In this document: positions 1-64,000 of the stretch, piece after piece
Position numbering within the stretch: position 1 is the stretch's first letter
How the letters are laid out: the number at the start of each line of letters is the position of its first letter
From: an uncultured Gemmatimonadaceae bacterium
GTDB lineage: Bacteria; Gemmatimonadota; Gemmatimonadetes; Gemmatimonadales; Gemmatimonadaceae
Assembly: GCA_963761305.1 (NCBI GenBank)
Contig: CAVXGK010000001.1
Location: 1,152,001-1,216,000, forward strand
Length of the DNA: 64,000 nucleotides
Direction of reading: 5' to 3'
The notes under the pieces: model-generated
The model's database searches: none
Seen by the model: the letters and a program-made list of their open reading frames with translations, nothing else
What the model was told of the DNA's origin: nothing
Position numbers and translations under genes: made by a program

Positions 1-1
1 A

Positions 2-1204
2 GTCAGCCGTCTCGTAGCCGCGGCCGCCGCGGATCTGCAACGCGTCGTCGACGATGCGCCAGCCGTGCTCCGTGTTGTACATCTTGGCGATGGCGGCTTC
101 CAACCGGATGTCGTAGTTCCCGCGCTCGGCCAGGCCGACGGTGAGTCCGGCGATCGCTTCCATCGCGAACGTGTTCGCCGCCATCATGCCGAGCTTCTGC
201 GCGATCGCTTCGTGTTTGCCGATCGGGACGCCCCACTGCACGCGTTCCGTCGCCCACGTCCGCGACGCCTCGAGCAGCGCCTTGCATCCGCCGGCCGTGC
301 TCGCCGGCAGCGTGAGCCGACCCGTGTTCAGCGTGACGAGCGCGATCTTGAGCCCGCGTCCTTCTTCCCAGAGGACGTTCTCGCGCGGGACGCGGACTTT
401 ATTGAAGCGAATGACGCCGTTTTCGATGGCCTTGAGGCCCATGAAGCGGCAACGATGCACGACTTCGACGCCGGGCCACGACGCTTCGACGATGAACGCC
501 GTGATCTGCTTGCGCGTCTTGCCTTTCACGACCGCGTCGGGAGTGCGCGCCATCACGACGAACAGCTCGGCGCGCGTGCCGTTGGTGCACCAGAGCTTTT
601 CGCCCTCGAGGATGTAGTACTTCCCATCCGGCGTCAGCTCGGCGTGCGTATGCATGTTCGCCGGATCGGAGCCCGCGTCGACCTCGGTGAGGGCGAACGC
701 GCTGATCGAGCCCTTGGCCAAGCGCGGGAAATACTTGGCCTTCTGCTCGTCGTTGCCGAATAATTTGAGCGGCTGCGGCAGGCCTATCGACTGGTGTGCG
801 GAGAGCAGCGCGGTGAGCGATCCGTCCTTCGACGTCACCAGCGCCATCGCTTTCACATAACTCGAATATGAGAGTCCGAGGCCGCCGTATTCCTTCGGGA
901 TCTTGATCCCGAACGCGCCCATGTCCCGCAGCTCCTGGACGTATTCCTCGGGAATCTCACCCGTGCGGTCGATCATGTCCGCATCGACCCGCTCGAGGAA
1001 TTCGCGCAGCGTCGTCAGGAAAGGCCCCGCGCGCGCCTCTTCGTCCGGATCGTCGGGTGGGTGCGGGTGGATCAGGTCGAGGCGAAAGCGGCCGAGGAAC
1101 ATCTCGCGCACGAAACTCGGACCCGACCATTCGCTCTCGCGCGCCGCCTCCGCAACGTCTCGTGCCTCACCCTCCGAGGCATGCGTGCTCGATTGCTGTG
1201 ACAT
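2..1204 (-). CDS. Acyl-CoA dehydrogenase family protein (3' end runs off window)
   Basis: Manual translation from ATG at 1204: [15 protein letters not shown]...[16 protein letters not shown]...[13 protein letters not shown]...GEKLWCTNG...LNTGRL...[15 protein letters not shown]...[10 protein letters not shown]; typical ACAD motifs. Missing from ORF track because no stop lies in the window. Confidence 0.93.
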
Positions 1205-1354
1205 GGATGACTCACATTCGGCGAAAGCATCGCCAAGGTTGGGCTTCACGGCGATGGTGCCGTCCATGGCTTCCCACGCGATCCCCCGCCGAAATATGCA
1301 ACCCGTGCGCCCAAAGCGGGTCGATCAGGAAATTCGATTCGGCGACCAGTTCGC

Positions 1355-2101
1355 TCAACGTCTCGCGTCCCCGGCGCCGCGCTCGGGCAGTGGAATCGGC
1401 TCGGTTCGCGGCTCGCGTCGCTGCTTGATCACGACCCCGACGCCGACGAGCGCGATCAACGCGAACGCGAACCACTGGATGGCGTAGTTCAGATGCGGCC
1501 CCTCGTCGAGCGGCGGCGGAGTGAGGCGCGCCAATCGGTCCGGGGCCACCACCGAATCGCCGAGCATGATCACGTAGACGGGGGCGACGGGATACGGAAG
1601 CGCTCTCCGAACCGCGGCATAGCCGAGCCGCGTGATCACGTTCGGACGCGTCGGCGACATGGTGCCGTCGACCGACGGAAGCTCTTCCACGAAGCCCGCG
1701 AATACGGAATCCCGCTCGCGCCACCTGGCGAGATCGACCGTCTCACCGTCCGGCGCGTAGACCCAGCCGCGATCGACGATCACCGCCGTGTCGCGACCCG
1801 GCACGCGGATCGGCGTCAGGATGTTCACGCCGGGCGATCCCTTGTACGACCGCGATGCGTAGACGAGCTCGTGATCATAGTCGGGCGTCCCGCTGACGTG
1901 CGCGCGCCGAAATCGAAGCGACGCCGAATCGCCGGTGAGCGTCGCGATGTTGGCGTCGGACTGCTCCAGCCGCGACATCACGAGCGCGTTGCGCGCCCGA
2001 CGTTCGGCCAACCGATGAAGCTGCCAGAAGCCCAGCCGAACGAAGATCGCCGCGGAGATGAGGGCGAACGCGACGAACGCCGGAAGACGAAGCGTGTTCA
2101 A
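1355..2101 (-). CDS. SURF1/Shy1 family protein (heme-copper oxidase assembly)
   Basis: LGFWQLHR, VIVDRGWV and HLNYAIQWFAFA motifs; two terminal TM helices; TTG start overlaps the upstream TGA. Confidence 0.93.
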   Translation of the reverse strand: MNTLRLPAFVAFALISAAIFVRLGFWQLHRLAERRARNALVMSRLEQSDANIATLTGDSASLRFRRAHVSGTPDYDHELVYASRSYKGSPGVNILTPIRVPGRDTAVIVDRGWVYAPDGETVDLARWRERDSVFAGFVEELPSVDGTMSPTRPNVITRLGYAAVRRALPYPVAPVYVIMLGDSVVAPDRLARLTPPPLDEGPHLNYAIQWFAFALIALVGVGVVIKQRREPRTEPIPLPERGAGDARR

Positions 2102-3579
2102 CGCACGGTGACGTCGAACACGCCGGTGAGCACGTCGTGGGCGGGTTTTACCTGCACCCACATGCGGTAGCGACCGGATTTCGGGAATTCATATGGAAGC
2201 GTGAACTCGCCGCTCATGGACATGCCGGACATCGGCTCCCGGTTCAGAACGCCGGGCTTGATCCGGCCGTGCGCGGTCGTGTCGCCGGCGTCGCGCGCGC
2301 GAAACACCTGCTGCGCGGTCGTCGACACCGTGCCCATCGGATGCAGATGGATGAAGACCGACTGGTCGTCGCGCACGATCACGGCGTGCGCGGCCATGCC
2401 GAGGTACGGGTTCAACGTCGCGGGGCGCCCAAGCTGGTCGTGAATGCTGAACGCGAGATCGACCGGTGTCTTGGCGACGAGCGACGTCGACGAATTGGAC
2501 AGCGTCATCGTGTAGCCATCGCCGAGCGACGTCGTCGCACCCGCGGCGGTGAGCTCCACGCCCGGCGTGCTCGCCCACGAGTCGTCGCTGTCCGAGGGCG
2601 CGATGGTGCCGAGCATCGCGGGCAGCGTGAGCGTGTCGGTCGCGGTGAGCGCGAGGCCGTTGTCGAGCATGATGTCGGCGAACAAGCGGTAGTTCCCGGC
2701 CGGAAGCCACGGCGCCTGCCCCACGAACACGAGCGAATCCTTTTCGATCGGATGCAGATGCGCGAACACGTCCATGTTCTGCCCGCCGACCAGAAACAGG
2801 TGCATCATCTTGCCGTGATCCGGCGCGACGGGCACGAAGATCGAGCGAAACTCGGCCGTATCGCGCAGCACCACTCTCATCGTGCGGTGTGTCGAGTCGC
2901 TGGTAATGGTGACGTTGGCGATGGGGGGACGGAACATCGTCCGCTGATAGTCGGCGTCGACTGAATTCCACCAACGCGCGCCGCCGAAAAGCAGGACGGC
3001 GAGAACCGGCACCGAGATCGCGGTGATGGCGTTCGCGCGCCGCTTGCGTGCGGCGTCGATCTCCTCGCCGGGAGGTACGAGACTCTCACCCGACGCCGCG
3101 CGCACGATCGTGACGAGACCGGCGACCAACAATCCGGTGAGCGCGAGGAGAATCGTAGCGAGTCCGGGAGAGATTCCGAGGCGGCCGGTGGCGAACGAAT
3201 CCACCGGCACGATTGCCGTGCCGTTTCCACGGCGGCCGTCGACGCGCACGTAGACGCTGTACGACCCGCGCGCCATGAGCCACACCTGCCCACTGTACAG
3301 CCGCGATTGACCGGCGACGCGTGCGATCTTGTCCGGCGACGGCGATCCGGCGACACCAGTTCGCCAGAACACCGACTGAATGCTCACGCTGTCCACGTCG
3401 TCGCTCGCCGTCCGCACGATCACTTCAGCGAGACCGGGCACGACGGACGGGGGTCGCACGATGGCGCGAATCACGTACGGACCCGCCGCGCCGTCGAACG
3501 TGACGTCCGGGCTGCCGACGTGTGCCGACGCGACGACCCACGCCGCGACGGCGAATGCGATTCCCGCCCAACGCTTCAT
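2098..3579 (-). CDS. Membrane-anchored periplasmic His-rich putative copper-binding protein with PmoB-like topology
   Basis: ATG 3579 overlaps upstream TGA (ATGA). Signal peptide MKRWAGIAFAVAAWVVASA, then HVGSPD; beta-rich domain; two TM helices; two beta domains with HGKMMH...AHLHP and MAAH...IHLHP; Met-rich MSGMSMS. Confidence 0.8.
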   Translation of the reverse strand: MKRWAGIAFAVAAWVVASAHVGSPDVTFDGAAGPYVIRAIVRPPSVVPGLAEVIVRTASDDVDSVSIQSVFWRTGVAGSPSPDKIARVAGQSRLYSGQVWLMARGSYSVYVRVDGRRGNGTAIVPVDSFATGRLGISPGLATILLALTGLLVAGLVTIVRAASGESLVPPGEEIDAARKRRANAITAISVPVLAVLLFGGARWWNSVDADYQRTMFRPPIANVTITSDSTHRTMRVVLRDTAEFRSIFVPVAPDHGKMMHLFLVGGQNMDVFAHLHPIEKDSLVFVGQAPWLPAGNYRLFADIMLDNGLALTATDTLTLPAMLGTIAPSDSDDSWASTPGVELTAAGATTSLGDGYTMTLSNSSTSLVAKTPVDLAFSIHDQLGRPATLNPYLGMAAHAVIVRDDQSVFIHLHPMGTVSTTAQQVFRARDAGDTTAHGRIKPGVLNREPMSGMSMSGEFTLPYEFPKSGRYRMWVQVKPAHDVLTGVFDVTVR

Positions 3580-4694
3580 CTGCGGACTCTGGTCATCCAG
3601 CGTCCGCGCGCCAGACCGATGGCGCTCGTGGCGGTGGCGATGCCGACGGCGATCAACATCTGCACCGGAAACGGCCACGATCCGGCCGGCGGCGGATCGA
3701 ACCGGCGAGTCATCGCCTCGTACGACGGCGCCATGAAGTAAACGAAGTTGTCGGCGTTGAAGAGCGGTCCGCGCGCGACGGGATTCGTCACCAGGAACGT
3801 CGCGAACGGCCACTGCACCGCGGTGAATGCCAGCACGAACACGACGCCGACGATCGGCGCCAGCTGGAGCGTGGAGAGCCGTTTGTCGAGACGATGCAGG
3901 ACGAGGTCGACGCAGAATGCCGGCACGATGAGCAGCAGCGGGAACGACAGCGCCACCATGTGCGTGACGTGCTGGTAGATCGGGCCCAGCTTGGGCGTCG
4001 CCGGGAATTGCTCGATCAGCCACATCAGCACGAGCATGATGGCCGTGTAGAACGCCGCGGCGGCGGTGGCCGGCCAACGCAGGTTGATCGCGCGCGCCAT
4101 CGCGCCGATGGCGAGAGGGAAGACGAGCGCCGTCACCTGATAGAAAGACGGGCTGTGCATCATGCGCCGTTCGCTGAACTCGGTGAGAAACAGCGCGGCG
4201 TTCATGATTACCAGGCCGCCCGTCGCGGCGAGCAGCCAGGCGAGACGTCCGCGCGCCTCCGGCGCGGCGCGATTCTGCTGGGCGAGCGTGAGCAGCACGG
4301 CGCCCAGGCAGATCGAGAAAATGCCGAGCGCGAGAACGGCGTGCGGTGGACTCACGATCTTGACGTCGAGGCCGTAGGCATTGTGCCACCAGTTGTCGAA
4401 CGGCGCCGACGTGAGCATCGCGCCGCAGCCCCAGATGCAGAGCCACGCGCCGAGCGGGCCGCGGAAACCCCAGAAGTGCACGGACGCCGCGCGCTCGGCG
4501 TCCGTCCCGGCGAACGTGGTGTGGAGCACGACCCAGCCGGAGCTCAGTCCGGCGAGCAACCCGCCGGCCTGGATCAGCAGGTGGGCGGGCGTCCAGAACG
4601 TGTCCCGCCCGATCGACATGTGCCACGAGATGTCCCAGTACACGCCGGCCATGACGCAGAAGGCGGCGAAGGCGACCGTATAAGCGTGCTTCAT
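3576..4694 (-). CDS. Polytopic membrane protein: PmoC/AmoC-like N-half fused to PmoA/AmoA-like C-half (putative CuMMO-related)
   Basis: 372 aa; WDISWHMSIGRDTFWTPAH and FDNWWHNAYGLDVKIVSPPH; C-half RWPAT..., FPLLLIVPAFCVDLVL, QWPF, GRW resembles PmoA. The CDS is certain; the functional call is inference. Confidence 0.7.
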   Translation of the reverse strand: MKHAYTVAFAAFCVMAGVYWDISWHMSIGRDTFWTPAHLLIQAGGLLAGLSSGWVVLHTTFAGTDAERAASVHFWGFRGPLGAWLCIWGCGAMLTSAPFDNWWHNAYGLDVKIVSPPHAVLALGIFSICLGAVLLTLAQQNRAAPEARGRLAWLLAATGGLVIMNAALFLTEFSERRMMHSPSFYQVTALVFPLAIGAMARAINLRWPATAAAAFYTAIMLVLMWLIEQFPATPKLGPIYQHVTHMVALSFPLLLIVPAFCVDLVLHRLDKRLSTLQLAPIVGVVFVLAFTAVQWPFATFLVTNPVARGPLFNADNFVYFMAPSYEAMTRRFDPPPAGSWPFPVQMLIAVGIATATSAIGLARGRWMTRVRR

Positions 4695-5504
4695 TTAGAA
4701 GAGACTCATCTGTTCGCCGAGCTGCTCGGGTTCCACCGCGGCCTGCCCGAACAGCCGCTGGAGATCCCGCGCTGACTCCGGCGAGTGCCCGGCGAAGTGG
4801 TTGTTGACGTATCCGTAAACCTCGCGACCCTGTTCCGCGTACGGCCAGAGCGCCTGCGTCCACGCCTCGAGCTCGCGCCGCCGGTCGACCTGGATGCGCG
4901 AGTAGTCGACGATGCCCTGGTCCGGCCCCATCCACCTGATGTAGAGAAAATCGGCCGTTGGACGGGTCGCCAACTGCAGCATCTGCTTGCGCGGAATCCA
5001 GCGCCCGTCGCTCAGCGCGAGCGCGACGTGATGCTCGGCGAGCAGCGCGAGCACGCCGTCGTGGATCCAACCCCGCTGGCGGAACTCGACGGCGAACCGG
5101 ATGTCGCGCGGCAGCTTGGGCAGAAACTGGGCGAGGGCCGGCAGCTCGTTTGGCGCGAAGTCCGGTCCGAGTTGAACGAGAACCGGCCCGAGCTTGCGGC
5201 CGAGCTCGCGTGCCCGGTCGACGAACTCATCCATGAGGTCGTCGGCGTTACGGAGCCGATGCTCGTGGGTGATCTCCTGCGGGACCTTGAGGGCGAAAAT
5301 GAAGTCGTCCGGGGTCCGCTCGGCCCAGCCGCGAACCGTTTTGGCGGCCGGCGTGGCATAGAACGTCGAATCGACCTCAACCGTGTCGAAGCCCCGCGCG
5401 TAGACGGTCAAATAGTCGGCGGGGCGAGTACCTTCAGGATAGAAGGGTCCGACCCAGGCGTCGTAGTTCCAGCCTTGTGTCCCTATGCGAATTCTGCCCG
5501 GCAT
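4695..5504 (-). CDS. DUF72 domain protein
   Basis: IRIGTQGWNY, YARGFDTVEVDSTFY, FALKVPQEITH, AVEFRQRGW, YVNNHFAGHSP; its stop abuts the next ATG. Confidence 0.93.
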   Translation of the reverse strand: MPGRIRIGTQGWNYDAWVGPFYPEGTRPADYLTVYARGFDTVEVDSTFYATPAAKTVRGWAERTPDDFIFALKVPQEITHEHRLRNADDLMDEFVDRARELGRKLGPVLVQLGPDFAPNELPALAQFLPKLPRDIRFAVEFRQRGWIHDGVLALLAEHHVALALSDGRWIPRKQMLQLATRPTADFLYIRWMGPDQGIVDYSRIQVDRRRELEAWTQALWPYAEQGREVYGYVNNHFAGHSPESARDLQRLFGQAAVEPEQLGEQMSLF

Positions 5505-5515
5505 ACGAGGAATCG

Positions 5516-5534
5516 GCACGCAAGGAATGCGTGC
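5516..5534. promoter_or_regulatory. Perfect inverted repeat GCACGCA-N5-TGCGTGC just upstream of the DUF72 operon
   Basis: Seen directly, 11 bp from the DUF72 ATG in a divergent intergenic region. Confidence 0.35.
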
Positions 5535-5651
5535 GTCAAGGCGCGAATTCGATTGCGCACGCGACCCGGTTCCGTGATATCGTGAAAGCAGGTAGACGGT
5601 GGAGGGGTGAACGCTTTGACGGCGGGCGCCGCGAGGAGAATCAGGAGCATC

Positions 5652-6215
5652 ATGCACGCGAACGATGAGAACGACAACAGCGGACCGGCAATCGATCGAA
5701 TTGAAGGCGTGTCGGGGGCGCTGGTTGGAGCAGGGATCGGCTCGGCCGCCGGGCCGGTCGGAGCGATCATCGGCAGCGTTGCGGGGGCGATCGGTGGATG
5801 GTGGGCAGGACACGCCATCATCGAGGCGGCGCGGTCGGTGAATCACGAGGACGAGGAGCATTTTCGCGAGCACTACGATTCGCTCGCGGAACGGCCGGCG
5901 GATCGAGCATACGACGACGTGCGCGGCGTGTACTACCTCGGCCAGATCGCCAGCCATCATCCCGATTTCGCGTCCGGCGAGTTCAGGGATCTGGAGGCCG
6001 AGCTCGAGAAGGGCTGGGCGACGCACGGCACCACACACGGCTCATGGGCCAGCATGCGGGATTGCGCGGCGGCCGGTTTCAACCGCGGTCGCGCGAAGCT
6101 CGACGAGATGGCGCGTCACGCGCGAGCCGAGTGGGAGAGCCGTCGCGGCGCTTCGAGCCGGCACGCACGAATGGCGAATGGCTGCCGCTCAGGACACGAA
6201 GATCTGACGCGCTAG
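5652..6215 (+). CDS. Hypothetical glycine-zipper protein
   Basis: AGGAG RBS; GALVGAGIGSAAGPVGAIIGSVAGAIGG glycine zipper followed by a helical domain. Confidence 0.75.
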   Translation: MHANDENDNSGPAIDRIEGVSGALVGAGIGSAAGPVGAIIGSVAGAIGGWWAGHAIIEAARSVNHEDEEHFREHYDSLAERPADRAYDDVRGVYYLGQIASHHPDFASGEFRDLEAELEKGWATHGTTHGSWASMRDCAAAGFNRGRAKLDEMARHARAEWESRRGASSRHARMANGCRSGHEDLTR

Positions 6216-6860
6216 CACCGGGCCGATCGATCGGTTCGAACGGCCTACGCGCAATGTGATCGGGCCGTCGAAGGGCGCCCGCGACACGACCTCGACGCGC
6301 GTGCCGGGGACGATCCCCAGCTCGGCCAAGTATCTGAGCTGTCCCGGATCGCGGTCGCCGACGCGCTCGACGCGAACGCGCCGGCCTTCGTCGACGTCGG
6401 CCAGGCTCGCCAGCGACTGTTCGCGAAGGATGCCCTCGCGGGTCGGAATCGGCGCGCCGTGCGGATCGGTCGTCGGCTCGCCGATCGCGGCGGCCATCCG
6501 ATCGATCAGCTCGTCCGACGCGGCATGCTCGAGACGCTCGGCCTCCTGGTGCACTCGGTCCCAGGGGTAGTCGAGCGCTTGCGTGAGATACGCTTCGATC
6601 ACGCGATGCCGGCGAATCGTGCGGAGCGCGGCGCGTCGGCCGTCGCGCGTGAGACGCACGCCGCGATAGCGCTCGTGCGTGATGAGGCGCTGGCCGGCCA
6701 GTCGTCGCACCATGCCGCTCACCGAGGCCGGGGCGACACCCAATTCAGCGGCGATCTCGTTGGTACCGGCCGGCTCGCCCGCGCTCTCGAGCTCGAAGAT
6801 CACCTTCAGGTAGTCTTCGGCCGGTGCGGTGAGCGGCTGGCTCGCGCGCACGGCGGTCAC
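6189..6860 (-). CDS. DtxR/MntR family metal-dependent repressor with C-terminal FeoA domain
   Basis: EDYLKVIF, RRHRVIEAYL, VHQEAERLEH, DPHGAPIP, LAELGIVPGT; GTG overlaps the USP stop. Confidence 0.95.
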   Translation of the reverse strand: MTAVRASQPLTAPAEDYLKVIFELESAGEPAGTNEIAAELGVAPASVSGMVRRLAGQRLITHERYRGVRLTRDGRRAALRTIRRHRVIEAYLTQALDYPWDRVHQEAERLEHAASDELIDRMAAAIGEPTTDPHGAPIPTREGILREQSLASLADVDEGRRVRVERVGDRDPGQLRYLAELGIVPGTRVEVVSRAPFDGPITLRVGRSNRSIGPVLARQIFVS

Positions 6861-7327
6861 AGCGGCTTCTCTGGTGGAGCGATCGGGTTCTCGCGCGGCG
6901 TTCGGCGTTCGCCGCGCACGAGCAGCACGGGCACGCGTGAGCGGTGACGTACTTCGTTCGCCACGCTGCCGTAGATGATGTCCTTGATGAATCGATGGCC
7001 GTGCGTCGACATCGCGATCAGGTCGCACGACTCGCGCGCCGCGGCGGCCGAGATCTCGCTCGCCGGATCGCCCGCGGCGAGGACGCAGTCGGCGGGCAGC
7101 CCGCTCGCGTTCAGGGCGGCGCACTGAGCCTCGATGTACTCGCGGTCCAGCCGCATCTCTTCCGATTCGCGCAGATGGAGCTGCTTCACGTTGCGCGCGG
7201 CCCATCCGTCGGCGACGTGGATGAGCACGAGCGACGCACCGCAGAACCGCGCCAGCGCGGACACGTGCTCGAGAATCGCCGAGTCGTAGTCGGAGTGCTC
7301 GAGCGGAACGAGGATGCGCTTGTACAT
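6857..7327 (-). CDS. Universal stress protein
   Basis: MYKRILVPL...LIAMSTHGH...YGSVANEVRHRSRVPVLLV; TGATG coupling to mntH. Confidence 0.93.
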   Translation of the reverse strand: MYKRILVPLEHSDYDSAILEHVSALARFCGASLVLIHVADGWAARNVKQLHLRESEEMRLDREYIEAQCAALNASGLPADCVLAAGDPASEISAAAARESCDLIAMSTHGHRFIKDIIYGSVANEVRHRSRVPVLLVRGERRTPRENPIAPPEKPL

Positions 7328-8718
7328 CAGCCGATCCCCATCCACCCGCGCACGGTTTGCGCGAGCAGCCACGCGTTCAGCGCCGCGATCGTGAGGGCGG
7401 TCGTCCACGCGACGACTTTGAGCCACGACGCGTTCACGAACGCGCCCATCTTGGCGCGATCGGACGTGAACGAGACGAGCGGAAAGACGGCGAACGAGAG
7501 CTGCAGGCTCAGAATCACCTGGCTGAGGATGAGCAACCGTGCGGTGCCGCTGGCGCCGTAGAAAATGGCGACGATGGCGGCCGGGACAATGGCGATCGCG
7601 CGCGTGATCAGCCGGCGCAGCCAGGGACGCAGCCGGATGTTGAGGAAGCCCTCCATCACGATCTGGCCGGCGAGCGTACCGGTGAGGGTCGAGTTCTGTC
7701 CCGACGCCAGGAGCGCCAGCGCGAACGCCGTGCTCGCGCCGGCGCCGAGGAGCGGCGTGAGCAGCTTGTACGCGTCCTGGATTTCGGCGACCTCGGCGTG
7801 GCCCGACGTATGGAACGTGGCCGCGGCCACGACGAGAATGGCCGCGTTGACGAAGAAGGCGAAGCTCAGCGCGATCGTCGAATCGAGAAACGCGAAGCGC
7901 ACCGCTTCGCGCCGCCCTTCGCTCGTCTCGGCGTAGCGCCGCGTCTGCACGATCGACGAATGCAGATAGAGGTTGTGCGGCATGACGGTCGCGCCGAGGA
8001 TGCCGATGGCGATGTAGAGCATCTCGGGGTCGCGGATGATGGCGGTGCTCGGCACGAACCCCTTCGCCAGTTGGCCGACGTTCGGATGCGCCAGAATGAT
8101 CTCGAACATGAAGCACAGGCCGACCGACGCAATGAGCGTGATCACCAGCGCCTCGAGCACGCGCACGCCACGATTCTGGAGCGCGAGCAGCAGCAGCACG
8201 TCGAAGCCGGTGACGAGCACGCCCACGACGATCGGCAGATGAAACAGCAGATTGAGCGCGATCGCCGAGCCGATGACTTCGGCGAGATCGCACGCGGCGA
8301 TGGCGATCTCGCAGAGGATCCAGAGCGCGGTGGCCGTGGGCTTCGAGTAGTGATCGCGGCAGGCCTGCGCGAGATCTCGGCCCGTCACGATGCCGAGCTT
8401 GGAGGCGAGCCCCTGGAGCAGCACGGCCATGATGTTCGACAGGAGCACGACACTCAGAAGCGTGTAGCCGAAGCGCGACCCGCCGGCGAGGTCGGTGGCC
8501 CAGTTGCCGGGATCCATGTACCCGACGGCGACGAGATACCCGGGTCCGGCGAACGCGAGGAGCTTGCCGAAGAACGAACGCGCGTCGATGGGGACGCTGC
8601 GGTAGACCTCCTGGAGGCTTGGCGCGACGCGCGAACGACGCCAGCCCTGCTCGGAATCGGAGTCCGGGGGCGGCTGATCGTCCTGTGGATCGGGGCGTAG
8701 GAGGCGAGGGAGAACCAA
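7327..8718 (-). CDS. mntH: Nramp family Mn2+/Fe2+ transporter
   Basis: [35 protein letters not shown]. Confidence 0.97.
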
Positions 8719-8741
8719 AGTGTTAGTCTGGAGACAATCAG

Positions 8742-8761
8742 AAGTTAGTTCACACTAACTT
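8742..8761. promoter_or_regulatory. Putative DtxR/MntR operator AAGTTAGT-TCAC-ACTAACTT
   Basis: Perfect 8-bp AT-rich inverted repeat with TTAG...CTAA core upstream of the mntH-usp-dtxR operon. Confidence 0.7.
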
Positions 8762-8799
8762 TCTGGCAAGGGAGATCCGGTGCGTGATGTCCCCGTCTG

Positions 8800-8990
8800 C
8801 TACCTCTCGGGCAGCTCTCGAATCCATCGGTCGATTCCGTCGGCCACGCGCGGGTCCGTCTCGCCTGGGTACCCGAACGCGTCCGGGACCGTAACCTCGG
8901 GCGGCACGACCTTGAACATGTGCGTCACGTCGGGCACAAAGAGGTAGGTAGTCTGCGCGCCGCTGCCGGGGCGCGCGCGCAATGCGTCGC
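8800..8990 (-). pseudogene. Probable C-terminal remnant of an alpha/beta hydrolase
   Basis: TYLFVPDVTHMFK...DPRVADGIDRWI resembles the catalytic-His strand and final helix; no N-terminal part is present. Confidence 0.4.
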
Positions 8991-9011
8991 GCGACGGCGA
9001 ACGCGGCTGGA

Positions 9012-9446
9012 CTATCCGGCGCGAACAACCCTCTCCAGAACCGGAAGAGCGTTCGATAGCGCGGAGCGCTCCGACTTCGACAGCGCGGCGAGCGAAGCGG
9101 CGAGCGTAGCGACGCGGCGTCGGCGGCCCGCGTGGAGCAGCTTGATCCCCTGTGGCGTGGCGGCGACGCGCGAGATGCGGCCGTCCGTCGGGTCCGACGC
9201 ACGCTCCACGAGGCCCGCCGCCTCGAGTTTGTCGACCAAACGCGTGATCGTCGGCGGCCGGACCTGCTCGGCGGTCGCCAAGGCGCCGAGCGTGAGCGGG
9301 CCGCCGAAGACGATCACCGAGAGCGCCGACAACTGCGGCGCGGGGAGGCCGGAGGCATCGTCTTCCCGGCGGAGACGGCGCAGGAGATGGATCGCCGAAG
9401 AGTGGAGCCGGTCGGCGAGGTCGTGGGTCGACGCGGTGCTTGTCAT
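9012..9446 (-). CDS. MarR family transcriptional regulator
   Basis: PTITRLVDKLEAAGLVER..DPTDGR winged-helix motif. Confidence 0.93.
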   Translation of the reverse strand: MTSTASTHDLADRLHSSAIHLLRRLRREDDASGLPAPQLSALSVIVFGGPLTLGALATAEQVRPPTITRLVDKLEAAGLVERASDPTDGRISRVAATPQGIKLLHAGRRRRVATLAASLAALSKSERSALSNALPVLERVVRAG

Positions 9447-9488
9447 TAGCTCGGCTAAGTATTATGATCGATCGTTAGCTGAACTAAC
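9446..9488. promoter_or_regulatory. Two TTAG-N5-CTAA palindromes (putative MarR operators)
   Basis: TTAGC-TCG-GCTAA (9446-9458) and GTTAG-CTGAA-CTAAC (9474-9488) between divergent marR and VOC genes. Confidence 0.7.
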
Positions 9489-9545
9489 TAATTACGCAGG
9501 CTGCCCGGCGGCAAGATCGGGCGGCGTTCACCGGAGGGTTCGACC

Positions 9546-9923
9546 GTGGCAAACCTCGCCAAATCCCGCATCGGCCAGATCGCCGTCGTCTGCAAGAACG
9601 TCGCGCGCGCCTCCACATTCTATCGCGACGTGCTCGGGCTCCCACACCTGTTCGACGCGGGGCCGAATCTGTCGTTCTTCAACTGCGGCGGAACACGACT
9701 CATGCTGACCACGGCGGAGCGGCCGCAAGACGACCACCTCAGCTCGATTCTCTATTACTTCGTCGAGAACATCGAGGGGGTCCAGAGTGAACTGGAGAGC
9801 AAGGGCGTGCATTTCACCAACGCGGCGCACCTGGTCGCGAAGATGCCGGACCACGAGCTGTGGCTCTCTGAGTTCAGCGACTCCGAAGGCAACGCGCTGG
9901 CGCTGATGGAAGAAAAGCGATAG
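9546..9923 (+). CDS. VOC/glyoxalase family protein
   Basis: IGQIAV, FYRDVLGL, FSDSEGNALALME; GGAGG RBS. Confidence 0.92.
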   Translation: MANLAKSRIGQIAVVCKNVARASTFYRDVLGLPHLFDAGPNLSFFNCGGTRLMLTTAERPQDDHLSSILYYFVENIEGVQSELESKGVHFTNAAHLVAKMPDHELWLSEFSDSEGNALALMEEKR

Positions 9924-9932
9924 GCGCGTTGC

Positions 9933-10589
9933 TCACTTCCCGGCCAAACAGATCCCCACTTTGAACGGTGGCAGCCCCGCGTCCTCTCGCCGCATGTCCG
10001 CGTGCGCCGAGTCTTCCATCGGCGCCAGCTCGACCTTGCCGTGGGCGCCGACCTTGAATTGCGTGCCGTAGATCTGCTTGCGGCCCCAGACGAGCCGCAT
10101 GCGATCCTCGAACGTCGCGACATCGGCCGCCGGCGATTCGGACGGGCCCGCTTCCATCATGCGATGCAGCACATTGCGCGCGAGGCCCGTGTCGCTCTGT
10201 GAGAGCAGATACACCGCGTGCACGCCCGCCGCGCCGACGACGCTGCGCGTCGGCCACGTGCTCCCGCGCTGCGCGGCCAGCGCCTTGAGCTGCGCCGTCA
10301 TCTGCGCGGCCGTCGCACCGAGCGCCGGTTCCCTGCCCTCCACCTGCACGCCGAGTTGCACCGGCGCCGCGAGCGCGGATCCGAGACCGGCGGCCCGCAA
10401 CAGCGCCGTGCGGAGCGTGTCGTCGCTCCAATCGTGCTTGGAGTCGTCGAAGAACTCGGCTTGTCGCTGCACCCACGCGTCGCCGGGCTTCCAATTGCAC
10501 TCCTGCGCCGACGTCCTGGCCGATATGGACTGGGCGCTCGCGGCGAGCGGCGCGAGAGCGAGCGCGGCGAGTGGGAGCATGCGGTTCAT
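9933..10589 (-). CDS. Secreted protein, DUF6624-like
   Basis: Signal peptide; C-terminal EDRMRLVWGRKQIYGTQF...PMED..ADMRREDAGLPP. Confidence 0.7.
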   Translation of the reverse strand: MNRMLPLAALALAPLAASAQSISARTSAQECNWKPGDAWVQRQAEFFDDSKHDWSDDTLRTALLRAAGLGSALAAPVQLGVQVEGREPALGATAAQMTAQLKALAAQRGSTWPTRSVVGAAGVHAVYLLSQSDTGLARNVLHRMMEAGPSESPAADVATFEDRMRLVWGRKQIYGTQFKVGAHGKVELAPMEDSAHADMRREDAGLPPFKVGICLAGK

Positions 10590-11314
10590 TGGGCCATCGG
10601 CGTCACGGTGTAGTCGTCGAACTCGATCATGCTGTCCGTCTTGGACCACACGCCGATCTTGCCGGAGACCGGATGCGGCAGCGTGTAGTCGTGCATCGGC
10701 TTGTCGTCGAGCCACGATTTGAGCGACGTGCCGTGGACGCTGATCTTGAGCGTGTGCCACGTCCCGAGTTCCAGCGGCGTGAGCGTCGGCGCGCGATTCA
10801 CGAACTTCCGCACCCCGTTGTTGAACGTCCACAACACGACGTTGTCCTCGGTGCCATTGTAGCGAACCGTGAGATAGTCGCCGTTGGGCTTGACGTCGAA
10901 CAAGATGCCGGCGCACCGGTCGAGCGTGCCGCCGAGCATCTGGAAGCGAACCGAGATCTCGCCGTTCTCGAAGTTGTCGAGGCCTTTGTAGACGGCGATC
11001 GGATAGTACGCGAACGCCTTGATGCTCTCGATGAAATCCTCGTTGCGCGCGCCGTACAGCTCGCGCGCCTTGTCGGCGAGTCCGCCCGCCGGCTGTCCGC
11101 GCTTCCACACGCGACCGTCGATGAACAGCACCTTGTGGCCGGCGTCCTCCGACATCACCCAGCTGCCGACCATCGGCGCGAACGACTTGGGCTCCTTCCC
11201 CACCGCCTCGCTCGCGAAGCTCACGCGCTTCGTCGCCGACGCATCCGCCGGCGCTTGCGCCGCGGCCACGCCCGCGACCAACAGCAGACCGCCGGTCAGC
11301 ATTCCATTCCGCAT
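10586..11314 (-). CDS. Secreted beta-sandwich protein (DUF1080/ConA-like)
   Basis: Signal peptide; AGILF, WHTLKISVHG, GKIGVWSK, FDD. Confidence 0.7.
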   Translation of the reverse strand: MRNGMLTGGLLLVAGVAAAQAPADASATKRVSFASEAVGKEPKSFAPMVGSWVMSEDAGHKVLFIDGRVWKRGQPAGGLADKARELYGARNEDFIESIKAFAYYPIAVYKGLDNFENGEISVRFQMLGGTLDRCAGILFDVKPNGDYLTVRYNGTEDNVVLWTFNNGVRKFVNRAPTLTPLELGTWHTLKISVHGTSLKSWLDDKPMHDYTLPHPVSGKIGVWSKTDSMIEFDDYTVTPMAQ

Positions 11315-11373
11315 TCCGAAAACCTCGTCGAAAACGCCCGTCATCGGCCACCTACCACTCGAACAGACAATCC

Positions 11374-12735
11374 TCAACTGACGACCGCCGCCGCAGCATC
11401 TCGCCGCCGACGTCCCTTCGGCCGAGCGACGAGCCACCACGCAACGATCACCAACATCGGCCACGCCACGAAGAATATCCACGGCGCCGCCGCGACCCGC
11501 TTCGCCAACGGATATCCTCGATACGCCGGCTCGTCAACCGGCGTTGGCGCCGCGACGCCGGCGAGCCCGTACACCGTCTCGAGCACGATCTCCTCGGTGG
11601 TCGATCGATTCATCTCGCGGCGCCCGCCAAGCTCGTACCACACTTCGCCATAGTGGCCGCTCGAATTCTCGAACAACCCGCTGCGACTCTGCGCCGCGTA
11701 GTCGACGGTCACCGATCGCATCGTCCGGCGCAGTTTGGCGAGCACGCCGCGATCGAGATCGGTCAGGCGGGGATCCTCGGCGGCCAGATAGACCGTGACG
11801 GTGAGCGGCGCGTCGATGCGACGCAACACGGCGTCGTCGGCGCGCGAAAAGGAATTGCGGCGATCTTCGCTCACGTCGCGGTCGACGCGAACGTGCGCGA
11901 ACAACACGCAGGCGAGCGACGCCGCGATCAGCGTCGCCGCGACGCCGATCACCCGGCGCGTCACGCTGCGTCCTTCGCGCAGCCACGCGGCGGCCACGCC
12001 GAGCCCCGCGACGCCGATCGTCGCCAGCACCAGCACCGTGGAGACGCGCAAGTCGCCGTGCTCGAACGACGCCAGCGCGGACGTCGGCGTGTACTGCGCG
12101 ATCGCGGCGATCGTGCCGCCGCGCGCGGCGGCCACATAGTCGAGCGCCCATGTCCCGATCGTTACCGTGAGCGCGATGATCGCGGCGCTCGCGGCGCTCG
12201 CCGCGAGCGCACCGGCCGCCGCCCCGATGCCGATCGCCAGGGCGCCCCGCAGCAGGTAGCCGAGAATGACAGTGACTGTCTCCGGGGCGTATAGATGTCC
12301 ACCGATCGCCGCCCACGCCGCGAACGCGATCCCGCCGGCGATGAGCGCCACGCTCCACGCGAACAGCAACACGATGCCCTTCGCGACGATCGACGCGCCG
12401 AGTCGCGTCGGCGCCTGAAGCATGAGCGACAGCGCGCCGGTTTGCTTTTCGACCGCGACCAGCCGGATCACGACGAACGGAAACAGCAGCGTCGCGGCCA
12501 GATCGTACGCGCCGAGTGTCGGTACCACGATGCCTTCGAGCGGGCTCAGCCCCTGCGACAATGCCAACGGTCCGCCACCGATGCCGCTCGCTTCGGCGTA
12601 CAGCCCGGAAGCCGACAGAATCGCGTGGCCAACGAGCGCGCCGGTCACAATGAGCAACAGCCAGAACGCCCGTGACGCTCCCAGCTCGCGGAGTTCTTTC
12701 TCGAGGAGCCAGCGCCACTCTCTACGTGAGGGCAA
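11374..12735 (-). CDS. ABC-2 type permease fused to GldG-like extracytoplasmic domain
   Basis: EKQTGALSLML ABC-2 motif, multiple TMs, DVSEDRRNSFS motif. Confidence 0.8.
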   Translation of the reverse strand: MPSRREWRWLLEKELRELGASRAFWLLLIVTGALVGHAILSASGLYAEASGIGGGPLALSQGLSPLEGIVVPTLGAYDLAATLLFPFVVIRLVAVEKQTGALSLMLQAPTRLGASIVAKGIVLLFAWSVALIAGGIAFAAWAAIGGHLYAPETVTVILGYLLRGALAIGIGAAAGALAASAASAAIIALTVTIGTWALDYVAAARGGTIAAIAQYTPTSALASFEHGDLRVSTVLVLATIGVAGLGVAAAWLREGRSVTRRVIGVAATLIAASLACVLFAHVRVDRDVSEDRRNSFSRADDAVLRRIDAPLTVTVYLAAEDPRLTDLDRGVLAKLRRTMRSVTVDYAAQSRSGLFENSSGHYGEVWYELGGRREMNRSTTEEIVLETVYGLAGVAAPTPVDEPAYRGYPLAKRVAAAPWIFFVAWPMLVIVAWWLVARPKGRRRRDAAAAVVS

Positions 12736-13480
12736 GAAAAACCTCCTCGAGCCCTCCGGCCGCCAGACCGGCGCGCGCGCGCAGTTCGTCGAGCGTTCCC
12801 TCTCCGGCGACGCGTCCCGCGCTCAGCAGCACGAACCGGTCGCACACGCGCTCGGCGTCGCCCAGTTGGTGAATCGAGAGAAAGAGCGTGCGACGCGCGG
12901 TGTGTTGGCGCAGCACCGTCATCGCGTCGCGCGTCTGCCGAAGATCGAGCCCGTCGAACGGCTCGTCGAGCATCAGCAGGGGGTGCGGCGTGAGCAGGCC
13001 GATGGCGAGCATCACGCGCCGATGCTCGCCCTTGGACAGCTCGCGCAATCGCGCGTCGATGAGCGGGTCAAGTCCGAGCGCCGACGATACGGCGTCGACC
13101 TTCGCAGGCGGAGCGCCGTGCAGACCGGCGATGAAGCGCAGTGTCCACTCGACCGACTGGTCGCCCCATGGACGAACGCCGTCGGGAACGAAAAAGAGAA
13201 GCCGCTTCCGATCGTCCGGTGAAATCGGCTTCGCGTCCCGTTCGACGACGCCAAGGGTGGTGGGTGCGACTCCGGCGAGACACTGAAAGAGCGTCGTCTT
13301 GCCTGAGCCGTTCGGACCGATCAAACCGAGAATCTCGCCCGCGCGGATCGAGAAGCTCGCGCCGCGAAGCGCCCAGAACGGTCCGAAGCGCTTTGAGAGA
13401 TTGTCGGCGGTCACGACGTCGAAGGCGCGCGCCCCCGCGTGAAGTCCCTCGCGCGCGACCGGAGCGGACGCTTGTGCCAT
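12722..13480 (-). CDS. ABC transporter ATP-binding protein
   Basis: GPNGSGKTT, LSKGE, LMLDEPFDGLD, H-loop SIHQL. Confidence 0.95.
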   Translation of the reverse strand: MAQASAPVAREGLHAGARAFDVVTADNLSKRFGPFWALRGASFSIRAGEILGLIGPNGSGKTTLFQCLAGVAPTTLGVVERDAKPISPDDRKRLLFFVPDGVRPWGDQSVEWTLRFIAGLHGAPPAKVDAVSSALGLDPLIDARLRELSKGEHRRVMLAIGLLTPHPLLMLDEPFDGLDLRQTRDAMTVLRQHTARRTLFLSIHQLGDAERVCDRFVLLSAGRVAGEGTLDELRARAGLAAGGLEEVFLALT

Positions 13481-13579
13481 TGCCGCGAATTGTCGCCGGA
13501 GGCGCGACGCGGTGCAATGGCGCGCGATCGGCGCCTCGGGTCTGGCAGCCGCGCGTCCCCGCGGCGTAGCTTGGCTGAC

Positions 13580-14317
13580 ATGCGGATTCTCCTGGCCGAG
13601 GACGACCGGCAGCTCCGACTCTCCATCGCGCGCGGCTTGCGCGAGGCCTCGTACGCGGTCGACCAGGCGGGCACGGGACCGCAGGCGCTGTTGCTCGCCT
13701 CGGCGAATCCGTACGACGCCGTGATCCTCGACGTGCTGCTGCCCGGAAAAAGCGGCGTCGTCGTGTGCTCCGACCTGCGCCGAAGCGGGAACGCGGTGCC
13801 GATTCTCGTCCTCACCGCGCTCGACGGCGTGGATCGGCGCATCGAGGGGCTCGACGCCGGCGCCGACGACTATCTCACGAAGCCGTTCGACTTCGGTGAG
13901 CTGCTGGCGCGCCTCCGGGCGCTGACGCGGCGGCGCGGCCCGGTCGCACCGGCGACGGTCGCGGTGGGCGATCTCGTGATCGACACGTTGCGCCGGACCG
14001 TGCATCGCAACCGGCGTGAGATCGCCCTCACGCGAAAGGAGTTCGCCTTCCTCCTGCATCTCGCCCGCAACGCCGGCCGCGTGATCGACCGCGCCGAGTT
14101 GATGGAGCACGTCTGGGATGATGCGCAGAACACGTACTCGAACATCATCGACGTGTACGCGAGCCGCCTGCGGCGGAAGATCGACGAAGGCGAAAAAGTG
14201 GCCCTGTTCAAGACGATTCGCGGAACGGGATTCATGCTGGACGCCCCGTCGACGCCGTCCCGGCGCGCCGCCCCCGCGCCGTTCACTCGCGCGAAGTCCA
14301 CACGCGAGCGAGGCTGA
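13580..14317 (+). CDS. OmpR-family response regulator
   Basis: MRILLAEDD, VILDVLLP, GADDYLTKPF, LRRKID, TIRGTGF. Confidence 0.96.
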   Translation: MRILLAEDDRQLRLSIARGLREASYAVDQAGTGPQALLLASANPYDAVILDVLLPGKSGVVVCSDLRRSGNAVPILVLTALDGVDRRIEGLDAGADDYLTKPFDFGELLARLRALTRRRGPVAPATVAVGDLVIDTLRRTVHRNRREIALTRKEFAFLLHLARNAGRVIDRAELMEHVWDDAQNTYSNIIDVYASRLRRKIDEGEKVALFKTIRGTGFMLDAPSTPSRRAAPAPFTRAKSTRERG

Positions 14318-14327
14318 CGAGGTCATC

Positions 14328-15833
14328 GTGGCTCGCTGGCCGTCGACGCTGCGCGCGCGTCTCTCGCTCTGGTACACCGTGCTGCTCGGCGTCCCGCTGA
14401 TCGGGCTCGCGCTCGGCTTCTACCTCCTGTTTGCGCGAATTCTGCACGAGCGTACCGACCAGTTCCTCGACGACGCGCTCACGGCGTTCTCGCGCGAACT
14501 GGTCGCCGAGCGTCGCGCGGCGCTGTCGCCGACGGCGGCGATCCGCACCACCGTGAACGAGGTGCGGTTTCAGGAATTGCGCATCGCGGTGCTCGACAGC
14601 AGCGGTGCCGTCGTGGCGACCTCTCCGGCGAGCGAGCTTGACGCGGACGCGGACCGCGAGCACGACGCCGATAGCCGGCCGCCCGACGCGCTCAGCGAGC
14701 AAGTGGCAGCCGCATTGCGTGGACGCACACCGGCGCAGTGGCGGTCGCTAACGTTGGCCAGCGCCCACGGCGACTATCTCGTGTCGGGACGTCCGCTCAC
14801 CATCGACGGGCAGCGTTTCGTGCTCACCGGCGCGTATTCGCTGCGCGACACGGAGGCCGTGGTCGACCGCGTGCGCGAGATACTCCTCCTCGCGGTGCCA
14901 CTGATTCTTCTCGGCGCGATCACCGGCGGCTACTTCCTCGCCACGCGCAATCTGGTGCCGCTCTCGGCGATGGCGGCCCGCGCGGCGGAGATCAGTGCGG
15001 CGAACCTGCAGGATCGTCTGCCGGTGGCCGGCGGCGAGGAGCTCGCCGGCTTGGCTCGCGTCGTGAATGGGCTGCTCGATCGGCTCGAGGCGTCGTTCGG
15101 GCAGCAGCGCCGGTTCATGGCCGACGCGTCACACGAATTGCGCACGCCGACGGCGATCGTGCGGACCGAAGCCGACGTCACGCTGGCACAACCGAGTCGA
15201 CCCGAGGGCGATTATCGCGCGTCGCTCGCCGTCGTGCAGGGCGCCGCGCGCCGGATGACGCGCATCGTCGACGACCTCCTGCTGCTGGCGCGTGCCGACG
15301 CGGGCGTCACCGTGGAGCACCGCGAGCACGTCTACCTCGAGGAGGTCGTGCACGACGTCACCAGCGACGTGCGGCGGCTGGCCGAGAGTCGACGCGTGCG
15401 CGTGGAACTGGCGTCGGTGGTCGACGCGCCGATTTTCGCCGACGCCGATTTGGTCGGACGCCTCCTCCTCAATCTGCTCGACAACGCGATCAAGCACTCC
15501 CCCGAGGGGAGCGCGGTGCGGATCGAGATGGCGCGGCGCGGAAACACGTGCGAAGTGCGCGTCGCCGACGCAGGCAGCGGCATTCCAGCCGACGTGCAGC
15601 CCAAGGTCTTCGAGCGCTTCTTCCGGGCCGACGCGTCGCGGCTGGCAGGCGACCAACGGACCGCGGGTGAGCTCGAGCCTGCCGGGGCGAGCGGCGCGGG
15701 GCTCGGACTGGCCATCGCGCGGCGCATCGCCGAGGTGCACGGGGGCCGGCTCGATCTGGTCGAATCGCGGCCGGGGCGAACCGAATTTTGCCTCTCCCTG
15801 CCGCTCGATCCCGGGATCGCGCCCGCGGGCTGA
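14328..15833 (+). CDS. Sensor histidine kinase (HAMP-HisKA-HATPase, CusS/CzcS-like layout)
   Basis: FMADASHELRTP, NLLDNAIKH, DAGSGI, FERFFR, GAGLGLAI. Confidence 0.95.
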   Translation: MARWPSTLRARLSLWYTVLLGVPLIGLALGFYLLFARILHERTDQFLDDALTAFSRELVAERRAALSPTAAIRTTVNEVRFQELRIAVLDSSGAVVATSPASELDADADREHDADSRPPDALSEQVAAALRGRTPAQWRSLTLASAHGDYLVSGRPLTIDGQRFVLTGAYSLRDTEAVVDRVREILLLAVPLILLGAITGGYFLATRNLVPLSAMAARAAEISAANLQDRLPVAGGEELAGLARVVNGLLDRLEASFGQQRRFMADASHELRTPTAIVRTEADVTLAQPSRPEGDYRASLAVVQGAARRMTRIVDDLLLLARADAGVTVEHREHVYLEEVVHDVTSDVRRLAESRRVRVELASVVDAPIFADADLVGRLLLNLLDNAIKHSPEGSAVRIEMARRGNTCEVRVADAGSGIPADVQPKVFERFFRADASRLAGDQRTAGELEPAGASGAGLGLAIARRIAEVHGGRLDLVESRPGRTEFCLSLPLDPGIAPAG

Positions 15834-15840
15834 ACCACCC

Positions 15841-15891
15841 TTGCCGGGCTTTTCCCACGCCGGTAGAATGGCGTTCATGAATTATTCATGA
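15841..15891 (+). promoter_or_regulatory. Sigma70-like promoter (TTGCCG-N17-TAGAAT) with perfect palindrome TCATGAAT-T-ATTCATGA at about +1
   Basis: Seen directly upstream of the TonB-dependent receptor gene. Confidence 0.7.
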
Positions 15892-15933
15892 TCGCCCGTT
15901 TTCCCCCCTTCCTTCACAGAAAATCCGGACCGT

Positions 15934-18273
15934 ATGAAGCGACTCTTGTTTGCAGTGCTCCTGCTGGTCGTTCCCGTCGCGGCGCGCGCGCAGGTCACCG
16001 TGCGCGGCACGGTCGTCGACAAACAGACCGGCAATCCGGTGGCGAACGCCATCGTCACGGTGACCGGTACGACGACGGCCGCCGTGGCGAACGATTCCGG
16101 CCGGTTCGTCCTCACGTCGTCCAGCGCCGTCACGAGCCTCACCGTGACGCGCGTCGGCTACGCGGAAAAGGTCGTATCGATCACCACCGTCGAAGCGGCG
16201 CTGCGCGTCGAGATGACCGTCGCGACGGTCGAGCTACCCGGCGTCCACATCGTCGCGTCCAACCCCGCGCCGTCGACGGCGGTGCTGTCGCAGAGCGACT
16301 TGAATCGCGCCAGCGGTCTCAGTCTGTCAGACGCGATCAACACGATTCCCGGCGTGTTCATGCAGTCCCGCACGCCGTACGGCGGCGCGCACATCAACAT
16401 TCGCGGCTACTACCCGAGCGTGAGCGGCAACAGCCCGAACTCCAACGGCGAAGGCTATTCCGTTTTCCTCAACTACATCCCGATCACCGACGCCACCGGC
16501 ACGACGGTGATGGACGACATCGACTTCTCGACGCTCGGCAAGGTCGAGGTGATCAAGGGCCCCGCATCGAGCCTGTACGGTTCGTTCATCGGCGGCGCCG
16601 TGAACCTGTCGACGGCGCGCCCGACGCCGAATCAGACGAGCGCGATGCAGCAAGTGCTCACCGGCGGCGACGGGATCATGCGCACCAACTCGACGCTGAT
16701 GGGCGCCAGCGAGAACTCGGATTACGTCATCAACTACGGATTCCAGACCGACACGTCGTGGCGCCGGCACAGCCAGTCGCAAAAGACCTACGTGCGTGCG
16801 AGCGGCGACTTCGGCGTCGCCGCCAACCAGACGGTGTCGGCGTACTTCTCCTACAACCGGTCGCTCGAGGATCTCGCCGGTGAAATCGACAGCGTGGACT
16901 TCTACGCACGGCGGCCGGTGAGCGATTCGTTCTACGTCTCGAACAACTCGCACATCCAGATCACGAGCTGGTTCACCGGCGCGACGGACAACTTCCACAT
17001 CAACGACCACTTCAACAACCTGACGACGGTGTTCGTCGGCAGCCGGTTCTCCGATCAGCCGATCGCCCACGGCTTCACCGACGCGACGCAGCTCAACGGC
17101 GGCGGCCGCACGCAGTTCGGCTACATCGGCCAGCTCGGCGACGCGACGGTGAACGGCGTCCTTGGCGGCATGATGCAGCGGTCGAACGTCACCAGCGCCG
17201 GCGCCAACATCGGCCACACGGCGCCGTTCGCCGAAACGCCGAGCACCACCGAGAACTTCGCGCAGAACTTCTACCTGTTCTCCGAATGGACGTTCGGTCT
17301 GCCCTCGCAGATCACCGTGACCGGTGGCGGGTCGCTGATCTACGACACCTGGCAGGTGCACAACCTGCTGGTGGCCCAGAAGATCGCCGACACGATTCCG
17401 CCGACGCAGTGGCTCACCAAGGACTTCAAGCCGACCTTCGCGCCGCGCTTGTCGGTGACCAAGGGCCTCGGCTCCGCCGGATCGCTCTACGCCAGCTGGA
17501 GCACGGGTTTCGCGCCGCCGCTGCTCAACAGCATCACGGCCAGCAACGGCACCGTCAACACGAATCTCAAGCCGGAACGCGCCACCCAGTACGAGGTCGG
17601 CGCCCAGGGCACGCTGTTTTCGCGGCTCGGCGGCCAGATTTCGCTGTTCAACATCGACAATACGAACAAGCTGATCCAGCAATCGGTGGGCGGCGTGACG
17701 TCGACGACCAACGTCGGCGAGCAGCGCAACCGCGGCGCCGAACTGTCGGCGAGCTTCCTCGCGATCTCGGATTCCGCCGCCCCGCTGTCGACGCTTCGGC
17801 CGTGGGTGTCGTACACGTACACCGACGCGAAGTACCTCAGCTACTTCAGCGACAACAACAACACCGCGGCGACGGTGAACTTCTCCGGCAACGCGGTGGC
17901 GCGCGTCCCGAAGACGATGTACGCCCTCGGCATCGACGCGGCCTCGAACTCGGGCCTGTACTTCAATAGCACCTACAACTTCGTCGACCGCGTCCCGGTG
18001 ACGTTCGACAACTCGACGTGGGTGCATTCGTACAGCCTGCTCGGCGCGAAGATCGGCTATCGCAACACGATCAGCCACCGGTGGCTGCTCAACGCCTACG
18101 TCGGCGGCGACAACCTGACGAATCAGACGTACTACACGTTCCTGTTCGTCGGACCGAACTACGCGGGTCTCGCGCAGGCGCAGGACGGCGGGTCGGGTGA
18201 CGGCTACATCCTCCCCGGCAACCCGAACCACGTGTTCTACGCCGGTGTGAATCTTTCGTACATCATCAAATAG
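15934..18273 (+). CDS. TonB-dependent receptor with N-terminal carboxypeptidase-regulatory-like domain
   Basis: Signal peptide; VRGTVVDKQTG; plug VEVIKGPASSLYG; NLKPERATQYEVG; C-terminal beta strand. Confidence 0.95.
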   Translation: MKRLLFAVLLLVVPVAARAQVTVRGTVVDKQTGNPVANAIVTVTGTTTAAVANDSGRFVLTSSSAVTSLTVTRVGYAEKVVSITTVEAALRVEMTVATVELPGVHIVASNPAPSTAVLSQSDLNRASGLSLSDAINTIPGVFMQSRTPYGGAHINIRGYYPSVSGNSPNSNGEGYSVFLNYIPITDATGTTVMDDIDFSTLGKVEVIKGPASSLYGSFIGGAVNLSTARPTPNQTSAMQQVLTGGDGIMRTNSTLMGASENSDYVINYGFQTDTSWRRHSQSQKTYVRASGDFGVAANQTVSAYFSYNRSLEDLAGEIDSVDFYARRPVSDSFYVSNNSHIQITSWFTGATDNFHINDHFNNLTTVFVGSRFSDQPIAHGFTDATQLNGGGRTQFGYIGQLGDATVNGVLGGMMQRSNVTSAGANIGHTAPFAETPSTTENFAQNFYLFSEWTFGLPSQITVTGGGSLIYDTWQVHNLLVAQKIADTIPPTQWLTKDFKPTFAPRLSVTKGLGSAGSLYASWSTGFAPPLLNSITASNGTVNTNLKPERATQYEVGAQGTLFSRLGGQISLFNIDNTNKLIQQSVGGVTSTTNVGEQRNRGAELSASFLAISDSAAPLSTLRPWVSYTYTDAKYLSYFSDNNNTAATVNFSGNAVARVPKTMYALGIDAASNSGLYFNSTYNFVDRVPVTFDNSTWVHSYSLLGAKIGYRNTISHRWLLNAYVGGDNLTNQTYYTFLFVGPNYAGLAQAQDGGSGDGYILPGNPNHVFYAGVNLSYIIK

Positions 18274-18286
18274 CCCGCAGGGAGTT

Positions 18287-18314
18287 GCAGGACGCAGGAC
18301 GCAGCACGCGGGGC
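18287..18314. repeat. Short 7-bp tandem repeat (GCAGGAC)x4, degenerate
   Basis: gcaggac gcaggac gcagcac gcggggc after the receptor stop codon. Confidence 0.55.
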
Positions 18315-18404
18315 GCGTCTGTTGGTGTTTGCGCAACGAGGGCCCACGTCGCACTTCCGCGGCGTGGGCGCTCGTATTTTCCGGTACCTGCTCGACGGCA
18401 CTCG

Positions 18405-19016
18405 CTACGGGCGCAGCAGCTCCAGGAACTGCGTCAGCGCGCGGTGCGTGAGTCCCCAGACGACGAAGTCGCCGTGGCGGAACGCGTCGACGTCGCGCGG
18501 CCCGACGTTGCGAATCGCCACGACTGCGCGCCCCCACGCGCTCGGGTCGACGAGGCGTTCGAGCGGAACCCAGAATGCCTCGGCCACCTCGGCGCTCGGC
18601 GCGGCGGTCGCGTCGCGGCCGGCCACCGCGACGAACGGGCGAATGACGATCGGCGGAAGCGCTGGAGTTCGCGGCGCCACGTCGTCGAGCGCGCCGAGGA
18701 TGCGCCCGTCGCGCGCGAGATCGACGCCCGTCTCTTCGAGCGTCTCACGCATCGCGGTGTGGGCGAGATCAGGGTCGCCGGGCTCCATGCGTCCGCCGGG
18801 ACACGCGACGTGTCCGCTCCACGGATCGCGCTCGACTTCGGCGCGACGGATCATCAGCAGCTCGGGCTCACCGTTCGCGGCGGGACGCAACACCAGCGCG
18901 ATCGCCGCGTAGCGCTCTTCGCCGGTCGCGGTCACGGCGAGCGGCGTTCGCTCGGCGATGCGCCGGGCGATTCGGGCGATGTCAGGTCGTGCGAGAAATT
19001 CGTCCAGCGACGTCAC
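18405..19016 (-). CDS. Nudix CoA pyrophosphatase
   Basis: WSGHVACPGG plus Nudix box AMRETLEETG; VWGLT. Confidence 0.92.
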   Translation of the reverse strand: MTSLDEFLARPDIARIARRIAERTPLAVTATGEERYAAIALVLRPAANGEPELLMIRRAEVERDPWSGHVACPGGRMEPGDPDLAHTAMRETLEETGVDLARDGRILGALDDVAPRTPALPPIVIRPFVAVAGRDATAAPSAEVAEAFWVPLERLVDPSAWGRAVVAIRNVGPRDVDAFRHGDFVVWGLTHRALTQFLELLRP

Positions 19017-19019
19017 CTG

Positions 19020-19373
19020 TCATTCCACCTCGCCGCCGGCGTCCGCCCAGCCGCGAATGCCGCCCGACATCGACGCGACCTTGTCGTAGCCCATCGTCCG
19101 CAGCGTGTCGGCCGAGAGGGTCGAGCGGCTCCCCGACGAGCAGTAGAGGACGACGTTGGCGTCGCGCGCCACCTGCGCTTCGATCCGGCTCTCGAGGTGG
19201 CTGCGCGGAACGTGGACGGACCCGGGAATCTTCGCCGCGTTCACTTCCTGAATCTCGCGGATGTCCACCAGCACGACCGGCTCGCCGCGCTGCTGCATGT
19301 CGAGCACCTGGCGCGGCGTCACTTCGCGGACGCGCGCCTTCGCCTCCGTCATCAACTGCGGATACGTCTTCAT
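19020..19373 (-). CDS. Rhodanese-like sulfurtransferase
   Basis: LVDIRE, YCSSGSRS active loop, MSGGIRGW. Confidence 0.92.
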   Translation of the reverse strand: MKTYPQLMTEAKARVREVTPRQVLDMQQRGEPVVLVDIREIQEVNAAKIPGSVHVPRSHLESRIEAQVARDANVVLYCSSGSRSTLSADTLRTMGYDKVASMSGGIRGWADAGGEVE

Positions 19374-19386
19374 GCGTCGCGGTCGT

Positions 19387-20304
19387 TCATCGTTCGATGA
19401 TGATCGTTCGTTGATCGGCGTCGAGCACGGCAGTGGCGCCGAGCGGCAGCGTGAACTGATCGTCGACGTGGCCGAACGGCGCGTTGGCGATGCACGGCAC
19501 CCCGCAGCGGTCGGCGGCCTCCTGCAATATGCGCTCGAGCGGAAGCGACCGTTCGGCCTCGCTGGTGTCGGGCGGAATGTCGGTGAAGCGGCCGAAGACG
19601 ATGCCGGCGCACTTGGCCAACGCGCCGGACAGCGCGAGTTGCGTGAGCATGCGGTCGATGCGATACACGGCTTCATTCACGTCCTCGAGCACGAGGATCG
19701 CGCCATCGAGATCGACCGCGTACGGCGTTCCCACGAGCGACGCGACGAGCGCGAGATTCCCGCCGGCGAGGCGGCCGCGCGCGCAGCCGGCGCGCAGCGT
19801 GACGGTGTCGTCGTGACGCACGACGTACGGCGACGCGCCCGACGACACCGCCGTGACGAGCGATTCACGCGTCAGGTCGGTGAGCACCGCGCGCGCGGTC
19901 GGTCCGTGATACGTGACGAGATCCGCTCGCGCGCCGATCGCCGCGTGCAGCGCGGTGATGTCGGAATAGCCGATCAACGCTCTTGGTTTCCAACGCCACA
20001 CGTCGTAGTCGATGCCTTGGAGCAACCGCATCGCGCCGTAGCCGCCGCGAATGCACCAGATGCCGTCGATCGAGTCGTCGGCCGCCGCCGCGACGAGATC
20101 GGCCAGGCGATGCGCGTCGCGGCCGGCGAAGTATCCGTCGCGCTCGAGCACGTGCGCGCCGGGCACAGCGTCCCAACCGAGCTCGCGCGCGTTGTTCATC
20201 GCGCGCTCGAGATCGCCCGGGTCGCGCAGCGGACCGGAGGGCGCGACGAGCGCGACACGCGCGCCGGCCGAAAGAAGGGGTGGAAAGCGCATCGACGTGG
20301 ACAT
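19387..20304 (-). CDS. LD-carboxypeptidase (peptidase S66)
   Basis: CIRGGYGA, IGYSDIT, GGNL, LVLEDV, FGH. Confidence 0.95.
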   Translation of the reverse strand: MSTSMRFPPLLSAGARVALVAPSGPLRDPGDLERAMNNARELGWDAVPGAHVLERDGYFAGRDAHRLADLVAAAADDSIDGIWCIRGGYGAMRLLQGIDYDVWRWKPRALIGYSDITALHAAIGARADLVTYHGPTARAVLTDLTRESLVTAVSSGASPYVVRHDDTVTLRAGCARGRLAGGNLALVASLVGTPYAVDLDGAILVLEDVNEAVYRIDRMLTQLALSGALAKCAGIVFGRFTDIPPDTSEAERSLPLERILQEAADRCGVPCIANAPFGHVDDQFTLPLGATAVLDADQRTIIIER

Positions 20305-20368
20305 ACGCACGCGCGAACGAACTCGTCAACTCGGGACGACCTCGTCAATCGTTGTCTTTGGTCGCATC

Positions 20369-20383
20369 TGGCACTGTTGGTGC
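20369..20383 (+). promoter_or_regulatory. Possible sigma54 -24/-12 promoter TGGCAC-N5-GTGC
   Basis: GG-N10-GC spacing, about 70 bp upstream of ATG 20456. Confidence 0.4.
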
Positions 20384-20455
20384 GGAAATCGAAGTCCCGC
20401 CGGGCGCATCCGTGCCCGGCAATGGACTAATGGACTCATGATCGGAGGAAGGACC

Positions 20456-20785
20456 ATGGCGGACCGCGACAACGATCGCAGCAACGTCGGCGACAACGAT
20501 CCAATCAACAATCCGAGCAAGTCGGGCAGTCCGGGGTCGAGTGGTTCGAGCGGTTCTGGTGGCACGAGCGGGTCGAACAATCCGAAGAATCCGAATCCGT
20601 CGAGTGGAACGAAACCGGGCGGCGGCATGACTGGAACGCCGGGCGGTGGCAGCGGAAGCGGCAGCGGATTTGGTTCCGGCGGCTCGCAGCAAGGCAAGAC
20701 GCCGTCGCAGGGCACGGGCGGATCGACGCAGAAACCGGGCACCGGGAATCCGGGAACCGGATCGGGGAATCCCAGCAACAGGTAG
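20456..20785 (+). CDS. Small low-complexity G/S/P/N-rich hydrophilic protein
   Basis: GGAGG RBS, ATG, own terminator; MADRDNDRSNVGDNDPINNPSKSGSPGSSG... Confidence 0.75.
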   Translation: MADRDNDRSNVGDNDPINNPSKSGSPGSSGSSGSGGTSGSNNPKNPNPSSGTKPGGGMTGTPGGGSGSGSGFGSGGSQQGKTPSQGTGGSTQKPGTGNPGTGSGNPSNR

Positions 20786-20823
20786 GTTCGCGGGTCTGAT
20801 TGGATCGTCGTCAGGTCCTTTGA

Positions 20824-20863
20824 GGGTCGCGAGCGGTCGCCACCGCTCGCGGCCCAGTTTTTT
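20824..20863 (+). terminator. Rho-independent terminator
   Basis: GGGTCGCGAGCGGT-CGCC-ACCGCTCGCGGCCC stem followed by a T-run. Confidence 0.85.
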
Positions 20864-20916
20864 GTCCGTTTTAGCGCGTGTTCGTCGTGCGACGCGCCGC
20901 GCGGTAAGTTCCGCGC

Positions 20917-22179
20917 GTGTCGTTGCCGACGCGTGTACTCGTGGCGCTTGGCGCCGGAATCGCGGCAGGGATCGCGCTTGGCCAGATCGACGCCGGCGCC
21001 TCGCGCACGATCGTCGCCGTCGTTGAACCGTTCGGAACCCTCTTCGTCAACGCGATTCGCATGACGGTCGTGCCGCTCGTCGTGTCGAGCCTCATCGTCG
21101 GCGTCGCGTCGACGGACGACCGCGCGATGCTGGCGCGCGTGGGTGGGCGCGGCGTGTTGGTGTTCGTCGTGTTGCTGTCGCTCTCGGGGCTTCTCGCGGC
21201 GATCGTGACGCCGCCGCTGGTCTCGCGCCTTCAGCTCGACCCGTCCGCCGTCGCTCAAGTTCGCGCGGCCTCGCCGTCGGCGAGCACCGTCGCGGCTGGC
21301 GCCGCCGCCATCAAGGGTCCCGCGGCGTGGCTCGTGTCGCTCGTTCCGGCCAACGCCATCGCGGCAGCCGTGGACGGCACGATGCTGCCGCTCATCGTCT
21401 TCGCGCTCGCCCTCGGACTGGCGCTCGGCCGCGTCGAAGCACACGCCCGCGACGAAGTCGTGACCGTGTTTCGCGCTATCGCCGAGTCGATGCTCACGTT
21501 GGTGCGATGGCTGTTGGTCGTCGCGCCGATCGGCGTGTTCGCGCTTGCCCTGCCGCTCGCGGCGCGTCTCGGGATCGCCGCGGTCGGAGCGCTCGCGTTG
21601 TACGTGGTCATCGTGTCCGTCGCCGCCGTCGGGCTCATCGTGTTCGTGCTCATGCCGGCGTCGGCGTTGAGCGGCGGCGTCCCGCTGCGACAGTTCGCGC
21701 GCGCGGCGCTCCCCGCGCAGGCCGTGGCGTTTTCGTCGCGGTCGTCGCTCGCTGCGCTGCCGGCGTTGATCGACTCGGCGCGCACCCGCCTCGGCATGCC
21801 CGACGAGATGACCGGATTCTTCCTGCCGTTCGCGTCGGCGATGTTTCGCGTCGCGGCGCCGTTCAGCATGACGGCCGGCGCCGTGTTTCTGTCGAAGCTC
21901 TATGGAATCAGCATGTCGCCGGCGCAGCTCGCGACCGTCGTGGTGACGGCCGTGCTGACGAGCTTCAGCGCGCCGGGAATTCCCGGCGGCTCGATCCTCG
22001 TCATGGTTCCGGTGCTGAGCAGCATTGGACTGCCGCTCGAGGGACTCGGCATTCTGCTCGGCGTGGACACGATCCCCGACATTTTCCGGACCACGGCGAA
22101 CGTGACGGGCCAACTCACGGCGGCCACGATCGTCGCGCGGAGAGCGGAGCCGGCGCGCGAAGCCGCGCTGGTGCCGTGA
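20917..22179 (+). CDS. Dicarboxylate/amino acid:cation symporter (DAACS)
   Basis: NAIRMTVVPLV, AFSSRSSLAALP, PGIPGG, DIFRTTANVTG. Confidence 0.95.
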   Translation: MSLPTRVLVALGAGIAAGIALGQIDAGASRTIVAVVEPFGTLFVNAIRMTVVPLVVSSLIVGVASTDDRAMLARVGGRGVLVFVVLLSLSGLLAAIVTPPLVSRLQLDPSAVAQVRAASPSASTVAAGAAAIKGPAAWLVSLVPANAIAAAVDGTMLPLIVFALALGLALGRVEAHARDEVVTVFRAIAESMLTLVRWLLVVAPIGVFALALPLAARLGIAAVGALALYVVIVSVAAVGLIVFVLMPASALSGGVPLRQFARAALPAQAVAFSSRSSLAALPALIDSARTRLGMPDEMTGFFLPFASAMFRVAAPFSMTAGAVFLSKLYGISMSPAQLATVVVTAVLTSFSAPGIPGGSILVMVPVLSSIGLPLEGLGILLGVDTIPDIFRTTANVTGQLTAATIVARRAEPAREAALVP

Positions 22180-23336
22180 CTCCCGTCGGAGCACCGCTCC
22201 TTTGGACGCTGCCGTGGATCGTGCCGCCTGTTGTGGCGATCGTCCGCGCGCTCGATTCGCGGTCGCTCGACGACTACGCGGCAACCGTCGAAGGCGAAGC
22301 GCCGCCGGTGTCGGTCGTCATCCCCGCCCGCAACGAAGCGCGCAACATCGAGAAATGCGTGCGATCGGTGCTCGCGACCAACTATCCGAACGTCGAGGTC
22401 ATCGTCGTCGACGACCACTCGACGGACGGCACCGGTGACATCGCGCGACGCATCGCGCCGAGCGACGATCGCCTTCGCGTGCTCGCCGCGCCGGACCTGC
22501 CCGCCGGGTGGTTTGGAAAGCAATGGGCGTGCGCCGCGGGCGCGCGCGCGTCGTCTGGATCGCTCCTCTGTTTCACCGACGCCGACACGGCGCACGCGCC
22601 GGACCTTCTCGCGCGCGCCGTCAATGCGCTGCGCGCCCGCGTCGCCGATCTGCTCACCGTCGCCGGCGCGCAGGAGATGCTCGGCTTCTGGGAGCGGATC
22701 GTCCAGCCGCAGTTGTTCGCGCTGCTCTCCATTCGCTATGGGGGCACGGAGCACGTGAGCCGCGCCAAGCGCCCCGCCGACGCGATCGCCAACGGCCAAT
22801 TCATTCTGGTGCGACGCGCCACGTACGACGCGATGGACGGGCACGAGCGCGTGCGAGATCTCGTCGCCGAGGACATGGCGATGGCGCAGGAGTGGGTGCG
22901 CGCCGGCCGGAGAATCGCGCTGCTCACTGGAGTCGAGCAACTCTCCACGCGCATGTACGCCGGCTACCGGGAGCTCGTGTCCGGCTGGCGCAAGAACATT
23001 TACGCCGGCGGGCGACACGCCGCGCTCGGCGGACGTTTAGGACGCGTGTTGTATCCGGTGATTCTCCCGGCGCTGCCGCTGTTCTCGCTCGCGCCGCCGA
23101 TCGTGCTGCTGCTCTGCGCGATCGGCGTGCTGTCGAGCGGCTGGCTCGTGTGGTCTGCAATGGTCTACGCCTTGAGCGCCGTGTTCTGGGCACTGCTCTA
23201 CGCCTGGCTCCGACAGCCGCCGTGGTACGCGCCGCTCTACCCGCTCGGGTCGGCGGTGTTGTTGATCATCGCCGGCGGCGCCGTGCGACGCGGGCGGCGA
23301 GTGGAGTGGAAGGCGCGAGAATACATCGCGCGCTGA
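22176..23336 (+). CDS. Glycosyltransferase family 2, membrane (CrtQ/HpnB-like)
   Basis: VVIPARNE, VDDHSTDGT, GWFGKQWAC, FTDAD, ANGQFIL, VAED. Confidence 0.9.
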   Translation: MTPVGAPLLWTLPWIVPPVVAIVRALDSRSLDDYAATVEGEAPPVSVVIPARNEARNIEKCVRSVLATNYPNVEVIVVDDHSTDGTGDIARRIAPSDDRLRVLAAPDLPAGWFGKQWACAAGARASSGSLLCFTDADTAHAPDLLARAVNALRARVADLLTVAGAQEMLGFWERIVQPQLFALLSIRYGGTEHVSRAKRPADAIANGQFILVRRATYDAMDGHERVRDLVAEDMAMAQEWVRAGRRIALLTGVEQLSTRMYAGYRELVSGWRKNIYAGGRHAALGGRLGRVLYPVILPALPLFSLAPPIVLLLCAIGVLSSGWLVWSAMVYALSAVFWALLYAWLRQPPWYAPLYPLGSAVLLIIAGGAVRRGRRVEWKAREYIAR

Positions 23337-23420
23337 TCGCACACCGCTCTCGAAATGAAATGAGAGGATCCGCAATGGCGTGATCCCGGAGAATCGCGCG
23401 CGCACTGCTAGCGTCGGCGC

Positions 23421-26400
23421 GTGCCGATCGCATCGCTCCACGCCGCCGCCGAGCTGCTCACCGCGGCCGACTCTCCGACCGGACTCGCCGCCGTCGCGCG
23501 TTCGATTGGTTGTGACGGCGATCCCGCGCCACTCGACCTCGACACGCAACGCGGCCTCGGCCTGGACGACGCCATCGTCGACGCGAGCGTGGCCACCGGC
23601 GCGGGCGCCCTGCGCGCACTCCTGCTCACGGTGCGCGACGACGTCTCGATCCGCGAGGTTTTACCACGCCTCGCGGGCCGGCTCGCCACGCGCGCGGCGC
23701 ACGTGCTCTGGATCGTCGTCGCGTCCCAGCGGTCGCGGGGCGACGTCGCGATCGCCGCGTGGGCGGGAGATCGCCGCCCCCCGCGCGTCGCCGCGATCGT
23801 CGTCGATCGCCGGCATCCGGTGGACAGCGACGCCGAAACGTTGCGCGCCCTGTCGGTTGCGGCGGGCGAGCGCGACGTGCTCACGCACGCACGGTGGGTC
23901 GAGGTGCTCGGCCGTGATTCGCTCACGGCTCGCTTCTATCGCGCGCTGGAACGTGCCGTCTCGACCATCGCCACATCGTCGGCCGTGGGTAGAGACGCAC
24001 AACGGCGCGACGCGGCGCTGCTCGACACGTCGCGACTCGTCTTCCTCTCGTTCCTGGAGGCCAAGGGCTGGCTCGACGGCGACCGCGGCTTCCTCGTCCG
24101 CCACTTCGAGCGTTGCATGGCGCACGGCGGCCGGTTTCGCGACCGCGTGCTCCGTCCGCTGTTCTTCGGCACGCTCAACACGCCGTTCAGTCGGCGCGCA
24201 TCAACTGCCCGGGCGTTCGGTCGCATTCCTTTCCTCAACGGCGGTCTCTTCGCACGAACGCCGATCGAGCGGGCCCTTCGCGGCCTGGCGTTTTCGGACG
24301 ACGCGTTCGGCGCGTTGATCTTCGACGTCTTCGCGCAATACCGCTTCACTGCGCGCGAGGAGACGACAACGTGGACCGAAGCGGCCGTCGATCCCGAGAT
24401 GCTCGGCCGCGCCTTTGAATCGCTGATGGCGCCCGCCGAGCGGCGGCGCACCGGCGCATTCTTCACGCCGTTCTCGCTCGTGGAGCGCGTCTCGGCGTCG
24501 GCACTCGCGGCGGCGCTCGGCGACGACGGCGCGCGGGCGCTCGCCGGCGAGCCGTTGCGCCCGGCGAGAGCACGCGTGGTTCTCGAGTCACTCGACCGGC
24601 TCACGGTGCTCGACCCGGCGTGCGGTTCCGGCGCGTTTCTCGTCCACGCGCTCGAGCGGATCGCGTCACTGCGTTCCTCGCTCGGCGATGGCCGCGACGT
24701 CAGCTCGATTCGCCGCGACGTGCTCACGCGCTCGATCTTCGGCGTCGACGTCAATCCGACCGCGGTATGGCTGTGCGAGTTGCGTCTCTGGCTCTCGGTG
24801 GTGATCGAGAGCGAGGTGAACGATCCGGTCGCCGTCACGCCGCTGCCGAACCTCGACCGCAACGTGCGCACAGGCGACGCGTTGTCCGGCCGCGCGTTCG
24901 GATCGCCCGACGTGCCTCGCGGCGACGCCGCCCACCTTCGAACGCTTCGCGAGCGGTACGCGCGAGCGACGGGACGTCGCAAGGCATCGTGCCTGCGACA
25001 GCTCGAGCGCGCCGAGCGTGCGTACACGGTCGCGGCGATCGGAGGGGAGTTGCGCGCCGTGGCGGCAAAACGCCGCGACGTTCTCGTCGCGCGCCGGGGC
25101 CGCGATCTGTTCGGCGAGCGATATCAGCCCACGCGCGACGAGCTGAACGCCGCCGCGGCGCTCAGATCGGTTGCGAAGGCACTTCGTGCATCGCGACGGC
25201 GTATTCTCGACGGCGGCGCGCTGCCGTTCGCGTTCCCGACGCACTTCGCCGACGTCGAAGCGCGCGGCGGCTTCGGCATCATCGTCGGCAACCCCCCGTG
25301 GGTGCGCGCGCATCGCGTTCCCCAGTCGCAGCGCGCGATCTATCGCCGCGACTACGACGTCGCGCGGGCGGCGGCGTGGGAGCCGGGCGCCGCTGCCGCC
25401 GGCGCGGGCCGAGGATTCGCTGCTCAGGTAGACGTCGCGGCGCTGTTCGTCGAACGGTCGCTCCGGTTGCTCGCCCCCGGTGGCACGATGGCGCTCCTGC
25501 TTCCCGTGAAGCTCTGGCGGTCCCTCGCCGGCGGAGGCGTACGCCGATTTCTCGCCGATGGCGCGCGCATCGTGCGCGTCGAGGACCACGCGCGAGCGTC
25601 GGGCACATTCGACGCTGCCGTCTACCCGTCACTCCTCGTCGCGCAGCGACGCGTCGACGACTCGGCTCGCGCAAAGAACGCGATGCTCGTCGAAGCGTCG
25701 GTGCACGACAACGCGACGACCGGCATCGCGTGGCGACTTCCGGCGCACGACCTTCCGTTCGACGCCAGCCGCGGCGCACCGTGGCTTCTGCTTCCACCCG
25801 ACGCGCGACGCGGATTCGACCGACTCCGCGAGCTCGGCCGGCCGCTCGCCGAGTCGGAGCTCGGCCGGCCACGACTCGGCGTGAAGTGCGGATGCAACGA
25901 CGCATTCGTGGTCGAGATTCTCGGCTCCGACGAAGACCTCGTCGACGTGCTCACGATGGATCGCAAGCGCGTGACCATCGACCGCACGATGCTGCGGCCG
26001 TTGCTCAAGGGCGAGCGTCTCCGCCGTTGGACGGTGCCGCCGTCTGTCGACGCGATCATCTGGACGCACGACATGCACGGCAGCGCGCTGCGATCGTTGC
26101 CCACTCGAACCGAGCGTTGGCTCTCCGGCTGGCGTCGACAGCTCGCCGCTCGCTCCGACGCCCGCGATCACGCGCCGTGGTGGTCGCTCTTTCGCACCGA
26201 GGCAGCGGCCACCGAACGCGCTCGCGTCGTGTGGGGCGATGTCGGACGCGAGCCGCGCGCGTCGGTTCTGTTGTCGGGCGACACGCGCGTGCCGCTCAAC
26301 ACCTGCTATGTCGTGCGCTGCCCGGACGCGAGTGACGCCTTCGCGCTCGCCGCGCTGCTCAACGGGCCGCTCGCGCGTTCGTGGCTCGACGCGCTGGCGG

Positions 26401-26621
26401 AGCCGGCGCGCGGCGGGTATCGGCGCTACCTCGGTTGGACGATGTCTCTGCTTCCGATTCCATACGAGTGGCAACGTGCGCGCGATGTCCTCGCCCCGCT
26501 CGGCGAGTCCGGCGCGTGCGGCCGCCCGCCGAGCGACCAGGAATTGTTAGACGCGTCGCTGACGGCCTATGGTGCGGACCGGCGCGCAACGGCGGCGCTC
26601 GTCGCGTGGACCGGCCTGTGA
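23421..26621 (+). CDS. Large N6-adenine DNA methyltransferase (Eco57I/TaqI-like)
   Basis: GAFFTP, motif I VLDPACGSGAFL, motif IV IVGNPPW, PFLNGGLF, VDPEMLGRAFE; C-terminal TaqI-like target-recognition region. Confidence 0.92.
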   Translation: MPIASLHAAAELLTAADSPTGLAAVARSIGCDGDPAPLDLDTQRGLGLDDAIVDASVATGAGALRALLLTVRDDVSIREVLPRLAGRLATRAAHVLWIVVASQRSRGDVAIAAWAGDRRPPRVAAIVVDRRHPVDSDAETLRALSVAAGERDVLTHARWVEVLGRDSLTARFYRALERAVSTIATSSAVGRDAQRRDAALLDTSRLVFLSFLEAKGWLDGDRGFLVRHFERCMAHGGRFRDRVLRPLFFGTLNTPFSRRASTARAFGRIPFLNGGLFARTPIERALRGLAFSDDAFGALIFDVFAQYRFTAREETTTWTEAAVDPEMLGRAFESLMAPAERRRTGAFFTPFSLVERVSASALAAALGDDGARALAGEPLRPARARVVLESLDRLTVLDPACGSGAFLVHALERIASLRSSLGDGRDVSSIRRDVLTRSIFGVDVNPTAVWLCELRLWLSVVIESEVNDPVAVTPLPNLDRNVRTGDALSGRAFGSPDVPRGDAAHLRTLRERYARATGRRKASCLRQLERAERAYTVAAIGGELRAVAAKRRDVLVARRGRDLFGERYQPTRDELNAAAALRSVAKALRASRRRILDGGALPFAFPTHFADVEARGGFGIIVGNPPWVRAHRVPQSQRAIYRRDYDVARAAAWEPGAAAAGAGRGFAAQVDVAALFVERSLRLLAPGGTMALLLPVKLWRSLAGGGVRRFLADGARIVRVEDHARASGTFDAAVYPSLLVAQRRVDDSARAKNAMLVEASVHDNATTGIAWRLPAHDLPFDASRGAPWLLLPPDARRGFDRLRELGRPLAESELGRPRLGVKCGCNDAFVVEILGSDEDLVDVLTMDRKRVTIDRTMLRPLLKGERLRRWTVPPSVDAIIWTHDMHGSALRSLPTRTERWLSGWRRQLAARSDARDHAPWWSLFRTEAAATERARVVWGDVGREPRASVLLSGDTRVPLNTCYVVRCPDASDAFALAALLNGPLARSWLDALAEPARGGYRRYLGWTMSLLPIPYEWQRARDVLAPLGESGACGRPPSDQELLDASLTAYGADRRATAALVAWTGL

Positions 26622-28882
26622 CCGGATTTCATCGCCTGCCCGCCGATGACGTTCGCCGACTGATCGCCACGAGAATGCTCGGCGGGCGAGAGAGCGGTGC
26701 CTCGCGAACGCTCGGCCGGATCACGCTTCGGTCTCATCAGCTCGACGCCGCAGGCCGGCTCATCGCGATGATCGAGCGCGACGGAGGCGCGATGCTCGCC
26801 GAGCCGGTTGGACTCGGCAAGACGTACACCGCGCTCGCCGTCGCCGCGCGCCTCGGAGTCCGGCGAATCGTCGTCGCGATTCCGGCCGCGCTTCGCGAGA
26901 TGTGGCTCGCCGCGATGCGCGAGTGCGACGTGGACGCCTCGCTCGTCACGCACGAGGCGCTGAGTCGATCCGCGTCGTCGATAGTCGAGCCCGAGCTGGT
27001 GATCGTCGACGAGGCGCATCGACTGCGAAATCCGGGTACGAAGCGCTATTCGTCCGTCGCCGATCTCTGCGCGCGAGCGCGCGTTCTACTCGTGACCGCC
27101 ACGCCGGTGCAGAACGCGCGCGACGACCTCGCCGCGCAGCTCGCGTTGTTCCTCGGCCGTGAAGCGTGGGCGCTGAGCGACACGGAGATCGCGCGCTACG
27201 TCGTGCGCGGAGTCCGCGCCGACGCCGGCGAGATGCCACGCCTCGACGGTCCTCACGTCGTGCCGCTCGCGAGCGATGACGATTGCGTCGACGCGCTGCT
27301 CGCATTGCCGCCGCCGGCTCCAGCCAAGGATGAATCGACGGCGGCCGCCCTGCTCCTCTACGGCCTGGTGCACCAATGGACGTCGAGCCGCGCCGCGCTG
27401 GTCGCTGCGCTCGAGCGACGCTTGGCGCGCGGAGTCGCGCTGACGAGCGTTCTCGAGACAGGCCGCTATCCGACGCGCGCCGAGTTGGCCGCGTGGACGT
27501 GGTCCGGCGACGCGCTGCAGCTCGCGTTCCCGGAAATCATGACGCGTGCGACGACGACGGACAACGAGGACGTCGCCGGCTTGCTCGGTGCGGTGCACGC
27601 GCATCAGACCGCCATCGCGTCGCTCGTCGAGCGTCTTCGTCGCGAACCGGATCCTGACGACGCTCGGGCCGCGGCCATCCGGGAGATACGCCGCCGTCAC
27701 ACGCGCGAGCGAATCATCGCGTTTTGTCACTACGCCGAGACAGTGCGCGCGTTCTGGGCGCGGCTCGGTCGCGACGCGGGAGTCGCCGCGCTGACCTCGT
27801 CCGGCGCACGCGTGGCAAGCGGTCGCATCAGCCGAGCGTCGGTCCTCGAGCAATTCACGCCGCGAGCGGGCGGCGGAGACACGCCGCCCGCCGAGCGAAT
27901 CGACCTGCTCATCACCACCGACGTGTTGAGTGAAGGCTTGAACCTGCACGCGGCGTCGGTGGTCGTGCACCTCGACTATCCGTGGAACCCGGCGCGCTTG
28001 GATCAGCGTGTCGGCCGCGTGCGGCGCTTGGGTTCGCGACACGGCACGGTGACGGTGTACGCGCTCGCGCCGCCCGCATCCGGTGAGCGGCTGTTGCGGA
28101 TCGACGAACGGTTGCGCGACAAGCTGCGCGTCGCGGAGCGAACGATCGGCGTCGCCGGTCACATCCTTCCGTCTCTCGTCACGCCGGCGGTCGACCACCG
28201 CGGGAGCGCCGAAGCGGCGAGCGACGTGCGGGCCTCGCTTCGGTGTTGGCTCGACCACGGCTCGAGCATGCCGGCGCGCGCGACCGAAAGCGACGGTGAG
28301 CCCGCGGTCGCCGCCGTCGAGAGTGACGTTGCCGGCCTGCTCGCGCTGATCGTCAAAGGCAACGATTTCCAGCTGGTCGCCGACGTGGGACGCGGCCTAA
28401 ACGCCTCGCCGGCGACGATTCACGCGGCGCTTGGCGCCGCGCGCGGGCCGTCGGGCCGCGTCGACGACGCGGAGATCGGCGACGGCATTCAGCGACTGCA
28501 GCGCTGGCTCGGAGCGCGCTTCGGCGCATCGACCGTCGATCTGCCTTCGGCCACCGCCTCTCCCGCTCGGCGCGTCGCCCTCGCACGCGTGGCGCGCGCG
28601 TTGTCGCGCGCCCCCCGCCATCGACGCGCGCTCCTTGCGCCGCTGGTCCACGCGGCGCGATCGGTGGCCGTCGCGCCGCTCGCCGAAGGCGCGGAGCGCG
28701 TGCTCGACTCGCTCGTCGAATCCGACCTCCCCGACGAAGCATGGCTGCGGTCGATCGCGGCGTTTGGTGAATTGAACGTTCGGCCCGAGTCGGCGCGTCG
28801 CCACGGCACGGAGCGGGGTCGCGTCGTCGCCATGCTTCTTCTCGTCGTGCGGTCGTCTGACCGACCGGACTCGAGGGCGTGA
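26618..28882 (+). CDS. SNF2-like superfamily 2 helicase
   Basis: EPVGLGKT, DEAH, TATP, TDVLSEGLNL, PWNPARLDQRVGRVRR; GTG overlaps the MTase TGA. Confidence 0.92.
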   Translation: MTGFHRLPADDVRRLIATRMLGGRESGASRTLGRITLRSHQLDAAGRLIAMIERDGGAMLAEPVGLGKTYTALAVAARLGVRRIVVAIPAALREMWLAAMRECDVDASLVTHEALSRSASSIVEPELVIVDEAHRLRNPGTKRYSSVADLCARARVLLVTATPVQNARDDLAAQLALFLGREAWALSDTEIARYVVRGVRADAGEMPRLDGPHVVPLASDDDCVDALLALPPPAPAKDESTAAALLLYGLVHQWTSSRAALVAALERRLARGVALTSVLETGRYPTRAELAAWTWSGDALQLAFPEIMTRATTTDNEDVAGLLGAVHAHQTAIASLVERLRREPDPDDARAAAIREIRRRHTRERIIAFCHYAETVRAFWARLGRDAGVAALTSSGARVASGRISRASVLEQFTPRAGGGDTPPAERIDLLITTDVLSEGLNLHAASVVVHLDYPWNPARLDQRVGRVRRLGSRHGTVTVYALAPPASGERLLRIDERLRDKLRVAERTIGVAGHILPSLVTPAVDHRGSAEAASDVRASLRCWLDHGSSMPARATESDGEPAVAAVESDVAGLLALIVKGNDFQLVADVGRGLNASPATIHAALGAARGPSGRVDDAEIGDGIQRLQRWLGARFGASTVDLPSATASPARRVALARVARALSRAPRHRRALLAPLVHAARSVAVAPLAEGAERVLDSLVESDLPDEAWLRSIAAFGELNVRPESARRHGTERGRVVAMLLLVVRSSDRPDSRA

Positions 28883-28948
28883 AGGTTGCGTCTAGTCGAG
28901 CTACCTTTGCGGCCCGCGGTTTGGTCTCATCGATCTCGACTCCCCCGA

Positions 28949-29917
28949 ATGCAATACACGACGCTCGGCAACACCGGCCTCACGGTTTCGCGCCTGTGCC
29001 TCGGCTGCATGACCTACGGCGACCCACGGTGGCGCACCTGGGTGCTCGACGAGGGCGAAGCACAGCCGTTCATCCGTCGCGCGCTCGATCGGGGCATCAA
29101 CTTCTTCGACACGGCGGACATGTACTCGCTCGGCATGAGCGAGGAGGTCACGGGCCGCGCGTTGCGCTCGATGGCGAAGCTCGAGGAGATCGTCATCGCC
29201 ACCAAAGTGTTCTGGCCGATGAGCGACGCGCCGAACAGGAAGGGGTTGTCGCGAAAACACATCGTCCAGTCGTGCGAAGCCAGCTTGCGGCGGCTCGGCG
29301 TCGAGACGATCGATCTGTATCAGATCCATCGCTTTGACCGCTCGACGCCGATCGACGAAACCCTCGGCGCCCTCGAGCATCTCGTGCACCAGGGCAAGGT
29401 GCGTTACATCGGCGCGAGTTCGGGCTACGCGTGGGAGCTGATGCGCGCGCTCAGCGTCTCCGAACGAAACGGGTGGGCGCGATTCGTGTCGATGCAGCCG
29501 CAGTACAACCTGCTCTACCGCGAGGAGGAGCGTGAGATGATCCCGCTCTGCCACGCGGAAGGCCTTGGGCTCATTCCGTGGTCACCGCTGGCGCGCGGCG
29601 TGCTCACTCGTCCGCGCGAAAAGACCAAGGGCTCAACGGTTCGCTCCGACACCGATGTGCACGCCGACCGGCTCTACGCGGACGCCAACTGGGAGATCGT
29701 GGACGTCGTCGAGACGATCGCCGACAAGCGAGGTATCTCGATGGCGCAGGTCGCGCTGGCATGGGTGCTGTCGAAGCCCGACGTCACAGCGCCCATCATC
29801 GGCGCAACGCGCATCGAACATCTCGACGAGGCGTTCGCGGCACTCGAGGTCAACCTCAGCGAGGACGAGATCAAAGCTCTCGAGTCGCCGTACACGCCAA
29901 AGGCGGTCAACTTCTAG
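28949..29917 (+). CDS. Aldo/keto reductase
   Basis: LCLGCMTYG, FFDTADMYS, IDLYQIHR, PWSPLARG. Confidence 0.96.
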   Translation: MQYTTLGNTGLTVSRLCLGCMTYGDPRWRTWVLDEGEAQPFIRRALDRGINFFDTADMYSLGMSEEVTGRALRSMAKLEEIVIATKVFWPMSDAPNRKGLSRKHIVQSCEASLRRLGVETIDLYQIHRFDRSTPIDETLGALEHLVHQGKVRYIGASSGYAWELMRALSVSERNGWARFVSMQPQYNLLYREEEREMIPLCHAEGLGLIPWSPLARGVLTRPREKTKGSTVRSDTDVHADRLYADANWEIVDVVETIADKRGISMAQVALAWVLSKPDVTAPIIGATRIEHLDEAFAALEVNLSEDEIKALESPYTPKAVNF

Positions 29918-29932
29918 CGTCGGCCGGCGGCT

Positions 29933-30427
29933 CTACTCCTCGAGGGCGGGTTCGTACTCTGAATGACCGCGCGGCTTTTCGTGCTGCTCGAGCATGCGCG
30001 CGCACGTGTTCCAGCGCAGGATCGCTTCGTCGTTGCCGGCGGGCCGGATTTTTTCCGCTTTCTCGTACCAGGTCATCGCTTCGCGAAACCACTCCGCGGC
30101 GACCTGCGACGAGCCTAGCGCTCCGCGATGTAATTGCGCACGCGCGCGACGCTCGCAGATGATGCCCGAGTAGTAGAGCCGTTCGTATTCGTCCTCGAGT
30201 CGCGGCAGCACCTCGCGCGCGCGACTCACGCCGCCCGCCATGTCCTCGGCGAACTGGTCGGTGATCGACAACAACAACGAGATCAGCGCTGCCTGATTCT
30301 TCGGATCGATCGCCAGCACGTCGAGGCAAATGCTTTCGGCGGCCGACGACTCGTTGAGCAGCCGATAGCGTTCCGCCTTTTCCAGGGCGGCTGGAATGCC
30401 TTCGCGAGTGATCGGTTTGAGTTGCAC
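29933..30427 (-). CDS. Helical (TPR-like) hypothetical protein
   Basis: ALEKAERYRLLN, YYSGIICERRA, AILRWNTCAR; normal codon pattern. Confidence 0.75.
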   Translation of the reverse strand: MQLKPITREGIPAALEKAERYRLLNESSAAESICLDVLAIDPKNQAALISLLLSITDQFAEDMAGGVSRAREVLPRLEDEYERLYYSGIICERRARAQLHRGALGSSQVAAEWFREAMTWYEKAEKIRPAGNDEAILRWNTCARMLEQHEKPRGHSEYEPALEE

Positions 30428-30470
30428 GAGTCTAGTGGCGCAACGCCGCGCGTGAAGCCATCTCTAAGGT

Positions 30471-30842
30471 ATGACGGAGGCTCGGCCCGAGCCATCGCTC
30501 GCGGATCTCTGGCGGCGTCTCGCCCGCCAAGCGACGGACACTCAGCTGGCCGTCTGCGCTGCGCTGCTGCCCGTCACGATCGGCGCGTGCATCGTCGTCG
30601 CACTCGCCCGTCCGCAGTGGACGCTGCGCTGGTGGCCTATCACTGCCCTGCCGTTGCTCGTCGCCGCATTTGGGATCTGGGGAATCGGCGATCGCGAGCT
30701 CACCACGTCTGGGGCCGGCGCGTCGCGGACACGATGGGGATGGCGGTCAATCGAGGCCGCCGCATTTGGGATCGCAGTTCTGTCCGCCGCCGTGATCGCC
30801 TTGTGGTTCCTGGTCCGCGTGGTCGGAACCTGGATCAGTTAG
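30471..30842 (+). CDS. Hypothetical membrane protein
   Basis: Three hydrophobic segments; fills the gap between neighbours. Confidence 0.6.
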   Translation: MTEARPEPSLADLWRRLARQATDTQLAVCAALLPVTIGACIVVALARPQWTLRWWPITALPLLVAAFGIWGIGDRELTTSGAGASRTRWGWRSIEAAAFGIAVLSAAVIALWFLVRVVGTWIS

Positions 30843-31225
30843 ATATTCCGCACCTGAATGCCCATCTTGCGCGCGGCGGCCCCGAGCTTGACGTCGTACG
30901 TCGCCAACTCGATGTGCTGTCCTTGCGATCGCAAGAAATCCATCGATGCAAGGTGCAGCGCGTCCAGCGTGCGCACCGGTGCTGAGAACGTCTCGAGCGC
31001 GCGCAGGAGAACCGGACGGGCCAACTCGAGAAAGGCGATGCGCGCCGTCAATTCGCCGATCTGCGCCGCATGTGATGCGCCGAGGCCACGCGCGTTCGCC
31101 CGCGTCCACAACTCGAACTCGAGAAGCCGACTGGAGACCAGCGGCTCCGACCATAGTGATGGCGCTGGCGTTCGGTCTTCGGCAAACAGCTGCGCCAGCG
31201 CCACCGAGGTGTCGAGATAGATCAT
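30839..31225 (-). CDS. PIN-domain (VapC) toxin
   Basis: MIYLDTS, RTLDALHLAS, TYD. Confidence 0.93.
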   Translation of the reverse strand: MIYLDTSVALAQLFAEDRTPAPSLWSEPLVSSRLLEFELWTRANARGLGASHAAQIGELTARIAFLELARPVLLRALETFSAPVRTLDALHLASMDFLRSQGQHIELATYDVKLGAAARKMGIQVRNI

Positions 31226-31512
31226 CGATCGCCCCGATCGTCGGCCAATTCCTGGAGCAACTGTGCGAGCGGGGCGATGGGCGAACGCGGCGGTGCACCG
31301 GCCGCGACCATGGTGGGCGGCGTGACCCACCCTTGCCGCACCGCCTCGGCCAGTTGGGCATCGGCCAGCCAGGCGCTGCGCCCTTCGCGCGGCGGAACCA
31401 GTTCGGCGACGACGCGATCGCGGTCGGTGATCAGCACGGTCTCCCCCCCCGCGACGAGCCGGACGTATTCGCTGAGCTTGTTCTTGAGGATCTTGAGGCC
31501 GACGGCTCGCAT
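31222..31512 (-). CDS. Phd/YefM antitoxin
   Basis: LKNKLSEYVRLVAGGETVLITDRDRVVAELVP; ATGA coupling to the toxin. Confidence 0.92.
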   Translation of the reverse strand: MRAVGLKILKNKLSEYVRLVAGGETVLITDRDRVVAELVPPREGRSAWLADAQLAEAVRQGWVTPPTMVAAGAPPRSPIAPLAQLLQELADDRGDR

Positions 31513-31520
31513 GCCATAAA

Positions 31521-31538
31521 GTAGCTCCCAGAAGCTAC
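31521..31538. promoter_or_regulatory. TA autorepression operator GTAGCT-N6-AGCTAC
   Basis: Perfect inverted repeat 8 bp upstream of the antitoxin start. Confidence 0.65.
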
Positions 31539-31694
31539 CTTCGTCAACCCTAGAAATAACTGGAGGAGCGCCGCGCGGGTGTGCCATGCGGCCCAATCTA
31601 GGGATTTGGCGACAGCCGTCCACCATTGATCGTTTGCGAGGCGGACCAGTCTTCCGCGAGCCCGGTCGGCTACCGACGCCGCGCGTGACGACCG

Positions 31695-32531
31695 CTACGT
31701 ATCTCCGCGCCGCCGCCTGCTGTAGATCTTCACCAGCTTACCGATCGGATCGAAGAACTCGTCGACCACGCGCTCCTTGAGCGGGATGATCGCGTTGTCG
31801 GTGATCGTGATGTGCTCCGGGCACACCTTGGTGCAACACTTGGTGATGTTGCAGTAGCCGATGCCGTGTTCCTTGCGCAACGCGGGAACGCGATCGGCGA
31901 CGTCGAGCGGATGCATCTCCAACGCCGCGGCGTACACCAGGAAGCGCGGTCCGATGAACTCGTCGTGCTTCTGGTGGTCGCGCAGGACGTGGCACACGTC
32001 CTGGCACAGGAAGCACTCGATGCACTTCCGGAACTCCTGCACGCGATCCACGTCCTGCTGATTCATTCGCCACGTGCCGTCCACGGCATCGGGCGGCCGC
32101 GGCGTGAACCGCTGGATTTTCTTCTTCACCTCGAAGTTCCACGACACGTCGGTCACGAGATCGCGCACGTGCGGAAAGGCGCGCATCGGCTCGATCGTCA
32201 CCGGCTTCGTCGAATCGAGATCCGACAGCCGCGTCATGCACATCAGCTTCGGCATGCCGTTGATTTCCGCCGAGCACGAACCGCACTTGCCGGCCTTGCA
32301 GTTCCAGCGGCAGGCGAGGTCGTTCGCCTGCGACGACTGGATCTCGTGCACCGCGTCGAGCACGACCATGCCTTCGACGACGTCCTGCTTGTACTCGACG
32401 AAGTCGCCCTTCCCCTGTTCGCCGCGCCAGATCTTGAACGTGCGGACGTCGTGCTTGGCCGATGCGTCCTGCGCCGCCTGCGCGGCGGTGAATGCGTCTT
32501 TGGGTTTCGTTTCACTGACCGTCGGCGCCAT
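31695..32531 (-). CDS. sdhB: Succinate dehydrogenase/fumarate reductase Fe-S subunit
   Basis: CKAGKCGSC, CIECFLCQDVC, CNITKCCTKVCP. Confidence 0.96.
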   Translation of the reverse strand: MAPTVSETKPKDAFTAAQAAQDASAKHDVRTFKIWRGEQGKGDFVEYKQDVVEGMVVLDAVHEIQSSQANDLACRWNCKAGKCGSCSAEINGMPKLMCMTRLSDLDSTKPVTIEPMRAFPHVRDLVTDVSWNFEVKKKIQRFTPRPPDAVDGTWRMNQQDVDRVQEFRKCIECFLCQDVCHVLRDHQKHDEFIGPRFLVYAAALEMHPLDVADRVPALRKEHGIGYCNITKCCTKVCPEHITITDNAIIPLKERVVDEFFDPIGKLVKIYSRRRRGDT

Positions 32532-34346
32532 CTATTTCATCTCCTCGATCACTGCCTGAAGGTGTTCGGGCATCGGTGGAATCGGCTCGCGCGACAGCTG
32601 CATGTTGCCGTCGCGATCCTTGCGCACCACGAGATTGAACGTCGCGTACGACGGATCCTTGTCCGGATAGTCGTCCCGGAAATGACCGCCGCGACTTTCC
32701 TTCCGCTCGATCGCGCACCGCGTGATCGCTTCGGACACAGTGAGCAGGTTGGTGAGGTCGAGCGCCGTGTGCCAACCGGGATTGTACTCGCGGTTCCCGG
32801 GCACGCGCACTCGGTCGGCCCGTCGCTTGAGATCGCCGAGCGCCTTGAGCGCGAACTCCATCTGATCCTGCGCGCGCACGATGTTCACGTTGTCCTGCAT
32901 GATCTCTTGCAGCGCCTCCTGCACCTGATACGGCCCTTCGCCGCCGTCCGCTCGCTCGAATGGCGCGAGCGCCGTGCGCTCGGCCGCGGCCACCGCGTTC
33001 TTGTCGATCGACACGGCGCCGTTCGACTTGGCGAACTTGGCCGCGTGCTCACCCGCACGCTTGCCGAACACGATGAGGTCCGACAGCGAGTTTCCGCCGA
33101 GCCGGTTCGCGCCGTGCAGGCCGGCGCCGCACTCGCCCGCGGCGAACAGCCCGGGCACGGTCGACATCTGCGTGTCACCCTCGACGCGAATGCCGCCCAT
33201 GATGTAGTGCGTCGTCGGACCGATTTCCATCGGCTCCTTGGTGATGTCGATCCCCGCCAGCTGCATGAACTGGTGATACATGCTCGGCAGCTTGCGCTTG
33301 ATGTGCTCTTCGGCGTTCGGGAGCTTCTCCTTGATCCACGAAATGTCGAGGAAGACGCCGCCGTGCGGTGAGCCGCGGCCTTCGCGCACCTCGCGCACGA
33401 TCATGCGCGCCACGTGGTCGCGGGTGAGCAGTTCCGGCGGGCGACGCGAGTTCTTGTCGCCCTGCGTGTACTTCCAGCCTTCCTCGGGAGTGTCGGACGT
33501 CTGGGACTTATAGTTGTCCGGGATGTTCTCGAACATGAATCGCTTGCCGTCGCGATTCTTGAGCACTCCGCCCTCGCCGCGCACACCTTCCGTGACGAGA
33601 ATGCCGCGCACGCTCGGCGGCCAGATCATTCCCGTGGGATGGAACTGCACGAACTCCATGTCCTGGAGCGCCGCGCCGGCGTGATAGGCGAGCGAGTGAC
33701 CGTCGCCCGTGTACTCCCAGCTGTTCGACGTGATCTTGAACGCGCGACCGACGCCGCCCGTCGCCAGCACGACCGCCTTCGACTTGAAGACTTTGAACCG
33801 CCCGCGCTCGCGATCGTACGCGAATGCGCCGACGACGCGATCGCCGTCCTTGAGCAGCGTGACGACCGTGCACTCCATGTGCACGTCTACGCCCTGATGC
33901 ACGCCGTGATCCTGCAGCGTGCGAATCAGCTCGAGTCCGGTGCGGTCGCCGACGTGCGCGAGCCGCGGATAGCGATGGCCGCCGAAATTGCGCTGGAGGA
34001 TTCGGCCGTCGGGCGTGCGGTCGAACAGCGCGCCCCACGCCTCGAGCTCCTTCACGCGCTCGGGCGCTTCCTTGGCGTGCAGCTCGGCCATCCGCCAATT
34101 GTTGATGTACTGGCCGCCGCGCATGGTGTCGGCAAAGTGCACGCGCCAGTTGTCGCGGTCGTCGACGTTGCCCATCGCCGCGGCCATGCCACCTTCGGCC
34201 ATCACCGTGTGCGCCTTGCCGAGCAGCGACTTGCACACGAGACCCACGCGCGCACCGTTCGTCGACGCTTCGATCGCCGCGCGAAGACCCGCGCCTCCGG
34301 CGCCGATCACCAGCACGTCGTGTTCGATCGTCTGGATCTCGCTCAT
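32532..34346 (-). CDS. sdhA: Succinate dehydrogenase/fumarate reductase flavoprotein
   Basis: GAGGAG, KAHTVMAEGG, QFHPT, HYIMGG, HGANRLGGNSL, ESRGGH. Confidence 0.97.
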   Translation of the reverse strand: MSEIQTIEHDVLVIGAGGAGLRAAIEASTNGARVGLVCKSLLGKAHTVMAEGGMAAAMGNVDDRDNWRVHFADTMRGGQYINNWRMAELHAKEAPERVKELEAWGALFDRTPDGRILQRNFGGHRYPRLAHVGDRTGLELIRTLQDHGVHQGVDVHMECTVVTLLKDGDRVVGAFAYDRERGRFKVFKSKAVVLATGGVGRAFKITSNSWEYTGDGHSLAYHAGAALQDMEFVQFHPTGMIWPPSVRGILVTEGVRGEGGVLKNRDGKRFMFENIPDNYKSQTSDTPEEGWKYTQGDKNSRRPPELLTRDHVARMIVREVREGRGSPHGGVFLDISWIKEKLPNAEEHIKRKLPSMYHQFMQLAGIDITKEPMEIGPTTHYIMGGIRVEGDTQMSTVPGLFAAGECGAGLHGANRLGGNSLSDLIVFGKRAGEHAAKFAKSNGAVSIDKNAVAAAERTALAPFERADGGEGPYQVQEALQEIMQDNVNIVRAQDQMEFALKALGDLKRRADRVRVPGNREYNPGWHTALDLTNLLTVSEAITRCAIERKESRGGHFRDDYPDKDPSYATFNLVVRKDRDGNMQLSREPIPPMPEHLQAVIEEMK

Positions 34347-34380
34347 CGCAAACCACGACCGGCGCAGGGAGCCACATACC

Positions 34381-35181
34381 TCATAGCAACCTCCAGTCGT
34401 GCCAGACGCCCATCGAGCACATGCGGACGTAGAGATCCGAGAAGGCCACGCCGATGAGGCTCATCCACGCCCACTTCATGTGCCAGCGATTCAGGCAGCT
34501 CGAGCAGTCGTACGCGACCTTACGCACGGGATGCCGCGAGAGCTGGTCGAGAAACCCGCCGACAATGTGGCGCATCGAGTGGCAGCCGAGCGTGTAGCAG
34601 GTGAGCAGCGACACGTTGAGCGCCAGCACCAGCGTCCCCACGCCAATCCCGAACTTCACGCCGCCCACGCCGTCGCTGAACCAGAGCGCCTCCCACACGT
34701 CGCGCGCCAGGAAGAACAAGAACGCCACCGCGATATATAGGAAGTAGCGGTGGATGTTCTGGATGATGAGCGGGAAGTACCGCTCACCCAAATAGCTCTT
34801 CCGCGGCTCCCCGACCGCGCAGTTCGGCGGATCGGCCCAGAACGCCTTGTAGTATGCGCCGCGGTAGTAGTAGCACGTGACCCGGAACAACCCGGGAAAC
34901 GGCAGGATGATTAGCGCCGGTGAGAACGGGGCGAACGCCGGCCACCACGTGGGCTTGGGGCCGAACCACGCGTGCGGCGAATCGCCGAAGATCTCCGGCG
35001 AATAAAACGGTGAGAGATACGGGCCGTACGTGTAGTGGGCGTTCTGGAACGCGGCCCACGTCGCATACACGACGAAGCCGCCGAGGAGCGTGAAAACGAC
35101 GAGGGGCTGAAGCCACCATGCGTCGCGCCGCTGGGTTTCACCGAAGCCGCGGTGAAGGAGCGGGAGCGGTGCATGCGCCAT
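34381..35181 (-). CDS. Sdh membrane anchor, actinobacterial Sdh1 (Rv0249c-like) type
   Basis: FRVTCYYYRGAYYKAFW, QNIHRY, GCHSMRH, WHMKWAW. Confidence 0.85.
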   Translation of the reverse strand: MAHAPLPLLHRGFGETQRRDAWWLQPLVVFTLLGGFVVYATWAAFQNAHYTYGPYLSPFYSPEIFGDSPHAWFGPKPTWWPAFAPFSPALIILPFPGLFRVTCYYYRGAYYKAFWADPPNCAVGEPRKSYLGERYFPLIIQNIHRYFLYIAVAFLFFLARDVWEALWFSDGVGGVKFGIGVGTLVLALNVSLLTCYTLGCHSMRHIVGGFLDQLSRHPVRKVAYDCSSCLNRWHMKWAWMSLIGVAFSDLYVRMCSMGVWHDWRLL

Positions 35182-35308
35182 TGATTTCTGGGGTTGAAAG
35201 GAAAGAAGCGACGCCGAACGGAATGTATCGCGGTCCAGGTGCCAAACGCGCGGGAAATCGACTGCGGGCGCACGACAGCGTCAATGCCTTGCGTGTCGCT
35301 CATCGATC

Positions 35309-36157
35309 TCACGGCGGGGGTCGATCGCCGGTGTCGAACACGAACGGAAACTCGACGAGCTGCGCGACCGGACACCCGCGGATGGTGGCGGCGTTGAAGG
35401 TCTGCGCGCCCAGAGCGACGATCGCCGCGCGAGCGAACTCGAACGACGTCGCGCGTACGAGCTCCACGGTTTCGAGCGCCGGCTTCCCATCGCGATCGAC
35501 GATGAACCGCAGGACCACTTCGCCGTGATCGAAACCGGCGTTGAGCGCACCCGCCGGAAATGCCGGGCGCTGTCGGCTCAACGGACTCGCGTCGCGGACA
35601 CGCACGCGTGGAAAAACGCCTTGCGCGATGCGTCGCGCCTGGTCGATGGAATCGGTGGAAATTCGAACTTCGAGCCGCCACTGGTCCCCCGACTCGGGCC
35701 TCAACGCTCTTCCGGCCCGGGCGGCCGAGCGAATCGCCGTTACGACCGCGGAGTCGAATCCCGGCAAAAGCGAAGAGCGAAGAACGCGTGGTCCATCCGT
35801 CGAACCCCTGTCCGTCAACTCGACGCGATAATCCCCAAGAATGCTCGCTACGCGCGGGACACCGACGCTATCCCCCGCTGAGGAGATCCGCAGACCGCGA
35901 ACGAGCGATGGCCCATCGAACACCGACAGCCGGAACGGGCGCGGCGCGACGAAGAACCGCGAGATCCGCGACTCCAGCAGATCGCGCCGTTCGGGCGACA
36001 TCCAGTCTCCATCCAGCTGCGCGACGGAGACGAAGATCGCGGTCGCCACGGAATCGACGGCGGCGGCGTGGGCGACGATCGAATCGCATCGCGCGCTGTC
36101 CGGGCGCGACTGGCCCGCGAGACGCCGAACCGGCGACGCCGAGCAGAGCCATCGCAA
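35309..36157 (-). CDS. TonB C-terminal domain protein
   Basis: PAFP...GEVVLRFIVDRDGK...FNAATIRGCPVAQLVEFPFVF; start uncertain. Confidence 0.75.
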   Translation of the reverse strand: MRWLCSASPVRRLAGQSRPDSARCDSIVAHAAAVDSVATAIFVSVAQLDGDWMSPERRDLLESRISRFFVAPRPFRLSVFDGPSLVRGLRISSAGDSVGVPRVASILGDYRVELTDRGSTDGPRVLRSSLLPGFDSAVVTAIRSAARAGRALRPESGDQWRLEVRISTDSIDQARRIAQGVFPRVRVRDASPLSRQRPAFPAGALNAGFDHGEVVLRFIVDRDGKPALETVELVRATSFEFARAAIVALGAQTFNAATIRGCPVAQLVEFPFVFDTGDRPPP

Positions 36158-36199
36158 TAGCTCCCGAAGTCGCCACCGCGCGCACCACGTCGGGTACTC

Positions 36200-36904
36200 T
36201 CATCTGCCGGCGGCGACTCCTCGCCATTCGCCGGTCACGCGCGCCGACTTGACGTAATCGAGCTTGGGAAACGCACGCGTGAGATACGCGTTCCCTTGCC
36301 GGTTGATAGAATCCTGCGACGGTCCCTGCCCGCGGCCGCCGGGGCGAGCGGCTTCACCATAGCCTGAGTAGAGCGAGTCCACGACCTGCATTCCCGTGAT
36401 CACCTCGGCGATCGGTGGAAAGCCGAAACCGTTCAGCGTGTCGAGCCGCGCGTTGTCTTTGAGATTGATGTAGAGCTGCGTCGATCGCGTGCCCGGACCG
36501 CCGCGCGCATACGAGATCGTGCCGCGCGCGTTGGTGTGCTTGACCGGTTCGTCGGCGATCGCGCGAATTCGCCACGCCGAGGTGAGCCGCGGATCGGCCG
36601 CGAGCCCGAACTGTGCGACGAAGTCCTTCACGACTCGAAAGAACCGCGCGCCGTCGTAGTAGCGGTCGCGCACCAGCGTGTAAAAGCGATCGACGCCGTT
36701 CGGCGCCCACGCCTTGCGCGCCATCACGTCGAACGCGCCGCCACTCGTCTCGAATCGCACGACGAAGCTGTCCGGCACCGCGACGTCGAGATCGCCTCGT
36801 CTGTTGGGGCCGCGCGCGAGACACCCGCTGGCGATCGCGATCGTGCTCAACCCGGCGATCGCCAATCGACGTCCCGCTTCTCGGCAACGCTGCGGCACGG
36901 TCAC
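36200..36904 (-). CDS. Cyclophilin-type peptidyl-prolyl isomerase
   Basis: YYDGARFFRVVKDFVAQFG, NARGTISYA, RSTQLYINL; GTG overlaps the upstream stop. Confidence 0.92.
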   Translation of the reverse strand: MTVPQRCREAGRRLAIAGLSTIAIASGCLARGPNRRGDLDVAVPDSFVVRFETSGGAFDVMARKAWAPNGVDRFYTLVRDRYYDGARFFRVVKDFVAQFGLAADPRLTSAWRIRAIADEPVKHTNARGTISYARGGPGTRSTQLYINLKDNARLDTLNGFGFPPIAEVITGMQVVDSLYSGYGEAARPGGRGQGPSQDSINRQGNAYLTRAFPKLDYVKSARVTGEWRGVAAGR

Positions 36905-37437
36905 TGCTTCGCGTTCGGTTGCGGTGGACCGGCCATGAGCGCGTCGGATACCCGCTCTCGCTGATGCCCGTTGATGCTCGTGAGCAGGCCTATGAAGTTC
37001 GCGTTCTCCATCAGCGTCCGCTCGCGTTTGATCGTCTGTTCGGCGGTCGGCCCGACGAATTGCGCTCGGTCGAGCTTCTGCTCGTCGGCGATGCGCGCGA
37101 CCGAGTCCGGATAGAGGAACACCTCGAGCCGCGCGAGTTTGCCGATCTTCACGACGAACGCCGTCGCGGTCCCGGTCCCGCCGATCGATCTCTCTTCGAC
37201 CCTCTCTGTCGAATCCAGACGCGGCGCCAACCCCGCGCGGTCGAGTCGGTACAACACCGAGCACTTCGCCCACAGGCCGTTCGCCGGACACTCCGGCCCC
37301 GGCGCCGTATCGACCGTGTTCGATGCGACGCTGGAATCCGGACTGCTGCCGCTCGACGCCGCGTCGGATTTCCCGCTCGGCGAATTCGAGCAGGCTCCGA
37401 CCACGACGACGCAGACCGCCGCGACGAGCTTAAGCAT
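36901..37437 (-). CDS. Hypothetical lipoprotein
   Basis: MLKLVAAVCVVVVGAC lipobox and Ser-rich linker. Confidence 0.8.
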   Translation of the reverse strand: MLKLVAAVCVVVVGACSNSPSGKSDAASSGSSPDSSVASNTVDTAPGPECPANGLWAKCSVLYRLDRAGLAPRLDSTERVEERSIGGTGTATAFVVKIGKLARLEVFLYPDSVARIADEQKLDRAQFVGPTAEQTIKRERTLMENANFIGLLTSINGHQRERVSDALMAGPPQPNAKQ

Positions 37438-38715
37438 CGTCGGATGATGCGGCGACGGGCTCGGGGTCCGCAACATTCAGCTCGACACGTCGCCGCCCGA
37501 CGATCGTGGCCGCGACGAGATCGCCGGTGACATTGGCCATCGTCGCGAACAGATCGGGAATCGTGTCGGCGCCGATGAGGAGCGCCGCCCTGCCGCCGGC
37601 ACGCCGATGCCGAGCGACGTGATGACCGTCGCAAGCATCAGCATCGCGCCTTGGGGAACGCCCGGAATCGTGAAGCTCAGGACGACCGACGTGAGCGCGA
37701 CCGTGACGATTGTGCTCGCGCCGAGGACGACACCGTAGAGCTTGGCCAGGAACAACGTCCCAATGAGCCACGCGATCGGAGTCACCACCTTGAATACCGA
37801 TACCGACAGCGGAAGCACGAAGCCCGTGATCGTCGGTGGCAACTCGAGCGACTGGGCGCCTTCGATGAGCGCCGGCAGCGACGCGAGCGATGAGCTCGAG
37901 CTTACAGCGATAGTCTGGGCCGGAAGTCACCGCGCGCGTGAATCGCGGCAACGGAATGCCTCCCGCGACCGCCGCCACCGGATACGTGAGCAACGCGAAC
38001 AGCACGACGGCCGCCGAGTACGCGAGGACGTAGTACACCATCGCGCTCGCGAGCGAGATCCCGACGCGCGCCGCCATCGCCAGCACGAGCGCGAACACAC
38101 CGATCGGCGCCGCGATGATGACCCAGTCGACGATGGCCCGCGTCGCGCCCGCGATCGCGCTGAACACGTCGATGAGCGACTGCCGCAGCCGCGCGTCGAT
38201 TCGCCTCGCCGCGAGCGCGAAGAACACCGTAAAGACGATCAGCGGCAACATCGCTCCGTCGGCCGCGGACTTCATCGCGTTGGCGGGGACGAGCGACGTC
38301 ATCCAGGCGCCGAATCCCGGCACTTGGTTCAACTGATTCGTCGTCTCTCCCGCGGTCGCGGCGACCGAAGCGCGAAGACTCTCCGTCATCGCCGACGAAA
38401 GCCGCATGTCGGCGATCAGCGGCGGTCCGATCAGCAGGCCGAGCACCGCGGCGAACAGCAGCAACCCGATGAACGCGGCAAGGGTCTTCACGCCGACTCG
38501 GCCGAGTCCTTCACCCCACTCGGCCCGGCGACGCCCACAAAAACCAGGGACACGACCAGTGGGAGCACGGTCATGCGGACCGCGTTCAGCCACAGCTGGC
38601 CGATCGGTTCGATGAACCCGACGACACGAAGCGCGACCGGGCTGTTGGACGCCCCGATCGCGCTTCCGATGATCAAGCCCGCGATGAGACCGATGACAAC
38701 GCGATGAACGCGCAT
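37430..38715 (-). pseudogene. Second DAACS symporter, broken by several frameshifts (pseudogene or assembly indels)
   Basis: Segments NAVRMTVLPLVV, DGAMLPLIVF, PGVPQGA and DLFATMANVTGD lie in different frames; paralog of 20917-22179. Confidence 0.8.
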
Positions 38716-38727
38716 CGGCCGGCCTTG

Positions 38728-39213
38728 TTAGCGTTTTTTCGTCTTGCCGCGCACCGCGCTCTTGGTTGGCCGGGCCGCGCGCTTGACGCCTTTGCCTTTC
38801 GACGGCGCCTTTGTCCGAACCGGGCGCGCTGCCTTGGTGCTGGGAGCTCGACGCGCCGGACTCTTCTTGGCCGCCGTGGCTTTTTGGGGCGCCTTGACCT
38901 TCACGGTCGGCGCCTTCTCCGCGACAGGCTTCTTGGCGACAACCACGGGGACTGGTGCGGGCTTGGGGGCGGCACCCGGTGGGAGCGGATTCGTCCGCGG
39001 ACGGCCGCCCTTTCGAGCCAACTGCGCGTCGGCCAACATCTTGGCGAATGCTTCCTTCGCCTCGGCCATCAGCTGGGAGTGCGAGATCCGGCGCTCGGCA
39101 AGGGCGCGCTCCTTCTCTTGCCGATATATCGACTGAGCTGTGGAGCTCTCTGCTTTCTCCGGATTGTCCGGATTGTCCGGATTGTCCGGCTTGTCAGCGG
39201 GATCGGAGGTCAT
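38728..39213 (-). CDS. Lys/Ala/Pro-rich basic protein (histone H1-like tail)
   Basis: C-terminal KKPVAEKAP...KSAVRGKTKKR; N-terminal PDN repeats. Confidence 0.7.
   Translation of the reverse strand: MTSDPADKPDNPDNPDNPEKAESSTAQSIYRQEKERALAERRISHSQLMAEAKEAFAKMLADAQLARKGGRPRTNPLPPGAAPKPAPVPVVVAKKPVAEKAPTVKVKAPQKATAAKKSPARRAPSTKAARPVRTKAPSKGKGVKRAARPTKSAVRGKTKKR
39159..39194. repeat. 9-bp coding tandem repeat (CCGGATTGT)x4
   Basis: Encodes DKPDNPDNPDNP on the minus strand. Confidence 0.8.
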
Positions 39214-39300
39214 GGTAAGCCTCGAATCTAGCGAATCGGAGCCCTCTTAGGGAGTTCGAGCGCTGTCCGTGCCGAACGCCTCCGTCGCCCCAGTCGCGAC

Positions 39301-39717
39301 TCAAGCGTTGTCTTTGGGTCGCGCCGCCCGGCGCATCTGGTTGATCCCGTTGATCATCATCGCCAGCTCGGCCTGCTTGTCCGGGTTTTCGCGAATGATG
39401 TCGTCCAACAGCGCCGACGCCTCGTCGTCATCCACCCGAGTCGGCTCGGCGGAAAACCGGCGGTTGTTCATGTGGCGCATGGGATCGATGTAGACGGGGT
39501 TCTCGAGAACCAAGTCGTGCCCGTCGTACTGAATTCGGACGGCGTAGAACTTCTTGCCGGCCTTTTCCATGTAGCTCACGCGAATGCCGTCGATTTTCGG
39601 CGGCCACGGCGGCAGTGGGCGCTCGTCACCCTCAGTCGTGCGATAGGTCGTGGTACCCGGCTGAAGATGCGAGTAGTTCGACTCGAACGACCCGTTGTAC
39701 ATGTAGGCGTGGCGCAT
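39301..39717 (-). CDS. Hypothetical protein
   Basis: GAGG RBS, strong codon bias, globular composition. Confidence 0.8.
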   Translation of the reverse strand: MRHAYMYNGSFESNYSHLQPGTTTYRTTEGDERPLPPWPPKIDGIRVSYMEKAGKKFYAVRIQYDGHDLVLENPVYIDPMRHMNNRRFSAEPTRVDDDEASALLDDIIRENPDKQAELAMMINGINQMRRAARPKDNA

Positions 39718-39851
39718 GAAGCCTCAGTTGCGGTGAATAGCAGAGCTCAGAACCGCGGAACCGTCAAAGCCGAGCTTCCTCCGCGAACAAAATGGCCCAC
39801 GAAGGCGCGGCGTGCTACCCTGTCCTGCGCGACGGCGTCGTGCCTGTGGCG

Positions 39852-40404
39852 TTACACGTGGTGCTTTGCGGACGCGGCCGGGCTTTCGCGGTCGGCGTCG
39901 AGCCATTCGCGCGGATTCCACGTCACCGGCATCGCGCCCACGCGCTCGAAGCGAATTCGCGGATCGTTCGATTGCACCAGCGCGAGCAGCCGGCGTCCCG
40001 TGAGCAGAAACCGGCGCGAGGTCGACTCAATGCTGTCGAGAATCGTTTGCGCGAGTTGCGGCTGAGCCTTCGCGAAGACGTCGTAGCCGCGGAAGGCGAG
40101 GACGAGCCCACCGTCGTCCGGCACCTCGAGTTCGCGCGAGGCAGTCGACCCAGGACATGAGATTCGGCGCGTAATGCGATGGAAAGCCGAGCACCCGCTT
40201 GGCATCGGCGTGAAACGCTTGCGGCGTGCTCCACGCGGCGGCCTCGAACTCGCGAACAACGTACTTCTGCTGTCGAAACCACGCGAGGTCGGCGGACAGG
40301 ATCGACGGCTTGTGGTACAACGCGACGGCGCCGCGTTCCATGAGCTTCCAGTCGAGGCGAGCGGATTCGGCCGGAGCTTTTTCCTTTCGTCTGAAGAAGG
40401 CCAT
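39852..40404 (-). CDS. Barstar-like protein, one frameshift near 40135
   Basis: FHADAKRVLGFPSHYAPNLMSWVDCL continues in another frame as ELEVPDDGGLVLAFRGYD...; barstar-type motif. Confidence 0.7.
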
Positions 40405-40602
40405 CAGGCTTTGGCGGCGCGCAGCGCGCGAGCGGACGTTGAAGAGTCCTCGCAGGATGAAGACCGCCGCGAACGCGACGTCGAGGAATCGGGACGGCGT
40501 CACCGTCGAATGGGGCCGCCAGAGCGGGCGCACGGCGACGTAGCCCCCGAGCCCGATGAGAATGACGCCGAGGAGGAGTCTGAACGCCGAGCCGGGCTTC
40601 AC
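40404..40602 (-). CDS. Small 2-TM membrane protein (as sequenced, fused in frame to the barstar-like gene)
   Basis: GTG overlaps upstream TGA; two hydrophobic helices; TGATG at 40402-40406 suggests a separate gene with one extra base. Confidence 0.5.
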
Positions 40603-40928
40603 GGTTGTCGAAAGATGAAATGATAGAGGAAGTACTGCGACGAGACGACCGGCACCGCCAGCGGGAGCAGCTCGAGGATCCAGCGGGTCGGCCATCGCCC
40701 GCGCATCGCCGTGCCGGCGACGATCTGCAGCGTGCCGAACGCCCAGCCGGTGTAGAGGTAGTAGGCGCGCAGGCGCGAGATATACCCGACTTCGACCCGC
40801 CAGTACACCGCGAAGGCGAGTCCGCCGACCGTGAGCGCCACGCCCACCAGGAGGTTGGCCCATCCGACGACGCGCTCGATCTGCAGCTTGGCCCGCTCGA
40901 GATCGGCGTGCCGGGAGGGCGCGGTCAG
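40599..40928 (-). CDS. Hypothetical membrane protein (start uncertain)
   Basis: Three hydrophobic segments VVGWANLLVGVAL..., YTGWAFGTLQIVAG, WILELLPLAVPVV. Confidence 0.6.
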   Translation of the reverse strand: MTAPSRHADLERAKLQIERVVGWANLLVGVALTVGGLAFAVYWRVEVGYISRLRAYYLYTGWAFGTLQIVAGTAMRGRWPTRWILELLPLAVPVVSSQYFLYHFIFRQP

Positions 40929-41329
40929 ATTCCCGCCCCGCGCCGTTCCACGCGCAACGGCACCCGCGCCACCGCACGGTCGTTGACGCGCACGTCGAAC
41001 GTCCACGTCCCATCGCGCGGGAAGCCGACGTTCATCGGCAAGACCAGATCGTACGCGAGCGGGAGCCCGGCGACGGTCGGCGAGTCGAACGTCACCGGCG
41101 TCGCGGTGAGGTTCACCATCTCGTTGCCGTCCTCGTCGACGATGTGAATCGAGATTCGCTGCCGGGACCCGTAGTCGAGCGGCTCGATGTCGAATCGCAC
41201 GGCCAAGGTCACGTCGAGCTTGGCGGGCAGCTCGGTCGCGTAGCGGCAGTTGTAGACGCCGACGACGTCCAGCTTGCCGTCGGCGCGCACCTGGGCGCGT
41301 TCGGCGATCACGGCAATCGTCGGAATCAT
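40925..41329 (-). CDS. DUF6941-like beta-sandwich protein
   Basis: DGKLDVVGV...FPRDGTWTFDVRVND pattern. Confidence 0.7.
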   Translation of the reverse strand: MIPTIAVIAERAQVRADGKLDVVGVYNCRYATELPAKLDVTLAVRFDIEPLDYGSRQRISIHIVDEDGNEMVNLTATPVTFDSPTVAGLPLAYDLVLPMNVGFPRDGTWTFDVRVNDRAVARVPLRVERRGAGI

Positions 41330-41379
41330 CGGCGGAATAATCGAAAGCGCGACGGGAAGCTATGACGCGGACAGGGGGG

Positions 41380-41745
41380 CTACTCGACCCACCCTCTGGC
41401 GCGCCACTGGTCATAGCCCTTACGCGTGATGTCGGCCAATTCGCTGAACAGGTCCGCGTCGACCGCGGTGAAGTTGAAGCACGCCTTTCCCTGCATCCGC
41501 TTCTTGAGCGCCGGCGACATCACGGTTCCCATGCCGCCGTAGACCGGCATGAAGTAGTAGCTGACGTAGTTCTTCTGGATCTTCGCCGCCGCGAACATGA
41601 TCGGCTTTCGGTTCGCGCCCAGCGTGTGGGTGTCCAGATAGTAGTAGTCGGACTTGTCGTGGACGGTCTTCAGGTTCGGTGCGTACGGTTTGAGGAGCGT
41701 CTTGAGCGCCTTGAAGACCGGAACGAACTCAGCGCGGGGTGGCAT
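41380..41745 (-). CDS. DUF1801-like protein
   Basis: KNYVSYYFMPVY...LKKRMQGKACFNF. Confidence 0.75.
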   Translation of the reverse strand: MPPRAEFVPVFKALKTLLKPYAPNLKTVHDKSDYYYLDTHTLGANRKPIMFAAAKIQKNYVSYYFMPVYGGMGTVMSPALKKRMQGKACFNFTAVDADLFSELADITRKGYDQWRARGWVE

Positions 41746-41794
41746 GGGACGGAGGGATCGGGGAGACTCAAAGTATGACGGGAGTGGACCACGC

Positions 41795-41824
41795 GTCCAC
41801 CGGTCCACCGGTCCACCGGTGCAC
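41795..41824. repeat. Octamer tandem repeat (GGTCCACC)n
   Basis: gtccacc ggtccacc ggtccacc ggtgcac. Confidence 0.8.
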
Positions 41825-41842
41825 TTCCCGCACAAGAACTAT

Positions 41843-42084
41843 TTGCCACTTTCTGGCTCATGTATTAGCTTCGGCGCCAGCGACTCAAGCAGTTCTGCGC
41901 GAACACGTTCCGGGACGATTTGGGGCCTTCGCAATTCGCGACGGCCCTTTCTTGTTCTGAGTCGCCGGCGGTCGAGACCTGACCGCGAACGCACCCGTCG
42001 TGAGGGAGTCACGAATCCTGTGGGTCGGTTTGTACGGCGCGCCCGCTACTCCGACGACACAACAACAACTTTTTGGAGTTTGCA
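41843..42084 (+). promoter_or_regulatory. Sigma70-like promoter TTGCCA-N17-TAGCTT and ~200-nt csp 5' leader
   Basis: Spacing seen directly; long leaders are typical of csp genes. Confidence 0.5.
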
Positions 42085-42300
42085 ATGGCACGTACGACCG
42101 GCACCGTGAAGTGGTTCAACGACGCGAAAGGCTACGGCTTCATCACGCCCGAGGGCGGGCAGAAGGATTGCTTCGTCCATCATTCCGCGATTCAGGGCGG
42201 TGGCTTCCGCACGCTGGCCGAAGGCGAGCGCGTGGAGTTCGACATCGTCCAGGGTGCCAAGGGCCCCGCTGCCGAAAACGTTACGAAGGTCGGCCGCTAA
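42085..42300 (+). CDS. Cold-shock protein (CspA family)
   Basis: [32 protein letters not shown]. Confidence 0.98.
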
Positions 42301-42319
42301 GGTCTCCTCGAGAACAACT

Positions 42320-42360
42320 GCGCCGGATCGACTCCTGTCGGTCCGGCGCGGTCGTTTTTT
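42320..42360 (+). terminator. Rho-independent terminator
   Basis: GCGCCGGATCGAC-TCCT-GTCGGTCCGGCGC followed by a T-run. Confidence 0.8.
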
Positions 42361-42363
42361 CGG

Positions 42364-42588
42364 TCATGACCGCCGGAATCTCGCTCGCCGAAGCTTCTTC
42401 ATGATGGTGGCGACGATGATCAGCGTCACCACGACCCACACGGCGACGAAGGTCTCCTGCGTCTTCTCCGGCCGATCGGCGATATGCATCCCGTAATAGA
42501 TGCCGAGCACAACCGCGTCGAGCGCCACTACGGCGACGACGAGGACGAGGAGATACTTCCGGACTTCCTGGACGTTGACGCTAGGCAT
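42364..42588 (-). CDS. Small 2-TM membrane protein
   Basis: Two hydrophobic helices and a basic tail. Confidence 0.7.
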   Translation of the reverse strand: MPSVNVQEVRKYLLVLVVAVVALDAVVLGIYYGMHIADRPEKTQETFVAVWVVVTLIIVATIMKKLRRARFRRS

Positions 42589-42620
42589 TCATCAGTGCGG
42601 TCAGTGAAGTAAGATATCGC

Positions 42621-43298
42621 GTGGCCCGGCCCCTTCCCGCTATCCTCTTCGACCTCGACGGAACGCTCCTCGATTCCATCGAGCTCATCCTCTCGTCCGC
42701 GCGCTATGCCTTCGGCAAGCTCGGGCGCGACTGCCCGTCCGACCAGGAATGGCTCCAGGGCGTAGGCATTCCGCTCTTCACGATGTTCGGCCGCTACGCC
42801 CGCGACGACGCCGATCGCGCCGCGCTGATCGCCGCATACCGCGAACACCAGTTCGCGCACCACGACCGGCTCGTAAAACCGTACGACGGCGTCCACGATC
42901 TCCTCGCCACCCTTCAGTCGCGGGGGCACGACCTGGCCGTCGTCACCAGCAAGTCCGAGTACCTCGCGATGCGCGGGCTCTCGCACGGAAAGCTCGCGCG
43001 CTTCTTCGATACTGTCGTCGGCTGCGACTCGACCACACGACACAAGCCGGACCCCGAACCCGTACGGTTGGCACTGCACCGGCTCTCCCGCGATCCGAGC
43101 GACGCGGTCTTCGTCGGCGACTCGGTGCACGATGTCATCGCCGGCAACGCGGCCGGCGTCGCCACCATCGCGGCACTCTGGGGAGCGTTCGCCAAAAAGG
43201 ACCTCGAGCCCGGTAGCCCAACCGCATGGGCCGAAAACGTTTCCGAGATCGTCGGCTTGCTGGATAGCCATCCCACGGGCAGCGTCCTCCTGCGGTGA
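42621..43298 (+). CDS. HAD-IA hydrolase (PpaX-like)
   Basis: FDLDGTL, VVTSK, HKPDPEP, VGDSVHD. Confidence 0.94.
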   Translation: MARPLPAILFDLDGTLLDSIELILSSARYAFGKLGRDCPSDQEWLQGVGIPLFTMFGRYARDDADRAALIAAYREHQFAHHDRLVKPYDGVHDLLATLQSRGHDLAVVTSKSEYLAMRGLSHGKLARFFDTVVGCDSTTRHKPDPEPVRLALHRLSRDPSDAVFVGDSVHDVIAGNAAGVATIAALWGAFAKKDLEPGSPTAWAENVSEIVGLLDSHPTGSVLLR

Positions 43299-43317
43299 CA
43301 AAACCGCCCGTGTCTTT

Positions 43318-43345
43318 CAAACCTTCCTCGACGTGGCACCATCCA
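43318..43345 (+). promoter_or_regulatory. Putative ECF autoregulatory promoter CAAACCT-N16-ATCCA
   Basis: AAC -35 core; matches a second site at 45754-45781. Confidence 0.5.
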
Positions 43346-43375
43346 AGTCAGCAAGCGGATGGAGCGTCCACGCAA

Positions 43376-43954
43376 ATGGCTGCAGTGGCCATCATCGAAG
43401 CACAGTCGGGCCCATTTGGCGGCAGCGATTCGGACGTCGCGCAAGCGGCGGCCGGGGACCGTGGTGCGTTCGAACGCGTCTATCGCCTGCACGTCAACCG
43501 GGTGTTCTCCCTATGTGCCCGGATGACCGGCGACCGGACGCGGGCCGAAGAGCTGACCCAGGACGTCTTTGTCCGTGCGTGGGAAAAACTGAAGCTGTTT
43601 CGCGGTGAAAGCTCCTTCGGGACGTGGCTGCACCGGCTGACTGTCAACGTGGTACTCAACGCACGCAAGACGGACAGCCGCCAGCGGTCGCGGGTCGAGG
43701 AGATCGACGACGATGAGGGTGGGATCGACGCGATTCCTGGGGTCGTGGGATCCCCGCTCGCTCCCGGCGATCTTCTCGACCTCGAAGAAGCGATCACCAA
43801 ACTGCCACCGGGCGCGCGACGCGTGTTCGTGTTGCACGACGTCGAAGGCTACAAGCACGAAGAGATCGCCGAGATGCTCGGCGTGACATCGGGAGCCACC
43901 AAGGCGCAGCTGCACCGCGCTCGGCTCCTGTTGCGGGAGGCACTGAATCGATGA
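43376..43954 (+). CDS. ECF RNA polymerase sigma factor
   Basis: AEELTQDVFVRAW, SSFGTWLHRLTVN, EEIAEMLG...KAQLHRAR. Confidence 0.96.
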   Translation: MAAVAIIEAQSGPFGGSDSDVAQAAAGDRGAFERVYRLHVNRVFSLCARMTGDRTRAEELTQDVFVRAWEKLKLFRGESSFGTWLHRLTVNVVLNARKTDSRQRSRVEEIDDDEGGIDAIPGVVGSPLAPGDLLDLEEAITKLPPGARRVFVLHDVEGYKHEEIAEMLGVTSGATKAQLHRARLLLREALNR

Positions 43955-44780
43955 CGCATCCGACAATCAGCTGTGAGCGGTTCAACGAACAGCTCGCCGA
44001 GTTCTTCGAGCGAGCCGTGATCGGAGCCGATGCGCGCCGCGATGGAATCGCACGCCGTGAAATGCGACGATTGCGGTCCGCTGCTCGCCGACCTGCGCCG
44101 CCTCCGCATCGACGCGACGAATCTTCCCGAGCTGGCGCCGAGCCGCGATCTGTGGTCCGGCATCGCCGACCGCATCGAGGCGCCGGTTTTCTCGCTCCAC
44201 GGAGCGCGCGCGTCTCGCCGTCGCATTGGACGAACCCGATCTTCGTGAGCCTCGCCGCCGCGGGACTCGTCGCGATCACGGCGACGATAACGCATAAGGT
44301 GGACGGTGGACCACGAGCCGGTGGACCGGTGGACCGGTCGACCGGTGGACGGCAAACAAACAGCGCTCTGCGCGACAACGCCTGTGAAGTCGGCGCCCGC
44401 CGCGGTGGCATCAGCGCCTGAGTCAAGTTCACCCGCCGTCCAGCCGTCCGAGGTTTCCGGTCCACTGAGTCCACCGATCCACCGCTCAACCCGTCCACCC
44501 GGTCCACCTCGCGTCCAACAAGCCGTCCGCCGAGCAGACGTACGACCGCGAGATCGCGCGACTGCTCGTCGTTTACAACCAGCGACGTCCTCAGCTCGAC
44601 TCGTCGACGGTTGCGGTCGTCCGAAAGAACCTCAAGATCATCGACGACGCGATCGCGCAGACCAAGGTCGCGCTGCGGCGCGATCCGGCGAGTCAGTTCC
44701 TGATGGAATCCCTCAACGACGCGTTCGACACCAAGGTTCAGCTGCTCCGCAAAGTGGCGATGCTGCCATCGGGCACGTGA
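43951..44780 (+). CDS. Zinc-finger (HxxxCxxC) anti-sigma factor, several frameshifts
   Basis: ISCERF, then HAVKCDDC, then TM SLAAAGLVAITA, then helical C-terminus ending TGA 44778-44780; pieces lie in all three frames. Confidence 0.75.
44298..44508. repeat. Two octamer arrays in opposite orientation (GGTGGACC at 44298-44352; GGTCCACC-like at 44458-44508)
   Basis: Seen directly, inside the anti-sigma linker. Confidence 0.75.
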
Positions 44781-44790
44781 GCATTCTCAG

Positions 44791-45741
44791 ATGACCACGC
44801 ACGACCTTCCGCGGCGACGCCGCCGCGCGTTCATGCTTCTCGCGTTTGCCGCGCTCGCCGTCGTCACGCCGTCCGGCCGAGCCGGCGCTCAGCGACGCAG
44901 TCGATCCAACGGCGCGCGCGAGACCGTCGACACCACGTTCGCGTTCGACAAGACCGGCACCGTCACGCTCAGCGCGACGAGCGGCGACATCATCGTCAAC
45001 GGCAGCACGGACGGACGGATCCACGTCCACGCCACCAGCGACAACGGCAACCTGAGCCTCGACGCATCGCCGTCTCGAGTCATCCTTCAGAACCGGAGCG
45101 GGGACTCGCGGTTCGAGGTTACCGTGCCCTACGGGGTGCAGGTCGTCGCCCGTAGCCAGTCCGGCGACATGACGATTCGCGACACGCGCGGCGCGGTCGA
45201 GGCACACGTCACCTCCGGCGACCTCGAGGTGGAGGGCGTGAACGGCCGCCTCGAAGTCAACACCCTCTCCGGCGGCATCACGGTGCGGGACGTCACGGGC
45301 GACGTCGACGTCGTCACCACCAGCGGCGACGTGAAGATCTTCAACCTGCTCGGCAGCGCCGACGTTGGCACCGTGAGTGGTGACGTCGAACTTCGCGGCG
45401 TGACCGGCAAGAGCATGCGCGCCAAGACGACGTCGGGAGACGTGCGATTCGACGGACTCATCGATGCGGCCGGGCGCTACGACTTTACGACGCATTCGGG
45501 CGACGTGGAGCTGCACGTCCAGCGCGACGCCAGTGCACAGCTCACCGTCTCCACGTGGAACGGCGGCGTCACCAGCGATTTCCCGATCACGCTCACGCCT
45601 GGCGACCACGCGATCGGTTCGGCGGTGGGCAAGCGCTACACGTTCGCGATCGGCGGCGGCGGCGCCCGCATTTCGGCCGAGACGTTCAGCGGGGACATCA
45701 CGCTGGTCGCGAACGGACACGGCGCCACGCCGCGCCGCTGA
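44791..45741 (+). CDS. DUF4097 beta-strand repeat protein
   Basis: Signal peptide; many T(S/V)SGDV repeats. Confidence 0.9.
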   Translation: MTTHDLPRRRRRAFMLLAFAALAVVTPSGRAGAQRRSRSNGARETVDTTFAFDKTGTVTLSATSGDIIVNGSTDGRIHVHATSDNGNLSLDASPSRVILQNRSGDSRFEVTVPYGVQVVARSQSGDMTIRDTRGAVEAHVTSGDLEVEGVNGRLEVNTLSGGITVRDVTGDVDVVTTSGDVKIFNLLGSADVGTVSGDVELRGVTGKSMRAKTTSGDVRFDGLIDAAGRYDFTTHSGDVELHVQRDASAQLTVSTWNGGVTSDFPITLTPGDHAIGSAVGKRYTFAIGGGGARISAETFSGDITLVANGHGATPRR

Positions 45742-45753
45742 CCGGCCTCGCTG

Positions 45754-45781
45754 CAAACCTCTGGGCCACTCCTGCTGTCTA
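45754..45781 (+). promoter_or_regulatory. Putative ECF promoter CAAACCT-N16-GTCTA
   Basis: Same layout as 43318-43345. Confidence 0.5.
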
Positions 45782-45835
45782 GCTGACAAGCTGTCCAGCC
45801 GTCACGCTATCCACCTGTCACCCGTCCACCCGACT

Positions 45836-46621
45836 ATGCGCCGCCTCCTCCCCGCACTCGTCATCGCCGCAGCGCCCGTCGCATCGCTCGCCGCGCAGAA
45901 TCCCGACTATCACTGGGACAAGACGCTGGCCGCCGGCGGCGAAGTCCACGTCGAGAACATCAACGGCAACGTGAAGATCACGCCGTCCACCAACGGCCAC
46001 ATCGTAGTGAACGGGTTCAAGCGCGGCGGCCGCGATACCGACCGCATCAAGGCCGTCATCGACGAGTCATCGCACAGCCTCACCGTCTGCGTCGTCTATG
46101 ATGACCCGGACTCTCGTTGTGACGACGAAGGCTACCATTCACGCGGCGGCCACCGCGATTGGAACAACGCGCGCATCGACCTCGAGGTGTCCGTGCCCGC
46201 CGACCTGATGGTGTCTGCCGGGTCGGTGAGCGGCGACGTGTCGATCGACGGCGCGCACGGCGACGTCAGGGCGTCGACGGTGAGCGGCGACCTTCGCCTC
46301 GACCGTCTGCACGCTACTTCGATCGAGGCCAAATCGGTGAGCGGCACGATCGACGTCCGCGTCGACGAGCTCGCGGGGCGCGGCGACTTCACCTTCCACA
46401 CGGTGAGCGGCGACGTCACCCTCGAAGTGCCCAAGGGCTTTGGCGCCGATCTCTCCATGAGCACCGTGAGCGGCGACATCAACAGCGATTTCCCGGTCAC
46501 GCTGGGAGGCTCGAGCCGGTGGAGCCGGCGTCGCGTCGACGCCCGCATCGGTGACGGCGGCCGGCGACTCGACGTGAGCACCGTAAGTGGCGACCTTAGA
46601 CTCCGCATGGCGAAATCGTAG
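45836..46621 (+). CDS. DUF4097 beta-strand repeat protein
   Basis: Signal peptide; TVSGD repeats. Confidence 0.9.
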   Translation: MRRLLPALVIAAAPVASLAAQNPDYHWDKTLAAGGEVHVENINGNVKITPSTNGHIVVNGFKRGGRDTDRIKAVIDESSHSLTVCVVYDDPDSRCDDEGYHSRGGHRDWNNARIDLEVSVPADLMVSAGSVSGDVSIDGAHGDVRASTVSGDLRLDRLHATSIEAKSVSGTIDVRVDELAGRGDFTFHTVSGDVTLEVPKGFGADLSMSTVSGDINSDFPVTLGGSSRWSRRRVDARIGDGGRRLDVSTVSGDLRLRMAKS

Positions 46622-46627
46622 TTCGCC

Positions 46628-46666
46628 TGTGCGGTCCATCGGTCCACCCGTACACCCGTTCACCTG
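46628..46666. repeat. Degenerate octamer array (GGTCCACC-like)
   Basis: cggtccat cggtccac ccgtacac ccgttcac. Confidence 0.65.
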
Positions 46667-46671
46667 ATTTC

Positions 46672-47457
46672 ATGCGCCTCACACTCGGCTCGCTCGCCCT
46701 CGTGGCGAGCCTCGCTCTGCCCGCCGCCGGGCAGGCCCGCCAAACGGACGACAGTTTCAAGTGGTCGGGACCGGTTCCCGCCGGAAGCTGGATCCAAGTC
46801 AGCAACATGAACGGCGGCGTCACCGTCGGCGCGGCCAGTGGGTCGGAGGTGCAGGTCACAGCGACAAAACGGTGGCGGCGCGGCGACCCGGCGACGGTGC
46901 GCATCGAGACGAAAAAGGTCGGCGACAACGTCGTCGTTTGCGCGCTATGGGGCGAACGCTCGTCGTGCGACGAGCGCGGCTCGCACCACAGTGAGAACAG
47001 CGGCAGCCGCAACGACGTCAGCGTCGACTTCAACGTGCTCGTGCCGCGCGGCGTGAAGGTCAACGTGGGTACGGCCAACGGATCGGTGACGGTGGATGGA
47101 GCGACTTCCGAGGTCGAAGCCATGACCGTGAACGGCGAGGTGAATGTCACGACGAGCGGCGGACCGGTAAACGCCGCGACGACGAACGGCAGCGTGCGTG
47201 TGCGGATGGGGCACGTCGACGCCGCCGATCGGATGTCGTTCGGCACGGTGAACGGCAGCGTTACGGTCGAGTTCCCTGGCGACTTCAACGGCGACGTGGA
47301 CCTGTCGACCGTGAACGGCTCGCTCAACACGAACTTCGAGATGACGTTGAGCGGCCGGCTGGACCCGAAGCATCTCCGTGCGCACATCGGCAAGCCCGGC
47401 GAGGCCCGGATGAGGCTCGAGACCGTCAACGGAAACGTCGAGCTGCGTAAGCGTTAG
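46672..47457 (+). CDS. DUF4097 beta-strand repeat protein
   Basis: Signal peptide; TVNG repeats. Confidence 0.9.
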   Translation: MRLTLGSLALVASLALPAAGQARQTDDSFKWSGPVPAGSWIQVSNMNGGVTVGAASGSEVQVTATKRWRRGDPATVRIETKKVGDNVVVCALWGERSSCDERGSHHSENSGSRNDVSVDFNVLVPRGVKVNVGTANGSVTVDGATSEVEAMTVNGEVNVTTSGGPVNAATTNGSVRVRMGHVDAADRMSFGTVNGSVTVEFPGDFNGDVDLSTVNGSLNTNFEMTLSGRLDPKHLRAHIGKPGEARMRLETVNGNVELRKR

Positions 47458-47539
47458 GCGCCGCCGCTGTCGGTCGGAACTTTCCGATTGACGGCCCCGT
47501 AGGTTTCCTGTCGCGCGAGAGGTCTACCGACAGGAGATT

Positions 47540-48382
47540 GTGTCAATGCAACGAGCCGGCTTTCTAGTCCTCGCCATGGCGGCATTGGCCGCCGGTTGTT
47601 CACACGCCGGCTCGAGCGAGCGCGCCTGGGAGACCTCGCTCGACCTTCCGCCGGGCGCGACCGTGCATCTGCGCAACGGCGTCGGCGACATCACGGTGCG
47701 TCAGGCAACCCCAGGCGTACACACCGCGACGCTCACGGCGGCCGTCGAATGGCGTCGCGGGCGAGAAAAGGACGTGGCTTTCCGAATCGACCACGAAGGC
47801 AACGACTATTACGTCTGCGCCATGTGGAAGGGCAGCGGGAACTGCGGCGCGAGCGGATATCGCGGCCGCAGCAGATCGGGCGGCTTGCTCGAGATGTTCG
47901 CGCTGTTCCATCGGTCGAGCGACGCGGTCGCGAACATCGTTGCTCAATTGCCGGCCGACGTGATCGTCGATGCGAAGACGACCAGCGGCTCGGTTGACGT
48001 GGAGGGCGCGTCGTCCGGTGTAACAGCCAAGACGAGCAACGGCACGGTGACTGCGTCGCACGTGTCCGGCCCGATGACCCTGAGCACGATCAACGGCAAC
48101 GTTCGTCTGTCTCTCGATGCCGCGGCGGCGAGCGATTCGATACACCTCCAGACGACGAACGGCATGATCAACGCCGAGCTTCCTCAGGGGATCGACGGCA
48201 TGTTCGACCTGTCCGTGACGAATGGTGTGGTCCGGACGGACCTTCCGATCAACAACCAAAAGGCCGATCGCGCCGGACGCCGTCTGCGCGGTCAAATCGG
48301 CACGTCGAGCCGGGTGGTCCGGATGCGCACCACCAACGGCACGCTCTCCGTGACCAGCAGGGGCGCTACGACGTCGCACTAG
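47540..48382 (+). CDS. DUF4097 beta-strand repeat lipoprotein
   Basis: LAAGC lipobox; TTNG/TSNG repeats. Confidence 0.88.
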   Translation: MSMQRAGFLVLAMAALAAGCSHAGSSERAWETSLDLPPGATVHLRNGVGDITVRQATPGVHTATLTAAVEWRRGREKDVAFRIDHEGNDYYVCAMWKGSGNCGASGYRGRSRSGGLLEMFALFHRSSDAVANIVAQLPADVIVDAKTTSGSVDVEGASSGVTAKTSNGTVTASHVSGPMTLSTINGNVRLSLDAAAASDSIHLQTTNGMINAELPQGIDGMFDLSVTNGVVRTDLPINNQKADRAGRRLRGQIGTSSRVVRMRTTNGTLSVTSRGATTSH

Positions 48383-48504
48383 GAGCCGCGCCGGAGCCGG
48401 CGACGCTCGCCGGCGGGCTGCGTCTCGTCTGGCACCGCCCGCCCCGGCGGGGGTATTATTCGAGCGTAGTCCCTACCAGATCTCCAACGGAGTTTTCGAG
48501 ACCC

Positions 48505-49188
48505 ATGGGTTTCTCATACGCACCCGCGACCACTCAAGTCCGGACCGGCGTCGAGCGCGCGACTCTGGCGCGCCGCACCTACGGCTTGGTGTTCCTCAGC
48601 GTGCTCGTCACGATGGGCGGTGTCGCGTTCACCGGGACGCAGCCCGCACTTAGGGATGCGGTCGGGCAGCACCCGTTCCTGGCCTTGATCGCGGTGATGG
48701 CGCCGCTCTTTCTCGCGCAGAGGAACGCGCGGAGCTTTCCGCGCAACGTCATTCTCACGCTGCTGTTCACGTTCGTCGAAGGCGTATGGCTCGCGCCATT
48801 CCTGTACGCGATGCAGCAGACGGCCCCCGGGGCCGTTGGCCAGGCCGGGATTCTGACGTTCAGCGCGTTCGGCGCGCTTTCGCTGTATGCGCTGACGAGC
48901 CGCCGGGATTTCAGCGCGTGGGGCAGCTTCCTCACCGTCGGCCTGATCGTGCTCATCGTGGCGATGTTGATCAACGTCTTCGTCGCGAGCGTCGGCGCCT
49001 CTCTGTGGATGTCCGCCGTGGGCGTGTTGATCTTCGGCGGACTGCTGGTGTTCGACACGTGGCGCTTCATGCGCAGCGGCCGCTTCGGTCCGGACGACTA
49101 CGTTTTCGCCGCTGTCCAGATCTATCTCGATCTGCTGAACATGTTCGTCTTCATCCTGAGCCTTCTGGGCGGCGGCCGACGCCGATAG
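48505..49188 (+). CDS. Bax inhibitor-1/YccA family membrane protein
   Basis: 7 TM; LLVFDT, AAVQIYLDLLNMF. Confidence 0.94.
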   Translation: MGFSYAPATTQVRTGVERATLARRTYGLVFLSVLVTMGGVAFTGTQPALRDAVGQHPFLALIAVMAPLFLAQRNARSFPRNVILTLLFTFVEGVWLAPFLYAMQQTAPGAVGQAGILTFSAFGALSLYALTSRRDFSAWGSFLTVGLIVLIVAMLINVFVASVGASLWMSAVGVLIFGGLLVFDTWRFMRSGRFGPDDYVFAAVQIYLDLLNMFVFILSLLGGGRRR

Positions 49189-49926
49189 TTGGCGCCTCCC
49201 GAGAAGCCGAGCATCGGATGCATCTTCGCGCATCCTGACGACGAAACGTTCTGTGTAGGCGGTATCGTCGCGAAGTACGCGTCGGCGGGACACGAGGTCC
49301 ATTTATGGTGTGCAACGGACGGGGATGCCGGCAAGAGTGCCGGCGTCCCCGTTTCGTCTCGAGAGGAGCTCGCCGCGCTCCGTCGCCGGGAGCTGGCCGA
49401 GGCGGCGCGCTTACTCGGCATATCGTCCGTCGAGTCGGGCGGCTATCGGGACGGAGGGCTCGCGCGCACCGACGCGGCGACGCTCATCGCCGACATCGTC
49501 AGCTTCATTCGGCGCAAACGCCCGACGGTGATCCTGACGTTCGGCCCCGAAGGCGCGCCGACGGGCCACGCGGACCACTCGGCGACGTCGCGCGTGGCGA
49601 CGGCCGCGTTCTTTCTGTCCGGACTCGCCACGTCCCACGTCGACCAGAATCTCGCACCGCATCGCGCCGCGAGGCTCTTCTACCACGCGTGGGATTTCCC
49701 ATTCCTCGAGAAGCGGCTCAAGCTCGAGAGCGTCCCCGGCACGGCTCGCATCGACGTCAGGGCGTGGAAGGACCGGAAGTCCGCCGCGTTCGCCGCGCAC
49801 GCGACGCAGCAAGGATCGGCGGCGGTGTTTTTCTCCGGCGCGTTTTTCGACGTCGAGATCCTGGCGCTCGCGGCGGGTGTGCCGCAGCCGGCGGTGATGA
49901 TCGACGACGTCTTTGCGGGGCTCTGA
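49189..49926 (+). CDS. PIG-L/LmbE family deacetylase
   Basis: FAHPDDE, TDGDAG, GHADH, AHATQ. Confidence 0.93.
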   Translation: MAPPEKPSIGCIFAHPDDETFCVGGIVAKYASAGHEVHLWCATDGDAGKSAGVPVSSREELAALRRRELAEAARLLGISSVESGGYRDGGLARTDAATLIADIVSFIRRKRPTVILTFGPEGAPTGHADHSATSRVATAAFFLSGLATSHVDQNLAPHRAARLFYHAWDFPFLEKRLKLESVPGTARIDVRAWKDRKSAAFAAHATQQGSAAVFFSGAFFDVEILALAAGVPQPAVMIDDVFAGL

Positions 49927-49931
49927 GGGGC

Positions 49932-50225
49932 CTACGTCGGCGCGCCGGTCACCGTCTCGATCTTCTCGGCCAGCCGCAGATCGGCTTCAGTGATCCCGCC
50001 CGCATCGTGCGTCGACAGCATGATGGTAATCTTGGTGTACCGAACGTCGATGTCGGGATGATGATTCATGTCGTCGGCGACTCTCGCCAGTCGATCGACG
50101 AAGCGAATGCCGTCCGCGAATCGGTCGAATGAAAAAGTCTTTGTGAGCACCGCGCCTCGGCGCGCCCAACCGGGAAGCCCCCCGAGCGCACGTTGAACCT
50201 CGAGATCGGAGAGTTTCTGTCGCAC
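49932..50225 (-). CDS. Pterin-4-alpha-carbinolamine dehydratase
   Basis: NHHPDI, LSTHDAGGIT..DLRLA. Confidence 0.94.
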   Translation of the reverse strand: MRQKLSDLEVQRALGGLPGWARRGAVLTKTFSFDRFADGIRFVDRLARVADDMNHHPDIDVRYTKITIMLSTHDAGGITEADLRLAEKIETVTGAPT

Positions 50226-50270
50226 ATCGCCTCGCTGTTACGGGTCGACCGACGTCGGAGATACTACACC

Positions 50271-50873
50271 GTGCCGGGCCTTCGAGCCATTGCGGCCGGC
50301 GCATTTCTTCTTGTGGCGCACGCGCCGTGCCGAGCTCAGGACTCGACGGCTTCCACGGTCGGTTCGGCGTATTGGAGCCGCTTCGGCATCGGTGCAATCA
50401 CCAGCATTCTTCTGCACGAGGCCGGGCACATCGCGACGTCGATTGCGGTTGGCGCCCGCCCGACGTTCGGCTTCGACGATCTGCGGCCGACGATCTACTC
50501 GGGCATCAACTCGCATGTCGAGCCCCACAAGCAATTCCTCTTCTCGGCGTCGGGCCTCACCGTCCAGACGCTGATCGACGAGGGCATCCTTGACATCCCG
50601 CACTCGGGCGGCGGCGCATTCGAGCGCGGCATCCTCGGCGGCGGAATCGGTACGACGCTCTTCTATCTGACGATTGGCCGGACCGGTTCGGTGAGCGACG
50701 TCGACTTCATGGCGCGAACGCACGCGCTCACGAAGACCCAGGTCACGCTGATCTTCGGCAGCTTCGCGGCGATGCACACGATTCGGATCGCGAGAGACCC
50801 CAAGTACGCGAACTTCTTCGCGCGTCAGACGGCAGATGGGCGAATGGAGCTCGGGTTCGAGCTGAACAGATAG
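50271..50873 (+). CDS. Hypothetical protein with HExxH motif
   Basis: Signal-like N-terminus; LLHEAGHIA; start uncertain. Confidence 0.65.
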   Translation: MPGLRAIAAGAFLLVAHAPCRAQDSTASTVGSAYWSRFGIGAITSILLHEAGHIATSIAVGARPTFGFDDLRPTIYSGINSHVEPHKQFLFSASGLTVQTLIDEGILDIPHSGGGAFERGILGGGIGTTLFYLTIGRTGSVSDVDFMARTHALTKTQVTLIFGSFAAMHTIRIARDPKYANFFARQTADGRMELGFELNR

Positions 50874-50900
50874 GTGGTGGACCGGTAGACCGGTGGACCG
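50874..50900. repeat. Octamer array (GGTGGACC)n
   Basis: ggtggacc ggtagacc ggtggacc. Confidence 0.75.
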
Positions 50901-50909
50901 AGAGCAGGC

Positions 50910-50938
50910 TTGCGGCTTCGGTGTGTGTTCGGTAGTCT
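50910..50938 (+). promoter_or_regulatory. Promoter TTGCGG-N17-TAGTCT containing candidate SOS box TTCGG-N6-TTCGGTA
   Basis: Same direct repeat occurs upstream of imuA. Confidence 0.6.
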
Positions 50939-52069
50939 GTGTTGGAGGTCAGACGTCCGATTTCTACACGCCGAAGCTTGCCCGTCCGACGCGCCAACGC
51001 CGTTCAATCGGCGCTCTTCGATCAGGAGACGCTTGGCCGCGCTCTGCCGATCGTCGGCGAGCAGAAGGACATCCGCTACATCGGGCTCACGTCACAGTCG
51101 GTGCTCAACGATCCCGACACGACCGGCATGGGCTTCTGGTCGCTCAATCCGTACGTCGGCTGCGCCTTCGGATGCGCGTATTGCTACGCGCGTTACACGC
51201 ATCGATGGGTGCTCGACCGACACGCGAAGGCGAATCCGGATCATGAGGACCTGCGCACCGCGCATGAGACGATGGCACCATGGCTGGCGTTCGAGCGGCG
51301 CATTTTCGTCAAGCAGAATGCCGCCGACGTGCTGCGACGCACGCTGCGACACGGCTCCGAGAAACATCTCGCGCTCATCGCCGGCGAGACGATCGTCATC
51401 GGCACGGCGACAGATCCCTTTCAGCCGGCCGAGCGACGTTATCGCGTGACGCGATCGATGCTCGAGGTCTTGGCCGAGCACGCCGGTCTTTCGATCTGCA
51501 TCATCACGAAGAGCCCGCTCATCACGCGCGACATCGATGTGCTCACGCGAATCGCGCGCAGCTCGACGCTCTCCGTGCATCTCTCCCTCATCTCGATCGA
51601 CCGCGATCTCGCCCGGCTTCTCGAGCCACGCGCGCCGACGCCCGATGCGCGCCTGCGCGCGCTCGCCCGGCTTCGCGCCGCGGGAATCGAGACAGGCATC
51701 AACGTCATGCCGGTGCTTCCGGCGATCACCGACGCGCCCGACGCGCTCGAGCGGCTCGTCCAAGCAGTGGCCGAGCGCGGCGCGTCGTACGTCAACGCGT
51801 GTCCGCTGCGTTTGCGATCATCGGCGCGAATGCGGTACCTGCCGTTCATCGAAAAGGAATTCCCGCATCTCGCGCGCAGATATCGGGCGACGTTCGCCAA
51901 CGATCACAAGGTGAGTGCCGAGTACACCGAGAGCTTGCGATCGCGCATGCGGGCGTTGTGCGAGACGTACGGCGTCGCGTACGGCTACTACGGGCGCGCG
52001 CCATATCGAGCGATCGAGGAGAAGCTGGCGAGCGACGATCAACTCGAACTTTCCGAGATGCTCGGCTGA
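50939..52069 (+). CDS. Radical SAM protein, SplB/Rv2578c-like (putative DNA repair)
   Basis: SLNPYVGCAFGCAYCYAR, GTATDPFQPAE, ITKS, LEPRAPTP; true start may be slightly downstream. Confidence 0.92.
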   Translation: MLEVRRPISTRRSLPVRRANAVQSALFDQETLGRALPIVGEQKDIRYIGLTSQSVLNDPDTTGMGFWSLNPYVGCAFGCAYCYARYTHRWVLDRHAKANPDHEDLRTAHETMAPWLAFERRIFVKQNAADVLRRTLRHGSEKHLALIAGETIVIGTATDPFQPAERRYRVTRSMLEVLAEHAGLSICIITKSPLITRDIDVLTRIARSSTLSVHLSLISIDRDLARLLEPRAPTPDARLRALARLRAAGIETGINVMPVLPAITDAPDALERLVQAVAERGASYVNACPLRLRSSARMRYLPFIEKEFPHLARRYRATFANDHKVSAEYTESLRSRMRALCETYGVAYGYYGRAPYRAIEEKLASDDQLELSEMLG

Positions 52070-52076
52070 GTCCTCG

Positions 52077-52493
52077 CTACGACACGTAGGCGTCGACGGG
52101 AACGAGCCGAAGCCCGGCGACGCGACGAAAGTCTCGTTGGTTCAAGGTCGCGAGCCCGTATCCTCGCGCCAGCGCCGCGGCGCCAATCAGCAGATCGTGC
52201 GGGCCGATCATCGCGCCTGTGTTGACGAGCTCCGCCCACAGCTCGGCATGTCGGCGAGCATCAGGCAGTCCAAATGAGAGCACGGGCACCGCGTCGAGGA
52301 TGGCTTCGACGAACGCCGATCGTCGCGCCCTTGTTCCGGGGTCGCGAGCACGATGACAGCCGTGAAGCAGTTCCGACGCAGTGATCACGCTGATTGCGAT
52401 CGGCTCGTCACCCAATGAATCGAGCAGCGCCTCGAAGCGAAACGTGCGGCGCTCGGCGGCGATGAGGACGGACGTGTCGAGAATTACTCCCAA
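52077..52493 (-). CDS. PIN-domain (VapC) toxin
   Basis: VILDTSVLI, TASEL, HDLLIGAAA, TLNQRDF. Confidence 0.93.
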   Translation of the reverse strand: MGVILDTSVLIAAERRTFRFEALLDSLGDEPIAISVITASELLHGCHRARDPGTRARRSAFVEAILDAVPVLSFGLPDARRHAELWAELVNTGAMIGPHDLLIGAAALARGYGLATLNQRDFRRVAGLRLVPVDAYVS

Positions 52494-52774
52494 GGCGACC
52501 GAATCGGCGGAAGCCCATCGCGGCCAGTTTCGAGGTCGCGCGCGAAAGATTCGGCCTCGTCGGGGGAGAGTCGAGGCATCGAACGCCACCGTGCGGCCAG
52601 CTCTTTTGCCGAGAGTTGCTTCGCCGATCGCTCACTCTCGGTTGCTGGTACGAGGTACAGAGCGACCGCCTCACGGGCCATTTGGGATTTTGGAACGCCG
52701 AGTGCGCGCGCCTTTCGCGCGAGGGCACGAGCCAGCTCGGCAGGTAGGCGAAGCGTGAGGTGAGAGTCTTTCAT
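52484..52774 (-). CDS. Ribbon-helix-helix antitoxin
   Basis: LTLRLPAEL...PKSQMAREAV; overlaps the toxin start. Confidence 0.85.
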   Translation of the reverse strand: MKDSHLTLRLPAELARALARKARALGVPKSQMAREAVALYLVPATESERSAKQLSAKELAARWRSMPRLSPDEAESFARDLETGRDGLPPIRSPWE

Positions 52775-52876
52775 GTGTTACAATGTAGTGCTTACGTAGT
52801 ACGCCTGACCAGAGGGCCGCCGAGGTCGGCGAGAATCACGTTTCTGTTCCTCGACAGAAGGCTTGTGGATTTATTC

Positions 52877-52905
52877 TTGCTTTCGGTTTCTGTTCGGTAT
52901 AGTTT
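52877..52905 (+). promoter_or_regulatory. Promoter TTGCTT-N17-TAGTTT containing candidate SOS box TTCGG-N6-TTCGGTA
   Basis: Upstream of imuA; matches 50917-50934. Confidence 0.6.
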
Positions 52906-52925
52906 CTTCCCCCGATCAGAACCGA

Positions 52926-53633
52926 ATGTCTGCCTCCGTCGCCGCCCTCCGAGCTCTCATCCAGCAGCGTTTCCCCGACGCTGCCCCTCTCACAAGGGGG
53001 GATGGAGCGCAGGGCACAGACGGCGTCGCCACCGGCATCGCCGCACTCGACCGGCTGCTTCCCAACCACGGCCTTCCCCGCGGCCGGCTCTCTGCCTGGG
53101 CTCCATTTGGCGCCGCCAACGCGATTCTCCGCTCGGCGTGTCACGCCGTCGTCGCGGCGGGTGAACGGGCGGCCTGGATCGACACCGACAACACCGTCGC
53201 CGGTGCGTTCTGGTCGTGGAACTCGAGCAGCCTCTACCTCGTCCGACCCAAGTCGCGACTCGACGCCTTTCGGGCTGCCGACGAGCTCCTGCGGTCGGGC
53301 GGTTTTTCACTTCTCGTATTAACTGGCGCTGAACCACAGGGCACCGAGACCGTGCGGCTCACGCGCGCCGCGCGCGAAGGGGGCGCCGCGCTCGTCGCCG
53401 TCGGCACGTCGGCGTCGATGGCCAGCCTCCGTCTCACGTCGCGCCTGCTCCACTACCACTGGCGTCTCACGCCGTTCGGCGATCCCGCGGACGCCGAGCG
53501 CGCCGACGTTCGCATCGACGCGCGCTCCGCCGGATGGAACGCGCACACGACCTTTTCCCTCGCCGTGATGAATCATGAGCTACGTCTGTCTCTGGAGTCC
53601 GAGTTGGCCGACCGGCGCGGACTTCCCCGCTGA
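52926..53633 (+). CDS. imuA: ImuA/RecA-like mutasome accessory protein
   Basis: VATGIAALDRLLP.HGLPRG, AAWID, LLRSGGF; Walker A degenerate; first gene of the cassette. Confidence 0.8.
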   Translation: MSASVAALRALIQQRFPDAAPLTRGDGAQGTDGVATGIAALDRLLPNHGLPRGRLSAWAPFGAANAILRSACHAVVAAGERAAWIDTDNTVAGAFWSWNSSSLYLVRPKSRLDAFRAADELLRSGGFSLLVLTGAEPQGTETVRLTRAAREGGAALVAVGTSASMASLRLTSRLLHYHWRLTPFGDPADAERADVRIDARSAGWNAHTTFSLAVMNHELRLSLESELADRRGLPR

Positions 53634-54882
53634 TCTCGCCGCCGGATTTCTCGCCGTCGCTCCCCGCATCGCCGTCGGCGAGCGTGGCCTCGTGTGGGGC
53701 GACGCGCGCGGACTCATCGGCAGTCTCCTCGCCGACCAGATGCTCCGCGTCGCCGCCGACTACGGCTTCGACGACGCGCACGCCGGCGTCGCCGTCTCAC
53801 CCGTCGCCGCCGAAGTCGCGGCAACCGAGAGCACCACGCCGGTCGTCGTCGTGCGGCCGGGACAGGAACGCGCGTTCATCGCGCCGTATCCGCTGCGCGT
53901 GTTGTCGCCCGACGAACGCATCGCGCCGTTGCTCGAGGGGCTCGGCATCGAAACCTGCGGCGCGTTCGCCGCACTCGACGCCGAGGCGATCGAGGTCCGA
54001 CTCGGCGCCGACGGGATGAAGCTCTGGCACCGCGCTCGCACCGACGACGAACGCTGGCTCTTTCGAGTTCCCTTACGCGCGTTCCCGAATGCGTCGCTCG
54101 AGTGGGTGGAGTACGGACTCAAGGATCCCGAACGGTTGCTTTTCGTCATCAACTCGCTCGCCGGCACGGTCTGCACCGAGCTGGTCGCGCGCGGCGAGCG
54201 CGCGCGAGAGATGTCGATCATCTTCGCGCTCGGCAACCGCACGCATCGCACGCATCTGATTCGTTCGTCGCGGCCGAGCGCGGAACAAAAGCGGTGGATG
54301 CGTCTCGTGCGCGAGGCGCTCGACACCATCACGCTGCCCGATGCCGTGATGGGCGTGACGCTGCGCGTCGAGTCGGTCACCGGTAACAACGGCGCGCAGG
54401 GCGATCTCTTCGATCGCGGATTCGCCAGCGCGCCCGCCGTCGAGGACGCGATCATCCAGCTCACCGATGATCAGGGCGACGTCGTCGTGACGCCGGAGAA
54501 TTCGGAGCATCCGCTGCTCGAGCTGCGCACGACGTGGCGGACGCGGTCGGGTGAACCGGTGGACCGGCTGACCGGTGGACCGGAGGATCGGCAGACCGGT
54601 CTACCGAGTCTGACGCTTCAACTCCTCCCGACGCCAAAGACCGTCGCCGTCGACACGACGCCGCGGCGCGATCACATCGTGCCCGTGCGCTACCTCGACG
54701 ACAACGAGTGGCACGACATCGTCGAGGTCGCGGGCCCCGATCGCGTGTCGGGGGGTCAATGGAGCGACGCCTATTCGCGCGAGTATTTCCGCTGCGTGCG
54801 CGAGGACGGGATGATGGTGTGGCTGTTTCGCGGCGCGCAGCAGCAGGCGACCGACTGGTTCTTACATGGATGGTGGGACTAA
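53575..54882 (+). CDS. imuB: ImuB, inactive Y-family polymerase
   Basis: GLGIETCG HhH, QGDLF clamp-binding motif, GPDRVSGGQW..REYF...WFLHGWWD. Confidence 0.88.
   Translation: MSYVCLWSPSWPTGADFPADLAAGFLAVAPRIAVGERGLVWGDARGLIGSLLADQMLRVAADYGFDDAHAGVAVSPVAAEVAATESTTPVVVVRPGQERAFIAPYPLRVLSPDERIAPLLEGLGIETCGAFAALDAEAIEVRLGADGMKLWHRARTDDERWLFRVPLRAFPNASLEWVEYGLKDPERLLFVINSLAGTVCTELVARGERAREMSIIFALGNRTHRTHLIRSSRPSAEQKRWMRLVREALDTITLPDAVMGVTLRVESVTGNNGAQGDLFDRGFASAPAVEDAIIQLTDDQGDVVVTPENSEHPLLELRTTWRTRSGEPVDRLTGGPEDRQTGLPSLTLQLLPTPKTVAVDTTPRRDHIVPVRYLDDNEWHDIVEVAGPDRVSGGQWSDAYSREYFRCVREDGMMVWLFRGAQQQATDWFLHGWWD
54549..54608. repeat. Octamer array inside imuB (in frame)
   Basis: ggtgaacc ggtggacc ggctgacc ggtggacc ggaggatc ggcagacc ggtctacc. 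Confidence 0.75.
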
Positions 54883-54891
54883 AACGCGAGG

Positions 54892-55302
54892 ATGAGAGCA
54901 ATGGAACGGTTGACGGGTTCATTCAAGGTGATGCATTGGGAGGAGCGTCCGTACGACGACGCCACGGGGATGCCGATGCTCGCGCACGCGACGGTGACGC
55001 ACGAGCTGACCGGCGACCTCGAAGGCGAAGCGTCGATCACGTATCTGCTGGCGTACGATTCCAACCCCGGAACCGGCGCTTCGTACGTCGGCCTCGCCCG
55101 CATCACGGGGCGGATCGGTGATCGCCACGGCACCTTCGTCGCCCGCGACACGGGCACGTTCGCGAACGGAATCGCCAAGAGCTGCTGGACCATCCTCCCC
55201 GGCCTCGCCACGGGTGCGCTCTGCGGCCTTCGCGGCGAAGGCCACTTCGCCGCCACCGACTCCGGCGCTTCGTATTCCTTCGATTATGAACTGCCAGCTT
55301 GA
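54892..55302 (+). CDS. DUF3224 family protein
   Basis: GDLEGE, YVGLARITG.IGDR.GTF, ILPG.ATG.L.GLRGEG. Confidence 0.85.
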   Translation: MRAMERLTGSFKVMHWEERPYDDATGMPMLAHATVTHELTGDLEGEASITYLLAYDSNPGTGASYVGLARITGRIGDRHGTFVARDTGTFANGIAKSCWTILPGLATGALCGLRGEGHFAATDSGASYSFDYELPA

Positions 55303-58300
55303 CCGTTTCGGTGTTCGTCGAGCTCAGAGCCCACAGCTGTTTCTCCTTCTCCGACGGCGCCATCTCCGCCGAAGCGCTCGCACGCCATGCCCGCGCGCTC
55401 GGCTACTCGCATCTCGGCATCACCGATACGGCGGATCTCGGCGGCCTCGCTCGCTTCGCCACCGAAGCGATGTCGCCGCTCAAGGATCCGACGTGCCCCG
55501 CCGCCGACGATCACGACGACACACCGTGCCGCGTCTGTCAGTATCCCGTGTGCCCGATCGTCGGCGCCGAGTTGAACATCGACGGTCATCCCGCCGCGTT
55601 TCTCGCGAAGAACGAAACCGGCTACTGCAATCTCGCCGCGCTCGTCACGCTCGCCCGCGTCGGCCAATGGTCGCAATGGAAAAGACCGATTCAAGCGAAA
55701 CGCCGCGGCCGTCCCAAGATCACCTGGGAGCAACTCGTCGCGCATTCCGACGGCCTTCACGCACTCACCGGTCCCGCGACAGGCGAGCTCTCGTCGCTCG
55801 TCCGCGCCGGAAAGACTCGCGCCGCCGAGCAATCACTTCGCCGTTGGCGCGACGTTTTTCACGAACGTCTGGCCATAGAAGTTCAGCTTCATCACACCGG
55901 CGGCCACGAAGCCGCGCTCGCAGCTGAGCTCATCGAGATCGCCGAGCAAGCCGAGCTTCCCTGGTTTGCGACGCAGGACCCGCGGTACGTCGACGAAGCG
56001 GGTCGCCTGGTGCACGACATGCTCACCGCGTTGCGCTACGATCTTTCGATCGACGAAGCCGCTGCGCGCGGCCTGCTGCATCCGAACGGCGAGTGGCGCC
56101 TCCTCTCGCCCCAGGCAATGGCTGAGCGTTGGCAGGGCCGAGAAGAAGGGCTTCGCGAGACGGTTCGCATCGCCGAGGAGTGCACGGGCTTCGTGCTCGA
56201 CTGGATGCGGCCTCCGCTGCCCGATTTTCGCAAAGCCAAGCTCGCGGCGCGACTCTCCGACGTCGACGACAACGTCGCGCTCCACCGCTGGACCGAAGAC
56301 GGGATGCGCGAACGCTGGACCGATCCGACGCCACAGCAATGCGCCCAGATCGACCACGAACTGCAGCTCATCGCGGGCCTCGGCTTCGCGGGCTTCTTTC
56401 TCGTGATGGCCGACGCCGTCCGCTACGCCCGGCACAAGGGCATCCTCTGCCAGGGCCGCGGCAGCGCCGCCAACTCGGCGGTCGCGTTCTGCCTCGGTAT
56501 CACGGCCGTCGATCCGGTGCAGCACGGTCTTCTCTTCGAGCGCTTTCTTTCCGAAGCGCGCGTCGACGGCAAGGCCGAGCCGCCGGACATCGACGTCGAC
56601 TTCGAGCACAATCGCCGCGAGGAAGTGCTCGACTACATGTACGACAACTACGACCGCCAGCACGCCGCGATCACCGCCGTCACGCAGTGCTTCCACGCGC
56701 CGACCGCCGTGCAGGACGCGATGCGCGCGCTCGGCTATCCGGCCGCGACGGCCTTGGAGATCTCGAAGCGCGTCCACGGCGACGAGCCGGCGACGTGCAT
56801 CGAGGCCGTGCGCGACGTCGCCGCGCGCCGCGAGGTCGACCTCGAGACTCCGCGCGGCCGGGCGTTGCTGATGGCGCTCGAGGCGTTTGACGGATTGGCG
56901 AGACTTCGGTCGACGCACGTCGGCGGATTCGTGCTGTCGGCCTCGCCGCTCGGCGACTACTTGCCCGTCGAGCAGACGACGATGGGCCGCACGATCGTCC
57001 AGTTCGACAAGGACGACCTCGACATGATCGGCGTGCCCAAGTTCGACTTCCTCGGACTCGGCGCGCTGTCGATGGTGCGGATCGCCTTCGACACGATCGA
57101 GCAGCACACGGGAGAGCGTCCGCGCATGTACCACATTCCAATGGACGACGCCAAGACCTATCAGCTCATCCAGACCGGCGAGACGATCGGCACGTTCCAG
57201 ATCGAGAGCCGAGCGCAGATCAATTCGATTTTACATACGGCGCCGGATCATCTGTACGACATCGTCGTGCAGGTGGCGCTCATCCGGCCCGGACCGATCC
57301 AGGCGAACTTCGTCCATCCATATACGGCGCGCCGGCTCGGCAAGGAGGCGGTGACGTTTCTGCATCCCGACCTCGAGGAGATCCTCGCCCGCACGCAGGG
57401 GATTCCGATCTTCCAGGAGCAGGCGATGGCGATCGCGATGAAGCTCGGCGGCTACACCGGCGCGCAGGCCGATGCGCTGCGCCGCACGATGGGCAATATC
57501 CGCAAGAAGGGCCGACTAGAATCCGCGCTCGTGGACATGCGGAAGGCCATGCTCGCCCGCGCGGCGTCTGGCGCGATCCGGCCGTTGAGCGACGAGACGG
57601 CGACGCGCATCTGCGACGACCTGGTGAGCTTCGCGAATTATGGATTTCCCGAATCACATGCCTGGAGCTTCGCGCTCATCGCGTACGTGACGACGTACCT
57701 CAAGGCGCACTACCCGACCGAGTTCTTCATCGGCGCGCTCAACGCGCAGCCGATGGGGTTCTATCCGGTGTCGACGCTCGTGCACGACGCGAAACGATTC
57801 GGCGTCGAGGTGCGTCCGCCGTGTCTTCTCCTCGGCAGTCGACAATGCACCTATGAGAATGGCGCGATGCGCATCGGGTGGCGCTTCGTGCGTGGCATCG
57901 GCGACACCATGCTCGACGCGTTGGACGCGGCGCGCACGGACGGTCCGTTCACGTCGATCCGCGACGTGGTGCGGCGAGCGAGGCTGGACCGCGACGACGT
58001 ATTGGCGTTCGCGCAAGCCGATGCGTTCGCCGCGTGGGCCACGGATCGCCGGCACGCCGCGTGGGAAGGACTGCACGCCAGCGGCGACGTCCTGCCGCTC
58101 GCGCCCGCCGTCGCGACGCCGCACGACCCGGTGCCGATTAGCCGAGACGAATTAGTGTTTCTCGACTACCACGCGGTGGGGATGAGCATCGCCGGGCATC
58201 CGATGGCGTCGGTGCGCGACAAGCTCGTGCGCGGCGGCGCGATCGACACGCGCGAGCTGATGAAGATGCCGAACGGCCGGAAGGTGACGATCGGCGGGCT

Positions 58301-58553
58301 GGTGACGGTGCGCCAGCGTCCGGCGACGGCGGGCGGGACGATCTTTCTGTTGTTGGAAGACGAGTGGGGCTACGCGAACATCGTCGTGCCTCAGCCACTC
58401 GTGGCGCCGAACGAGGAGGTGGTGAAGCGCGACCCTTTCGTGCTAGTGCAGGGGCGCGTGGAGAACGACGGCGCGGCGATCTCGATCGTGGGGCAGCGGT
58501 TCAAGACGCTGGACGTGGGCGCATTGACGCATCGAGCTCACGAGTTCCGCTGA
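55299..58553 (+). CDS. dnaE2: Error-prone DNA polymerase III alpha subunit
   Basis: PHP domain; QGRGSAANS, PPDIDVDFEH, KFDFLGL, FQIESRAQ, YGFPESHA, NAQPMGFY, RQRPATAGG. Confidence 0.96.
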   Translation: MTVSVFVELRAHSCFSFSDGAISAEALARHARALGYSHLGITDTADLGGLARFATEAMSPLKDPTCPAADDHDDTPCRVCQYPVCPIVGAELNIDGHPAAFLAKNETGYCNLAALVTLARVGQWSQWKRPIQAKRRGRPKITWEQLVAHSDGLHALTGPATGELSSLVRAGKTRAAEQSLRRWRDVFHERLAIEVQLHHTGGHEAALAAELIEIAEQAELPWFATQDPRYVDEAGRLVHDMLTALRYDLSIDEAAARGLLHPNGEWRLLSPQAMAERWQGREEGLRETVRIAEECTGFVLDWMRPPLPDFRKAKLAARLSDVDDNVALHRWTEDGMRERWTDPTPQQCAQIDHELQLIAGLGFAGFFLVMADAVRYARHKGILCQGRGSAANSAVAFCLGITAVDPVQHGLLFERFLSEARVDGKAEPPDIDVDFEHNRREEVLDYMYDNYDRQHAAITAVTQCFHAPTAVQDAMRALGYPAATALEISKRVHGDEPATCIEAVRDVAARREVDLETPRGRALLMALEAFDGLARLRSTHVGGFVLSASPLGDYLPVEQTTMGRTIVQFDKDDLDMIGVPKFDFLGLGALSMVRIAFDTIEQHTGERPRMYHIPMDDAKTYQLIQTGETIGTFQIESRAQINSILHTAPDHLYDIVVQVALIRPGPIQANFVHPYTARRLGKEAVTFLHPDLEEILARTQGIPIFQEQAMAIAMKLGGYTGAQADALRRTMGNIRKKGRLESALVDMRKAMLARAASGAIRPLSDETATRICDDLVSFANYGFPESHAWSFALIAYVTTYLKAHYPTEFFIGALNAQPMGFYPVSTLVHDAKRFGVEVRPPCLLLGSRQCTYENGAMRIGWRFVRGIGDTMLDALDAARTDGPFTSIRDVVRRARLDRDDVLAFAQADAFAAWATDRRHAAWEGLHASGDVLPLAPAVATPHDPVPISRDELVFLDYHAVGMSIAGHPMASVRDKLVRGGAIDTRELMKMPNGRKVTIGGLVTVRQRPATAGGTIFLLLEDEWGYANIVVPQPLVAPNEEVVKRDPFVLVQGRVENDGAAISIVGQRFKTLDVGALTHRAHEFR

Positions 58554-59521
58554 AGCCCTCGTCCCTCACCACGCTCGCTCCGCAGCGTCCACAGCTGTCC
58601 CAGCTTCAAGTCCCACTCCTTCGGCTTGAAGTGCTGCATTCCGCCCGCCGGCGTGAAGGTGAGCTCGCTGAAATAGACCTTGCCGTCCACGTTGTACAGG
58701 TCGACGCGCACGAAGTCGAACTCCTCCGACAAACGGGATGCGACACGCATCATCTCGTCGAAGTTCGCCGGCTTGGCGATCGGCGGCCGGTCGAGGACGC
58801 GGCCGCTGGGCGTGAACTCGAGTGAATTCCAGTCGACGTCGTAGTACGGATTGATGGACTGCGCGACGTTGCCGACGCCGACCACGTGCGGCGCGCCGTG
58901 AAAGCACCAGAAGCGGTAGACCAGCGCTTCGCTCGCGTCGGCGTGCGAGAGATACTCTTCGACCATCAACCGGCGCGGAATGTGAAAGTACTGATACTCG
59001 CGCGCCTCCCAATAGAGATTCGTGGCGAGCCACGTGGAGGCCGAGCGTATCACTTCGTCGCGGTCGGGCGGGGTGTCCTTCACGATAATGATGAACCCCG
59101 AGCCGTGGCTGGCCTTGATCACGTAATTGGCCGGCAGCGAGTCGAATGGGATCCGCGCCGGGTCGGTGCCCTGCCAGAGCACCTTGACCAGGCATTGTTC
59201 GCCGATCTTCGCGGCGACGTACGACCGCACCGCGAGCTTGTCGGTGAGGCGCGTGAACTTGGGGTCGACGCGGCGGTTCCACCGCACCATGCGGCAATAC
59301 AGCTTCTCGGTGAAGGTGCGCGGGTTCTCCAGATCGAGGCGGTACCCGTGCATGCCGGCGAACCGGTTCAGCAAGATCCACTCGCCTTCGGACCGGCGCA
59401 GGGCTCGGCGTTTCGCATACCGAAGCCAGCGCAGTTCCGGCCGTTCCCGGGCGCGGTCCTTGGTCGCGCGCAACATGCTCAACGCCGAACCGATCAGACC
59501 TTGATGGTCGCTACGCAGCAT
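58538..59521 (-). CDS. TupA-like ATP-grasp amidoligase
   Basis: NPRTFTEK, DKLAVR, VIKASHGSG, FVRVDLY, FSELTFTP. Confidence 0.92.
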   Translation of the reverse strand: MLRSDHQGLIGSALSMLRATKDRARERPELRWLRYAKRRALRRSEGEWILLNRFAGMHGYRLDLENPRTFTEKLYCRMVRWNRRVDPKFTRLTDKLAVRSYVAAKIGEQCLVKVLWQGTDPARIPFDSLPANYVIKASHGSGFIIIVKDTPPDRDEVIRSASTWLATNLYWEAREYQYFHIPRRLMVEEYLSHADASEALVYRFWCFHGAPHVVGVGNVAQSINPYYDVDWNSLEFTPSGRVLDRPPIAKPANFDEMMRVASRLSEEFDFVRVDLYNVDGKVYFSELTFTPAGGMQHFKPKEWDLKLGQLWTLRSERGEGRGLQRNS

Positions 59522-59542
59522 CGAGCCGCCCGGCGGAAGACG

Positions 59543-60463
59543 TCAATCGCGTAGCGTCCACATCTGGCCGATCCTGAGATTCCAGTCGGCCGGATCAAAC
59601 GCGAAGGATCCGGCATCGGGCGTGAACGTGAACTCGCTGAAGTAGATCCTTCCATCGACGTTGTATAGATCGACTCGGACGAAGTCGAGGCCCTCGGACA
59701 AACGCGTCGCGAGCGCGACCATCCGGTCCAAGTTCAGCGGCTTCGGCGACTCTCGTTTGGGCGGCCGGCGTGCTTGATGCGTGAATCCGAGCGGATTCCA
59801 GCGCAGGTCGTAGAACAAACCGATGGTGTGGTCCAGGTTGTCCACGTTCAGGATTCGCGGTACGCCGTCGAAGCACCAGAATCGGTATAGCAGGACGTGG
59901 CTTCCGTCGGGACTTGCCAGAAGCTCCTCGATCATCACCTGCGGCGCGATGTGGTAGTACTGCGCCTCGCGGCACGCCCAATACAGGTTGCTCTCGACCC
60001 AGGTGGTTGCCTTTCGAACGATGTCGTCGCGGTCGGCCGTTCCCTCGACTATGATGATGTACCCGGAGCCGTGGTTGGTCTTGACCACGTAGTGGGTCGG
60101 GAGGGTGTCGAACGGAATCTGCTGCGGGTCCTTCCCGTGCCAGAGCAGCGGCACCAGGTACTCGTCACCAATGCGGGCGCTCACGTGCGAGCGCACCGCG
60201 AGCTTGTCTGCAAGAAGTGTGAACCGGGGGTCGACGCGGCGATTCCACCGCACCATTCGGCAGAACACCTTTTCGGAAAAGGTTTGCGGGTTCTTCAGGT
60301 CCAGTCGGTAGCCATGAAGGGCAGCGAATCGTTCGAACAGCCGTTTTTCGCCCTCCGAGCGGCGCAGCAACCGGCGTCCGGCGTTTCGCAGCCTCCTCAG
60401 CCCCGGCCGTTGCAAGAGGCGGCTCTCCCGCAACGACTCCAGGACCCGGTCAAGCATGGTCAT
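59543..60463 (-). CDS. TupA-like ATP-grasp amidoligase (paralog)
   Basis: NPQTFSEK, DKLAVR, VVKTNHGSG, FVRVDLY, FSEFTFTP. Confidence 0.92.
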   Translation of the reverse strand: MTMLDRVLESLRESRLLQRPGLRRLRNAGRRLLRRSEGEKRLFERFAALHGYRLDLKNPQTFSEKVFCRMVRWNRRVDPRFTLLADKLAVRSHVSARIGDEYLVPLLWHGKDPQQIPFDTLPTHYVVKTNHGSGYIIIVEGTADRDDIVRKATTWVESNLYWACREAQYYHIAPQVMIEELLASPDGSHVLLYRFWCFDGVPRILNVDNLDHTIGLFYDLRWNPLGFTHQARRPPKRESPKPLNLDRMVALATRLSEGLDFVRVDLYNVDGRIYFSEFTFTPDAGSFAFDPADWNLRIGQMWTLRD

Positions 60464-60815
60464 CGGTCACCCATCAAGGATTTCCTTTAACGCCCGGCTT
60501 GGCGGTGCGTCGAACGACTGGGTCTGCCGGCTCACCTGCCGGACGCAAAGTCCATTACGATTCAGTGGATCAGACTTTAGCTCTGGCGGTGGGGCGCCGT
60601 AAATCAAGAATTGGTCGGGTGGTGCGACGCCCCGGCGGCCGCAGCCGCTTTTATCTCGGAAAAACGTCTTTTCTGCATGATACCGGTCGGCTCCGTGACC
60701 TACAGGACGAACGTTTTGTTGCAGGGAAACCGGGGCCCGCATCACATCGGCCGGGCCGTCGGAGGCGAACACCGCGACGCGAGCATGAGAATCTCGTGAG
60801 CCCCTCGTAAGCCCA

Positions 60816-61793
60816 ATGAAGCCAACGATTCTGCTCGCGACGCGCAACCGAGGGCCGACCCTCGAAGCCGTGCTAACCGACTACTGCGCGCTCGAGGTTC
60901 CGGCCGGCGGCTGGGAAATCGTCATTGTCGACAACGGCAGCACCGACCGCACCAAGCAGGTCGTTGACGCGTTCAGCAATCGGCTGCCGATCTCGTACTG
61001 TTTCGAGGCGACGCCTGGAAAGAACGCCGCGCTGAACCGGGGGTTGCCGCTCGTGACGGGCGATTTGATCGTCTTCACCGACGACGACATTTTTCCGAAG
61101 CGGGACTGGCTGACGCAGCTCTGCACCGCGGCAGACTCGCACCCGTCGTACACGATCTTTGGCGGGATCATCGCACCGCGCTGGGAAGTGCAGCCGTCGG
61201 AGGCGATTCGGCGAGCGGTGCCGTTGAGCATCTGCTTTGCCATTCATGCGCCCGGAATGCAGGAAGGACCCAGCGATCCCGATCGCGCGTTCGGCGGCAA
61301 CGTCGCGATTCGCGCCGACGCGTTCAGGGCCGGCTACCGCTTCGATCCGACGATGGGGCCGCGCCCGAAATCGTCGCCCATGGGCAGTGAGACGGAGTTG
61401 ATTCGCCGACTCGCACGCGACGGGCAGAAGGTCTGGTGCTGCGAGCAGGCAGTCGTCGAGCACCTGATTCCGCGCGCCCACATGGAGATGTCGTGGATCT
61501 TGAAGCGAGCCGAACGCTGGGGACGCGCGAGCGCCAGGCTCGACGCTTGCGATAATCCCGACTTGGGTCCGATGTGGATGGGAATTCCGCGCTGGGCGTT
61601 TCGCTCGTTCGCGCAAGAAATACGGGATCTGGCGTATGGGATCGCGATCGGCCATGCTGCCAAGGTGCTCAGGGCGCGATGGACGCTGCACGAGCTACGT
61701 GGCGTCGTGTCCGAAGTACGATCGATGGCCAAAACGCAGCCGAGACAGAACGGCTCGAGGCTGGCGCATCGCCCGTCGGATTCGACCGTCTAG
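60816..61793 (+). CDS. Glycosyltransferase family 2
   Basis: IVDNGSTD, GKNAALN, FTDDD, GSETE. Confidence 0.93.
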   Translation: MKPTILLATRNRGPTLEAVLTDYCALEVPAGGWEIVIVDNGSTDRTKQVVDAFSNRLPISYCFEATPGKNAALNRGLPLVTGDLIVFTDDDIFPKRDWLTQLCTAADSHPSYTIFGGIIAPRWEVQPSEAIRRAVPLSICFAIHAPGMQEGPSDPDRAFGGNVAIRADAFRAGYRFDPTMGPRPKSSPMGSETELIRRLARDGQKVWCCEQAVVEHLIPRAHMEMSWILKRAERWGRASARLDACDNPDLGPMWMGIPRWAFRSFAQEIRDLAYGIAIGHAAKVLRARWTLHELRGVVSEVRSMAKTQPRQNGSRLAHRPSDSTV

Positions 61794-61827
61794 CGTCCGC
61801 CCCGCCCGGGCCGGGAGACGACACAAC

Positions 61828-62004
61828 ATGAGAATTGTCGGAAGCATCGTCGGCGTGCTCGTCGCGCTCGTCGGCTGCGTGTGGGTGCTGCAGGGCATCG
61901 GCGTCCTGCCCGGCAGCTTCATGACGGGACAGACGAAGTGGGCGATCAATGGCGCCATCGCCTTCGTCGTGGGACTCGTCATCCTCTGGATCAGCCGCCG
62001 CTGA
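61828..62004 (+). CDS. Small 2-TM membrane protein
   Basis: GGGAG RBS; WVLQGIGVLPGSFMTGQTKW. Confidence 0.8.
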   Translation: MRIVGSIVGVLVALVGCVWVLQGIGVLPGSFMTGQTKWAINGAIAFVVGLVILWISRR

Positions 62005-62038
62005 CCCGACCCGCGCGGACGCGCGCTACCGATCTCAA

Positions 62039-63217
62039 ATGTCAGTGCTCGGGGCGGTGCGAGAGGCGATAGCGCTCGCCTTCTCGATGTTCTGGGTGAT
62101 CCTCTGGCCGCTCATTCTCGGGTTCGGGCTCTCGGGAGTCATCCAGGCGGTCATCCCGAAACAACAGATGGCGCGCGTCCTCGGCGACGACCGCCCCATC
62201 ACGTTACTCAAGGCATGCGGACTCGGCGCCGCATCGAGCTCGTGCTCGTACGCGGCGGTGGCGATCGCGCGATCGATCTTTCGGAAAGGCGCCGATTTCA
62301 CCGCGGCCATGGCGTTCGAGCTCGCGTCGACGAATCTCGTGCTCGAGCTCACCATCATCATGATCGTGTTCCTCGGCTGGCAGTTCGCGGCGGCGGAGTT
62401 CGTCGGCGCACCGCTGATGATCGCCAGCCTTGCGCTGCTCTTTCGGCGGTTCCTGTCGCGGCAGATGATCGACGCGGCGAGAACACAGGCGGACCGCGGC
62501 ATCGCCGGAAAGATGGAGGGCCACAGCGGCATGCACATGGAGGTGACGGAAGGGACGTTCTGGCAGCGGGTCAGCTCGGAACGCGGGCTCACCGCCATCA
62601 GCCACTACTTCGTGATGGACTGGGTGTCGGTATGGAAGGACGTCATCGGCGGACTGCTCATCGCCGGCGCGTTGGCCGCGTGGGTGCCGATGGACTGGTG
62701 GCCGAGGATGTTTCTCACGTCGCATCCGGCGTGGGCGACGTTCTGGGGACCGATCGTGGGCCCGCTGATCGCGATCCTGTCGTTCGTGTGCTCGGTCGGC
62801 AACATCCCGCTCGCGGCGGTGCTGTGGAACGGGGGGATCAGCTTCGGCGGCGTGATCGCGTTCATCTTCGCGGATCTGATCGTCTTGCCGATTCTGGACA
62901 TCTACCGGAAATATTACGGCGGGCGAATGACGTGGTTCCTGCTCGCCACCTTCTATGTCTCGATGGCCGCAGCGGCGCTCGTCGTCGAGCTGCTATTTCA
63001 ATCGCTCGGACTCGTGCCGACACGCGGCTCGGCGCGCGTCGTCGAGTCGACGATCACGTTCAACTACACCACGGTATTGAACGTTCTCTTCCTCGCCCTG
63101 GCCGCGGCGTTGGTGATGCGCTTCGTGCGAACGGGCGGGCCGGCGATGCTGCGCGCGATGAACCAGCCTCCCGCCTCACCGGCCGAGGCATCCGCCGGCG
63201 GCCATCACCACCACTAG
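62039..63217 (+). CDS. Permease, DUF318/ArsP-like
   Basis: GAASSSCSYAA and SFVCSVGNIP repeats; C-terminal HHHH. Confidence 0.88.
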   Translation: MSVLGAVREAIALAFSMFWVILWPLILGFGLSGVIQAVIPKQQMARVLGDDRPITLLKACGLGAASSSCSYAAVAIARSIFRKGADFTAAMAFELASTNLVLELTIIMIVFLGWQFAAAEFVGAPLMIASLALLFRRFLSRQMIDAARTQADRGIAGKMEGHSGMHMEVTEGTFWQRVSSERGLTAISHYFVMDWVSVWKDVIGGLLIAGALAAWVPMDWWPRMFLTSHPAWATFWGPIVGPLIAILSFVCSVGNIPLAAVLWNGGISFGGVIAFIFADLIVLPILDIYRKYYGGRMTWFLLATFYVSMAAAALVVELLFQSLGLVPTRGSARVVESTITFNYTTVLNVLFLALAAALVMRFVRTGGPAMLRAMNQPPASPAEASAGGHHHH

Positions 63218-63687
63218 CGGGACCGTTTCGGCGTCTTGGCGAGCCCGCGAACGAACGTATCGAATTCGTCGTGCATGATCTTCATCGACGGATTCTCCAT
63301 CATGCGCCGGAACGATTTTTCCTGAGCGATCTCCGCCATGCGGCTATTCCACGACTCGAAGTAGTCGGGCGGCAGCTGGCCGTGCTTGTGTGCGTACCAA
63401 GCGATCTCGAAGAGCGACAGCTGCATGAGATTGAGGAAATAGTCCTGAATCTCGCGCTCGGTCTCGAGGTGTTCGACGTCGTGCTCGTGCACGGAGGCGA
63501 GCGACGGGTGCTGCACGCGGATGTATCGCAGCTGGTACTGCAGCTCGACGAGCTTGGAGAAGTTGGCGACGAGCTGCGCCTTGCGGGCGTGCCGGAATTG
63601 GATCGCGGTAAAGATCAAGCCGCCGGCGATCGCGAACGACGACAACGCCTGCAAGGTGATCTGGATGACCTGAAGCTTGAAGGGCAT
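63214..63687 (-). CDS. Hypothetical protein with N-terminal TM
   Basis: One TM helix then a helical domain; normal codon pattern. Confidence 0.7.
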   Translation of the reverse strand: MPFKLQVIQITLQALSSFAIAGGLIFTAIQFRHARKAQLVANFSKLVELQYQLRYIRVQHPSLASVHEHDVEHLETEREIQDYFLNLMQLSLFEIAWYAHKHGQLPPDYFESWNSRMAEIAQEKSFRRMMENPSMKIMHDEFDTFVRGLAKTPKRSR

Positions 63688-63695
63688 CGGCGGCG

Positions 63696-64000
63696 TCAGC
63701 TCGACGACGTTCGTTGGCCGTTCGCGTCCGCCGTTCGGCGGTGTCTATCCACCCACCACGGCCACAACATCAGCGGCCATCCGATCAACGCGGTCCAAGC
63801 GAGCGCCTTCACCGTCGGCGGCGGCGGGCCGAAGCTCGCCGCGTAGAGCGCGAGTAGAAAAACGACGAGGCTCCACAACCCGATTCGTCCGATCCGATCG
63901 ACGGCGTGCGTGGCGCGCGCGTAGATCCACACGCCGCCGAAAAACACCACCAGCTCCACGAGCACCGTCGCGACCGGATTGCGCCACAGCCCGAATCCAA
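63696..64000 (-). CDS. Membrane protein, C-terminal part (5' end off window)
   Basis: GFGLWRNPVATVLVE...FGPPPP...WWVDRHR; several TMs. Confidence 0.7.
   Translation of the reverse strand, partial: GFGLWRNPVATVLVELVVFFGGVWIYARATHAVDRIGRIGLWSLVVFLLALYAASFGPPPPTVKALAWTALIGWPLMLWPWWVDRHRRTADANGQRTSSS

Follow-up and report, generated by a model that had tools for sequence, protein, structure and literature searches.

A widespread two-gene module pairing a PmoC/PmoA-like fusion protein with an exported partner, a candidate distant relative of copper membrane monooxygenases

We identified a module of two genes, here called A and B, in a 64,000-nucleotide window (the whole stretch of DNA analysed) from an uncultured soil Gemmatimonadaceae bacterium. 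Gene A encodes a membrane protein that is very probably homologous to subunits C and A of the copper membrane monooxygenases (CuMMOs, comprising pMMO and AMO), and gene B encodes an exported protein that accompanies it. Our favoured reading, put forward tentatively, is that A and B together make up a membrane oxidoreductase loaded with copper, which would be a distant two-gene CuMMO branch and is predicted to oxidise a small or lipid-soluble substrate. An oxidoreductase is favoured because every studied relative is one, and because both sets of site residues and the PmoA-like domain are strongly conserved. That the pair is an enzyme, as opposed to a metal-handling device, we give slightly less than even odds.

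The open reading frames of the window place four packed genes on the minus strand, in the order DUF72, A, B and SURF1, followed by an acyl-CoA dehydrogenase (ACAD) gene (Table 1). The original prediction had described three coupled genes, and reading of the ORFs and junctions confirmed its coordinates and its ATGA and TTGA overlaps. The ATGA combines the stop of A with the ATG of B (...CGC AGA TGA AGC...). The TTGA holds the stop of B (...GTG CGT TGA ACA...), and its TTG, at 2101, falls in the reading frame of SURF1. SURF1 would be 248 aa long from this TTG and 268 aa long from a GTG at 2161; because the GTG is an alternative start, the exact start is left at two candidates. The TAA of the DUF72 gene directly precedes the ATG of A, making it a fourth packed gene that the prediction had not mentioned. 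Also in this window, 1.5 kb upstream, is a Nramp/DtxR-type Mn/Fe cluster.

Table 1. Features of the A-B locus, with positions numbered from the first letter of the window.
Feature	Position	Strand	Description
Gene A	3576..4694	-	372 aa; ten-helix membrane protein, PmoC-core and PmoA-fold fusion
A residues 1-142	4269..4694	-	four-helix bundle, homologous to the C-terminal four helices of PmoC/AmoC
A CuC-type motif D21-x3-H25-x5-D31-x6-H38	4581..4634	-	WDISWHMSIGRDTFWTPAH
A CuD-type motif D100-x3-H104-x5-D110-x7-H118	4341..4397	-	FDNWWHNAYGLDVKIVSPPH
A residues 143-372	3579..4268	-	PmoA/AmoA-like fold
Gene B	2098..3579	-	493 aa; exported bitopic partner
B signal peptide, residues 1-19	3523..3579	-	predicted cleavage after ASA
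B N-terminal beta-sandwich	3190..3522	-	begins with invariant His20 (mature residue 1); invariant W100, M102
B transmembrane hairpin, helices 138-163 and 176-213	2941..3168	-	RKRR loop; invariant W203 W204; AF2 model and homologs
B second beta domain	2620..2922	-	invariant H255, H260, H274, H276, P277 (DHGKMMHLF ... FAHLHP)
B third beta domain	2101..2580	-	invariant M395, H398, H411, H413 (GMAAHA ... FIHLHPMG)
SURF1 gene	1355..2161	-	PF02104 E 2.2e-31; adjoins B
DUF72 gene	4695..5534	-	PF01904 E 1.5e-63; abuts the start of A

The N-terminal part of A carries the evidence for a PmoC core. An hhalign comparison of this region (A1) with 39 PmoC/AmoC sequences matched residues 13-119 of A to residues 113-219 of PmoC over 94 columns (probability 82%, E 9.9e-6), and control profiles scored at most 22 against 45, with E of at least 0.041. 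AmoC was the commonest weak Pfam match in the A family (11 of 53 members, best E 0.0011), and PF04896 matched the A gene of one genome (G002) at E 0.004; the A of this window did not reach the PF04896 gathering score and had no match at E<=1. Across 53 A homologs, D21, H38 and D100 are invariant, and H25, D31, H104, D110 and H118 are each conserved in at least 90%. The CuC-type motif aligns to D129/H133/H146 of PmoC and has the spacing of the CuC ligands of AMO, D136, H140, D146 and H153 (PMC13058606). The CuD-type motif aligns to N200/H204/E210/H218 of PmoC, the corresponding site of AMO being formed by N207, H211, E218 and H225 (PMC13058606); the Asn and Glu are both Asp in A, so the position is kept and the chemistry altered.

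The C-terminal part resembles PmoA in fold. When the AF2 model of A (pLDDT 95.9, pTM 0.93) was used as the query in a fold search, PmoA/AmoA entries filled ranks 1-12, with a gap of 3 Z units and PmoA covered end to end, and residues 143-372 were found to have the PmoA/AmoA fold. PmoC was not listed in this search, which gives one match per entry and is dominated by PmoA. An hhalign comparison of A with four PmoA sequences, run with controls, gave E 7e-4 at a probability of 25-27%; this PmoA profile is thin because only four sequences, from metagenome loci, were usable. The Pfam AMO model PF02461 found no match in A. The structural match to PmoA proposed as a check was found, and the predicted PmoC+PmoA-like fusion stands on hhalign, fold search and controls, with its PmoC part reduced to the last four helices.

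A and B are paired far more often than chance would allow. In 76 of 80 loci from other genomes, B is the next gene downstream of A; three of the remaining four end at or just after A, and one (L051) has no B by tblastn. Among 121 Gemmatimonadota genomes sampled, 27 carry A and 25 carry B, every B (25/25) being on the same contig as A. The two genomes with A only hold one A with an in-frame stop and one fragment at a contig end, and the pair is absent from the other 94. The two genes thus co-occur across phyla, as the original prediction required. A scan of one genome per species revealed at least 593 carriers, which belong to Gemmatimonadota, Acidobacteriota, Verrucomicrobiota, Binatota, Methylomirabilota, Thermodesulfobacteriota, Eisenbacteria and Thermomicrobiales. 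Judged by source names, the closest relatives of both proteins are from Gemmatimonadaceae.

Both genes were expected to be unannotated, and this was borne out. No Pfam or NCBIfam model matched either protein. A PDB sequence search returned nothing at E<=10 for A, as a single sequence or as a profile, and only chance-level matches for B as a single sequence; the lone sequence match of B to a copper protein, H. pylori CrdA, was likewise at chance level. Relatives in 90% clusters (7976 of 8000 scored candidates for A, 1300 for B) are all named hypothetical, and the nearest ESM Atlas clusters of A and B are unnamed 'hypothetical protein' sets from Gemmatimonadota/Acidobacteriota. At E<=1e-3, a 50%-identity library yields 1954 representatives of the A family. 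Full-text searching, with subscription journals outside its coverage, found no literature describing a family of PmoC-PmoA fusions, or PmoC-like proteins other than those of CuMMOs. Among the sequencing runs listed, none was of RNA; all were soil-metagenome DNA contigs, with small shares. The genome, which is 93% complete, has no canonical pmo/amo genes (PF04896 gave none at E<=10, and PF02461 and PF04744 were also searched), in keeping with the earlier remark that methanotrophy and nitrification genes are missing from the window.

If the pair is an oxidoreductase, the His1 domain and the HxH domains of B would bind copper in the periplasm, as the N-terminal-His domains of YcnI, CopC, PmoB and the 'anglerases' do. 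B may then load or support two sites in A, each an Asp/His/His set, where helices 1-4 reach the periplasm. These sites might carry out O2 activation in the way suggested for CuC/CuD of pMMO and AMO, presumably drawing electrons from the quinol pool. A bolder version, which we consider rather unlikely, predicts a minimal two-subunit CuMMO whose substrate is ammonia, a trace gas or a membrane-soluble compound, and which is present in hundreds of non-methanotrophic, non-nitrifying soil species from at least eight phyla. If true, the pair would be a living relative of the pMMO/AMO ancestor, and its simpler make-up would help to decide between CuC and CuD as the active site. Methane and nitrogen fluxes are governed by pMMO and AMO, enzymes that are difficult to express and whose active site is still under debate. 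A smaller, fused scaffold that retains both candidate copper sites and occurs in ordinary heterotrophs would aid studies of their mechanism and origin. With its two genes now labelled 'hypothetical' throughout, the family may conceal a process in soils, oxidation or copper handling, that has gone unrecognised.

Gene B had been described as PmoB-like, a likeness that holds for its topology and its mature N-terminal His. A hydrophobic leader ends just before H-(V/I/L)-(G/N)-(S/T) in all 76 B homologs read; H20 is present in each of these and invariant in 45 aligned sequences. The AF2 model (pLDDT 91.3) has an N-terminal helix at residues 2-17 and a beta sandwich at 26-128. No match in sequence or overall fold was found: hhalign of B against a PmoB gave a probability of 0.4%, PF04744 had no match in B, and PmoB was absent from the top 50 of 48,161 chains with the whole 493-residue model as the query. 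Foldseek matched B only to tandem Ig/FnIII proteins, at TM below 0.27, and Pfam found no family in whole B or in its three domains taken singly. Copper proteins CrdA and CopC are among the nearest fold neighbours of the N-terminal domain. The DUF1775 and CopC models of Pfam did not match B or its first domain alone, and among 45 B homologs there were weak Pfam matches to YtkA (5/45) and CopC (3/45).

Such features suggest another possible, though less probable, role for the module, as a copper capture and relay or transport device. B would take periplasmic copper by its N-terminal His and pass it along its HxH/Met domains, and the sites of A would hold or move copper across or within the membrane for cuproenzymes or detoxification. 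The invariant mature His1 with W100/M102, the two His-rich domains, the CrdA and CopC folds (CrdA being also the lone sequence match) and the weak YtkA and CopC matches all point this way. There is also precedent: Ig domains that carry an N-terminal His and are anchored to membrane permeases bind Cu (60-70 nM) with no real oxidase activity (PMC12537917), and YcnI is a copper chaperone (PMC8424229). The two-gene module is self-contained, and this lack of metabolic neighbours, together with the chaperone-like features of B, places a copper relay not far behind the oxidoreductase. However, the characterised relatives of the PmoC and PmoA folds are all monooxygenases, and we know of no copper transporter built on this scaffold. 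At about 60 other loci, the 131 flanking ORFs form a mixed set in which just two products relate to copper, a Cu/Zn SOD and a CusB/HlyD-type protein, and a relay leaves the retention of a whole PmoA-like domain in A without explanation.

A further reading, which is improbable, keeps the CuMMO ancestry but makes the pair a membrane metalloprotein with Fe, Zn or Mn as its metal, or a sensor or redox partner, and neither an oxygenase nor a copper carrier. Two-His-one-carboxylate sets also bind Fe(II) and Zn, the CuD Asn is Asp in A, the N-terminal bundle has a fold like that of di-haem cytochrome b561, and the Nramp/DtxR-type cluster lies nearby. Cu, Zn and Fe have, moreover, all been assigned to pMMO/AMO sites (PMC13058606). 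Against this, the four conserved His lie at one end of the bundle beside Asp, as in PmoC, whereas b561 has a two-level bis-His arrangement; the N-terminal His and Met/Trp of B point to copper; and the Nramp cluster did not recur in neighbour clustering. A haem-binding reading of the bundle was set aside because the conserved His of A are all on one membrane face.

It is very improbable that A has no kinship with CuMMOs and is a helical membrane protein that came to look PmoA-like, with PmoC-like motifs, by convergence. Two independent signals lie side by side in C-then-A order, eight of eight ligand positions agree with matching spacing, and the top 12 ranks, the 3 Z gap and the end-to-end cover of PmoA/AmoA were accompanied by weaker controls.

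SURF1/Shy1 is a haem a insertion factor of cytochrome c oxidase, and the gene here is a true member (PF02104, 110 bits against a cut-off of 23.4). It is the only SURF1 in the genome, and COX1 is on the other contig. SURF1 directly follows B in nine of 80 loci and lies about 1.6 kb after it in three more, all from one Gemmatimonadaceae clade that also has DUF72 and an ACAD in common. DUF72 precedes A in 14 of the 80 loci, each from a close member of the Gemmatimonadaceae. When 457 flanking ORFs were clustered, only DUF72 (12), ACAD (12) and SURF1 (9) recurred, in one Gemmatimonadaceae clade, and no family-wide conserved neighbour besides B emerged. A histidine-kinase cluster of nine loci was rejected, being joined by generic kinase domains with inconsistent adjacency. 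Five genomes of the same family without A/B hold DUF72-SURF1-ACAD (L097), DUF72-SURF1 (L100), SURF1-ACAD (L096, L098) or SURF1 alone within 1.5 kb (L099), and this persistence of the arrangement or its parts implies that A-B was inserted into, or lost from, an older arrangement. The coupling of SURF1 here is packing, not partnership; SURF1 is a lineage-specific neighbour outside the module, and DUF72 is a neighbour by shared synteny only. The neighbourhood survey across phyla upholds B and removes SURF1 from the proposed system. The idea of a haem-copper oxidase assembly factor working with SURF1 draws on the abutting or overlapping genes here and in nine close relatives and on the genome's single SURF1, but it is the least credible reading, given one clade of 12/80 loci, synteny kept without A/B, a pair missing from most sampled Gemmatimonadota, COX1 on the other contig, and no cox, Sco or PCuAC gene in the 131 flanking ORFs of other loci.

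Compared with known systems, SURF1/Shy1 has a clear member in the window, yet one that is a clade-specific neighbour rather than a component of A-B. YcnI (DUF1775), CopC, CrdA and the Ang-1/Ang-2 'anglerases' resemble B in having an exported Ig-like domain, a conserved first mature His and a membrane tether (PMC8424229; PMC12537917); the partner in N-terminal-His copper proteins is CopD or HupE/UreJ, whereas that of B is a PmoC/PmoA-like protein. With PmoB/AmoB (PF04744), B shares a signal peptide, a mature N-terminal His, an exported beta domain, two TM helices, further exported beta domain(s) and a gene position directly after the C/A genes, but it has three beta domains, and in sequence its HxH motifs lie away from the N-terminal His, in domains two and three. 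PmoA/AmoA (PF02461; PDB 4phz_B, 7s4h_B, 9cl6_B) are 10-19% identical to A and form a separate chain, whereas here the C core is in the same chain. PmoC/AmoC (PF04896) have both ligand sets, which A keeps by position and spacing, including the RDT and TPxH motifs; PmoC is a separate protein with about 110 N-terminal residues that have no counterpart in A, which retains the last four helices only, fused to the next domain. CuMMOs such as pMMO and AMO are encoded by three genes, xmoC, xmoA and xmoB, whereas this module has two, with the C core and A joined in one 372-aa chain.

Several relatives of A, the 372-aa membrane protein gene, appear split or shortened. In genome G090 (G090:C123:1071-2220), the A gene spans two frames, with the junction at profile positions 162-165, where the PmoC-like core gives way to the PmoA-like half; this may be either a frameshift or a natural split. 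Many database relatives, identified as matches in the 50%-identity library, are only 277-297 aa long, and their first residue coincides with the conserved Met that precedes the second motif, query residue 93; these are probably gene calls from truncated contigs in which an internal Met was taken as the start. At L051 (6001-6900), a long locus, the A match ends at residue 309, and B, the exported partner gene, was not found there by tblastn, making this the sole locus of the 80 surveyed with room for B but without it.

We also observed loci in which other genes lie between A and B or between B and SURF1. Genome G117 carries a second A-B pair (locus L101, G117:C2:91500-100500), with both genes on the same strand, 4.7 kb apart. 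One of the genes in that gap encodes a GMC oxidoreductase; a GMC oxidoreductase is also present upstream of A at L071 and at none of the remaining 79 loci of the 80-locus set. In three Gemmatimonadaceae loci (L014, L022, and L031), a MEDS-domain histidine kinase separates B from SURF1.

Within the window, a manganese/iron uptake cluster (6189-8718, minus strand) lies just upstream of the DUF72-A-B-SURF1 block. Elsewhere in the window, a methylase-endonuclease followed by a helicase looks like a restriction or defense module.

Coordinates of features in the window and in loci from other genomes
Feature	Location	Strand
'VFIHLHPMG' stretch of B	residues 408-422, window 2341-2355 region	
DtxR/MntR-type repressor with FeoA domain	window 6189-7205	-
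Universal stress protein	window 6857-7330	-
Nramp/MntH transporter	window 7327-8718	-
Eco57I/MmeI-type methylase-endonuclease (1066 aa), then SNF2/ResIII helicase (833 aa)	window 23421-28882	+
GMC oxidoreductase, unknown 331-aa ORF and C92 amidase-like protein, lying between A and B	L101 2732-6843	
MEDS-domain histidine kinase	L014 8617-10092	-

When B was compared with a PmoB by hhalign, no stretch was paired other than 'VFIHLHPMG', which aligned with 'YHIHPMF' of the PmoB at a probability of 0.4%, a pairing too short to count. The HxHP motif is present in two copies in B.

Follow-up and report, generated by a model that had tools for sequence, protein, structure and literature searches.

The unannotated minus-strand gene P0001 of the window, the whole stretch of 64,000 nucleotides from a soil-type bacterium analysed here, encodes a single polytopic membrane protein that is a distant relative of the copper membrane monooxygenases (CuMMOs), and not a pMMO or AMO. 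A PmoC-like core and a PmoA-like fold follow one another in this chain, and the family as a whole suggests that a large branch of methane/ammonia monooxygenase-type enzymes has been overlooked. In CuMMOs (pMMO, AMO, HMO), A, B and C are individual subunits assembled into a trimer of heterotrimers. The complexes are difficult to express, and it is still disputed whether CuC, CuD or both form the active site.

A single-chain family joining C and A subunits

The preliminary description covered positions 3576-4250 and proposed a natural fusion of subunits C and A. This segment corresponds to residues 149-372 of an intact 372-residue frame (Table 1), for which a confident structure was predicted (pLDDT 93). 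The joining of a PmoC core to a PmoA fold in one ORF was borne out: at least 7,976 relatives were found, and the full-length one-ORF layout is kept family-wide. The linker between the C core and the A-like half has a median length of 15 residues and a net charge of +1.9. Of 201 host-phylum genomes, 48 have a member, and a plasmid from a Bacteroidota isolate associated with seaweed carries another. Residue conservation was counted over 110 aligned rows for the P0001 family and 92 rows for the partner protein. Some paralogues without the histidines still keep the A-like half; one has an intact partner.

P0001 gave zero matches to Pfam and NCBIfam, and nothing useful was returned when the protein or its profile was searched against PDB, Pfam and NCBIfam. 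The ESM Atlas yielded unnamed clusters only, the viral fold library held no match, and a literature search found no description of a fused C-A family.

Several candidates were set aside. A natural C/A split in genome G162 is probably a frameshift on a 2.4-kb contig. An 806-residue C-A-partner fusion (P0394, the sole match of 8000 longer candidates) looks out-of-frame in its middle and was not used as evidence. The 834-residue frame in genome G055 is not a fusion: there an open frame precedes a gene of ordinary length. An accessory role beside a canonical CuMMO was rejected for the family, since pmoA occurs in one of the four Binatia genomes with a strong family match and in none of the 201 host-phylum genomes, using the same model that detects it in Binatia.

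Table 1. Features of the P0001-P0002 gene pair, in positions of the window
Feature	Positions	Strand	Basis or remark
Fused membrane protein P0001, 372 aa, polytopic; PmoC core and PmoA fold in a single chain	3576..4694	-	ORF, model, hhalign, VIA-align
Four-helix PmoC/AmoC-like core (= TM3-6), residues 1-143	4266..4694	-	hhalign, decoys, blind genome test, model helices
Predicted CuC-type ligand set D21, H25, D31, H38	4581..4634	-	AmoC spacing, conservation
Predicted CuD-type ligand set D100, H104, H118 (plus D110)	4341..4397	-	AmoC spacing, conservation
PmoA/AmoA-fold domain without GDWDFW loop, residues 144-372	3579..4265	-	VIA-align, Foldseek, hhalign
H180, family-specific conserved His at the site of the PmoA signature loop	4155..4157	-	104/110 rows, hhalign position
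Partner P0002, 493 aa	2098..3579	-	overlaps P0001 stop codon (ATGA)
Partner domain 1, from His20, YtkA/CrdA/CopC-like	3190..3522	-	conservation, profile, fold matches
Partner membrane helix hairpin	2941..3168	-	helices 119-144 and 157-194 of mature model
Partner domains 2 and 3, duplicated His-rich Ig-like pair	2101..2928	-	conservation, profile comparison

The N-terminal half resembles the metal-binding core of PmoC

Profile comparison with hhalign matched the N-terminal half to PmoC (probability 94.5%, E 8e-8). Only the last four PmoC helices (TM3-6) are present; TM1-2 are missing. In a single-sequence control, all 28 PmoC sequences outscored every one of 301 host membrane-protein decoys. 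Further support was provided by a blind test, in which the family HMM was run over 151 Binatia genomes. Weak matches were obtained in 23 genomes, all of which belong to the 30 with pmoA, and at the coordinates checked these matches fall on the frame immediately preceding pmoA. The 121 Binatia genomes without pmoA gave no weak match and three strong family matches. Weak contact with PF04896 was seen in 12 of 110 family members (best E 0.0011). These sequence comparisons mark the N-terminal half as a homologue of PmoC's metal-binding core. PmoC chains were absent from the best 50 matches of three structure searches with the whole model, whose N-terminal part resembles generic four-helix bundles (cytochrome b561, Z 8.0).

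The predicted metal ligands follow AmoC in their spacing. D21, H25, D31 and H38 are set at +4/+10/+17, as are AmoC D136, H140, D146 and H153, and are kept in 110, 107, 108 and 110 of 110 rows, respectively. D100, H104 and H118 are set at +4/+18, as are AmoC N207, H211 and H225; they are kept in 110, 106 and 106 rows, and D110 in 106. The predicted third CuD ligand is Asp100 in 110/110 rows, where PmoC and AmoC carry Asn. Both triads are intact in 106/110 rows, and R30, D31, F33, W103 and P116-P117 are kept as well.

The C-terminal half has a PmoA/AmoA fold

A resemblance of the C-terminal half to PmoA/AmoA had been proposed from a by-eye alignment, and structure comparison confirmed it. VIA-align placed 11 PmoA/AmoA chains at Z 12.5-13.6 (187-206 residues aligned, rmsd 3.6-4.2 Å), with 4phz_B on top (Z 13.6, 206 aligned, rmsd 4.0); the next unrelated match had Z 6.8. 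In Foldseek, PmoA/AmoA chains took ranks 1-4 with probability 1.00 and E 0.05-0.07, so that this match is not significant by E-value. Sequence identity to PmoA/AmoA is 11-17%.

For sequence comparison, PmoA references were taken from 31 Binatia loci, with the GDWDFW motif as one selection criterion. The family profile of the C-terminal half gave a collinear alignment with PmoA that spans 201 columns (probability 26.7%, E 7e-4, score 31.5). The reversed profile scored 17.6, and none of 100 local shuffles reached 31.5 (mean 15.7, maximum 27.7). The five sequence blocks quoted earlier are all found in the translation, and hhalign pairs the same blocks in the same order with real PmoA. In a single-sequence test, 13/31 PmoA sequences beat the best of the 301 decoys and 19/31 exceeded the decoys' 95th percentile, while the PmoA median was reached by 9/301 decoys. 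The assignment is settled by structure comparison; the sequence signal is weak though above controls. In the predicted model, the C-terminal half has the PmoA/AmoA fold, clear by fold and weak by sequence. Between the middle domain of the actinobacterial relatives and PmoA, no direct profile match was seen (probability 0.06%).

The reported absence of the PmoA signature also held, GDW being found at that place in 0/110 family rows compared to 31/31 in the motif-selected PmoA set. Nine GDW matches in family rows sit elsewhere, at residues 324-364. The expectation that HMMs would overlook the protein proved right for Pfam AMO, which misses it. At the signature site the family carries the conserved H180, possibly an extra metal ligand.

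An obligate partner lies downstream

The partner gene was found downstream of the C-A gene in 74/74 loci with room for it. P0002 consists of a signal peptide, an N-terminal His, an Ig-like domain, two membrane helices and two His-rich Ig-like domains. His20 is the predicted mature N-terminus, with signal cleavage judged by eye, and an N-terminal His occurs in 89/92 rows. The HxH at the strand that bears the CuB HxH in PmoB was found in 0/92 rows. Domains 2 and 3 match each other in profile comparison (probability 88.9%), and H255, H260, H274, H276, M395, H398, H411 and H413 are each kept in 91-92 of 92 rows.

The partner domains weakly resemble CrdA (E 0.0055, Z 7.9), CopC (Z 6.9), YtkA and a cbb3-complex subunit (9g6b_C). 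None of the fold matches rises above the generic Ig range (Z 8.6 at most), and a CopC profile match was obtained in 3/92 partners only (E 0.029). Comparison with PmoB by hhalign was collinear at probability 2% and E 0.024; PmoB was not among the top structural matches when the whole 474-residue model was searched.

Proposed function and competing explanations

Homology of both halves, ligand conservation and obligate gene pairing are backed by the data. From these sequence features we infer, tentatively and with somewhat less than even confidence, that P0001 may be a copper/O2 redox enzyme, in complex with its partner, whose substrate would be neither methane nor ammonia. With the catalytic core of subunit C (TM3-6) tied to subunit A by a short basic linker, the five copper-channel helices of AMO, four from C and the first of A, would lie in one chain. 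The AMO channel is described as AmoC TM3-6 plus AmoA TM1 (PMC12804982). These are exactly the helices fused in P0001, which was counted in favour of an enzyme. On the periplasmic face, copper would most likely occupy the CuC- and CuD-type sites and drive O2-dependent redox chemistry, as oxygenase or oxidase. The partner would replace subunit B, its N-terminal His and His-rich domains supplying copper.

An enzyme is supported by the fold and profile matches, the blind Binatia test, the intact triads and the C-A then B-like gene order. CuMMOs can be without CuB ligands (PMC13058606). Against it stand the Asp at CuD, the lost PmoA loop, the partner without HxH, the lack of conserved downstream oxidation genes, the metal-homeostasis context in actinobacteria and the His-less paralogues that keep the A-like half.

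A serious competitor, to which we give less weight than to the redox enzyme, is a copper-handling module on a CuMMO scaffold. The partner would capture or buffer periplasmic copper and hand it to the membrane His/Asp sites, with no organic oxidation; the purpose would be uptake, delivery to cuproenzymes (for example heme-copper oxidases) or detoxification. The likeness of the partner domains to CrdA, CopC, YtkA and 9g6b_C argues for it, as does the role of YtkA domains in CuA assembly in Bacillus (PMC13344008). So does gene context: copper- and metal-homeostasis genes surround the actinobacterial relatives. In actinobacteria a single gene codes for C and A together with a B-like His-Ig domain, and cultured Streptomyces, Mycolicibacterium and Leifsonia carry such forms. 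Clear copper genes (CopC, multicopper oxidase, cupredoxin, P-type ATPases) lie near 4/7 actinobacterial plasmid loci viewed; a BlaI/CopY-family regulator alone was seen in 2/7 and nothing in 1/7. SURF1 stands beside 15/80 loci, and the A-like half is also like ECF S-components (Z up to 8.8). However, the partner is the only constant neighbour in the window's own family; SURF1, DUF72 and Nramp are largely restricted to close Gemmatimonadaceae relatives, and a scan of recurrent neighbours revealed no copper gene common to several lineages. Furthermore, the full two-site AmoC geometry and its second shell are kept, seemingly beyond the need of a relay, and the partner's fold matches are generic.

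Zinc or iron might instead occupy the His/Asp sites of a membrane hydrolase or lipid-modifying enzyme that has only ancestry in common with CuMMOs. Both sites are Asp-His-His, a harder donor set than CuD, and zinc can occupy CuC (PMC12804982). We consider this improbable in view of the obligate partner, with its N-terminal His and copper-protein-type His/Met clusters, and of the copper-gene context in actinobacteria.

Still less probable is a true small-molecule monooxygenase for methane, ammonia, short alkanes or a similar gas, overlooked by primer and HMM surveys. The complete CuC/CuD core, the C-A-B gene order and scores below the Pfam AMO/AmoC cut-offs, which make the family invisible, would suit such an enzyme. 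The gene is single-copy, though, conserved genes for oxidising alcohols or hydroxylamine were not found beside the pair, the signature loop and CuB are lost, and the distribution is patchy (48/201) and includes a Bacteroidota plasmid.

That the C-terminal half is an unrelated six-helix bundle, of ECF S-component type or by chance, with the N-terminal half alone CuMMO-related, is largely refuted and hardly credible: the Foldseek E of 0.05, the hhalign probability, the actinobacterial middle domain and a tie of the PmoA representative 3chx_B with S-components in the wide structure library (Z 6-8.8 for these, 8.8 for 3chx_B) favour it, but better-resolved PmoA chains reach Z 12.5-13.6, some 4 to 5 units higher than S-components, the collinear blocks outscore all shuffles, the half comes immediately behind a PmoC core, in the order of pmoC and pmoA, and the feared better match to an unrelated membrane family was not seen (8.8 vs 13.6). 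ECF-type genes were absent among the recurrent neighbours scanned.

A broader extension of the redox-enzyme reading appears doubtful: a second cryptic CuMMO lineage, common in soil heterotrophs, with C and A fused and O2 activated at CuC/CuD without CuB, would either use a trace-gas or organic substrate missed by pmoA/amoA surveys or represent a state ancestral to pMMO and AMO. If a gas or organic substrate were oxidised, marker-gene surveys would have overlooked the enzyme in roughly one in four sampled genomes of a major soil phylum. Thousands of proteins with five channel helices and both predicted copper sites in one chain offer a simple model for testing the capabilities of CuC/CuD when CuB is missing, and might serve as an outgroup in tracing how methane and ammonia oxidation arose.

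Comparison with known systems

Compared to the copper proteins YtkA/CtaK, YcnJ (CopC-CopD-YtkA), CrdA and CopC, the likeness is confined to weak, generic matches of the partner's Ig-like domains. Unlike in CopCD/YcnJ importers, a CopD match was found neither for P0001 nor in the 25 families listed for 110 family members. ECF S-components, which work with an EcfAA'T module, share six helices with the C-terminal half, 4 to 5 Z units below PmoA; an AxxxA motif in helix 1 is described for them in a paper on their fold, which does not mention monooxygenases (PMC11109136).

Among CuMMO subunits, PmoA/AmoA (PF02461; 4PHZ_B, 7S4H_B, 9CL6_B) shares the fold of the C-terminal half, collinear to the C-terminus, whereas P0001 has His180 in place of GDWDFW, sits behind a C core and lies under Pfam detection. 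With PmoC/AmoC (PF04896) it shares the four-helix core, the CuC/CuD spacing and an R-D-x-F-x-x-P-x-H loop, but it lacks TM1-2, has Asp for the CuD Asn and is no separate polypeptide. The partner recalls PmoB/AmoB (PF04744) in gene position, signal peptide, N-terminal His, beta-sandwich, two membrane helices and further beta-sandwich; it differs in the missing CuB HxH, in having three domains, two of them His-rich, and in a profile match of 2% probability. While CuMMOs are encoded by three genes, xmoC, xmoA and xmoB, the present family has two, in which the order of C-A and then partner is kept.

PmoC core and PmoA fold within a single chain

P0001 is an intact ORF, read in the preliminary description as PmoA/AmoA-like in its C-terminal half, as a natural C-A subunit fusion and as likely to escape HMMs. 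Indeed, none of the Pfam families matched P0001, even with E allowed to reach 10; NCBIfam gave no meaningful match and the PDB no sequence match. Residues 1-143 matched a profile of 28 PmoC proteins with a probability of 94.5% (E 8e-8), and all 28 PmoC sequences outscored all 301 decoys against this half. In a blind test on 151 Binatia genomes, the family HMM gave four strong family matches; another 23 genomes had weak matches confined to profile positions 11-157 (E 3e-6 to 8e-4). Each of the 23 belongs to the 30 genomes with pmoA, and where coordinates were compared the matching frame lies immediately upstream of pmoA.

In the AMO structure the CuC ligands are D136, H140, D146 and H153 and the CuD ligands N207, H211, E218 and H225 (PMC12804982). 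D21, H25, D31 and H38 of P0001 have spacing identical to the CuC ligands, as have D100, H104 and H118 to N207, H211 and H225 of CuD; D110 stands one residue before the E218 position. Of the 110 rows of the family alignment, 106 keep both ligand triads complete (46 of 50 among the most divergent rows), and the CuD asparagine is aspartate in all 110.

The P0001 model was built with AlphaFold2 from the 110-sequence alignment (pLDDT 93.4, pTM 0.92). Helices 2-27, 36-62, 81-107 and 116-142 form a core that a short basic linker connects directly to helix 145-169; a linker of this kind would fit a cytoplasmic C/A junction. The AMO channel is built from AmoC TM3-6 and AmoA TM1 (PMC12804982), and archaeal AmoC is likewise N-terminally shortened (PMC9038741). 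No PmoC chain was among the top 50 rows in structure searches with the whole model.

Foldseek placed PmoA/AmoA chains at ranks 1-4 (probability 1.00, E only 0.05-0.07). VIA-align, run on the best 996 Foldseek chains, aligned 11 PmoA/AmoA chains with residues 143-372 at Z 12.5-13.6 (187-206 aligned, rmsd 3.6-4.2 Å), bearing out the proposed resemblance; two older PmoA/AmoA chains reached Z 8.7-8.9 and the best unrelated chain among the 996 reached Z 6.8. When 48,161 representatives were searched independently of Foldseek, PmoA was represented by 3chx_B, one of these older chains; it tied at Z 8.8 with ECF S-components (up to 8.8), so this search alone cannot tell the two apart. The PmoA-like half (window 3579-4265) of the AlphaFold2 model also resembles ECF S-components at Z 6-8.8, a hint that the S-component fold may be shared by PmoA itself. 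The paper describing that fold makes no mention of monooxygenases (PMC11109136).

A profile of 31 PmoA proteins taken from Binatia genomes aligned collinearly with the C-terminal half of the family over 201 columns (probability 26.7%, E 7e-4) and paired again the five blocks earlier matched by eye. None of 100 local shuffles attained this score (31.5), and with the profile reversed it fell to 17.6. With single sequences, 13 of 31 PmoA exceeded every one of the 301 host membrane decoys, and nine decoys attained the PmoA median, so that this signal is partial. That the A-like match is false is, next to these structural scores and controls, very improbable. The GDWDFW signature is absent from the family, as had been stated; at the place of the missing loop stands His180, conserved in 104 of 110 rows. 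P0001 thus combines the PmoC core with the PmoA fold in a single polypeptide with conserved two-site ligand sets, and the natural C-A fusion is supported.

An obligate His-rich periplasmic partner

Of 81 loci, 79 have a homologue of P0002, the partner gene, downstream, and where the sequence leaves 600 bases or more for it, it is always present (74 of 74); the His-rich periplasmic partner is obligate. Its signal peptide, with cleavage judged by eye, ends ahead of His20 (histidine in 89 of 92 partner rows; the other three, L007, L008 and L010, carry aspartate). Next come one Ig-like domain, a pair of membrane helices and a duplicated pair of Ig-like domains, the latter with seven near-invariant histidines and one methionine. 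Gene position and domain layout are those of PmoB; however, the strand that bears the CuB HxH in 29 of 29 Binatia PmoB (a set picked by HxH) has this motif in 0 of 92 partners. The PmoB profile match is 2%, and structural matches are generic Ig folds (CrdA, Z 7.9; a cbb3-complex chain, 7.8; CopC, 6.9), with sequence hints of YtkA/CrdA. The partner is therefore B-like in design.

Distribution and divergent forms

At E 0.001 at least 7,976 of 8,000 scored candidates passed, and clustering at 50% left 1,954 representatives. The nearest named loci are Gemmatimonadaceae (~90% identity); further ones belong to Acidobacteriota, Binatia, Eisenbacteria, a kofleriacean and a Bacteroidota plasmid. The host genome (93% complete) has the gene in single copy, and pmoA, pmoB and pmoC were not found there. 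Across the host phylum, sampled evenly, the gene is present in 48 of 201 genomes (47 of 200 without the unpublished genome G335), PF02461 in none of the 201.

In several paralogues some or all of the histidines are gone and the A-like half is retained; one of these, L126, has its partner intact. The ORFs beside L118 and L119 are, by eye, short-chain dehydrogenase-like and WD40-like (periplasmic). The L116 copy lies on a contig of 2.4 kb and changes frame near the C/A junction, probably through an assembly error or because it is a pseudogene.

Actinobacterial plasmids encode more distant proteins with the D-x3-H...H motifs. Five of six have both; in L003 the second is exact and the first shifted. 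Their middle domain matches the C-terminal half of the family at 72.6% probability, versus 0.06% directly to PmoA. After it come a signal-like helix that ends in Ala-His-Asp, an Ig domain matching FixH/YtkA (E 0.01-0.05) and one final helix; the B-like part matches partner domain 1 at only 6%. Five such proteins carry C core, A-like domain and His-start Ig domain in one chain, possibly a single-gene C-A-B form in cultured strains. Their Ala-x-Ala-His-Asp junction resembles an internal signal-peptidase site, at which cleavage could release an N-terminal histidine. Plasmid pMYCCH.01 presumably also bears a hydrocarbon CuMMO operon; if so, canonical and cryptic forms share one replicon.

Gene neighbourhood

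Besides the partner, no general neighbour emerged across 80 loci (crude ORF clustering, 27 of 50 cluster representatives scanned). As lower bounds, given this clustering and unequal locus lengths, DUF72 (named from resemblance to the window's own gene) occurs in 24, acyl-CoA dehydrogenase in 21, SURF1 in 15 and Nramp in 8, largely in close Gemmatimonadaceae. In the window the SURF1, partner, P0001 and DUF72 genes are likely one transcript, an arrangement of SURF1 and DUF72 found mainly in close relatives. A manganese/iron uptake cluster lies ~1.5 kb upstream; its Nramp-like and universal-stress-type genes were named from neighbour comparison across loci.

Coordinates of P0001, its neighbours and divergent family members
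Feature	Location	Strand	Remark
P0001, 372 aa	window 3576-4694	-	stretch of preliminary description covers residues 149-372
Partner	window 2098-3579	-	ATGA overlap with P0001 stop codon
SURF1	window 1355-2101		immediately after partner
DUF72	window 4695-5530		stop abuts P0001 start codon
DtxR/MntR-type regulator with FeoA domain, Nramp-like transporter, universal-stress-type gene	window 6189-8718
Degenerate-motif paralogue	L117 2502-3644
Degenerate-motif paralogue	L118 2847-4334
Degenerate-motif paralogue	L119 1855-2997
Degenerate-motif paralogue	L125 5355-7856
Degenerate-motif paralogue	L126 4024-5451
Frame-changed copy	L116 987-2223
Single chain, 470-500 aa	L004 6001-7428
Single chain, 470-500 aa	L120 6905-8374		M. 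chubuense NBB4 plasmid pMYCCH.01
Single chain, 470-500 aa	L121 6920-8365
Single chain, 470-500 aa	L122 6917-8407
Single chain, 470-500 aa	L124 7001-8434

Possible function and relation to CuMMO

P0001 and its partner would assemble into a membrane complex, the partner loading or feeding the P0001 metal site. We tentatively favour O2-dependent redox catalysis on a substrate other than methane or ammonia, because the entire catalytic core and second shell are kept and the CuMMO active site lies in subunit C, where it can function without intact CuB (PMC13058606). Copper trafficking or detoxification is possible, if somewhat less probable, given the chaperone-like partner domains and the actinobacterial context; of seven actinobacterial loci, four have clear copper genes nearby, two only a BlaI/CopY-family regulator and one none. 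YtkA serves CuA assembly (PMC13344008). The two readings are compatible, not exclusive. The metal would probably be copper, a zinc or iron enzyme being unlikely, and true methane, ammonia or alkane oxidation is slightly less likely still.

Among the matches listed by full-text searches, which cover few subscription papers, neither a fused C-A protein nor this family is described; the one paper there with the term 'CuMMO-like' applies it to ordinary operons (PMC13492269). P0001 is not classed as a pMMO or AMO, since it lacks the CuD asparagine, the PmoA signature, CuB and the three-gene arrangement, but it is built like the CuMMO core.

Follow-up and report, generated by a model that had tools for sequence, protein, structure and literature searches.

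The systems closest to the locus described here are the CuMMOs pMMO and AMO. In PmoC of M. capsulatus, the ligands of CuC are presumably D156/H160/H173 and those of CuD N227/H231/H245. The corresponding residues of N. briensis AmoC are reported as D134/H138/H151 and N205/H209/H223 (PMC12801151), and in PmoC L101 they are D129/H133/H146 and N200/H204/H218; both agree with the steps of +4/+13 and +4/+14 that the original prediction had given for PmoC. Whether CuC, CuD or both form the active site is described as unsettled, and the enzymes as resisting recombinant study, in PMC12801151 and PMC13058606. In AMO, TM1 of AmoA together with TM3-6 of AmoC is reported to form a channel below the dicopper site (PMC12804982), and the subunits are encoded by three separate genes, xmoCAB (PMC6215863).

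In the window (the whole 64 kb stretch of DNA that was analysed) we observed, in contrast, two genes, with the C-like and A-like parts joined in one frame. On the basis of the structural models, gene A is predicted not to be a PmoC but to join C and A in one chain, next to a fixed partner, a reading that was absent from the original prediction. Because it combines both triads, a predicted A-like half and a histidine-rich partner gene, gene A probably belongs to a widespread and so far unstudied group related to the pMMO/AMO copper enzymes. The features of the locus are the following.

3576-4694, minus strand: gene A, a 372-codon ORF (372 aa) with ten predicted membrane helices
4269..4694, minus strand: residues 1-142 of gene A, a PmoC/AmoC-like four-helix bundle made of two related helical hairpins
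4581..4634, minus strand: triad 1, D21-H25-H38, CuC-equivalent, with the conserved D31 (4604-4602)
4341..4397, minus strand: triad 2, D100-H104-H118, at the CuD position with Asp for Asn, and with the conserved D110 (4367-4365)
3579..4268, minus strand: residues 143-372 of gene A, predicted PmoA/AmoA fold
2098-3579, minus strand: gene B, 493 aa, with an ATGA overlap with the gene A stop
3187..3522, minus strand: mature N-terminal domain of gene B (H20 onward), nearest to CrdA and CopC/YtkA-like proteins, without an H-x-H pair
2101..2922, minus strand: C-terminal repeats of gene B, with invariant H255/H260/H274/H276 and M395/H398/H411/H413
1355-2101, minus strand: SURF1-family gene whose TTG start overlaps the gene B stop, a lineage-restricted neighbour outside the core pair
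4695-5501, minus strand: DUF72 gene, its stop abutting the gene A start
6189-8718, minus strand: genes for an Nramp/MntH transporter, a universal stress protein and a DtxR/MntR regulator, lying 1.5 kb upstream of gene A

The span originally flagged as holding both PmoC copper-site triads is the 5' part of the gene A ORF. The six residues and both spacings were confirmed on its translation, with D21 at 4634-4632, H25 at 4622-4620 and H38 at 4583-4581 (steps +4/+13), and D100 at 4397-4395, H104 at 4385-4383 and H118 at 4343-4341 (steps +4/+14), all on the minus strand. When the 64 kb window was scanned in six frames with the strict motif [DN]xxWH-x9/10-[TS]PxH, the two triads were the sole 2 matches; a looser motif was present in 4 open stretches of the 5.2 Mb genome, and twice in gene A alone. 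Since the motif is confined to these two sites in the window, the double triad is not a product of chance. Single-sequence searches of Pfam, NCBIfam and PDB with gene A gave no match, and the ESM Atlas returned unnamed clusters only. The AF2 model of gene A (pLDDT 96.3, pTM 0.94) places the ligands at the end of helix 1, the start of helix 2, the end of helix 3 and the start of helix 4, which, as topology only, would bring them to one membrane face, probably the periplasmic one.

The original prediction depended on the conservation of the six ligands in homologs, which we evaluated in the top 150 phmmer representatives out of 1,954, gathered without a word index; 80 loci whose search patterns included the motifs were excluded from this count. 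Among the rows covering each site, triad 1 was kept in 105/105 (D21), 102/105 (H25) and 108/108 (H38), and triad 2 in 140/142 (D100), 135/142 (H104) and 140/145 (H118), so that retention in distant homologs reaches 93-100%. In contrast, four other His of gene A were conserved in 3/118, 1/121, 20/107 and 9/95. The extra conserved residues include one buried Met (M93, 80/97) and no Cys, and a chain of conserved Met, Cys or His across the membrane was not found in gene A. The family comprises at least 7,976 clusters, the 1,954 phmmer representatives being those at E up to 0.001. Close relatives of gene A are labelled Gemmatimonadaceae, and other loci were found in Acidobacteriota, Binataceae, Kofleriaceae, Eisenbacteria and others, as well as on one Bacteroidota plasmid; the cultured Chondrinema litorale has gene A and gene B. 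Within the host phylum, 71 of 301 genomes carry gene A. The family is undescribed in the literature searched, which took in few subscription papers; members could be contained in the 679-sequence xmoC network of PMC13058606 and in the data of PMC9038741. In a subclade formed by P0219, P0245 and P0271, the changes H25E, H104Q and H118Q point to a different metal site or to none.

For comparison with the C subunit, we assembled a reference set of true CuMMO sequences from plasmids and Binatota genomes (13 C, 10 A and 10 B, after one duplicate C was dropped). When PDB sequences were searched with a 100-row profile of the gene A family, the first five matches were AmoC/PmoC, with E 2.7e-4 to 7.8e-3, and the sixth had E 1.5. 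Gene A itself was below the cut-off of Pfam AmoC (PF04896), and 15 of 100 family members matched it at E up to 0.1. The hhalign comparison of residues 1-142 with the C profile gave 94.7% (E 6e-8) over 102 columns with the six ligands in register and 22% identity, versus under 1% for the cross and reversed controls. All 13 single C sequences scored 32-46, compared with a maximum of 27 among 134 control membrane proteins of the host genome. In this alignment, the likeness to the PmoC family that had been read by eye was borne out: D21/H25/H38 fall on D129/H133/H146 of L101, the CuC Asp-His-His set, and the W-H, R-D and T-P-x-H residues of the first half are shared. These sequence comparisons make it very probable that residues 1-142 are homologous to the metal bundle of PmoC/AmoC. 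What is held in common with PF04896 proteins (9leg_C, 9pxf_G, 9cl6_C, 6cxh_C, 7s4l_C) is the four-helix bundle, both ligand sets in register, the Asp-x3-His-x12-His pattern, the +4/+14 second set and an acid at +6 after each first His; gene A differs in having Asp for the CuD Asn, a fused A-like domain and halves that are far more alike. The two helices found at the N terminus of bacterial C are absent as well; archaeal AmoC is reported to obtain them from another subunit. PmoC is missing from the fold lists described below because each entry is represented there by a single chain, which for every pMMO entry was the A chain.

The replacement of the CuD Asn by Asp, pointed out in the original prediction, proved to be a family-wide trait: Asp occupies this position in 95/97 and 120/120 members of two clades, whereas Asn is present in 13/13 true C sequences; both His and the +14 step are kept. 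In N. briensis AMO, the CuD Asn lies >3 A from copper (PMC12801151), so the change to Asp need not abolish binding. The suggestion of an ancestral internal duplication was supported as well, since the two halves scored 26 against each other (E 2e-5) in the gene A clade and 53 in the actinobacterial one (E 4e-11); the halves of PmoC scored 13 (E 0.05), and reversed cross controls gave 8-14. The first half of the bundle scored 51 against the CuC half of PmoC, while the second half scored 19 against the CuC half and 11 against the CuD half (reversed controls, 8-14). The assignment of the second triad to CuD therefore stands as to register, the +14 step and the acid at +6, but not as to half-level similarity, which is at control level; because the second half resembles the CuC half more than the CuD half, the equivalence is positional only.

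The remaining part of gene A was compared with known folds, and the A-subunit fold appeared in the predicted model as a fused domain. The six top rows of a Foldseek search with the gene A model were PmoA/AmoA chains (E 0.014-0.06), and VIA-align, run against 994 chains, ranked eleven PmoA/AmoA chains first. Over 187-204 residues these had Z 11.6-12.7 and an rmsd of about 4, with model residues 143-372 aligned to about 17-245 of the chain, almost the whole of PmoA; the next unrelated row had Z 8.7. Values of Z under about 13 can reflect an arrangement that is common among helical proteins. A wide fold search placed cytochrome b561 first (Z 11.3, residues 1-171) and an ECF S-component sixth (Z 9.7, residues 147-372), its listed pMMO representative scoring Z 7.8. 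Cytochrome b561 has heme-ligand His on both faces, whereas the conserved His of gene A are modelled at helix ends of one face. The ECF S-components (5edl, 5d0y, 4rfs) resemble the predicted fold of residues 147-372 with Z 7.3-9.7, lower than PmoA. Sequence similarity to PmoA was weak: hhalign gave 50% (E 1.6e-4, 191 colinear columns), and 2/10 single PmoA sequences exceeded the best of 134 controls. Taking model and sequence together, residues 143-372 are probably homologous to PmoA/AmoA. Compared with PF02461 proteins (6cxh_B, 4phz_B, 7s4h_B, 9cl6_B, 9leg_A), the predicted fold is shared over about 200 residues, but the structural alignments show 11-17% identity, the A-like half is in the C chain, and it has conserved H180 (92/100) and H245 (71/98), which are absent from PmoA, along with E172 (66/100). 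The model suggests that the loops carrying H180, H245 and E172 are on the ligand face. In the fusion, the two parts come in the same order as the C and A genes, and the first A helix would lie adjacent to the bundle, as in the AMO channel.

From these results, we favour the interpretation that genes A and B encode a copper-dependent redox enzyme that acts on a membrane-soluble substrate and stands apart from the defined CuMMO family, and give it a probability of about 45%. As the CuD Asn, the CuB pair and the three-gene layout are all missing, the two genes are not filed as a CuMMO; gene A may work like, or descend with, the CuMMO core. The two Asp-His-His sets would bind one or two Cu ions, and the first helix of the A-like half would seal a hydrophobic channel below them, like AmoA TM1 in AMO. 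O2 would be activated at the bundle with electrons drawn from the membrane, by analogy from quinol, and a lipid chain, a quinone, an aromatic or a small hydrocarbon could be the substrate; the role would be to support neither methanotrophy nor nitrification. The N-terminal His domain and the His/Met repeats of gene B would gather copper and load the site. Catalysis is favoured because gene A retains the two halves of the CuMMO membrane core and shows, on one face, a pair of adjacent ligand sets together with additional conserved carboxylates, and the paired sites with two extra Asp, one Met and no Cys suggest a catalytic site rather than a transport path. As in xmoCAB, C and A are followed by an exported protein that starts with His and has two helices. 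The presence of CopD in 44/67 carrier genomes and of a heme-copper oxidase in the host also counts for this reading. Against the redox enzyme count the QM results for archaeal AMO, which give a higher barrier for ammonia hydroxylation at the Asp-ligated CuC than at CuD (bioRxiv 10.64898/2026.08.31.748207), both sites of gene A being Asp-ligated. The weak sequence similarity of the A-like half and the resemblance of gene B to CrdA/CopC, without the CuB H-x-H, also weaken it, as does the neighbourhood, in which no shared pathway or reductase gene was found among 133 neighbours of the two-gene clade (164 picked, 46 loci).

A further point against the redox enzyme is that sites rich in Asp may favour Zn, Fe or Mn. 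A bundle with four conserved Asp and four His could form a symmetric, carboxylate-rich two-metal site of a membrane hydrolase, desaturase or lipid-modifying enzyme, and acyl-chain handling is hinted at by ligand-less paralogues whose neighbours are an acyl-carrier-like ORF or SDR and AMP-binding genes; we regard this as unlikely, since the partner gene B looks copper-specific and the actinobacterial relatives lie among copper genes. The paralogues L105:4577-5644 and L106 (G302:C81 8849-9580) keep the A-like half without the metal ligands and are directly before the acyl-carrier-like ORF, and L111:6858-7997, in which the A-like half is kept and the ligands are partly lost, is before SDR, AMP-binding and glycosyltransferase genes; gene B is missing from all of these.

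The partner gene was found after gene A in 78 of the best 80 of 581 loci by BLAST, or in 79 when a start at a contig end is counted, and the last contig ends inside gene A. Among the 301 genomes of the phylum, 71 carry A, 69 carry B and 67 carry both, with 16 expected if the two were independent, although kin are non-independent; these tallies include the unpublished genome G335. A natural A-B fusion was sought among three longer hits and rejected, because two (A then B) have frameshift-like junctions and one has an unrelated tail. In L117:6686-13794, a second copy in G187, four genes lie between A and B, among them those for a GMC oxidoreductase and a peptidase of family C92.

The gene B product has a signal peptide, a His at mature position +1 (76/79 loci; Asp in the other 3, L003, L004 and L006), an Ig-like domain, a pair of membrane helices and two Ig-like repeats rich in His and Met, a layout reproduced by its predicted model (pLDDT 91), in which the two helices are long; the repeats match each other at 92% (E 7e-7). 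No match was obtained for gene B in single-sequence searches of Pfam, NCBIfam and PDB, and the ESM Atlas gave a YtkA-like lead under 0.9. The best match of its N-domain in sequence plus fold was H. pylori CrdA (profile E 0.0097; fold Z 9.8, rmsd 2.8, 100 residues); CopC reached Z 8.3, among generic matches, and PF04234 was detected in 1/57 members (E 0.026). CrdA (9ll2), CopC (5icu) and YtkA-like proteins are closest to this domain, with Z 8-10 tied with many generic Ig/FN3 domains; gene B differs from CrdA and CopC in being membrane-anchored and multi-domain. Its likeness to PmoB/AmoB (PF04744) is in layout only: a signal peptide, a mature +1 His, a beta domain, two helices, more beta domains and the last place in the gene order. 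Homology to PmoB was considered but found no support, as the profiles show no similarity (0.1-8.6%, reversed control 2.5%) and the H-x-H pair that holds the CuB ligands is present in 0/57 gene B members versus 10/10 PmoB; gene B has three Ig-like domains, and PmoB was not present in the top 50 of three fold lists for the whole 474-residue model, which were filled by Ig/FN3 domains and may conceal a PmoB-like match.

The affinity to CrdA by profile and fold, the CopC-like character of the N-domain and the invariant His/Met repeats would also suit a complex that handles copper and does not activate O2. Gene B would then collect periplasmic copper and pass it to the gene A bundle, which would buffer, reduce or relay it for uptake, tolerance or the loading of cuproenzymes such as a heme-copper oxidase; we consider this nearly as likely as the redox enzyme. 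The resemblance of the A-like half to ECF S-components fits such a role, but genes for ECF energising partners, which may lie at other loci, were not found among the 133 scanned neighbours, and gene A lacks a conserved transmembrane Met/Cys/His chain. SURF1, coupled downstream here and present in 21 of the 80 loci, would agree with it; DUF72 (24), SURF1 and acyl-CoA dehydrogenase (21) neighbours represent local synteny. Against copper handling, the 133 neighbours of the two-gene clade contain one copper-named protein, a CusB-like copper-efflux protein. As for the CopC/CopD pair, gene A is not of the CopD family (no Pfam match, and no CopD in the list of 25 families obtained with 100 members), and separate CopD matches are present in the host. 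CopD occurs in 44/67 carrier genomes versus 165/234 others; it is rarer in carriers than in non-carriers in family f2 (9/30 versus 55/95, kin being non-independent), which speaks for copper handling, but 35/37 carriers outside f2 keep it (tallies that include the unpublished G250, G310 and G335), so that a general replacement of CopD by the gene A pair was discarded.

In the actinobacterial relatives, among whose carriers is Streptomyces, the protein is one chain of about 480 aa. Both triads are present in 119/120, and 119/120 have a signal-peptidase-like site within the chain, after which come His-Asp-Pro-Gly, a beta domain and a final helix. Their bundle matched that of gene A at 99.7% in profile comparison, and their middle part matched the A-half of the gene A family at 18% (E 0.0013) and gave no match to the PmoA profile (0.09%); their beta domain compared with gene B at 2.7%, near the reversed control. 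These comparisons suggest that the actinobacterial proteins could be a full C-A-B single chain. Of five actinobacterial plasmid loci, three are surrounded by evident copper genes (multicopper oxidase, cupredoxin, CopC, oxidase assembly, P-type ATPase), one is so weakly, and one, whose copy looks broken, not at all. This setting is in line with copper handling, but a copper enzyme would be expected near copper supply genes too. The chains L092:7001-8428, L093:6965-8410, L096:6947-8380 and L095:6749-8599 have a near-perfect internal repeat; three have the internal His-start beta domain, and L095 is of a longer type. Several of these chains are found in copper islands on plasmids.

A further reading is that genes A and B form a functional monooxygenase of methane, ammonia or short alkanes, and so a true though very divergent CuMMO in which gene B replaces PmoB. 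Both triads and the A-like half are retained, and the identities of 22% (C) and 11-17% (A) are like those between bacterial and archaeal CuMMOs, for which 16.5% and 16.1% are reported (PMC9038741); verrucomicrobial methanotrophs are described as being without CuB ligands (PMC13058606). We find this reading very improbable. The host genome, which is 93% complete and has one gene A copy, yielded no canonical pmoC, pmoA or pmoB; no true B was detected by phmmer (best E 0.96) or by PF04744, with controls also silent for this model. No PQQ alcohol dehydrogenase exceeded the TIGR03075 cut-off (best 301 bits versus 480), and PF13447 gave no match, its controls being silent too. Moreover, oxidation pathway genes were absent among the scanned neighbours, and a separate canonical C subunit accompanies gene A in 3/5 Binatota genomes. 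At L085:1362-5966 and L086:4182-8790, Binatota genomes with the gene pair also have a canonical C-A-B operon; the ORF ahead of it resembles SCO on visual inspection. No viral pmoC loci were found with a Binatota query.

A bolder view, which we hold tentatively, is that the family is a missing sister lineage of the CuMMOs, with a single-chain C-A core and a symmetric two-copper site near the ancestral hairpin. It would activate O2 for a substrate new to the superfamily in thousands of soil and sediment bacteria, either as a two-gene module or as an actinobacterial single chain with a cleavable His-start beta domain. The gene A family indicates that the C bundle originated as a duplicated hairpin, and it could serve as an outgroup for the CuMMO phylogeny, which is rooted on archaeal AMO in PMC6215863. 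A one- or two-gene relative with both ligand sets could also be an expressible model for comparing Asn with Asp and for copper cooperation. As the family is large and unnamed, an oxidation or copper pathway is being overlooked in soil genomes.

Because DUF72 abuts gene A and SURF1 overlaps gene B, the local transcript probably includes four genes. The Nramp, stress protein and DtxR set found upstream recurs in about 5/80 loci. Elsewhere in the window, a long ORF at 15934-18273 on the plus strand looks by eye like a TonB-dependent outer-membrane receptor, and is preceded by a two-component pair at 13439-15833.
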